From Caldimicrobium thiodismutans (GTDB lineage: Bacteria > Desulfobacterota > Thermodesulfobacteria > Thermodesulfobacteriales > Thermodesulfobacteriaceae), in contig NZ_AP014945.1 in assembly GCF_001548275.1 (NCBI RefSeq), forward strand, positions 960,001 through 992,000: a DNA stretch of 32,000 bases, given 5' to 3'. The position numbers were made by a program, and so were the translations under genes. Numbering within the stretch: the first letter of the stretch is position 1; the number at the start of each line of letters is the position of its first letter. Of the stretch, positions 1 to 32,000 are shown piece after piece. Below the pieces are notes generated by a model that made no database searches, was not told where the DNA came from, and worked only from the letters and a program-made list of their open reading frames with translations.

Positions 1-77
1 TTGCAGAATTTCCCTTGCAGATAAAGGCAATCTTCATATCCCCAATTATAACAAACCTTTATCTTATCCGCAATCTT

Positions 78-186
78 CGGTATAAAGCTATATCTTTTAA
101 AACCTAACTGAGATTTTTTCTGCCATCTATTTTCTAAAATTTTTCCACCCTGCCTTTTTCTTCTAAGGATCTAAAAACTTAGGCAC
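78..186. mobile_element. MITE-like inverted-repeat element, copy C (degenerate, ~109 bp)
   Basis: Left end CGGTATAAAGCTATATCTTTT (78-98) and right end AAGGATCTAAAAACTTAGGCAC (165-186) match the termini of the copies at 17544-17887 and 29759-29862. Subterminal CCTTTTTCTTCTAAGGATCT matches 17856-17875 of copy A. No ORF. Confidence 0.45.
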
Positions 187-203
187 TAAAACACAGGATA
201 AGC

Positions 204-1550
204 TTAAAATTTCTTTCTCTCCTCAAGAATCTTTTTTACTTCTTCTCTTACCTTTTTGGGAAAGTGGGGATACCTGTCATTAAAGGATTTTAGCTGCACC
301 TTTGGGGAATCCTCTGGTTTGAGACCAAGCCTCTTCTTTAAAACATCAACAGGAATATCAAACATGACTGAGACATCTTCAAGGGTCATCCATCCTGCAA
401 TATCCTCAGGACTTGGTGCCTTCTTTCGAGCCTCTACAGTTTGTATTTGAAGCTCCTTCACTTTATGCCTTACATCCTCCTCTTTAATACCATATTTATC
501 AAGCTTTCTAATCTGCATGTCAAGCGCCTCTTCAGGAATTGAAAACTTAACAGTAAGCTGTTTTTCAGGGATATGAAATATCCTTGCCACATCCCTTAAA
601 GTCATCCATCCCCTGATCTCATCAGGAGATGCAATTTTAAAGGCAACCTCTGCTGGTGCCTTGCTTTTCCAGAAACCTGATGCCATTGATATACCTATGG
701 TTCCAAGGAATAAAATCAGGATTACAACAGGCAGGACATAGCGGGTAGATGGTAAAAACTTGGGTGTTTGAAGGATTAAGGATTCATATTTACAAACTTC
801 TACACATTCAAGACATTTTATGCAGTGTGTCTCTGGCACTCTTTCAACTTTTTCTATCTGTATGGCCATCTGACATACTCTCTTGCATGCTCCGCATTCA
901 ACGCATGTGTCTGCTTTTCTAATAATTTTAAACCGGCTCATCCAGTTGAAGAAGGAAAGGAATGCACCCAGCGGGCAAAAATACCTGCACCAGGCCCTGC
1001 GAAGAAAAAGTGATATCGGAATGAGCAACAGTAAAATCACTAACCCAACTGTAAGCTCTTCAAATTTGAAGTGAAACAAAGCAAAAAATGGATCATAATC
1101 CTCAAAAACAAGCTTACCGGTTTTATAGGTAAAGAGTAATATCACAGCAAGAACAAGGTATTTCATATACCTAAGGGCTCTATCAAGACCCTTAGGTAAT
1201 TCATAGGTCTTTTTGAAAACTTTTTTACCCAGGCGATTAAGCCATTCCTGAAATGCGCCAAAAGGACATATCCAGCCACAAAAGCCAGCACCTGTAACCC
1301 CAGCAAGCAAGACCACAGCTCCAAGCAGGATAAAGTTTGAGTAATAGAGTTTTCTCAAAAACTCGCCAGATGTAAAATATAAGTATGCTGTTTCAAGCCC
1401 TCCAAAGGGGCAGTAGGCATGAATACTGGGAGAGCCTGCTGGGCCTCCTCCCACTACTTGATGGCGGATACCGTAGAAAACAAGAAGTATAAAAAATATA
1501 AAAAGGATTGTATACCGCAATCTCCTGAGCGTGCCTTTTTTCTTTCTCAT
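204..1550 (-). CDS. Membrane polyferredoxin (NapH/COG0348-like 4Fe-4S binding protein) with duplicated C-terminal domain
   Basis: 448-aa ORF; ATG preceded by GGGGGAGG SD. Several TM helices, CPFG/CPLG motifs and two CxxCxxCxxxC clusters (CVECGACKRVC, CIKCLECVEVC). After a further TM helix there are two tandem ~60-aa repeats sharing SP(D/E)xIxGWMTLxDVxxxFxIP. Confidence 0.8.
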   Translation of the reverse strand: MRKKKGTLRRLRYTILFIFFILLVFYGIRHQVVGGGPAGSPSIHAYCPFGGLETAYLYFTSGEFLRKLYYSNFILLGAVVLLAGVTGAGFCGWICPFGAFQEWLNRLGKKVFKKTYELPKGLDRALRYMKYLVLAVILLFTYKTGKLVFEDYDPFFALFHFKFEELTVGLVILLLLIPISLFLRRAWCRYFCPLGAFLSFFNWMSRFKIIRKADTCVECGACKRVCQMAIQIEKVERVPETHCIKCLECVEVCKYESLILQTPKFLPSTRYVLPVVILILFLGTIGISMASGFWKSKAPAEVAFKIASPDEIRGWMTLRDVARIFHIPEKQLTVKFSIPEEALDMQIRKLDKYGIKEEDVRHKVKELQIQTVEARKKAPSPEDIAGWMTLEDVSVMFDIPVDVLKKRLGLKPEDSPKVQLKSFNDRYPHFPKKVREEVKKILEERKKF

Positions 1551-1882
1551 CCCCGGTCCTCCCCCTATTTCATTTGCATGGATAAAGGCATCTTGAACCC
1601 TTAATTAAAGGACCTTATTGGCCCGCTAAATCTAATCTCTTTCTTCACTTTTTAATCTCCCTGGATTTTTTTACATTTATCAAATTATATGCCTGAACTA
1701 ATACCCTGGTAGATCAAGTCTTTTCTGAGCTTTAAAAGAAGACTAAGCCTAAATTTTGCAATTTTTACAAAATAAAAAACAAGTCCTTTGCAAATTTTGC
1801 AAAGAGATAAAGGTGAATTGGAAGATTTATACTCCTTGCTGGGAAAAGAAGGAAAAGGGGAAAGTCAAAGAGGTTTTGATTT

Positions 1883-2218
1883 TTAAGGCCTTATATACAT
1901 GAAGCCTTCCTTTTGCCAGTCCACAAGGGCACGGATACCGGAGGCAATAACCTCTGCAGGAGGAGGAACTAAGTCCGTTGAGAGCCCAAAGGTTTTAAAG
2001 GGATTTTGACAGAAATAAAACTTGACCCCCTTTTCTGTGAGAGCCTTAAAGGCCTCCTCATAGGGCTGAAAATTCTCAACCACTTTGATACCTTCAAAAT
2101 TAATCAGAACCCTTATATCATAGGGCTCCTCTTTTATAGTGGCTAAAAGATTATTAACTTGCCTTAAACAGGCTGTAAACCTTGAAGAATCTGGCACATG
2201 AAAAAGAACCTTTAACAT
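1883..2218 (-). CDS. DsrE/DsrF-like family protein (COG1416-type)
   Basis: The ORF track starts at GTG 2227, but the GGGAGGTG SD sits 6 nt before ATG 2218 (MLKVLFHV...). About 111 aa. The pattern KVLFHV...GVKFYFCQN...VIASGIRALVDWQKEGFMYIRP matches the small DsrE-like family (GV+F..C.N...sGv..lv..Q.eGy.YI+P). Confidence 0.65.
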   Translation of the reverse strand: MLKVLFHVPDSSRFTACLRQVNNLLATIKEEPYDIRVLINFEGIKVVENFQPYEEAFKALTEKGVKFYFCQNPFKTFGLSTDLVPPPAEVIASGIRALVDWQKEGFMYIRP

Positions 2219-2258
2219 CTTTCCCACCTCCCTAAAAATTTTTAAAAAATTATAAAAG

Positions 2259-2287
2259 ATTATATTGAATTTTGCAGAATTTGTTAA
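2259..2287 (-). promoter_or_regulatory. Putative sigma70-type promoter for the DsrE-like gene
   Basis: On the minus strand: -35 TTAACA (2282-2287), 17-nt spacer, -10 TATAAT (2259-2264), about 40 nt upstream of ATG 2218. Overlaps the TTGCAGAATTTGTTA motif. Confidence 0.4.
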
Positions 2288-2294
2288 TTTTTTC

Positions 2295-3491
2295 TCAATC
2301 TTTATAGAGCTGAATAGTTTTTACCTCTTTTAAAAAATGATCTACCCTTGCCTTTAAAAGAGTTTCAATTGGGTTTTCAGGGTTCCCCTTTAGCCATTGC
2401 AAGACTCTTTTGTTTCCGATGAGGATTTCAATAGGACTTAATCTCTCCTCAAATTCATAGGGGATATCTAAAAATTCAAAGTCTGGGTGTGTATCTTTTA
2501 TAAGCTTTAAAAGTCTTAAGGCAAATTCAACGGGTCTAAATTTAAGATAATCTGTTAAATGGATCTGAAAGCCATAACATCGCATACCTTTCCATTTGTC
2601 AAAGGTTGGCTCAAAGGCTATAGGTCTTAACTTAACTCCCCAATTAGTTTCTGGAAAAACCTCTTCCAAAAAGTCCCTTAACATCTTAATCTTCAAATAG
2701 GGAGCTCCAAAGATTAAAAAAGGAAGGGTTGTGCCTCTTCCTTCAGAAAGATTAGTTCCTTCAAAAAAGACAAGTCCTGGATAAACAAGGGCACTTTCAA
2801 AGGTTGGAAGATTAGGGGAAGGAAATATCCAGGGTCTTTCCAGGGCAGGAAAAAGGCTATTCCTGGGGTATCCCTCCATGGAGATGACTTTTAGATCAAG
2901 TGTGGAGAAATGTCGCCTTTGAAAAAGTAGAGCAAGTTCTCCAAGAGTTAGGCCATGGCGTTGGGGAAGACAATCTAATCCCACAAAGCTATAATATTCC
3001 TCTTCAAGAACCGGGCCTTCTACTATAGAGGCAAGGGGATTGGGCCTATCAAGGATGACAACCTCCCTTCCAGCATAAAAAGTAGATTCTAAAAGGAGAA
3101 AGAGGGTCCAGATATAAGTGTAAACCCTGCAGCCCACATCCTGCAGATCAACAAAAATAACATCAATCTCTTTCAGCCTATCAGGATCTGGCCTAAGCCT
3201 CGGACCATAAAGACTAATTACTGGTATACCCCAAAAGGGCTCTCTCTCATCGGGAGAACCAATCATATTAGCCTGCTTCTCGGAAAAAAGGCCGTGTTGA
3301 GGGGAAAATATAAAAGTCAAGCGTTCTCCAAAGACCCGATAAAAGAGTTCAAAAGAGAGCCTGAAGGTTCTATCAAGGGCTGCCTGATGGGTTAAAAGGG
3401 CTATTTTGGCCTTTTTATAATTTTTATAAAGATCTTTTGCAAAAAAGACCTCTAAACCGAGTTTAAAAGTTTTTTCTTTCAAGGGATTCAA
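2295..3491 (-). CDS. DUF1343 family protein (NamZ/YbbC-like exo-beta-N-acetylmuramidase)
   Basis: 398-aa ORF with DUF1343 hallmarks (KIALLTHQAAL..., IFSPQHGLFSEKQANM). TTG start overlaps the amidase 3' end by 29 nt, so the start is uncertain. Sits next to a peptidoglycan amidase. Confidence 0.7.
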   Translation of the reverse strand: MNPLKEKTFKLGLEVFFAKDLYKNYKKAKIALLTHQAALDRTFRLSFELFYRVFGERLTFIFSPQHGLFSEKQANMIGSPDEREPFWGIPVISLYGPRLRPDPDRLKEIDVIFVDLQDVGCRVYTYIWTLFLLLESTFYAGREVVILDRPNPLASIVEGPVLEEEYYSFVGLDCLPQRHGLTLGELALLFQRRHFSTLDLKVISMEGYPRNSLFPALERPWIFPSPNLPTFESALVYPGLVFFEGTNLSEGRGTTLPFLIFGAPYLKIKMLRDFLEEVFPETNWGVKLRPIAFEPTFDKWKGMRCYGFQIHLTDYLKFRPVEFALRLLKLIKDTHPDFEFLDIPYEFEERLSPIEILIGNKRVLQWLKGNPENPIETLLKARVDHFLKEVKTIQLYKD

Positions 3492-5862
3492 GTCCTGATA
3501 ATTTAAGGCTCTGGATATAAACCTCTATTCCTTTAGCAATACCCTCTGCGATCTTATCTAAGTATTCTTCCTGAGTGAGTCTTTTTGCGCTTGTTGGATT
3601 GGTAATAAAATCTGCTTCAACCAGAATAGCAGGCATACGGGTTCCGACAAGCACAAGAAAAGGGGCATACTTTACCCCACGATCCTCAATATCTGGGTAA
3701 TGGCGAGAAAGCTCTCTTACCAATTCCTTTTGCACCTTTTCTGCAAGCTTACGGGATTCATTAAGTTTGGTATTAGCAATAACTGCCTTGACCAAATCCT
3801 GAAGATCTGCAAGACCTTTATCATTAGCCCTGTTTTCAAGAGCTGCAACTCTCATTGCCTCAGGATCTGTAGTAAAATTCAAATAATAGGTCTCTATCCC
3901 TTTGCCTTGAGGATCCGGGGAGGCATTAAGATGGATAGAGACAAAGAGATCTGCTTTTTGGGAATTAGCAAGCGCTGGCCTCTTAGTAAGGGGAATAAAA
4001 ACATCACTGGTGCGAGTATAGATTACTTCAACCCCTAAGCGCTCAAGAAGTTTTCCCCCCACTAATTTGACCAACTTTAAAGTTATATCCTTCTCTTTAA
4101 GTCCATTTGGACCAAGAGCACCGGGATCTTCCCCTCCATGACCGGCATCAAGCATAATTCTCTTTACCCCAAGCCCAAGTTGTCGTGCAAGGTTAATATA
4201 CTTTGTTCCATTCTCAGCCAAAGGCTCTTGTTTTTCTCTAACTGCGCCTTTTTCTACAGGTTTTTTGGTCTTAGCTAATTTCTGGGGCTTAGGTTCTACT
4301 TTTTTCTTCTCCTTTCCTACAAGATCAATAATAAGTTGATAAGGTTCCTGGAGTTTAAAAAATTTATAATCCGTAAGACTCCTCAAATCAAGGACTATTC
4401 TAACAGTCTGCCGGTCAAATTGGCCAACTCTTATTCTCTGAAGATGCTTATCCTGAAGATCAATGGCTCTTTCAATCTTCTCACCAAGAACTGCCGGGAA
4501 AAGATCCACATAAAGGCGTGGAGGGGTATCTTCTGTCCTCGGAATAAGATTAGCCTGATACTCAAAATTTCCATTAAGATCAACAATAATGCGAGTATAA
4601 TCCTCCCCGGTTACAGGCTCAATGTGTAAAACCTTTTTTAGATCAGCTATAAGGGAAGGCTGAGAGCTCTTTTCCTTTAAGGTTGGACCCTTAGAGACCT
4701 TAGGTAGCTCCTTTTTGGCAGGTTCTAAAAGGGCTACCCCCTCTTTTCCCTTCTTTATAGATTTTACCTGGGGAAATCTATCCCCCCATTCCCTTTGAAG
4801 ACTTTCCAGGCGAGCCTTGTCTTTTAATTCTTCTTTATAAAGATTGTAAAGCTGAGTATAGGCCTTTTCAGCTAAGGAATGTTGAGAATAATTTTTCAAA
4901 AAAAGTTCATAGCGCTTTCCTGCCTCAATAGCATCCTTTTTATTTAAAGAATTTTTGTAAATCTCCAGAAAAAGGTCTCCACTCCGAAAGAGAGCCAAAG
5001 GAGCTATTTCACTTCCTGGATAGAGAAGATAGATTCTTCTATATTCTGAGATCAGCTTAAGATAGTCCCTTCTATCAAAGGGCTTCTTTTTAAGAGCCTC
5101 TGCTTGGGTCTCCAGTCTTTCAAAGAGCTCTTTCAGGGTATCGGGTTCTTTTTTTAATACCTCCCCAGCCCTTTCCTCCCCTTTTTTTTCTTCAGAGACT
5201 TTGATTATCAATCTCTGTCCGGGCTTTAAAGTTGTCCCCTTAAGCTTATTGACTGCGATTATTTCCTCCTCTGTTACTCCAAAAAGCTTAGCTATTTGAG
5301 AAAGAGTTTCCCCCTCTTTAACTCTATAGATAATCTCTTTTGGCCTTGATGAAGTTGCCTTTTTAGAGGATTCTTCCTTACCTGAATCCACAGCCCTTTC
5401 CTTTTTAATTATAAGCCTTTTTCCTAATATACCCTTATCACTTTTAAGCTTGTTCCAGTCTTTCAGTTCTTCAGGGGTTACTCCATATTTTTGGGCTATA
5501 CTCTGCAAGGTCTCTCCCCTTTTAACCCTGTGATAAATTACCCTATAGGAGGTATTCTCTCCTTTCTTGGCTTGGGACTGCCCTTCTAACCCTGGCTCTT
5601 GCGTTTCCCTTTTGGCTTTACCCCTGGAAGAGGCCTCTTCTTTTTTGATAGCAAGTTTCTGCCCCACAAAGACCTTAGACTTTTTAAGATTGTTCCATTC
5701 CTTGAGATTTTCTATAGTAACTCCATATTTTTTAGCTATGCTTTGTAAGGTCTCGCCTTTTTTTACCTGATGATATATAACTTTTTCTGCTAAGGAAGAG
5801 CTTATCCAGAGAAAAATTACAAATAAGGCAACAACGCAGTGTTTAAAAAGAGAGGAGCTCAA
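3463..5862 (-). CDS. N-acetylmuramoyl-L-alanine amidase (Amidase_3, AmiC-like) with signal peptide, 3 LysM domains, TPR-like region and AMIN domain
   Basis: 799-aa ORF. Three LysM repeats (Y(H/R)VKxGETLxxIAxxYGVTxEExxxWNxL). AMIN-like segment (YTRIIVDL...RIRVGQFDRQTVRIVLDL). Catalytic domain MLDAGHGGEDPGA...VSIHLNAS...GIETYY. TTG start overlaps the mutS stop (TTGA). Confidence 0.85.
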   Translation of the reverse strand: MSSSLFKHCVVALFVIFLWISSSLAEKVIYHQVKKGETLQSIAKKYGVTIENLKEWNNLKKSKVFVGQKLAIKKEEASSRGKAKRETQEPGLEGQSQAKKGENTSYRVIYHRVKRGETLQSIAQKYGVTPEELKDWNKLKSDKGILGKRLIIKKERAVDSGKEESSKKATSSRPKEIIYRVKEGETLSQIAKLFGVTEEEIIAVNKLKGTTLKPGQRLIIKVSEEKKGEERAGEVLKKEPDTLKELFERLETQAEALKKKPFDRRDYLKLISEYRRIYLLYPGSEIAPLALFRSGDLFLEIYKNSLNKKDAIEAGKRYELFLKNYSQHSLAEKAYTQLYNLYKEELKDKARLESLQREWGDRFPQVKSIKKGKEGVALLEPAKKELPKVSKGPTLKEKSSQPSLIADLKKVLHIEPVTGEDYTRIIVDLNGNFEYQANLIPRTEDTPPRLYVDLFPAVLGEKIERAIDLQDKHLQRIRVGQFDRQTVRIVLDLRSLTDYKFFKLQEPYQLIIDLVGKEKKKVEPKPQKLAKTKKPVEKGAVREKQEPLAENGTKYINLARQLGLGVKRIMLDAGHGGEDPGALGPNGLKEKDITLKLVKLVGGKLLERLGVEVIYTRTSDVFIPLTKRPALANSQKADLFVSIHLNASPDPQGKGIETYYLNFTTDPEAMRVAALENRANDKGLADLQDLVKAVIANTKLNESRKLAEKVQKELVRELSRHYPDIEDRGVKYAPFLVLVGTRMPAILVEADFITNPTSAKRLTQEEYLDKIAEGIAKGIEVYIQSLKLSGLESLERKNF

Positions 5863-8414
5863 AAACCATCTAATTCTTTTTTTAATTGATAAAGAAATTC
5901 TAAGGCCTCCTTTGGGCTGAGCTTGTCGGGATCAATGCTTTTAATTTTATCAAAAAGTCCTGATTTTGCATCCCCTGAAAAGAGGGAAAGTTGTTTTTGT
6001 TTAAACCTTGGTCTTTTCCCTTCAGCCTCTTTCAGGATCTCTTTAGCCCTCTGCAAGACCATTTCCGGAAGACCGGCCAATCTTGCAACCTCAATTCCAT
6101 AGGATTGATCAGCTGACCCCGGTAAAATGCGGTATAAAAAAATTACCTGATCCTGCCATTCCCTCACCTCAGCATGAAAGTTTTTGATCCCTGGATAGAC
6201 CTTGGCAAGCTCGGTTAATTCAAAATAATGGGTAGCAAGGAGAGTAAAAACCCTTTTCTTATAAAGATACTCTGTTATGGCCCAGGCAAGGGACATTCCA
6301 TCAAAGGTGCTTGTTCCTCGCCCCACTTCATCTAACAAGACTAATGATCTATCTGTAGCATTATTAAGAATTTGAGCACACTCGCTCATCTCAACCATAA
6401 AGGTGCTTTTCCCCCGAATGAGCTCATCCCCTGCCCCAATTCTTGTAAAGATCTTATCAAAAAGGCCAACTCTTGCCCTTTTAGCTGGAACAAAACTACC
6501 CATCTGTGCAAGAAGCACAATCTGGGCAGTTTGCCTTAAAAAGGTAGATTTTCCACCCATATTCGGCCCTGTGATTATTAGAACCTCCGTATCTCCCTCT
6601 TTTAATTCAAGGGAGTTAGGAATAAAATTTTCCTCTCCCTGTAATCTCTCTAAAACCGGGTGTCTCCCTTCCTCAATATCTAAAACCCTCTCCTCGGTAA
6701 TCTCAGGACAGATGTATTTATACTTTTCAGCAACTTCTGCCAGGGCTATTAACACATCAAGGAGGGCTAAGGCCTTGGCTGAGGTCTTAATCTCTTCAGC
6801 CTTCTTGGCCATTTTTTCTCTAAGCTCAAGAAAAAATTCATACTCTAAGTTTTTCAACCTCTCTTCAGCTGAAAGGATTTTTTCCTCTAAGGCCTTTAGT
6901 TCCGGGACCATAAATCTTTCGGCATTGACAAGAGTCTGTTTTCTCTCAAAATAAGAGGGCACACTTCGTAGATAACCCTTGGAGACCTCTACATAATAAC
7001 CAAAAACCCTGTTATATCCGATCTTAAGGGTTGGAATCCCTGTTTTAGCCTTAAGTTCTGCCTCAAGCTGAGAGAGAAAAAGAAGACTGTTTTCTCGCAG
7101 ATTTTTAAGCTCATCAATCTCTGCTCTATACCCTTTCTTAAAAATTCCTCCCTCTTTCAAGGCTAAGGGGGGATTTTCCACCAGACTCCCTTCAAGTTCA
7201 CCAAGGATATCCTCTATATCTGAAAGGTCTTCGTAAATCTCCCTTAAAATTTCTGGACAATCAATAAAATTTAGGGCATGCTTTAGCCCATTTTTAAGCT
7301 CAGGGAGCACCTTCAGGCCATCTCTTAAGAAAGCAAGTTCCCGTGGATTTATAACCCTGAGGCTTAGCCTGCTTCCCAGCCTTTCAAGATCAGCTAAAGA
7401 TTTAAGGCCCTGGACAAGATTTTCCCTTAGCCCCCTATTTTCAAGGAAAAACTCAATTCCCCTCTGTCTTTTTTTAATGATAGTAATTTCTCTTAAAGGA
7501 TAAAGTATCCACTCCTTTAAGAGACGAGCTCCCATAGGGGTTTTAGTTCTATCAAGGACCCAGTAGAGGCTATATTTTTCAGTGCCATCCCAGAGGTTTT
7601 TTAAAAGCTCAAGATTTCTCTTGGTATTTTCATCTAAATAGAGGAATTCTTCTGGAAAATAAAAAAGTGGGGGGCCAAGCCTTTCTGCTAAGGAGGGTTG
7701 ATAAAGCTTAAGATAATAGAGAATCCCTGAGAGAGCTGCTTTAACCTCTTCAGATTCAGAGATCCCCTCATAGGCCTTCTGATAAATTCTAAAGGCCTCT
7801 TTTTCAAGAAAAGTAAGATGAACCTGAGGCAAACTTTGGTTAACCCTTTTAACAAGATCGGTCTCTTTTAAGGCTGTATCAAGAAGTATCTCCCTGGGCT
7901 CTCTTTTGAGAATCTCCGTTAAGAGCTTTTCAATAGGAAGCTCAGTATAGAGAAACTCTTCACAGGAGAGTTCAAGAAAGGCAAGGCCTGCCTTTTTCGT
8001 CCCAAGGCCTAAGGAAGCAAGATAGGTCTTTTCTTTTTCCTTAAGAAACTGAAAATCAACAAAAAGACCTGGAGTGTAAACCCTAACAACCTCTCTTTTC
8101 ACTAAACCTTTGGCTAAGGCTGGATCTTCCACCTGTTCACAGATAGCTACTTTAAAGCCAAGCTCTAAGAGTCTTTGAATGTAGGTCTCACTCTTATCTG
8201 CCGGAATCCCACACATTGGAGCAGTTAAGTCTTTACCAGCCTCTCTTTTGGTTAAAACAAGTCCAAGAATAGGGGATACTGTTTCAGCATCCTCAAAAAA
8301 CATCTCATAAAAATCCCCTAAGCGAAAGAAGAGAATGCAATCAGGGTGTTTGCCCTTTATTTCAAAATATTGACGAAACATAGGGGTAATCTCGGTTTTA
8401 GGAAGTCCTCTCAT
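5859..8414 (-). CDS. mutS: DNA mismatch repair protein MutS
   Basis: 851-aa ORF. N-terminal TPMFRQYFEIKGKHPDCILFFRLGDFYEMFFEDA, Walker A GPNMGGKSTFLRQ, DEVGRGTSTFDG, ATHYFELT. Its start overlaps the nadD stop (ATGA). Confidence 0.95.
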   Translation of the reverse strand: MRGLPKTEITPMFRQYFEIKGKHPDCILFFRLGDFYEMFFEDAETVSPILGLVLTKREAGKDLTAPMCGIPADKSETYIQRLLELGFKVAICEQVEDPALAKGLVKREVVRVYTPGLFVDFQFLKEKEKTYLASLGLGTKKAGLAFLELSCEEFLYTELPIEKLLTEILKREPREILLDTALKETDLVKRVNQSLPQVHLTFLEKEAFRIYQKAYEGISESEEVKAALSGILYYLKLYQPSLAERLGPPLFYFPEEFLYLDENTKRNLELLKNLWDGTEKYSLYWVLDRTKTPMGARLLKEWILYPLREITIIKKRQRGIEFFLENRGLRENLVQGLKSLADLERLGSRLSLRVINPRELAFLRDGLKVLPELKNGLKHALNFIDCPEILREIYEDLSDIEDILGELEGSLVENPPLALKEGGIFKKGYRAEIDELKNLRENSLLFLSQLEAELKAKTGIPTLKIGYNRVFGYYVEVSKGYLRSVPSYFERKQTLVNAERFMVPELKALEEKILSAEERLKNLEYEFFLELREKMAKKAEEIKTSAKALALLDVLIALAEVAEKYKYICPEITEERVLDIEEGRHPVLERLQGEENFIPNSLELKEGDTEVLIITGPNMGGKSTFLRQTAQIVLLAQMGSFVPAKRARVGLFDKIFTRIGAGDELIRGKSTFMVEMSECAQILNNATDRSLVLLDEVGRGTSTFDGMSLAWAITEYLYKKRVFTLLATHYFELTELAKVYPGIKNFHAEVREWQDQVIFLYRILPGSADQSYGIEVARLAGLPEMVLQRAKEILKEAEGKRPRFKQKQLSLFSGDAKSGLFDKIKSIDPDKLSPKEALEFLYQLKKELDGF

Positions 8415-9031
8415 GAGGAATACAACTTCTGCTCAAGAATGTAAAAATAGACCTCTTCTGGAACAAGATAGCGAATACTTTTTCCCTGTTGAAGATATTT
8501 TCTCAATTTAGTGCTTGAGATCTCTAAGGGAAAGACCTCAAGGAAATGGACCATATTTTCCCTTCCCCAGAGTCTTTGGGCCCTCTCTTTTACAAGAAAA
8601 GGAGCCTTTTCCCAGTTCCCCCTGCCACGGGAGACTACAATTATCTCCACATAATCCAGAAAACTCTCATAATGCCACCAAAAGTCTATCTCAAAATAGG
8701 CATCCCACCCAAGGATTAAAAAAAAGGTATATTCAGAATAAGCCTCCTTAAGTTTCTTGAGAGTTTTGAGAGTATAGGAAGGAGACTCCTTTCTCTCAAG
8801 GTCAAGGGCTTTAAAAAAGGGGTTGTCCTTAATAGCCAAGGAAAGCATTTCAAATCGTTTTTCAAAGGAGGTTAGAGGTCTTTCTTTATGAGGTGGGTAT
8901 CCTGCTGGAATAAACCAGATCTCAGAGAGCTGAAAGGCCTCGCGTGCCTCTTCTGCAATTCTTAAGTGTGCTAAATGGGGTGGATCAAAGGTCCCTCCTA
9001 AGAGTCCTATCTTAACTCCGGATCTGGCCAT
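8411..9031 (-). CDS. nadD: Nicotinate-nucleotide adenylyltransferase NadD
   Basis: The ORF extends to 9115, but the family-typical N-terminus MARSGVKIGLLGGTFDPPHLAHL starts at ATG 9031. The longer ORF would overlap proA by 104 nt; this start overlaps it by 20 nt. Confidence 0.8.
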   Translation of the reverse strand: MARSGVKIGLLGGTFDPPHLAHLRIAEEAREAFQLSEIWFIPAGYPPHKERPLTSFEKRFEMLSLAIKDNPFFKALDLERKESPSYTLKTLKKLKEAYSEYTFFLILGWDAYFEIDFWWHYESFLDYVEIIVVSRGRGNWEKAPFLVKERAQRLWGRENMVHFLEVFPLEISSTKLRKYLQQGKSIRYLVPEEVYFYILEQKLYSS

Positions 9032-10274
9032 CACCAAAGGCAATAAATTTGGTTGTAGTAAGTTCTTCAAGGCCCATGGGCCCGTAGGCATGAAGCTTAG
9101 TTGTGGAAATACCAATCTCAGCCCCTAAGCCAAGCTCTCCCCCATCATTAAAGCGTGTTGAGGCATTGACAAGAACCAAACTTGCATCAACCTCCTTTAA
9201 AAATTGCATAGCCCGGGAGTAATTCTCTGTAATTATAGCCTCCGTGTGATTACTTCCATACTGGGCAATGTGACTTAGGGCCTCCTCTAAGGAATCAACC
9301 ACTTTCACCGCTAAAATGAGATCTAAGAATTCGTATCCATAGTCAGAAGGGGTGGCTGCTTTAGCATAGGGAATATACTTTAGGGTCTCTGGACAGCCCC
9401 GGATTTCTACCCCATACTTTGCATATTCCCTGGCTACCTCTGGGAGAAAGCTTGGAGCAATGGCTTTGTGCACAAGAAGGGTCTCCATGGCATTACATAC
9501 CCCCGGTCTTTGACACTTGGCATTAACTGCAATGCTCAGGGCCTTTGAGAGATCAGCTGCTTCATCTACATAGACATGACAGACCCCTTTATAATGTTTA
9601 ATAACAGGCATTCTGGCCTTTTCTGTTACAAATCTAATCAAACCTTCCCCTCCTCTCGGGATAACAAGATCAATATATTCTTCCAGTTCAAGAAGATATT
9701 CCATGGCTTTACGCTCAGGGGTTGGGATAACCTGCACAGCCTCCTGGGGTAGCCCCATTTCTTCAAGAACTCCCTTAAAGATCTCAGCTAAAGCCAGATT
9801 GGAATTTAAGGCCTCTTTCCCTCCTCTTAAAAGAACTGCATTTCCACTTTTAAAACAAAGCCCTGCTGCATCAATGGTTACATTAGGACGACTTTCATAG
9901 ATTATAGCTATAACTCCTAAGGGAATGCGCATTCTTCCCACAAGGAGCCCGTTAGGGCGCCTCCACATCTTTACAACCTCTCCCACAGGATCAGGAAGTT
10001 GCGCTACCTCTTCTAAACCCTTTGCCATAGCCTCTATAACCTTATCTGAAAGGGTAAGTCTATCAATAAAGGCGGGGCTAAGCCCCTGAGTCAAAGCTAA
10101 ATTTACATCCCTGGAATTTACCTCCTGAAGATAGCCTTTATTTGCTCTAAGTCTTTGAGCTACCTTTAAAAGAACCTCATTTTTAACAGATGAGCTAAGT
10201 TGCATTAAGGTCCGAGAGGCTAATTTAGCTTTTTTTGCCATATCCAGAACCAGTGTCTTTAACTTTTCTTCCAT
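9012..10274 (-). CDS. proA: Gamma-glutamyl phosphate reductase ProA
   Basis: 420-aa ORF with GGAGG SD 7 nt upstream. Aldehyde-dehydrogenase-type ProA motifs (IYESRPNVTIDAA, NAVLLRGGKEA, QRPGVCNAMETLLVH, HTEAIIT, NASTRFNDGGE). Confidence 0.93.
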   Translation of the reverse strand: MEEKLKTLVLDMAKKAKLASRTLMQLSSSVKNEVLLKVAQRLRANKGYLQEVNSRDVNLALTQGLSPAFIDRLTLSDKVIEAMAKGLEEVAQLPDPVGEVVKMWRRPNGLLVGRMRIPLGVIAIIYESRPNVTIDAAGLCFKSGNAVLLRGGKEALNSNLALAEIFKGVLEEMGLPQEAVQVIPTPERKAMEYLLELEEYIDLVIPRGGEGLIRFVTEKARMPVIKHYKGVCHVYVDEAADLSKALSIAVNAKCQRPGVCNAMETLLVHKAIAPSFLPEVAREYAKYGVEIRGCPETLKYIPYAKAATPSDYGYEFLDLILAVKVVDSLEEALSHIAQYGSNHTEAIITENYSRAMQFLKEVDASLVLVNASTRFNDGGELGLGAEIGISTTKLHAYGPMGLEELTTTKFIAFGDGQIRS

Positions 10275-10302
10275 TTTTAAACCTCCAGATTAAAAATTTC
10301 TC

Positions 10303-10331
10303 TTGTCAGGACGATAACCTAAGTGTAGAAT
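10303..10331 (+). promoter_or_regulatory. Putative sigma70-type promoter for the HDOD/GGDEF-like gene
   Basis: -35 TTGTCA (10303-10308), 17-nt spacer, -10 TAGAAT (10326-10331), about 40 nt upstream of ATG 10370. Confidence 0.4.
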
Positions 10332-10369
10332 TTAAATCTTAATTTTATCATAAAAGGATAAAGTGGCCA

Positions 10370-11935
10370 ATGGGTGCCCTGGATGAGCTTTTAAAGAATG
10401 AAAATAAAAATCCGCCCCCTTTCCCCGATCTTGGTATAAAGATCCTTCAAACTCTCTTTACCAAGACCCCTCGGGAGATTGAGGAAGTATTCCAGACAGA
10501 AAAGGAGATATCCAGGTTTCTTATTGAAATCGCAAATCTCCCACATTTCCGAAAAGGTGCACCCCCTATTAATGACTTTAGAATGGCAAGTCTTGTCCTC
10601 GGAGAGACTACGCTACACATTCTTGCCCTTGGTCTAATTGCTAAGAAACTTATGCGTTCCACCTTTAACGAATTCAGTTTCCCCAGATTCTGGTCAAGAG
10701 CCCTATCCCAAGCAGTAGCCATGTATTTTTTTGCAGACCTTGTGGAGGACATCTCCAAGCACTTGCCTCTTTCAGCCTTTCTTCTTGATTATGGAATAAT
10801 TGTGATGTATCACATAAACCCTGAAAAATACTTACAGGTCTTACATTTAAAAAGGGAGGGGAAACCACTTCTTGAAGCGGAAAGAGAAGTTTTTGGAGTA
10901 GTTCATCCTGAAATAGGGGCTGAATACTTTGAAAACTATGGTCTCCCCAGAAGATTTATCCTTAATCTCTTATATCATCACTCTACTGATAACACATCCT
11001 TAGAAGTATCACCTGAAATTAAAAAGGATTTACTGCTTCTTCAAATGATTGACGAAGGTGTGGGAAGTTTTTTTAGTCGCAGAAGAGAGGAGCGCTGGAA
11101 GAGATTTAAAGAATTGGCCGGAACCTTTCTTACAGATATAGAAATTGATACCTTTGGAGAGGTCTTTCCAAGTATTGTCAATACCTATTTTGAGATTTTT
11201 GGATGGAATGAATTTAAACTTATATCCCATTCAAAGTGGCTGGAAGAAAAGGAAAGAGAACTCAAGCAACTTGAACTCACCCAAAAAACCAAAGAAGAGG
11301 ACCTCAAATTAACCATTGAAGAATACAAAAACAAAATTTTAGAACTCCACTTGGAAAAAAAAGATTTGGAAAAGACATTAGACCTTTTATGGCTTAAATT
11401 TAAGGAAAGAACCATATTAGATGAGCTCACAGAGGTCTATCAGGAGTCCTATTTTTTAAAAAGGCTAAAAGAAGAGCTTTTAAGAGCCAAAAGGTATCGC
11501 AGAACCTTTAGTGTTCTCTGTGTAGAACTGGAAAAATTAGATGAAATTGGAAAGAAATACGGTGCTGGGGAAGAGGAAAAATTTCTTAAAGAGATAGCTC
11601 AAAATTTTCAAAAACTTTTAAGGCGCGTTGATATAACTGGAAGACTTAGGGACTGGAATAGATTCTGGATTATTCTTCCTGAAACCCCCTCCCAGGGGGC
11701 TATGGTGGTTGCCCGGAAACTTTTACGCAAGGTTGAAGAACTTTATTTTAGGACCTATCAGCTTGAGGCCTCTCCTTTTATATCAGTAATAACCTACGAT
11801 CCCATAAAAGTTGATCCCAAAAAAGAACCTTCTGTAGAGACATTAATTAAACTTTTAGAAAAGGGGCTGGATCTTCTTAAGAGTAGAAAGCAAAACAGAG
11901 TTTTATTACTGAGGATAGAAAAGGATATTGAGTAG
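10370..11935 (+). CDS. HDOD domain / coiled-coil / degenerate GGDEF domain signalling protein
   Basis: 521-aa ORF. N-terminal HDOD-like region, central K/E-rich coiled coil. C-terminal GGDEF-fold region (DELTEVY...RYRRTFSVLCVELEKLDEIGKKYG...) where the GG(D/E)EF site reads RDWNRF, while an RxxD (RRVD) at the I-site position is retained. Confidence 0.7.
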   Translation: MGALDELLKNENKNPPPFPDLGIKILQTLFTKTPREIEEVFQTEKEISRFLIEIANLPHFRKGAPPINDFRMASLVLGETTLHILALGLIAKKLMRSTFNEFSFPRFWSRALSQAVAMYFFADLVEDISKHLPLSAFLLDYGIIVMYHINPEKYLQVLHLKREGKPLLEAEREVFGVVHPEIGAEYFENYGLPRRFILNLLYHHSTDNTSLEVSPEIKKDLLLLQMIDEGVGSFFSRRREERWKRFKELAGTFLTDIEIDTFGEVFPSIVNTYFEIFGWNEFKLISHSKWLEEKERELKQLELTQKTKEEDLKLTIEEYKNKILELHLEKKDLEKTLDLLWLKFKERTILDELTEVYQESYFLKRLKEELLRAKRYRRTFSVLCVELEKLDEIGKKYGAGEEEKFLKEIAQNFQKLLRRVDITGRLRDWNRFWIILPETPSQGAMVVARKLLRKVEELYFRTYQLEASPFISVITYDPIKVDPKKEPSVETLIKLLEKGLDLLKSRKQNRVLLLRIEKDIE

Positions 11936-12686
11936 TAAAAAAACACGGATTGATCTCCTTCTTGTAAAAAGGGGCCTGGCTGAAAGTCGTCAAAAAGCTC
12001 AGGCCTTGATCCTTTCTGGAAAAGTCTTTTATTCTATGGATGGGTTAAATTTTCACCCCGTTTTAAAACCAGGAGAGGCCTTTCCTGAAAGTGTGATTCT
12101 TCAAATTAAAGAGGATATACCCTATGTTTCCCGAGGAGGCCTTAAGCTTGAAGGGGCCCTTAAGGTCTTTGAGATAAATCCTGAAGGCATGGTATGCTTG
12201 GATGTAGGAGCTTCAACCGGAGGATTTACCCACTGCCTTCTCTTAAAAGGTGCTCAAAAAATTTATGCCGTTGATGTAGGTAAAGGGCAACTCCACTTTA
12301 AATTACGGAATCATCCTCAGGTGATTTTGATGGAAAATATTAATGCCAGATACTTAACACCAGATATGTTTCCAGAAAAATTTGATCTCATAACAGTAGA
12401 TGTCTCCTTTATTTCCCTTGAAAAGATTCTCCCTGTCCTCATACCTCTTCTTAAGGCAGAAGGTTTGATTCTTGCCCTAATTAAACCTCAATTTGAACTC
12501 TCCCCGAAAGAGGTAAAAAAGGGTGTAGTCAGAGACCCTAAGCTTCATTTCAAGGTGGTCCAAAAGATCTGGTCTTTTGCAGAATCCCTTGGCTTAAGAC
12601 CTCTGGGAGTTGCTGAAAGTTCAATTCCTGGAGCCAAAGGGAATAAGGAATTTTTTATTTGCCTTAAAAAGCAAGCTATGCTATAA
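11928..12686 (+). CDS. tlyA: TlyA-family rRNA (cytidine-2'-O)-methyltransferase
   Basis: 252-aa ORF. S4-like N-terminus RIDLLLVKRGLAESRQKAQALILSGKV, FtsJ-type SAM motif CLDVGASTGGFTHCLL, VSFISL. TTG start overlaps the upstream stop by 8 nt. Confidence 0.88.
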   Translation: MSSKKTRIDLLLVKRGLAESRQKAQALILSGKVFYSMDGLNFHPVLKPGEAFPESVILQIKEDIPYVSRGGLKLEGALKVFEINPEGMVCLDVGASTGGFTHCLLLKGAQKIYAVDVGKGQLHFKLRNHPQVILMENINARYLTPDMFPEKFDLITVDVSFISLEKILPVLIPLLKAEGLILALIKPQFELSPKEVKKGVVRDPKLHFKVVQKIWSFAESLGLRPLGVAESSIPGAKGNKEFFICLKKQAML

Positions 12687-12715
12687 TATAGTAAAAAAGC
12701 TTCAAGGAGGGCCCT

Positions 12716-13132
12716 ATGAAGATTGTTGTTGCCTATGATGGTTCAGAAGATGCAAAAGAAGGGGTCAAACTGGCACAAAAATTTCTAAAAGAAAATCATG
12801 GAGAACTAATCCTGCTTGGAATTGCTGCCAAAAGGGAGGATATGAGCCCTGAAGAGGTGCAAAAGGTTAGAACTAAAACTGAAGAGCTACTATCTGATGC
12901 AAAAAAAATCTTTTCAGACCTTAAATTTGAAACTGTCCTCCTTGAGGATTATTCTGTTGCTGAAGCTATTTTAAAGTTTGTGGAGAAAAAGGAGGCTGAT
13001 CTCCTGATTATGGGTGCTAAGGGCACAAGGCCTGATATTTTAAGATATACCCTTGGAAGCACTGCAGCCAAGGTTGTATCCTTTGCCCCTTGCTCTGTCT
13101 TTATTGTAAGAAAAAAGGTAACTGAGGAGTAA
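12716..13132 (+). CDS. Universal stress protein (UspA family)
   Basis: 138-aa ORF with AAGGAGGG SD. MKIVVAYDGSE...ADLLIMGAKG...LGSTAAKVV...CSVFIV is typical of the Usp fold. Confidence 0.85.
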   Translation: MKIVVAYDGSEDAKEGVKLAQKFLKENHGELILLGIAAKREDMSPEEVQKVRTKTEELLSDAKKIFSDLKFETVLLEDYSVAEAILKFVEKKEADLLIMGAKGTRPDILRYTLGSTAAKVVSFAPCSVFIVRKKVTEE

Positions 13133-13146
13133 ATACTAAGTGTTAA

Positions 13147-13971
13147 ATGAGTTCTCTTTTTCTTGAACTTGCCTTTTTAATATACCTTATTGCCTGGATT
13201 GGCTTTTTATTTTATTTCAAGACCTTAGATAAAAAGGCTCTGAAATTATCACAAGGGGTTTTGCTTACTGGTTTTTCCTTTCATCTCCTTTCCCTGTTAA
13301 TTTTGGTTAAAGACTTCTATATCTCCCCTTTTTTTACATTTCGTGAGGTCTTAAGCCTCTTTTCCTTTACCCTAATAGGAGTGTATTTTTATTTTTCCTT
13401 TGGCCGGGACAAGGCCTATACTCTGGGAACCTTTCTTTTGCCCTTGCCTATTTTATTTTTAGCTCTTTCTTTTTTCCTCAAAAAGGCACCTGCTACCCCC
13501 TTTTTACCGTATGTTAAAAGCCTCTGGTTTCCCCTGCATGGAATATCTTCTCTGCTCTCGCATGCCTTTTTACTCAACGGATTTATTGCCTCTCTTATGT
13601 ATCTTTTACAGGAAAAGGAGCTTAAAAGGAAACACTTTGGATACTTTTTTAAAAAGCTTCCTCCTTTACATTCCTTAGAAAGAATCTCAGAGAAAGCTCT
13701 TTATCACGGCTTTTTTTTCCTCACTCTCGGAATCCTGAGTGGAGCTTTATGGAGTGAACTTGCCCTTGGAGATTACTGGAGGTGGTCAGCCAAAGAGGTT
13801 ATCTCCCTATCTTTATGGCTCATCTATGCAGGAATGATCCATCAGAGGATTCTTATTGGCTGGAGAGGTAAAAGGCTTGCCTATATGTTTATCCTTGGGA
13901 GCCTCCTCTGGTTTTTTACCTTTTTCGTTGTAAATTTTTACTTTAAAGGCTTTCATACTTATGGTTACTAA
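13147..13971 (+). CDS. Cytochrome c assembly protein family (CcsA/HemX-like) membrane protein
   Basis: 274-aa polytopic membrane ORF directly upstream of and overlapping hemA. Trp-rich WWD-like motif GDYWRWSAKEVISLSLWLIY. Confidence 0.7.
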   Translation: MSSLFLELAFLIYLIAWIGFLFYFKTLDKKALKLSQGVLLTGFSFHLLSLLILVKDFYISPFFTFREVLSLFSFTLIGVYFYFSFGRDKAYTLGTFLLPLPILFLALSFFLKKAPATPFLPYVKSLWFPLHGISSLLSHAFLLNGFIASLMYLLQEKELKRKHFGYFFKKLPPLHSLERISEKALYHGFFFLTLGILSGALWSELALGDYWRWSAKEVISLSLWLIYAGMIHQRILIGWRGKRLAYMFILGSLLWFFTFFVVNFYFKGFHTYGY

Positions 13972-15334
13972 TTTCAAGCTCTGTCTTATTGGAGTTAATC
14001 ATAAAACTACTCCTGTGGAGATTAGAGAAAAGCTCTCCTTTACCTCAGCTCACATTCATCCCTTAGAGAAATTTCAGAAATTTTCAACCTCCTTTAAAGA
14101 GGCCTTTTTTCTCTCTACCTGCAACAGGGTTGAATTTTTCTTTGTTCATCATCCTGACCAGAGGCCCTTACTTTTAGAGGCCTTTTCAAATTTTTTAAAA
14201 GAGGAAACAGGCTTCACCCTGGAAAATCTTGAGCCCCATTTTTATTTTCTTGAGGATGAAAACGCTATTAGACATCTCTTTGAAGTAGCCTGCGGTCTTG
14301 ACTCCTTAGTCCTGGGGGAACCTCAGATCCTTGGTCAGCTCAAGGAAGCCTATAGGGTTGCTCTCCATTATAAAACCTCAGGCCTTATCCTGAATAAACT
14401 TATGCATCGGGCCTTTTTTGTAGCCAAGAGAGTTAGAACTGAAACTGGTATAGGGGGAGGGGCTGTTTCAGTTAGTTATGCAGCCTCTCAGCTTGCTAAA
14501 AAAGTGCTTGGTTCTCTACGGGATAAGAAAGTGCTTTTAATTGGAGCAGGGGAGATGGCTGAACTTGCCTGCCAGCACTTATTAACCTTAGGTGCTACAG
14601 AGATACTTATTGCTAATAGAACCCTTTCTAAGGCCATAGAACTTGCAGAACGCTTTAAAGGAAAAGCCTCCTCCTTAGAAGAACTCCCCGAGGTTCTCCT
14701 TCAAGCAGATATTGTAATTTCTTCCACAGGTGCCCCTGGTTTTATCATCACCAAAAAACTTCTTTCCCCTCTTTTAAAACCGCGCAAATTTAAACCTCTT
14801 TTTATTATTGATATAGCAGTGCCAAGGGATGTAGAGCCTGCAGTAAATGAACTTGAAAATGTCTATCTCTTTGATATTGATGATCTCAAAGAAGTGGTAG
14901 AGGAAAACCTGAAGGCCCGCAAAAATGAAGCCCTTAGAGCTAAAACTATAATTGAGGAAGAGGTGCATAAGGTCAAAAAATGGCTCTCGGAGCTTGCCAT
15001 AAATCCAACTTTGAGAAGGCTTACTGAAAAGGCAGAAACCTTACGCCAGAAGGAACTGGAAAAAACTCTAAAAAAGTTACGGAATATTTCCCCAGAAGAT
15101 AAGGAGGCCTTAGAGATCCTTACCAAATCCCTCGTGCAGAAACTCCTCTCCTATCCCATTCATTTTCTTAAAAGGGGGTATCACGAAGAGGGTAAGTTTG
15201 CCATAAGTCTCATCCGGGAGATCTATCAATTAGATGAGGGAGAAGAGAGCGCTAAAAAAGAACTTTTTCTTGAAGATACCTTAGAGGAAGCTTCCCTCCA
15301 GAAAGAGGATTCCTCTGTAAAAATACTTCAGTAA
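13961..15334 (+). CDS. hemA: Glutamyl-tRNA reductase HemA
   Basis: 457-aa ORF. N-terminal LIGVNHKTTPVEIREKL, active-site STCNRVEFF, NAD-binding VLLIGAGEMAEL, ANRT. Confidence 0.93.
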   Translation: MVTNFKLCLIGVNHKTTPVEIREKLSFTSAHIHPLEKFQKFSTSFKEAFFLSTCNRVEFFFVHHPDQRPLLLEAFSNFLKEETGFTLENLEPHFYFLEDENAIRHLFEVACGLDSLVLGEPQILGQLKEAYRVALHYKTSGLILNKLMHRAFFVAKRVRTETGIGGGAVSVSYAASQLAKKVLGSLRDKKVLLIGAGEMAELACQHLLTLGATEILIANRTLSKAIELAERFKGKASSLEELPEVLLQADIVISSTGAPGFIITKKLLSPLLKPRKFKPLFIIDIAVPRDVEPAVNELENVYLFDIDDLKEVVEENLKARKNEALRAKTIIEEEVHKVKKWLSELAINPTLRRLTEKAETLRQKELEKTLKKLRNISPEDKEALEILTKSLVQKLLSYPIHFLKRGYHEEGKFAISLIREIYQLDEGEESAKKELFLEDTLEEASLQKEDSSVKILQ

Positions 15335-15342
15335 TTTTCAGC

Positions 15343-15771
15343 TTAGAAGGGGATATCCTCTTCTTCAAGGGGTGGTAATTCTTCAATAAACTCGTGATGT
15401 CCCTCCTTGGGAAAAGAGGATTTAGAAGTTTCCTGAGCCATTCCTTCGGGTCTCCTATCAAGGATTTGTAAAGTTTGCACTAAAACCTCGGTTACAAATC
15501 TCGTTTGACCCTGTTTATCCTCAAATTTTCTGGTTCTAAGTTTGCCTTCAATATAAACCCTTGAACCCTTAGAGAGATATTCTCCACAGATTTCAGCTAA
15601 TCTTCCAAAGGCAACCAATCTATGCCATTCAGTAATTGTTTCCTTTTCGCCATTTTTGACATAGACCTCATTGGTTGCTACCCTAAAGACTGCAACCGGC
15701 TTTCCATCCATGGTATAACGAATCTCTGGATCAGCTCCAAGTCTTCCCACTAAAATGACTTTATTGACCAT
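15343..15771 (-). CDS. ssb: Single-stranded DNA-binding protein
   Basis: 142-aa ORF. MVNKVILVGRLGADPEIRYT OB-fold N-terminus and acidic C-terminal tip EEDIPF. Confidence 0.93.
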   Translation of the reverse strand: MVNKVILVGRLGADPEIRYTMDGKPVAVFRVATNEVYVKNGEKETITEWHRLVAFGRLAEICGEYLSKGSRVYIEGKLRTRKFEDKQGQTRFVTEVLVQTLQILDRRPEGMAQETSKSSFPKEGHHEFIEELPPLEEEDIPF

Positions 15772-15953
15772 ATTTAAACTATACCCCCCTCTTTTAAATT
15801 TTCAACCTATCAGGGTAGTATGATAAATTTTCTGTATAAACGGGTAGGATTAAAATTAACTCAGGAACATAGGTTGAATTAAAAAAAATTTTTGTAAAGT
15901 TCCCTCCAGGAAGCTCCCTAAAAAGTAACCAGGTAGGCAAAGATAAAAAGACT

Positions 15954-17504
15954 TTAATTTAATTTTTCCCAGAAAAAGCCCTTGATATTCCTCTCCCCTG
16001 AAGAAATCTCAATCCCTATAAGATAAATCTCCTTACACTTCCCCTCATACTTCTTATGATACCCCTTCTCCTTAAGTTGAACTAAAGCTTTAGCATCTGC
16101 CTCCTCTCCATCAACCACCTTGAACTCAAAAAGATAAACTCTTTCCCTATATAGCACTGTCAAATCTATCTGCCCCTTATTGGTTATATCCTCAGGGATT
16201 ACCTCAAGCCCTGACCCACATAAAAAGGCATAAAAACAACTGGCATAATACCCCTCATAACGAAAAAGCTCATTCCTCCTGAACCAATCATGGGGTATCC
16301 CTGCATAAAGACTCTCAAGAGCCTTTTTCATCTTCTCAAAATTATTCTCCTCAAGAGCCAAAAGAAAATCCCTTGTCTTTAAAGAAACTTCCCCTGTATC
16401 CCCTGTAAAATACTCCGCAAGCACCTCATTTAAGGCTAACTTTACCTCCTTATTCGGATAGGAAAGCTCATAAAGAATCTTATCTGCAAGCCTGAACATT
16501 CTCTTTATAGTTAAATAACCCGCTTGAAAAAGAAGATTCTCAGGCCTAACTCTATCTACATCAAATGACCCAATAAGTGAGTCTGTTGCTACAAGATTTT
16601 CAAGCTCGGGAAGATAAAAACGCTTCTCAAGAAGAAGCTTTATAAGAAAACTGGGAGTCCCTGTTTCAAACCAGTAAGGGTGAAAGGTTTTTTTCTTAAG
16701 ATAGAGAAGCACATCAAAGGGATTGTAAACGGGTTCCCCAAGCCAGGAATAACCATTATACCAGCATTTTATAAGCTCTAAATCCTTATCTTCTAATTCT
16801 TCTCTAAAGACCTCTTCAAGCTCTTCTTGAGTATATCCACAGATTTCTGCAAATCTTTTATCAAGGCTAATGTCATTTAACTGATTTAGGCCTGAGAAAA
16901 GGGAAACCTTTGAGAATTTGGAAACCCCCGTTAGGAAAACAAATTTTAAATAAGCATCAAGGGGTTTAAGAACACTATAAAAATTCTTAAGCACATCTCT
17001 TACTGCCTTTGCGGTCTCTCTATCCTCAATACAATCAAGAATGGGTTTGTCATACTCATCCACAAGAACTACAACTTTTTGCTTATACTTCTCATAACTT
17101 TTAAGGATTAATTCCTCAAAACAGCTTCTGTAATCATCAAGATATTCACATTCTATTTGAAGAGTCCTCTGGCATCTCTTAAGCTGGATAAGAATCCATT
17201 TTTTTAATTCTTCGGCACTGCTTACATCTCCTCCCCCAAAATCAATATGTATAACAGGATACCTGACACTCCAGTCCCAGTTTTTCTCAAGATAGAGCCC
17301 CTGGAAAAGCTCTTTTCTTCCAAGGAAGGCCTGTTTCAGGGTGTCCACGAAAAGGGATTTTCCAAATCTCCTTGGGCGGGAGAGAAAATAATATTTTCCT
17401 TCGGAGACAAGTTTTTCAACAAATTGAGTTTTATCTACATAATAATAGGGTTCTGAGCGAATCTCCACAAAGCTTGAAATTCCAATGGGAAGATTTTTCT
17501 TCAT
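15954..17504 (-). CDS. AAA-ATPase-like domain protein with C-terminal PD-(D/E)XK nuclease domain (PF09820/PDDEXK_9-type architecture)
   Basis: 516-aa ORF. N-terminus LPIGISSFVEIRSEPYYYVDKT, P-loop-like SRPRRFGKSL, Walker-B-like VVLVDEYDKP. C-terminal nuclease-like core GQIDLTVLYRERVYLFEFKV (D...ExK). No convincing SD. Confidence 0.75.
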   Translation of the reverse strand: MKKNLPIGISSFVEIRSEPYYYVDKTQFVEKLVSEGKYYFLSRPRRFGKSLFVDTLKQAFLGRKELFQGLYLEKNWDWSVRYPVIHIDFGGGDVSSAEELKKWILIQLKRCQRTLQIECEYLDDYRSCFEELILKSYEKYKQKVVVLVDEYDKPILDCIEDRETAKAVRDVLKNFYSVLKPLDAYLKFVFLTGVSKFSKVSLFSGLNQLNDISLDKRFAEICGYTQEELEEVFREELEDKDLELIKCWYNGYSWLGEPVYNPFDVLLYLKKKTFHPYWFETGTPSFLIKLLLEKRFYLPELENLVATDSLIGSFDVDRVRPENLLFQAGYLTIKRMFRLADKILYELSYPNKEVKLALNEVLAEYFTGDTGEVSLKTRDFLLALEENNFEKMKKALESLYAGIPHDWFRRNELFRYEGYYASCFYAFLCGSGLEVIPEDITNKGQIDLTVLYRERVYLFEFKVVDGEEADAKALVQLKEKGYHKKYEGKCKEIYLIGIEISSGERNIKGFFWEKLN

Positions 17505-17676
17505 AATTTCATTTTAAGGCCTCTTTTTCTAAAAATCAATGCTTTGTATGCGTCCATATCTTTTGAGACTCTATAGGATTTTTTCCTTGGGCCTAACACA
17601 AATTAAAGCTTTCCACATACCCATTCCTCTTCGGAAAGAAAGGATTAAAAATCTGCAAAATCTTTCCTTAAGTAGA

Positions 17677-17694
17677 GGTTTAAAATTTTAAACC
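17677..17694. repeat. Perfect 18-bp palindrome GGTTTAAAATTTTAAACC
   Basis: Read directly: GGTTTAAAA followed by its exact reverse complement TTTTAAACC, with no spacer. Lies inside element copy A. Confidence 0.8.
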
Positions 17695-17718
17695 CCTTGA
17701 ATTTTTTGTGGGTCTGTT

Positions 17719-17798
17719 GTAACACAGACATTCTTGTCTGTGTTTCTTTCATACATGGGAGTGTAATTTGCCTCCACAGGCAAGATTGCCTGTGTTAC
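17719..17798. repeat. REPIN-like pair of inverted 24-nt hairpin units
   Basis: Unit 1 (+) is GTAACACAGACATTCTTGTCTGTG, 17719-17742. Unit 2 (-) is GTAACACAGGCAATCTTGCCTGTG, 17775-17798. They are 21/24 identical. Each folds into an 8-10 bp hairpin with a 4-nt loop. One difference is a compensatory pair change (A-T in unit 1, G-C in unit 2). Confidence 0.6.
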
Positions 17799-18077
17799 TT
17801 TCAGACTTGTATTACCTCCCTTGTATAGATATCTAATTCCTCTTTTAGCACCTTTCCTTTTTCTTGTAAGGATCTGAACTTATGCAAATTTGCTTGGGTT
17901 AAAATGATTTCCCTTAGAAAATTAAAGGAGGCATTGAAACTCATATCTACCTCTTTGGGCAGATAAAGCTGCATTTCCTTTTAATGTTATTAATCCTTTC
18001 CTGAGTCAAACCTTTGTGTTTTCCCGTTATATGTTCCTTTACATCATTGGGCAGACACACAAAGGCTTCCCCTACTC

Positions 18078-18105
18078 TCACCCCTCACCGTTCACCTCTT
18101 ACCTT
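18078..18105. repeat. Tandem heptamer repeat (TCACCnn x3 plus TTACCTT)
   Basis: TCACCCC TCACCGT TCACCTC TTACCTT with an exact 7-nt period. On the minus strand it reads as SD-like GGTGA repeats in the 3' region of the radical SAM gene. Confidence 0.6.
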
Positions 18106-18148
18106 TTTCTAACCTTCCTTTTTCTTGTTTTCTTGTAAAGAGATGATC

Positions 18149-19738
18149 TTATAATCCTGAATTTGAATAAAGTTTTTTGCAGGCTGAACAGGCTCTGCAG
18201 GTCTCCCTTTTGCAGAAGGGTGTGGTCTTTTGAGCCTGAGCCCTTTTCCACTCCCTCCAGAGAAAGTCCTTAGAGACTCCAATATCTATTATGTCCCAGG
18301 GGAAAGATTCTTCCATACTTTGAAGAGGAGAAAGATACCTCTCTAAGTCTTTTACTAAGCTTAAGGCCTGTTTTAAAGGAGCCCCTTCTGCCATTTTTAA
18401 AAGAATTTCCTTTAAGTCTGCAGAACCCCTGGCAAGGAGAGCCTGAAGGAATGCCTCCTTAGGAGATTCAAATTTTATTCCTTTTACACCTGAAACCTCC
18501 TTTAAAAGAAGATCTCTCTTTCTTTCAAGTTTGGTAATCCCATTAAATTCAGCCCACTGGAAAGGTGTATGAGGTTTGGGAACAAAAAAGGAAAAGGTAA
18601 AGGTAAAATGAAAAGGCAACTTCCTTTGCAACAATCTATTAATAAATTTAGCTGTCTCAATAATATCTTCTTCTTCCTCAAAGGGAAGTCCAAGCATGAA
18701 GTAAATTTTTACCTTTTTGAGACCAGCCCTTTTAAGTTTATCAAGGACCGAATAAATCTCTTCCTCTTCTATAAACTTATTAATCACCCTCTTTAACCTT
18801 AGAGAGGCTGTTTCAGGGGCAAGGGCAACACTTTTAGCCCCTTTTAAAAGCTTCAAAAATTCTTCATTTATAGCATCAATTCTCAGAGAAGAAAAGGTTA
18901 AAACACACTTTTTAGATAGAAGGCTTTCTCCAAGCTTTAAGACCTCTTCTTTATCTACAAATTCAAGCCCTATTAATCCAACCTTAGCTGAATCTGGAAT
19001 CTCTTTAACCTTTTCAAGGAGGGCCTCTACTGAATATCTTCTGGGAGGGCGATAAATAAAGCCTGCTAAACAGAATCTACAGGCCCTACCGCATCCCTTA
19101 GAGACCTCAAGAAGATAGGATCTCCCGAACTTAGCCTTATCCGAAAGCACAGTGGATAGAAGGGGATTTTCTGGCCTTTTTACCTTTTCAACCCTGACTC
19201 TTTTCTTCTCAAAGTGTGCAGGACTATAAAAAAACTCAAATTTTGAAAGGGCTTGTATCAATTTATCCTTTGAAAAGGCCTCTTCAACAAAGACAGGAAT
19301 AATTTTTTCCTCTAAGGCCTCCCATTCTCCCAGCAAAAATCCATCTATAAAGGGGGCTAAAGGCTCTGGATTTGCCCAGAGGGCTACTCCCCCAGCAAGT
19401 ATGGTCTGAGCCCTCTCCTTAGGCTCAAGGGAAATACCACCATCTTTAAGGATCCTTAACACATTTATATAATCCGCTTCAAAGGGTATGGAAAACAAAA
19501 GAAGAGGGAAATCTCTTAAGGGTCGGTTACTTTCAATGGACCTGATTTCACTTCGTTCATAAAAGACCCTTTCGCAGACAAGCTCCTCATACTGATTAAG
19601 CCTCTGGTAGAGGGTCAGGAACCCTAAATTTGCCATTCCCAGTTCGTATTTATTTGGAAAAATGAGAGCTATAGGGACTCTTCCCCTCCACCTCTTTTTA
19701 AAAAAATTTTCCTCCAGTTTCAAAAGATCTCTTTTCAA
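18149..19738 (-). CDS. Radical SAM protein with N-terminal B12-binding-like domain (TIGR03960-like)
   Basis: 529-aa ORF. N-terminal IALIFPNKYELGMANLGFLTLYQ...CERVF, ILAGGVALWANPEPLAPFIDGFLLGEWE, radical SAM cluster motif CGRACRFCLAGF. TTG start. Confidence 0.8.
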   Translation of the reverse strand: MKRDLLKLEENFFKKRWRGRVPIALIFPNKYELGMANLGFLTLYQRLNQYEELVCERVFYERSEIRSIESNRPLRDFPLLLFSIPFEADYINVLRILKDGGISLEPKERAQTILAGGVALWANPEPLAPFIDGFLLGEWEALEEKIIPVFVEEAFSKDKLIQALSKFEFFYSPAHFEKKRVRVEKVKRPENPLLSTVLSDKAKFGRSYLLEVSKGCGRACRFCLAGFIYRPPRRYSVEALLEKVKEIPDSAKVGLIGLEFVDKEEVLKLGESLLSKKCVLTFSSLRIDAINEEFLKLLKGAKSVALAPETASLRLKRVINKFIEEEEIYSVLDKLKRAGLKKVKIYFMLGLPFEEEEDIIETAKFINRLLQRKLPFHFTFTFSFFVPKPHTPFQWAEFNGITKLERKRDLLLKEVSGVKGIKFESPKEAFLQALLARGSADLKEILLKMAEGAPLKQALSLVKDLERYLSPLQSMEESFPWDIIDIGVSKDFLWREWKRAQAQKTTPFCKRETCRACSACKKLYSNSGL

Positions 19739-19782
19739 GCCACCCTCTCCCTTAGAAAAATCTTTTAGGTTATACTAATAAA

Positions 19783-21048
19783 GTGCAGGTAAAAATCCTT
19801 CTCCTTTTTTTGGTTGGTATTCTATCAGCCTTTTTCTATACTTTAATCATAGCACCTTCCTCTCAAAAGGGGATTCCCAGAGGGGAAATACCTCATTTAA
19901 CCTCTGGAAGGCCTGAGCTATGTTTAATATGCCATAAGGAAAAAATTCAAGAAAAGGCCCATGCCGTTGAGGTATTGGGGTGCTCAAGCTGTCACCTTGG
20001 AAGCCCCTTAACCCCCTCGTTAAAAGAAGCCCATACAGGGCTAATTAAAAATCCTTCAGACCTTAGAGTCGTGCATAAGACCTGCGGACAAGCCAATTGT
20101 CACCCAGAAGATGTAAAAAAGGTGAAAAACTCTCTTATGGCTACCAATCACGGGATACTTGTGCGCTTAATAAAGGTCTTTGAAGAAGAAAACCTCCTAA
20201 AAACTCATCCTGTCTTAAAGGTAGCAGACCTTTATACTGAACCCAAAGAGTTTTCTCAAAGCCTTGCCCTTGACTACTTTAGAAAACTCTGTGGATCCTG
20301 TCACCTCTATTTACAGAAAGAAAAAATGGAGGGCTTTTTAGCTGAAAAAGGAGGAGGTTGTTCAGCCTGCCATTTAACAGGCTCAAAGGAAGATTTGAAA
20401 AAGAAAAAGCTCCATCCCGGGCTGATCAAAAAAATTCATCTCAACAGGTGTGTGAACTGTCACAATCGCAGTGGAAGAATTGGTCTTACCTACCAGGGCC
20501 TATATGAAACCCCTCAAGGAGGTGTCTTTGATAAAAAATGGATTGATGGTAGAGAACTTATAGAGATAGAGCCAGATATCCATTATAAAGCAGGGCTTCA
20601 CTGCATAGACTGTCACACCCGAGATGAGACTATGGGAGATGGAAACTTCTATAAAAATATTAGCGAGGCTATTGAGGTTACCTGTGAAACCTGTCACTTA
20701 GCAGAAATAAAAACTAAAAAGGGAAAGATACTGCAACAGCTTGTAAATACTGAAAAAGGGCTCTTTCAAAAAAGAAAGATGGATGAATTGCTTCTTCCTG
20801 TAAAAAAGCCCGCTTCCATTTGTCAGGATAAGCTCCATACAAGGCTTTCCTGCTCAGCCTGCCATTCTAAATATATGCCCCAGTGCATGGGCTGTCATGT
20901 TAGATACAATCCTAAGGAAACCCACTTTGATAAAATTAAAGCCAGAGAAACTCGAGGCCTCTGGGAAGAACACGAATCCTACAGAACCCTTGAAGACCCA
21001 CCTCTTGCTGTAAAGGGGAATAAAATTGTTCCTGTAACTCCTGGGTGA
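19783..21048 (+). CDS. Multihaem cytochrome c (10 haem-binding motifs), N-terminal TM/signal anchor; ends at an in-frame TGA that may be recoded
   Basis: 421-aa ORF. Motifs CLICH, CSSCH, CGQANCH (Cx4CH), CGSCH, CSACH, CVNCH, CIDCH, CETCH, CSACH, CMGCH. Hydrophobic N-terminus ILLLFLVGILSAFFYTLIIAP. GTG start without a clear SD. Confidence 0.85.
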   Translation: MQVKILLLFLVGILSAFFYTLIIAPSSQKGIPRGEIPHLTSGRPELCLICHKEKIQEKAHAVEVLGCSSCHLGSPLTPSLKEAHTGLIKNPSDLRVVHKTCGQANCHPEDVKKVKNSLMATNHGILVRLIKVFEEENLLKTHPVLKVADLYTEPKEFSQSLALDYFRKLCGSCHLYLQKEKMEGFLAEKGGGCSACHLTGSKEDLKKKKLHPGLIKKIHLNRCVNCHNRSGRIGLTYQGLYETPQGGVFDKKWIDGRELIEIEPDIHYKAGLHCIDCHTRDETMGDGNFYKNISEAIEVTCETCHLAEIKTKKGKILQQLVNTEKGLFQKRKMDELLLPVKKPASICQDKLHTRLSCSACHSKYMPQCMGCHVRYNPKETHFDKIKARETRGLWEEHESYRTLEDPPLAVKGNKIVPVTPG

Positions 21049-21084
21049 CAGGATTTCATTACCCTTCTGGATAAGAAAGGGAAA

Positions 21085-21471
21085 GTGGAAAAATATTTTG
21101 AAAGTATTACCTGGGCTCAGATTGATCCTCATTCCACTCAAAAAAAGGGAAGAACCTGCCAGAGCTGTCATCAAAATCCCAAAGCCGTAGGCCTTGGATA
21201 TGGAAAAATTTCTTTTCAAAAAGGGAAACTTTTCTTTGAGGCCCTTGAGAAGTCAGTAACCAAAAATCCAAAGATTTCTCTATCCCAGATTGTTACCCCT
21301 GAGGGTAAGACCTTAGTAAAATTTAACCGCCCGGAAATGAGGGGCTTTAATGAAGAGGAGCTTTTAAGGATATTGCGAGTAGGACTCTGTCTCAATTGTC
21401 ATTCTGAAAAAGATAAGCTCTTTAAGACCTGGAAGAGAGATACCAGGTGCCCTAAATTTCCTCATCTTTAA
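21085..21471 (+). CDS. Dihaem cytochrome c segment, probably the C-terminal continuation of 19783-21048 through TGA 21046-21048
   Basis: 128-aa ORF with CQSCH and CLNCH. Same frame as the upstream ORF, with no stop in 21049-21084. No signal peptide of its own and no convincing SD before its GTG. Confidence 0.6.
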   Translation: MEKYFESITWAQIDPHSTQKKGRTCQSCHQNPKAVGLGYGKISFQKGKLFFEALEKSVTKNPKISLSQIVTPEGKTLVKFNRPEMRGFNEEELLRILRVGLCLNCHSEKDKLFKTWKRDTRCPKFPHL

Positions 21472-21490
21472 TTTTTAAAAAAATTCCCTC

Positions 21491-21518
21491 TTGACAAAAT
21501 TTCAAGTTTGAGTAAAGT
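21491..21518 (+). promoter_or_regulatory. Putative sigma70-type promoter for cydAB
   Basis: -35 TTGACA (21491-21496), 16-nt spacer, -10 TAAAGT (21513-21518), about 60 nt upstream of cydA, which has an AAGGAGGTG SD. Confidence 0.4.
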
Positions 21519-21581
21519 ATTAAATGTAAGGTTATTTTGGCTATTTTTATTAAAACACTTTAATTAAAAGGAGGTGGGGTT

Positions 21582-22922
21582 ATGGATGTCTTATTAGCTT
21601 CAAGGTTACAGTTTGCTGCAGCAGCTATGTTTCATTTTCTTTTTGTGCCCCTGACACTGGGGCTCTCCTTTTTAACAGCCATTTTTCAGACCCTCTGGCT
21701 TAAGACTGGAGATGATGATTACAAGAGGGCAGCGCGCTTCTGGGGTAAGCTTTTTCTCATTAACTTTGGTCTGGGAGTAGTTACAGGTATTACCCTTGAG
21801 TTTCAGTTTGGCACAAACTGGCGTTTTTACTCTCAGTATGTTGGAGACATCTTTGGCTCCCTTCTTGCTATTGAAGCAACCCTTGCCTTTTTCCTTGAAT
21901 CAACTTTTATTGCAGTCTGGTGGTTTGGTTGGGGTAAAGTGAGCCCAAGGGTTAACACTCTTGCTATCTGGCTTACAGCTATTGCCTCAAATATCTCTGC
22001 TCTTTGGATACTTCTTGCCAATGGTTGGATGCAACATCCAGTAGGCTATGTTATAAGAGGGGGTAGAGCAGAACTTGAAAGTTTCTCAGCAGTTTTAACC
22101 AATTCTTTTGCCTGGTGGGAATTTCTACATACGGTGCCTTCAGCCTATGTGCTTTCAGGGTTTTTTGTTCTTGGTGTTTCAGCCTGGCACCTAATTAGAA
22201 AAAATGAGCTTTCCCTATTTAAGAAGAGTTTCAGGGTGGCTGCCATCTGGACTATGATTTTCAGCCTCTATCTTATTGTTGAAGGGCATATTCATGGTGC
22301 AGAAGTGGCAGAAAAACAGCCTACCAAACTTGCTGCTATGGAGTCTCATTGGGTAACTGAGAAAGGGGCAGGATGGAGTCTCTTGGTTATTCCTGATGAA
22401 GAAAATGAAAGAAACTCAGTAGAACTTTTTAAAATCCCCAATGTTCTTAGTCTTCTTGCCTTCCACGATCCTAATGCTGAAGTAAAAGGACTTAAAGAAT
22501 GGCCTAAGGAGGAGAGACCTCCGGTTGCCCTTTCTTTCTGGAGTTTCCGCATCATGGTTGCCCTTGGATTCCTCTTTGGACTTCTCTCTATTCTTGCCTT
22601 TTTAAAGAGAAGGCAACCTGAGGCAAGTCCAAAACTTCTTAAAGTTCTTATCTGGAATATACCTCTTCCCTATATTGCAGCTCAAGCAGGATGGATGCTT
22701 GCAGAGGTAGGAAGACAGCCCTGGATTGTTTATGGCCTTATGAAAACCAAGGATGCAGTTTCACCCCTTTCAGCAGTGCAAGTTGGTCTTAGCCTTCCTG
22801 CTTTTATTATTGTTTATGGAATCCTCGGAATTATTTGTTTCTGGTTGATTGCTCATCATGCCAGAAAAGGGCCAGAGCCAGTTGAAGCCCTTTCAGAAAA
22901 ACCTGCTACAGAAACCCTATAA
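21582..22922 (+). CDS. cydA: Cytochrome bd-type quinol oxidase subunit I
   Basis: 446-aa ORF. LSRLQFA-type N-terminus (ASRLQFAAAAMFHFLFVPLTLG), GTNW, WMQHPVG, and a C-terminal GRQPWIVYGLMKT motif. Confidence 0.92.
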   Translation: MDVLLASRLQFAAAAMFHFLFVPLTLGLSFLTAIFQTLWLKTGDDDYKRAARFWGKLFLINFGLGVVTGITLEFQFGTNWRFYSQYVGDIFGSLLAIEATLAFFLESTFIAVWWFGWGKVSPRVNTLAIWLTAIASNISALWILLANGWMQHPVGYVIRGGRAELESFSAVLTNSFAWWEFLHTVPSAYVLSGFFVLGVSAWHLIRKNELSLFKKSFRVAAIWTMIFSLYLIVEGHIHGAEVAEKQPTKLAAMESHWVTEKGAGWSLLVIPDEENERNSVELFKIPNVLSLLAFHDPNAEVKGLKEWPKEERPPVALSFWSFRIMVALGFLFGLLSILAFLKRRQPEASPKLLKVLIWNIPLPYIAAQAGWMLAEVGRQPWIVYGLMKTKDAVSPLSAVQVGLSLPAFIIVYGILGIICFWLIAHHARKGPEPVEALSEKPATETL

Positions 22923-22935
22923 AGGAGGTGAGACC

Positions 22936-23961
22936 ATGGAAATGAATATTTTTCAAATAATCTGGTATGTTTTATGGGGAGTTCTCTGGGCCGTTTATTT
23001 TGCCCTTGATGGCTTTGACCTCGGGGCAGGTTCTCTTCTATACTTTCTTGGAAAAGACGAAAAGGAAAGAAGGGTAGTCTATCAGGCAGTTGGTCCTTTC
23101 TGGGATGGAAATGAGGTATGGCTTATAACTGCAGGAGGTGCAACCTTTGCCGCCTTTCCCACAGCTTATGCAGTTATGTTCAGTGCCCTCTATACCCCCC
23201 TTTTACTCCTTCTATTTTCTCTAATTCTTAGAGGCGTAGCAGTAGAATATAGAAACAAACATGAAAGCCTTTCCTGGAGAAACTTCTGGGATTTTCTCTT
23301 TTTCCTTGGAAGTTTTCTGCCTGCCCTTCTTCTTGGAGTTGCCTTTGCCAACATTTTTAAGGGTGTTCCCATTGATGAAAAAGGCCTTCTGCAAACCAAT
23401 TTATTTGGGCTTTTGAATCCCTATGGACTTTTGGGTGGACTTCTCTTTGTATTTTGCTTTGCAACCCATGGAGCTCTCTGGGTAGCCTTTAAAGCTCCTT
23501 CACCTTTTAGTGAAAGGGCTGCCAATCTTGCCAAAAAAACCTGGGTTGTAACCCTTCTTTTGGTAATTCTCTTTTGGATTATATCTTTTGCTGTAACTAA
23601 TATGTGGGCTAACTTTTTAAAAGCCCCACTTCTCATTGCCTTTCCCCTTTTAGCTGCCCTCTGTTATCTCATGGTCCCTGTATTTCTGAATAAAGGGGCC
23701 TACTTTAAAGCCTGGGCCTTTTCAGCTCTTACCATAGTGCTTTTTACCGCCTGGGGAGTTGCAGGCCTTTTCCCCAACATCCTTCCCTCTTCCATTAATC
23801 CAGCCTATAGTCTTACCCTTGTTAATAGCTCCTCAAGTCCTCTTACTCTAAAGATAATGACAACTGTTGCTATTCTCTTTGTTCCCATTGTTCTTGCTTA
23901 TACTTTCTGGGCTTACAAGACCTTCTCCTACAAAATAACCAAGGAAGATATCTCCTACTAA
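22936..23961 (+). CDS. cydB: Cytochrome bd-type quinol oxidase subunit II
   Basis: The ORF track starts at 22849 inside cydA. ATG 22936 is preceded by AAAGGAGGTG and gives a typical N-terminus MEMNIFQIIWYVLWGVLWAVYFALDGFDLGAG...WDGNEVWL. Confidence 0.9.
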   Translation: MEMNIFQIIWYVLWGVLWAVYFALDGFDLGAGSLLYFLGKDEKERRVVYQAVGPFWDGNEVWLITAGGATFAAFPTAYAVMFSALYTPLLLLLFSLILRGVAVEYRNKHESLSWRNFWDFLFFLGSFLPALLLGVAFANIFKGVPIDEKGLLQTNLFGLLNPYGLLGGLLFVFCFATHGALWVAFKAPSPFSERAANLAKKTWVVTLLLVILFWIISFAVTNMWANFLKAPLLIAFPLLAALCYLMVPVFLNKGAYFKAWAFSALTIVLFTAWGVAGLFPNILPSSINPAYSLTLVNSSSSPLTLKIMTTVAILFVPIVLAYTFWAYKTFSYKITKEDISY

Positions 23962-23991
23962 TCCCCTGCCCCCCTCCTGGGGTATTTCTCT

Positions 23992-24018
23992 GGAAGCCCT
24001 TCGGGGCTTCCTTTTTTT
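23992..24018 (+). terminator. Rho-independent terminator after cydB
   Basis: GGAAGCCC-TTCG-GGGCTTCC, a perfect 8-bp stem with a tetraloop, followed by T7. Starts 31 nt after the cydB stop. Confidence 0.85.
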
Positions 24019-24033
24019 ATTCAAAAATTCACC

Positions 24034-24062
24034 TTGACTCGCATATGCTCTTTAAATAAAAT
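24034..24062 (+). promoter_or_regulatory. Putative sigma70-type promoter upstream of the IMPase-NUDIX gene
   Basis: -35 TTGACT (24034-24039), 17-nt spacer, -10 TAAAAT (24057-24062). A second candidate is TTGCAA (24140-24145) / 18 nt / TATTTT (24164-24169), closer to ATG 24200. Confidence 0.3.
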
Positions 24063-24199
24063 TTTTTATAAATATCTTTTTACTTGGGACATGTCCTTTA
24101 AAGTGGAAGGATTTTTCAAAATCCTGTGAAACAAAAAATTTGCAATTTTTCAAAATTATGTTTTATTTTAACATATTCTACCCAAAATGCTTTTTAAAA

Positions 24200-25405
24200 A
24201 TGCAAAAAAATAAAAGATTAGAATTAATATTTGAAAAAATTGTGCAAGCCGGAGAGATTTTAAAGAAATATTATGCAGGAAGCTTTGAGATCAATCATAA
24301 GGGTAAAATAGACCTGGTAACTACTGCTGACCTTGAGGTAGAGGCCTTTCTTAAGGAAGCTCTTAAAAAAGATTTTCCTGATTTTCCGGTAATGGCAGAG
24401 GAATCTTCAGATATAAAAAAGTTTTCCCCAGAGGGAGACTATTTTCTTCTTGACCCCTTGGATGGAACCACAAATTTTGCTCATGGTCTCCCCTGGTTTG
24501 CCATCTCTCTTGCCTTGATGAGAGATTATTCCCCCCAATTGGGAGTGATTTACAATCCAATAACAGAAGAGCTCTTCTGGGCTGAAAAAGGCAAAGGTGC
24601 CTTTTTGAACGGGAAGGCCATCAGGGTTTCTCAAAGGGAGCCCCTTATAAATTGTCTTCTGGCTACAGGTTTTCCTGTCTCAAAGATTATGGAAAAACCC
24701 AAACATTTCCTTATTCCCTTTGAGGATTTTATGGTGCGAACTCGGGGGGTGAGGCGTTTTGGAGCAGCTGCCCTTGATCTGGCCTATGTCTCTGCAGGAA
24801 GGTATGATGGGTTTTATGAGGCCTATTTAAAGCCCTGGGATACCGCAGCTGGCTTACTTATGGTTGAGGAAGCCGGTGGCAAAGTTACAACCTATCTCGG
24901 GGAATCTTATCATCCCTTTAAAAACACAATAGTAGCCTCCAATGGACTTATTCATGATGAAATGATTGAACTTTTAAAAAATAAACATCCTGAAACCTTC
25001 AAACCCTTCAGAAATCCCCTTCCAGCAGTAGATATTATAATTGAGTATCAAGGGGGCATAGTATTAATTGAGAGAAGAAATCCACCCCTTGGTCTTGCCC
25101 TTCCAGGGGGTTTCGTAGAATATGGAGAAACTCTGGAAGAGGCCGCTCTTAGAGAGGCTAAAGAGGAAACCAATCTCCAAATCAAATTAAAAAATCTTCT
25201 TGGATGTTATTCTGATCCCAATAGAGATCCTCGTTTTCATACCATATCCACAGTCTTTATAGCTGATGGGTATGGGGATCTACAAGGTAAAGATGATGCC
25301 TTAGAGGCTAAGGCTTACTCTAAGGATTCAATTCCCTGGGAAAGGCTTGTTTTTGACCATGCAAAAATCCTAAAGGATTACATAGAGAGGAAAAAATGGG
25401 GTTAA
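24200..25405 (+). CDS. Fusion protein: inositol monophosphatase-family phosphatase (SuhB/CysQ-like) plus C-terminal NUDIX hydrolase
   Basis: The ORF track starts at TTG 24140, but the family-like N-terminus begins at ATG 24200 ([25 protein letters not shown]). IMPase motifs [28 protein letters not shown] box [24 protein letters not shown] in the last ~140 aa. Confidence 0.8.
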
Positions 25406-26382
25406 AAGAATGGATTGAAAAAATAAGAGAGGACCTGGGAGAGGAAATTAAAATCCTTTTTTATGAACCTGATCCCTTTATAGCCGAACTCTTAGAGGAG
25501 GTTTTGCAGGATTCAGGAGTTAATCTCAAGGTCACTCAGAGCTTAAAAACAATTCTCCCACACCTCACAGAAAACACCTTTCAAATCTTAATTATGGCGA
25601 TTGAAGCAGGTATTGAGGAGGAACTCTCTGTAATTGAAAAGGTCAAAGAGTTTAAAAAGGATCTTTTGGTATATGCTATGGTAGATTATCATAAAAATCT
25701 TGATATTTCCTCATTATTTATGGCTGGGGCAGATGAGGTTATTTTTAAACCCTTTTCTCTTGGTGAGTTTAGAGCAAGGCTCTGGAGGCTACTTAAGGAA
25801 TATTACCTCACTAAAAAGATTGAAAAGACAATCGTTGAAGATGCCTTAACCGGTGTTTATAACCGTAGATATTTTGAGATAACAATTCGTGAAGAGGCTT
25901 ACAGGGCCCTTAGACAAAAATTTCCCTTAACCCTTTTTATGATAGACCTTGACAAATTCAAATGGTATAATGATCATCTTGGGCACAAAGCAGGGGATAA
26001 GGTCTTAATAGTAGTGGGGGATGTTATCTGCCATAGTACACGGCTTAAAGTTGACAAGGTTTGTAGATATGGTGGAGACGAATTTGTAGTAATCCTGCCC
26101 TATACAGATTGGAAACAATCTCTTAAGGTTATAGAGAGGATCTTTAAGAAATGGAGGCGCCTTCCCTTTGAACCTGTTACCCTCTCAATTGGCGTTGCAG
26201 AGCTTATTGACCGGGGAAGTCTTGAAGCAAGTGTTTCTGATTTAATCAATCGTGCAGATTCAGCTATGTATAAAGCCAAAAAAAGAGAGGGTAACACCTT
26301 TGTGGTAGATGAAGAGACCCTTAAACTATCCTCAAACGCAGGACCTCCTGAAGGGGTTTTATCTTTTCAGGTTTTACAATAA
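25396..26382 (+). CDS. Pseudo-receiver (REC-like) / GGDEF diguanylate cyclase
   Basis: 328-aa ORF overlapping the upstream gene by 10 nt. REC-like N-terminus with Ala at the phospho-acceptor position (ILIMAIEAG) and the conserved KPF retained. GGDEF domain with intact RYGGDEFVV. The I-site position reads LKVD, not RxxD. Confidence 0.8.
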
Positions 26383-28306
26383 CCTCCATCCCTGCGTGAA
26401 GATTATTTTTTAAACTTAGGACCTCTCCTGTTAAATTATAATCAGGTAGATAGACCCTTGCCTTTCTGGCTTGAACCTCAAGGAGAATCCCTCTAAGGGT
26501 ATCTTGAGAATGGTATTTTTGCAAATATTTGAGCAGGAAATATTTCTTTCTTCTATTCTGAAGATAGTTAGCCCTCTGGAGATTACTCTGTAAATCTGGT
26601 AGAATCTTTAAAAGGTCCTCCTTGGAAAGGAACTTCTCACCTTTTAAATAGGCCTCAAGTTGGTATTGAGCGAGAAGATCCAGAAATCTGCGGATAGGTG
26701 AAGTAAGGGTCGTATAATAGGGCAGGCCAAGGCCTGAGTGATATCCAGGTTCGATGGAAAGCTCAGATTTGGCCATGAATTTAAGCTGTAAAATTTGATG
26801 ATAAAGGGAGTCAAAGCGCTCCTCAATAGCCTGAAAGGGCTCTTTTTGAGTTCTGTAAAGCACCGGGATTTCTCTTTCTGCCATAAATTTTGCGGAATAA
26901 TAATTGGTGAGGATCATGGCCTCGGCAACAAGATCCCTGGAAGGCGTCATCTCTATCTTCTGAACAGTTATTTCACCATCAGGCAAAACTCTTACCTGAA
27001 TCTCTGGCAAGATCACTGCAAAGGCCCCTTTTTCATAGCGAATCTCTTTTTGTTTGATTAGCAAGGCATAAAGTCTCTTAAAAAAAAGGTCTCCCTTTAA
27101 AAGAAGGTTATCTACCTCTGTATAGGTATATCTTTCTTTTACCTGAATGAGGGATGGAATTATCTCAAAGGAACACACTTGATTAGCTGAATCTATTTCA
27201 AACTTGAAAGTTAAGGCAGGTCTTGGTTCATTCTTTTTCAGACTAAATTTTTCATGGGAAAGAGAAAATGGAAGCATTGGAAGGACTCCTTCAGGAAGAT
27301 AAAGGGTGGAAGCCCTCTCCAAAGCCCCTTCCCAAAGAGTTGAGCCCGGTCTTATATAACTGGCAACCTCTGCAATATGAACATAAAGCACCAAGTGTTC
27401 CCCTTTTTCTTCCACACTCAGAGCATCATCAAAGTCCTCGGTATCCGGAGCATCTATGGTAAAAGTAAAAAGCCCTGTAAGGTCTTTTAAAGAAGAGGAT
27501 CTTTGTAAAGTTTGGATTTTTTCTGCTTCCTCAAGTTCTTCTTTTTTGAATTCTGTTGGAAAGTTTAATTTTTCAAGTTCAAAAAACCAGTCCCTTTCAA
27601 TAAGGCAAGCCCGGGAAAGTAAATCCACAATCTTAAGAGGATCGTTTAGTTGATGTTTTTTCAAAACCTCCTCAGCAAGCCTTCCCATTTCAGTTGTCCC
27701 TTCTTTAAGCACAAACTCTTTTAAAGCCCTCTGCCAGAAAGATTCCCTGTCCTTAGATAAAGGACTTTGTTTTCCACTCATTAAAGCTGAAAGAAACATC
27801 TCTCCTTCGTTTAAGATTTTAAGCCTTTCATACTCCCTTTCCCTCTGAAGCTGTAAGGCCTTTACCTCTTCTCTTTTTCTTATCTTTAAGATATCTGGAG
27901 CTTCCAAGGCAAAATAAAGCTTATCTTCAAGGGCCTTACGCATAAAAGCAGCTACCTCATCACAATCAGGAATTCTGGCAAGATAGAGCTCCACAAGCTC
28001 CCAGGCGGATCCTTTATCCATCTCCTCTGTAACAATCTCCCAAAGTTCTCTTAAGTTAAAATTCTCCTTTAATTTTTCTCTTTTATCCTGTTTTTCCTTA
28101 AGTAAATTCTGAAGAAAAATAAGATTATCTGGATTAACTTTTTGTTTACCAATACTTACCACTGCTTGTGCACTTACCAGCTCTTCCCTTCCTGTGGGAA
28201 AAAGAAGGTGCAGTCTCTTACCCTTTATATCCTTAACAAAGGCAACTACTTTTTTATCCTTATAAAAGAGATCCACTAAGTGATAAAGAAGATTCTCAGG
28301 AGACAT
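26321..28306 (-). CDS. RNase II/R-family 3'-5' exoribonuclease (RNB domain, C-terminal S1-like)
   Basis: 661-aa ORF. RNB motifs FTIDAPDTEDFDDALS, LYVHIAEVAS, YLPEGVLPMLP, LTSPIRRFLDLL. The 3' end overlaps the convergent GGDEF gene by 62 nt. Confidence 0.85.
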   Translation of the reverse strand: MSPENLLYHLVDLFYKDKKVVAFVKDIKGKRLHLLFPTGREELVSAQAVVSIGKQKVNPDNLIFLQNLLKEKQDKREKLKENFNLRELWEIVTEEMDKGSAWELVELYLARIPDCDEVAAFMRKALEDKLYFALEAPDILKIRKREEVKALQLQREREYERLKILNEGEMFLSALMSGKQSPLSKDRESFWQRALKEFVLKEGTTEMGRLAEEVLKKHQLNDPLKIVDLLSRACLIERDWFFELEKLNFPTEFKKEELEEAEKIQTLQRSSSLKDLTGLFTFTIDAPDTEDFDDALSVEEKGEHLVLYVHIAEVASYIRPGSTLWEGALERASTLYLPEGVLPMLPFSLSHEKFSLKKNEPRPALTFKFEIDSANQVCSFEIIPSLIQVKERYTYTEVDNLLLKGDLFFKRLYALLIKQKEIRYEKGAFAVILPEIQVRVLPDGEITVQKIEMTPSRDLVAEAMILTNYYSAKFMAEREIPVLYRTQKEPFQAIEERFDSLYHQILQLKFMAKSELSIEPGYHSGLGLPYYTTLTSPIRRFLDLLAQYQLEAYLKGEKFLSKEDLLKILPDLQSNLQRANYLQNRRKKYFLLKYLQKYHSQDTLRGILLEVQARKARVYLPDYNLTGEVLSLKNNLHAGMEVIVKPEKIKPLQEVLRLRIV

Positions 28307-29032
28307 TTAAGATTCAGCAATTTTTAGGGCCTCTCTTAGATTGAGAGTTCCCTCATAGAGGGCCCTACCACTTATAACTCCATATAGACCTTTTTTCTCA
28401 AAGGGTTTAAGCTTGGCAATATCCTCTGTAGTCGTTACTCCCCCGGCTAAAATCAACTTATGCTTAGTAATGGTAAGGGCCTTCTCCAGACGCTCAAGCT
28501 CAACTCCCTTACCTGTTCCATCCCTCTCAATCAAAGTTAATATAACTGCAAAGAGGGGGAAACTATTTAATTCTTCAAGAAAATCAAGATATCCCACTTC
28601 ACTTAAGTTAAGCCAACCAGATAGAGCTACCCTTTCTCCCCTCACATCCACACTAACTATAAGTCTCTCAGGGAAGGCTACACATACCTCTTTAAGAAAC
28701 TCTCTTGACTCAAGGGCCTTGGTGCCCAAAATAACCTGTGAGACCTTGTCTTCCAAATAGGAAGAAATATTTTCTTTATCCCGGATCCCTCCTCCTACTT
28801 GAACAGGAATGTTCAGGTTTTTAGCTATCTCCTTAATAAGGGGCATGTGAAGAGGTTTACCTACTTTTGCTCCATCAAGGTCAATAATGTGTAATCTTTT
28901 GGCTCCTTCTCTTTCAAAGAAAAGGGCATATTCTAAAGGATTCTCGCCATAAACCTTGGTTTTTTCATAGTCGCCCTGAAAGAGTCTTACTACTTTGCCC
29001 TCTCTCAAATCAATAGCTGGGATAAAAAGCAT
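28307..29032 (-). CDS. hisA: HisA, 1-(5-phosphoribosyl)-5-[(5-phosphoribosylamino)methylideneamino]imidazole-4-carboxamide isomerase
   Basis: 241-aa ORF. IPAIDLREGKVVRLFQGDY, HIIDLDGA, VQVGGGIRD, GVISGRALYEG. Its stop abuts the RNase start codon. Confidence 0.9.
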   Translation of the reverse strand: MLFIPAIDLREGKVVRLFQGDYEKTKVYGENPLEYALFFEREGAKRLHIIDLDGAKVGKPLHMPLIKEIAKNLNIPVQVGGGIRDKENISSYLEDKVSQVILGTKALESREFLKEVCVAFPERLIVSVDVRGERVALSGWLNLSEVGYLDFLEELNSFPLFAVILTLIERDGTGKGVELERLEKALTITKHKLILAGGVTTTEDIAKLKPFEKKGLYGVISGRALYEGTLNLREALKIAES

Positions 29033-29044
29033 AAATGCTATCCC

Positions 29045-29698
29045 TTAAGGAAAGGTCTTCAGGATATTTTTAAGGCCTCTTTCTGCCAGCTCCTCTGCTG
29101 TCAACCACTTGATTTTACCATAAAGGGGGAGGTTGAGAATATTTTCGCTCAAGGGTTTTTGGGTTTCATCAAAGGTTCTCTGCCAGAGTATTCTTCCTGT
29201 TTCCCCTTCATAGAGCACAAGGGTAAAGGAGACTGAAGCAGGGGTATCAACACTCCAGCTACTACCCTTTCTTTGTTTGAATCTAAAAATTTTTCCATAA
29301 AGTAGCCCCTGTGCCTCTGTTTTCTGAGTAATATATCTCACCAGGGCTTCGGAGGTTTTAGCAAGACTTAAGCCCTCCTCAAGGAGAGTTTCATATTCAT
29401 TCTGTGAGAGAAATATAAAAGTGTATCTATCCTGTAAAGGGATTAAAGCAACTTTTAAGAGTTCATTCATCACCTCTCTGGCAGAGGGTTCAATCTCCCC
29501 GGGCACAATCCCAGTCACAGGACAATAAAAGGGAATAGGAGTCTCCGTAGGGCAATAATAATCAAAGGGCAAAACCACAATCGTTTTTAAGGTCTTAGAA
29601 AGAGTGGGGGGGAGGGTCTGAGGCCTTTCTGCTGGAGCACACCCCAAAAGAAATGAAAAAATAATCCCTAATAAAAAGGAATAAATAGCTCTTTTCAT
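29045..29698 (-). CDS. Putative lipoprotein of unknown function
   Basis: ATG 29698 (GGTGA SD 5 nt upstream) gives a textbook lipoprotein signal MKRAIYSFLLGIIFSFLLGC (lipobox LLGC). An upstream in-frame ATG at 29725 is an alternative start. Mature part contains a TIVVLPFDYY strand motif reminiscent of LpoB/TolB-N-like lipoproteins (weak). Confidence 0.65.
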   Translation of the reverse strand: MKRAIYSFLLGIIFSFLLGCAPAERPQTLPPTLSKTLKTIVVLPFDYYCPTETPIPFYCPVTGIVPGEIEPSAREVMNELLKVALIPLQDRYTFIFLSQNEYETLLEEGLSLAKTSEALVRYITQKTEAQGLLYGKIFRFKQRKGSSWSVDTPASVSFTLVLYEGETGRILWQRTFDETQKPLSENILNLPLYGKIKWLTAEELAERGLKNILKTFP

Positions 29699-29758
29699 CT
29701 CTTTCACCCATCTTTTTTTTAACATACTTTACCTGCAAAAATAAAGATTACAAGTATT

Positions 29759-29862
29759 GTGTATAAGTCCATATCTTTTGAGACTTAATGAGGCTTTTTC
29801 CATACCTTTTCCCCTCTTGAAAGAAAGGACAAAAATCTGTGTTAGGATATGAACTTATGCAC
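29759..29862. mobile_element. MITE-like inverted-repeat element, copy B (104 bp)
   Basis: Left terminus GTGTATAAGTCCATATCTTTTGAGACT (29759-29785). Right terminus AGGATATGAACTTATGCAC (29844-29862), whose reverse complement is GTGCATAAGTTCATATCCT. The interior matches copy A blocks 17571-17588 and 17617-17655, with a 30-nt and a ~210-nt deletion relative to A. Confidence 0.6.
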
Positions 29863-29983
29863 TCCAAATGATGCAAAGAAATACATAATGGACAAACACT
29901 TAAGTTTGCTCCTATAAAAGAGCCCCTACAAAAGGGATAAAAAAACGCATAAGTTCAATGTGGGGATTCACAATATTTATACA

Positions 29984-30001
29984 GGGGGGCTTACGCCCCC
30001 C
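29984..30001 (-). terminator. GC-rich hairpin downstream of the MFS-CBS gene (probable terminator)
   Basis: GGGGGGC-TTAC-GCCCCCC, a perfect 7-bp G/C stem 10 nt past the stop at 30011. Only a weak U-tract follows on the minus strand (TGTATAAATATT). Confidence 0.5.
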
Positions 30002-30010
30002 AATCCTCCT

Positions 30011-32000
30011 TTAGACAAGCTTTAATGCATCCTTTACAGAAATAACACCTACTACTCTCTGATCTCTTACAACAGGAAGGTGTCTTATCTTGTTATCAAT
30101 AAATTTTTCCAGAGCCTCTTTCAAACTGCTCTCAGGAGTGACAGTAACGACATTTTTAATCATAAACTCTATAACTGGTTTATTCCTATTTCCTTCCTCA
30201 CAACAAAGAATAGCCATCAAATCCTTTTCTGAAATAACCCCGGATAATTTACCAGTATCTGCATTAACAACCGGGATAAAACCTACATTTTTCTCCACCA
30301 TTAGTTTAGTAACCTCAATTATAGGTGTATTATCTTTCACAGTAATAGCAGGAGTCATAAACTCTTCAACGCGAATGCGCTCTGTAAAGGGCTTTTTAAC
30401 TCCGGCTGAGATAAGGGCAACCTCATTAAAGACATAACGGGGGTCAATATATCCGACGATTCTCTTATTTTGATCCACAACTGCAATACCCTTAACTCCA
30501 TACTGCTGAATTAGAACAATAGCATCAATTATTCTTGCGGAAGCATAGACTTCATCTACATCAACTACAACCTCTTTAAGTGGGGTGTTAATTGTTGCTC
30601 CGGTAACGAGGGCCTTAAGAAGAGATCTTTCTTCAACAATACCAAGGTATCTTCCTGTTTCAGTTCCATTATCAGTGACAATCGCTATTCTCTGACCTTC
30701 AATCTGAAGTCTTTTCATAGCCTCACCAATACTCATAGTTCCAGCTAAGATAAGGGCCTTATGAGCAAACTTTCCAGCTGAAAGCTCTTCCCAGAGTCTT
30801 TCTCCTTTAGTCTCCCAGCCTTTAAAGAGATAAAGGAGCCCCATTATCATAGGAATTATAGTTGCCCAAATAATTACAGATAGATAATGATTTCCAGTTA
30901 TTTTTAAAAGAAGGGTAATCATAAAGGGGGTCAAACCGCCAAAGACTCCATACCCCATGTTATAAGTAAATCCAATAGCAGTTGTTCTAACCTTAGCAGG
31001 AAATAGCTCAAGAAGCATAGCTGACATGGCTCCACTATAACCGATACCATTCATAAATGTGCCTGCAGCAACCAATAAAAAGAGCATGGTTTTATCAGGA
31101 GGATTGGCATAACCCTGCATCAAATAAAAAGTCAGGGGGAAAATTAGGGCATTACCATAGATCCCAAGGAGAAGGATGGGCTTTCTTCCAATTTTATCTG
31201 AGACCCATCCAAAGAAAAGATAAGTCCAGAGCACCACATAGGTTGCATAAGCTAACAAATCTTTGGTTAATTTTTTATCTACTCCTAAATCTCCTAAATA
31301 AAAGCTAACATAAAGTTGGTTAGTATACCAGATAGGACCATGGGCTCCAATCACACCAATCCAGGCAAGAATAAAGAGCCAGAGGTAGTGTTTATTAGTG
31401 AAAAGTTCTTTAATTGGGGCACTGGTAACCCTTCTAATCTGCTTAAGAGCTGTAAAAACCGGGGTCTCTTTATAAAGATAGTGAATAATGAGGGCTACGA
31501 CAAAAACTACTACACCGGCAATTACAAAGCACCATCTCCACCCTGTAGCCTCAAAAGCCTCTGTTCCAAAATAACCCTGAAGGGCTGAAGCAATATTTGC
31601 AGCAAGTGCCATACCAAAGGCAGGAGTTGTAAAAAGAAAGCCTGTGATGAGCCCTCTTCTGTGATCCGGTGTAAATTCCCCGAGGTAGGTAATAGCAGCT
31701 CCATATCCACCTCCTAAGGCAAGCCCCTGAATAATTCTAAGAATAAAAACTCCAATAGAGGCAAAAATTCCCAAGGTTTCATAACCTGGCAAAAGAGCAA
31801 TCCCAATAGTCCCAACCATCATCATGGAGATAGCTGTTAAAAAGGCAATTTTTCTACCATACTGGTCTCCGATCTTACCAAACATAAGAGCACCAACGGG
31901 TCTAAATAAAAAACCTATAGCTAAAGCTGCAAAGGAAGCCAATAAACTTGCCAAAGGGTCATGACTGGGAAAATAAACTTTGGCAAGGGTTTTAGCAAGA
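30011..32000 (-). CDS. MFS transporter (metabolite:H+ symporter/ProP-like) fused to four C-terminal CBS domains; 5' end runs off the window
   Basis: The reading frame stays open to position 32000 (LAKTLAKVYFPSHDPLASLL...). MHS-type motif RPVGALMFGKIGDQYGRK and about 12 TM helices. The last ~250 aa contain four CBS repeats, for example FMTPAITVKDNTPIIEVTKLM...GFIPVV and FMIKNVVTVTPESSLKEALEKF...HLPVV. Confidence 0.85.
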   Translation of the reverse strand, partial: LAKTLAKVYFPSHDPLASLLASFAALAIGFLFRPVGALMFGKIGDQYGRKIAFLTAISMMMVGTIGIALLPGYETLGIFASIGVFILRIIQGLALGGGYGAAITYLGEFTPDHRRGLITGFLFTTPAFGMALAANIASALQGYFGTEAFEATGWRWCFVIAGVVVFVVALIIHYLYKETPVFTALKQIRRVTSAPIKELFTNKHYLWLFILAWIGVIGAHGPIWYTNQLYVSFYLGDLGVDKKLTKDLLAYATYVVLWTYLFFGWVSDKIGRKPILLLGIYGNALIFPLTFYLMQGYANPPDKTMLFLLVAAGTFMNGIGYSGAMSAMLLELFPAKVRTTAIGFTYNMGYGVFGGLTPFMITLLLKITGNHYLSVIIWATIIPMIMGLLYLFKGWETKGERLWEELSAGKFAHKALILAGTMSIGEAMKRLQIEGQRIAIVTDNGTETGRYLGIVEERSLLKALVTGATINTPLKEVVVDVDEVYASARIIDAIVLIQQYGVKGIAVVDQNKRIVGYIDPRYVFNEVALISAGVKKPFTERIRVEEFMTPAITVKDNTPIIEVTKLMVEKNVGFIPVVNADTGKLSGVISEKDLMAILCCEEGNRNKPVIEFMIKNVVTVTPESSLKEALEKFIDNKIRHLPVVRDQRVVGVISVKDALKLV

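Follow-up and report, generated by a model that had tools for sequence, protein, structure and literature searches.

The window, a 32-kb stretch of Caldimicrobium thiodismutans DNA, contains a GTG at 19783, a TGA at 21046–21048, and a TAA at 21469–21471 that all lie in one frame, with the TGA as the sole internal stop (Table 1). A preliminary description had reported that ORFs 19783–21048 and 21085–21471 are in frame, that the 36 nt separating them are free of stops, and that a fused product would comprise 562 residues with 12 haem sites; translation bears out all of these statements, with the 36 nt reading QDFITLLDKKGK. Its count of ten plus two haem motifs is reproduced provided that a CX4CH motif (CGQANCH) is included alongside the nine CXXCH motifs 5′ of the TGA; the two CXXCH motifs 3′ of the TGA are CQSCH (21157–21171) and CLNCH (21388–21402). 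NCBI and JGI gene calls terminate at the TGA, giving products of ~420 residues annotated as “hypothetical protein”. Among the long ORFs in the window, 19783–21471 is the sole credible readthrough candidate. UGA is the ordinary stop of three of the 23 long ORFs, and a reassigned genetic code is ruled out, as other genes in the window end normally at UGA and TAA.

Full-length homologues with Cys in place of the UGA (556–590 residues) align end to end with the fused product. The N-terminal hydrophobic helix (VQVKILLLFLVGILSAFFYTLII) may serve as an export signal or as a membrane anchor; no obvious AXA cleavage site is present in its sequence, which favors a signal-anchor. In an AF2 model of the orthologue P0002 (pLDDT 80), residue 422 is located on an interstrand loop of a beta-rich domain. 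Selenocysteine (Sec) would take the place of the Cys in the strictly conserved P-G-C-Q-D loop, which caps a beta-hairpin of this C-terminal domain. In 34 of 70 superfamily representatives, true ExtM included, His occupies the column of the lone Cys347, which is a candidate haem ligand or partner of Sec422.

Table 1. Positions of the predicted selenoprotein gene and its elements in the window
Feature	Coordinates	Strand	Basis
Predicted ExtM-like 12-haem cytochrome c selenoprotein, complete gene, 562 codons	19783..21471	+	GTG start, in-frame UGA at codon 422, TAA stop; end-to-end alignment with Cys homologues; NF040943 E 2e-85
N-terminal hydrophobic helix, residues ~1–23, VQVKILLLFLVGILSAFFYTLII	19783..19851	+	Sequence; helix 3–23 in AF2 model of orthologue P0002
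Cys347 (TGT), lone Cys, subfamily-invariant	20821..20823	+	Invariant in alignments A1 and A3; His in bona fide ExtM
UGA codon 422, predicted selenocysteine, motif P-G-U-Q-D	21046..21048	+	Aligned with invariant Cys; TGA in 26 further genomes
C-terminal 140 codons after predicted Sec: rest of beta-rich domain and haem sites 11 and 12	21049..21468	+	Open in 27/27 TGA-type genes, two CXXCH each
SECIS-like stem-loop	21054..21090	+	MFE folds; equivalents in nearly all TGA-type orthologues

The window UGA aligns with the invariant Cys of P-G-C-Q-D in homologues. As the preliminary description had envisaged for a Sec codon, each orthologue is one continuous ORF that carries TGC/TGT (Cys) or TGA exactly at the position of codon 422: across 80 genome loci the equivalent codon is TGA in 26 and TGC/TGT in 53. 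The 26 other TGA-carrying genomes, all from Thermodesulfobacteria where named, include Thermodesulfobacterium thermophilum DSM 1276, T. hveragerdense DSM 12571, Thermodesulfobacterium sp. TA1, and Thermosulfurimonas dismutans S95, and a second, metagenomic lineage (L081) likewise has both the TGA and a hairpin. Caldimicrobium MAGs with the Cys form also occur. Two sister sequences, L005 (TGC) and L006 (TGA), are near-identical yet differ at codon 422. In all 27 TGA-type genes the frame stays open for 121–146 codons past the TGA and both CXXCH motifs are kept, and identity at the three codon positions downstream of the TGA (0.59/0.72/0.38) resembles that upstream (0.62/0.72/0.39). There is no conserved restart codon among the orthologues, the first in-frame ATG, GTG, or TTG lying from 3 to 112 codons past the TGA. 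The locus is one gene in which the UGA is equivalent to a Cys codon and translation downstream is conserved.

Downstream of the UGA, the minimum free energy (MFE) fold comprises a lower stem (UUUCAUU, 21054–21060, with AGUGGAA, 21084–21090), an upper stem (CCCUUCU, 21062–21068, with AG-AAGGG, 21074–21081, A21076 being bulged), and an apical loop GGAUA (21069–21073) that is 20 nt from the UGA. The hairpin proposed in the preliminary description thus exists at this place, but its apical stem has seven pairs closing a 5-nt loop and not a 10-nt loop; the window structure was taken from the MFE fold, as a scanner that does not allow bulges selects another hairpin there. The stem had also been called AU-rich and weak, and the window hairpin is indeed modest when taken alone (z −2.2 against dinucleotide shuffles; p ~0.10 against synonymous recodings, i.e. 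not individually significant), so that its significance comes from conservation across orthologues. Folding z-scores are −2.03 for Sec-type genes versus −0.11 for Cys-type genes (p 1.7e-9), and synonymous recoding with the codon usage of each gene gives −1.85 versus −0.26 (p 2e-8). The hairpin register varies by clade (i+j = 52/53, 57, or 61), and owing to these shifts the columns of the codon-anchored alignment A2 do not correspond; the comparison therefore uses a hairpin-anchored tabulation together with the two folding controls. Pairing is preserved across clades whose stem sequences differ, and the hairpin is specific to the TGA-type lineages, in line with the covariation that the preliminary description had looked to. 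The orthologue hairpins lie 20–26 nt from UGA to loop, and in 22/26 of them the first or second loop base is a G, with L013 having a weak hairpin only. Zhang and Gladyshev (2005) reportedly gave bacterial SECIS elements a UGA-to-apical-loop distance of ~16–37 nt, a loop of 3–14 nt, and a G among the first two loop bases. The window hairpin (20 nt, GGAUA) and those of the orthologues fit this geometry. A scan of the window at Rfam gathering thresholds returned no matches. A mini-hairpin at 21039–21053 with the UGA in its loop is not conserved and was dropped as a feature.

Neither selA, selB, selD, nor a tRNA-Sec gene is present in the 32-kb window or the fetched flanks, and ARAGORN detected no tRNA-Sec in the window or in 29 loci. 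Thermosulfurimonas dismutans, which carries a TGA-type ExtM-like gene (L024), is reported to have a Sec-type MccSep (PMC13510729), from which we infer that this host at least decodes Sec; its phylum is among the richest in selenoproteins (PMC13188914). The preliminary description had considered that a Sec-containing multihaem cytochrome would be novel, but as a kind such proteins are already described, namely ExtKL/MccSep, the GSU2204 family, and the octahaem tetrathionate reductase family (PMC13188914; PMC13510729). The ExtM-like family does appear to be uncatalogued as a selenoprotein, and it is missing from a 2026 list of prokaryotic selenoprotein families (PMC13188914). A 2026 ISME J paper on sulfur disproportionation nowhere mentions cytochromes, the T. 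dismutans genome paper is silent on selenocysteine, and a literature search on Caldimicrobium and selenocysteine returned nothing useful.

The fused protein is homologous to ExtM (GSU2935, of the Geobacter extHIJKLMNOPQS cluster) over essentially its whole length. Both proteins have ~560–630 residues and 12 haem sites, comprising 11 CXXCH and one CX4CH in the window protein, and ExtM is described as a 12-haem protein (PMC5877670). They further have in common the local motif PVTPG-C/U-Q-x-F and, in many Sec-type loci, an association with genes for a Rieske protein and for a cytochrome b of ExtP type. The match to NF040943 (ExtM) reaches 287 bits (E 2e-85), below the 800-bit equivalog cutoff, whereas the true ExtM sequences P0230 (881 bits) and P0157 (826 bits) exceed it and read PVTPGCQTF, with Cys at the homologous site. 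All 70 sampled superfamily relatives match ExtM, and among these representatives the residue-422 column is Met in 41/70 and Cys in 27/70. In contrast to these likenesses, identity between ExtM and the window protein is only ~30–35%, ExtM has Cys at site 422 where the window protein would have Sec and His where the window subfamily has the extra invariant Cys347, and the window gene is outside an ext cluster, with no ExtI porin, ExtH rhodanese, or ExtKL nearby. By sequence comparison, the window protein is assigned to a separate subfamily of the ExtM superfamily, a homologue or paralogue and not an equivalog.

The closest parallel in kind is MccSep/ExtKL (GSU2937-2936; NF040886; PDB 9wt8 and 9wt9), a pentahaem polysulfide reductase. 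The fold of MccSep is a haem cap plus an Ig-like beta-sandwich at the C terminus. In MccSep, Sec lies on a D-G-U-P loop of the C-terminal beta-sandwich beside a His/Cys haem and the enzyme reduces polysulfide (PMC13510729). Like the window protein, it is a multihaem cytochrome c whose gene has one in-frame UGA and was annotated as two ORFs. In each case a SECIS, or for the window gene a SECIS-like hairpin, comes shortly after the UGA, and the homologues include Sec/Cys pairs. The Sec site is preceded by Gly in a loop of the beta-rich C-terminal domain (D-G-U-P versus P-G-U-Q), and a second lone Cys is conserved in both. Both families occur in sulfur-metabolizing Desulfobacterota, and the MccSep and ExtM families adjoin in Geobacter. 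However, MccSep has five haem motifs in ~450 residues, compared with 12 in 562, and a cleaved signal where the window protein has a predicted N-terminal anchor. No similarity to MccSep was detected, either as an NF040886 match at E <= 10 (NCBIfam) or by sequence or profile search of the PDB, 9wt8 and 9wt9 included. The fused protein likewise has no match at E <= 10 to TIGR04315 (octahaem tetrathionate reductase) or NF041027 (GSU2204 family), which are comparable to it as c-type cytochromes with Sec-containing members listed in a 2026 review (PMC13188914). Identity as MccSep/ExtKL, a GSU2204-family protein, or an octahaem tetrathionate reductase is therefore ruled out, no model matching. TsdA, SoxAX, and DsrJ are periplasmic c-type cytochromes in which a conserved non-motif Cys at or near the haem performs sulfur chemistry (PMC13510729); by analogy they are a possible model for Cys347 and Sec422, and homology to them was not detected beyond the CXXCH motifs (SoxA E ~1). 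Sequence and profile searches of the PDB gave generic CXXCH or NrfA-like marginal matches only, and no similar solved structure was detectable by sequence, profile, or Foldseek.

The window gene is flanked by a radical-SAM gene upstream, cydAB downstream, and housekeeping genes, and the ext-cluster partners ExtKL, ExtN, ExtO (Rieske), and ExtP (cytochrome b) are not among these neighbors. The radical-SAM/cydAB synteny is kept within Caldimicrobium only. Genes for a Rieske protein and a cytochrome b of ExtP type lie directly upstream in 14 of the related Sec-type loci; this pair is absent beside the window gene. The family extends to Caldimicrobium, Thermosulfurimonas, Thermodesulfatator, Desulfocapsa, Desulfurivibrio, and cable bacteria, with the Rieske/cytochrome b linkage in some, and a Desulfopila homologue is surrounded by housekeeping genes.

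It is very probable that 19783–21471 is a single, Sec-decoded ExtM-like gene, and its in-frame UGA is almost certainly decoded as selenocysteine. The orthologue codons and the TGA-specific hairpin support the central idea of the preliminary description, that of a single 562-residue, 12-haem protein with Sec at the UGA and a SECIS-like hairpin downstream. We propose that the mRNA carries a bacterial SECIS-type stem-loop 6–45 nt past codon 422, at which SelB and Sec-tRNA(Sec) would be expected to insert selenocysteine rather than allow termination. The hydrophobic helix at the N terminus would direct export of the 562-residue product, which would receive 12 c-type haems. To judge from MccSep/ExtKL and other sulfur-cycle cytochromes, the Sec may act as the reactive chalcogen of a redox site in the periplasm that the haem chain supplies with electrons. 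The enzyme could exchange electrons with the quinone pool, in most Thermodesulfobacteria via the adjacent Rieske/cytochrome b and in Caldimicrobium via some other path. The substrate would then be a sulfur or selenium compound, e.g. polysulfide, and the protein is probably a quinol-linked periplasmic chalcogen oxidoreductase, a functional assignment that is tentative and that we hold at a little under even confidence.

Two readings would dispense with Sec by ending translation at the UGA. A nonsense-mutated pseudogene, or a sequencing or assembly error, with translation stopping at 21048 and a decaying remnant downstream, is suggested by the NCBI and JGI gene calls and by the weakness of the window hairpin by itself, but is extremely improbable given that the same TGA occurs in 26 other genomes of several genera and in a separate metagenomic lineage, and that the downstream frame is intact in 27/27 genes, retaining both CXXCH motifs and the third-position-biased divergence of the upstream part, whereas a remnant would gain stops and frameshifts. 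Scarcely more credible is termination at the UGA followed by independent initiation (GTG 21085 or reinitiation) of a 128–140-residue dihaem C-terminal piece, the two polypeptides then associating. Such an arrangement could draw on the GTG 12 codons past the UGA, the purine-rich stretch (AAAGGGAAA) that precedes it, and the long annotation of ExtKL as two genes. Against it, the first candidate start varies among orthologues as described above, all Cys-type homologues are contiguous single chains, and the residues from TGA to GTG (QDFITLLDKKGK) are kept as protein among orthologues. Attachment of c-type haem by Ccm or Ccs systems is periplasmic, and the sequence downstream of the TGA, with its two CXXCH motifs, carries no signal peptide, as the preliminary description had noted. 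The TGA in 26 more genomes, the coding-type conservation downstream, and the lack of a conserved restart thus lead us to reject the pseudogene, sequence error, and two-gene readings.

Other readings retain the full-length protein and concern the identity or the role of residue 422. Recoding of the UGA to something other than Sec, whether through near-cognate or suppressor decoding as Trp, Cys, or Arg or through hairpin-stimulated leaky termination, would yield a mixture of a 421-residue, 10-haem form and the 562-residue form. Sec-machinery genes are lacking in the window and fetched flanks, downstream hairpins can stimulate readthrough in general, and inefficient Sec insertion normally gives some truncated product as well; nevertheless, this reading is very improbable, as the alignment with an invariant Cys and the TGA/TGC swaps in sister taxa are the signature of Sec/Cys pairs and not of tolerated readthrough, and the position and loop features of the hairpin are of bacterial SECIS type. 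Relatives in the same class are, moreover, reported with Sec-type MccSep and SECIS elements (PMC13510729), in a phylum rich in selenoproteins (PMC13188914). A genuine selenoprotein might instead serve electron transfer or structure, with residue 422 as a haem axial ligand or redox-tuning residue of a periplasmic conduit that has no sulfur substrate. Met is a classical haem c ligand, and the column for residue 422 is Met or Cys in most superfamily representatives; conserved non-motif His residues number only ~7 for 12 haems, and ExtM has been discussed as an electron-transfer cytochrome (PMC5877670; PMC11976967). We consider this role somewhat unlikely, since Sec is costly and, as is generally known, catalytic in nearly all selenoproteins (PMC13188914), and since the Q-D after the Cys/Sec is subfamily-invariant, suggesting a structured active-site loop. 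A more specific form, for which the Met (~60%) and Cys (~40%) composition of column 422 and the shortage of conserved distal His for 12 bis-His haems leave room, is that the Thermodesulfobacteria proteins contain a haem c with natural selenolate (His/Sec) ligation or that, as in MccSep, their Sec faces a Cys-ligated haem, here with Cys347 as the ligand; this is quite unlikely. To our knowledge, a His/Sec haem c or a Sec facing a Cys-ligated haem has so far been made by protein engineering only. If such a haem were present, it would sit in an enzyme wired to Rieske/cytochrome b in sulfur-disproportionating thermophiles.

Decoding of the UGA as Sec would add, beside MccSep, a second and unrelated multihaem cytochrome family of selenoproteins. 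Present records, RefSeq Thermodesulfobacterium entries included, end the gene at the UGA and thereby omit two haem sites together with the residue that is probably at the active site. For ExtM, which is conserved throughout the Geobacter species and encoded next to MccSep, the alignment with Sec would mark the conserved P-G-C-Q loop as a redox-active site and supplies a concrete residue to test; the TGA form exists in cultured hosts, which makes the prediction directly testable. The family is a candidate for a quinol-coupled enzyme that acts in sulfur disproportionation or respiration.

Read through its in-frame TGA (codon 422), the cytochrome gene yields a 562-residue product on translation of the window sequence, with an N-terminal hydrophobic helix (VQVKILLLFLVGILSAFFYTLII) and 12 haem sites in total: nine CXXCH motifs and one CX4CH motif (CGQANCH) upstream of the TGA, and two CXXCH motifs downstream of it (CQSCH, 21157-21171; CLNCH, 21388-21402). 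This agrees with the preliminary description, according to which two multihaem open reading frames share one frame across the TGA and the downstream piece lacks a signal peptide; the post-TGA sequence indeed contains no export signal. A clear Shine-Dalgarno sequence was not seen at the GTG start (19771-19785), and a −10-like TATACT hexamer precedes it by just 7 nt, so the mRNA may possibly be leaderless or have a very short leader.

A search of the fused sequence against 5.8 billion proteins retrieved 721 relatives in two length classes, the short ones (approximately 420 residues) ending in "...VTPG" and the long ones (approximately 560-590 residues) containing "...VTPGCQD...". Two alignments, one of 18 and one of 75 full-length homologues, show no variation in P420-G421-C422-Q423-D424, and the window TGA aligns on C422. 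Inspection of the DNA at codon 422 in 80 genome loci revealed TGA in 26 and TGC/TGT in 53, the contig stopping short of the codon in one; the question raised in the preliminary description, whether orthologues are contiguous here with Cys or TGA, is thus answered positively. The TGA loci are from Caldimicrobium, Thermodesulfobacterium, Thermosulfurimonas, Thermodesulfatator, and Thermodesulfobacteriales/-ota MAGs; the TGC/TGT loci are mostly from Desulfobulbales (Desulfocapsa, Desulfopila, Desulfurivibrio, and a cable bacterium) and include two Caldimicrobium MAGs. The Caldimicrobium locus L002 has TGC at 2515, and the near-identical Caldimicrobium sisters L005 and L006 are split between TGC (2399) and TGA (2323), respectively.

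In all 27 TGA-type genes (the 26 loci and the window), the frame beyond the TGA is open for 121-146 codons to a stop, and both post-TGA CXXCH motifs are kept. Pairwise identities among these genes at codon positions 1/2/3 are 0.59/0.72/0.38 after the UGA and 0.62/0.72/0.39 in the 140 codons before it; by this measure, purifying selection on the protein is equal on either side. A nonsense-mutated pseudogene, an alternative proposed in the preliminary description, is contradicted by these 27 open, conserved downstream frames and by the occurrence of the TGA in 26 further loci. The same recurrence, aligned to an invariant Cys, leads us to reject a sequencing error. In the 27 genes the distance from the TGA to the next in-frame start codon ranges from 3 to 112 codons, implying no conserved second initiation site; since, moreover, the long homologues are contiguous through C422, we also reject two separate genes. 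UGA terminates 3 of 23 long open reading frames elsewhere in the window, and no other gene there is a readthrough candidate, so the code is standard and its reassignment is ruled out.

A hairpin after the UGA had been described with a 10-nt loop; fold prediction retains the hairpin, but adds two apical pairs and shortens the loop to 5 nt. Alone it is modestly unusual (z −2.2; p about 0.1 versus synonymous recodings). A hairpin soon after the UGA is predicted in every TGA-type gene, with two exceptions to the general pattern: that of locus L013 is weak, and that of the window carries a bulge. Stem sequences vary by clade with pairing retained (ACCCUUCUU/GAGAAGGGU; UCCUCUC/GAGGGGA; CUUUCCC/GGGAAAG; and GCUUUCCA/UGGGAAGC versus GCUUUCCG/CGGAAAGC). 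Among TGA-type genes, UGA and loop are 20-26 nt apart, most stems have 6-13 bp, and in 22 of 26 one of the first two loop bases is G. This geometry (spacing, stem, and loop G) fits the bacterial SECIS consensus reported by Zhang and Gladyshev in 2005. Cys-type genes, which encode closely alike peptides at the hairpin site, served as controls: against shuffles, folding z was −2.03 in Sec-type genes and −0.11 in Cys-type genes (Mann-Whitney p 1.7e-9); against synonymous recodings using each gene's own codon usage it was −1.85 and −0.26, respectively (p 2e-8). Both Cys-type Caldimicrobium genes retain the SECIS-like hairpin which, together with the L005/L006 split, is consistent with recent Sec-to-Cys changes. 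No Rfam family matches the hairpin. A 5-bp mini-hairpin (UCCUG/CAGGA, 21039-21053), terminator-like by scan, has the UGA itself in its loop; it is complete in just 5 of the 27 Sec-type genes, is largely a by-product of the P-G-U-Q-D codons, and is not counted as a feature.

Sec is the probable residue at the UGA, judged from the Sec/Cys pair, the SECIS-like element, and what has been published: Thermodesulfobacteriota rank with the bacteria richest in selenoproteins (PMC13188914), and Thermosulfurimonas dismutans, for which a Sec-type MccSep with SECIS is listed (PMC13510729), carries a TGA-type gene (locus L024). No tRNA-Sec, selA, selB, or selD was found within the 32-kb window or the flanks retrieved. 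The predicted decoding mechanism of UGA 422 is the standard bacterial Sec system.

Coordinates of features in the window, except where another locus is named
Feature	Position	Strand	Remark
Cytochrome gene	19783-21471	+	GTG start; TGA 21046-21048; TAA 21469-21471; one frame, no further stop
Cys347	20821-20823	+	Extra lone Cys, invariant in subfamily; His in bona fide ExtM and many relatives
Lower stem	21054-21060 / 21084-21090	+	Fold prediction
Upper stem	21062-21068 / 21074-21081	+	One bulge; fold prediction
Loop GGAUA	21069-21073	+	Fold prediction
Promoter-like TTGACA-16-TAAAGT	21491-21518		Ahead of cydAB, cydAB's own
cydAB (cytochrome bd quinol oxidase)	21582-23961	+	Downstream, same strand as cytochrome gene
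AAA-ATPase_like + PD-(D/E)XK (PDDEXK_9) ORF	15954-17504	-	Between ssb and radical-SAM gene
ccsB-like cytochrome c biogenesis gene and hemA	13147-15334		ccsB-like gene overlaps start of hemA (glutamyl-tRNA reductase)
Rieske + ExtP-like cytochrome b pair	L024 4780-5986		Also L014, L015, L017, L019-L023, L025, L034, L050, L061, L062

Pfam detects generic multihaem domains only in the fused protein. The preliminary description recognized no Sec-containing multihaem cytochrome family, a view now outdated: a 2026 selenoproteome review catalogues three cytochrome-type families, ExtKL (NF040886), GSU2204 (NF041027), and octahaem tetrathionate reductase (TIGR04315) (PMC13188914). The fused protein matches none of these at E ≤ 10. 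It matches ExtM (NF040943) with E 2e-85, its 287 bits falling short of the 800-bit cutoff for an equivalog, and residues 353-467, including the Sec site, match the ExtN/ExtO models (about 1e-15). ExtM (GSU2935) has 12 haems and a mass of 68 kDa, has no assigned function, and occurs in all Geobacter species, its gene lying immediately downstream of extKL with those for ExtN, the Rieske protein ExtO, and the cytochrome b ExtP (PMC5877670); homologues outside ext clusters were noted in cable bacteria (PMC11976967). Exhaustive search of the superfamily gave 1007 representatives; the ExtM model recognizes each of the 70 sampled, and two pass the cutoff (P0230, 881 bits; P0157, 826 bits). Both read PVTPG-C-QTF versus PVTPG-U-QDF in the window which, with the sub-cutoff match, places the window gene by sequence, as a probable selenoprotein gene, in an ExtM-like subfamily of its own. 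Many ExtM-like proteins (P0134, P0142, P0146, P0148, and others) are approximately 900 residues long, with an approximately 300-residue N-terminal extension before the 12-haem module and Met at the Sec column in all sampled. NCBI records label several full-length Cys-type homologues (P0041, P0043, P0073, P0082, P0090) "amino acid ABC transporter substrate-binding protein", an evident misannotation of multihaem cytochromes. A divergent metagenomic lineage (P0125/L081, also L082) has a TGA at 2145-2147 of L081 (VPG-TGA-LDF), preceded by an approximately 50-residue insertion and followed by a local hairpin and an open frame with two CXXCH motifs.

MccSep (ExtKL), the one biochemically characterised multihaem selenoprotein, is a tetrameric pentahaem polysulfide reductase essential for S0 respiration, with Sec325 in a D-G-U-P loop of its C-terminal Ig-like domain beside a His/Cys239-ligated haem (PMC13510729). 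Its PDB entries, present in the library searched, were detected by neither the window protein nor the family profile; as judged by sequence, the two families are distinct. Modelled with AlphaFold2 (pLDDT 80, pTM 0.77), the Cys-type orthologue P0002, 73% identical to the window protein, comprises an N-terminal helix, a haem-binding region of helices (approximately residues 40-360), and a beta-rich domain (approximately 364-490), with residue 422 on an inter-strand loop. This predicted three-part layout is reminiscent of MccSep, and the lone Cys347 with Sec422 recalls its Cys239/Sec325 pair.

A gene pair for a Rieske protein and an ExtP-like cytochrome b sits directly upstream at 14 Sec-type loci (Thermosulfurimonas, Thermodesulfatator, Thermodesulfobacterium, and relatives); with the Sec-type cytochrome gene, the pair resembles a bc-type module of three genes. 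This pair, absent from the window and other Caldimicrobium loci, echoes Geobacter ExtM-ExtO-ExtP, which by analogy suggests coupling of the Sec-type cytochrome to the quinone pool. In the Caldimicrobium clade, synteny places the gene after a radical-SAM gene and ahead of cydAB, the cydAB adjacency being common to only four Caldimicrobium loci. The ccsB-like/hemA overlap is conserved approximately 5 kb upstream in four Caldimicrobium loci; the AAA-ATPase-like ORF has no counterpart in the otherwise syntenic Caldimicrobium loci and so is probably a lineage-specific insertion. In Desulfopila the neighbours are housekeeping genes.

In an alignment of 70 superfamily representatives, the Sec column holds Met (41), Cys (27), Tyr (1), and Val (1). 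Met/Cys alternation at a conserved cytochrome c site suggests that residue 422 lies at or beside a haem iron, possibly as axial ligand; Cys347 may be its partner or a haem ligand. With the Rieske/cytochrome b neighbours, these features allow a tentative proposal, held at somewhat below even chance, of a membrane-anchored, periplasm-facing oxidoreductase linked to quinol, in which Sec422 would be the reactive chalcogen toward a sulfur or selenium substrate. The protein may instead have a purely electron-transfer role, or residue 422 a ligand role; a haem with Sec as its natural ligand, or a Cys-ligated haem against which a Sec is poised, seems improbable.

Multihaem cytochrome selenoproteins are already known as a kind; the ExtM-like 12-haem P-G-U-Q-D family is absent from the 2026 catalogue (PMC13188914), and NCBIfam has no dedicated model for it. 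Public genomes mis-annotate it, NCBI and JGI giving TGA-type genes as truncated hypothetical proteins. The family offers a candidate active site for the uncharacterised ExtM family and a predicted second multihaem selenoenzyme for comparison with MccSep, in sulfur-disproportionating and sulfur-respiring lineages with cultured representatives.
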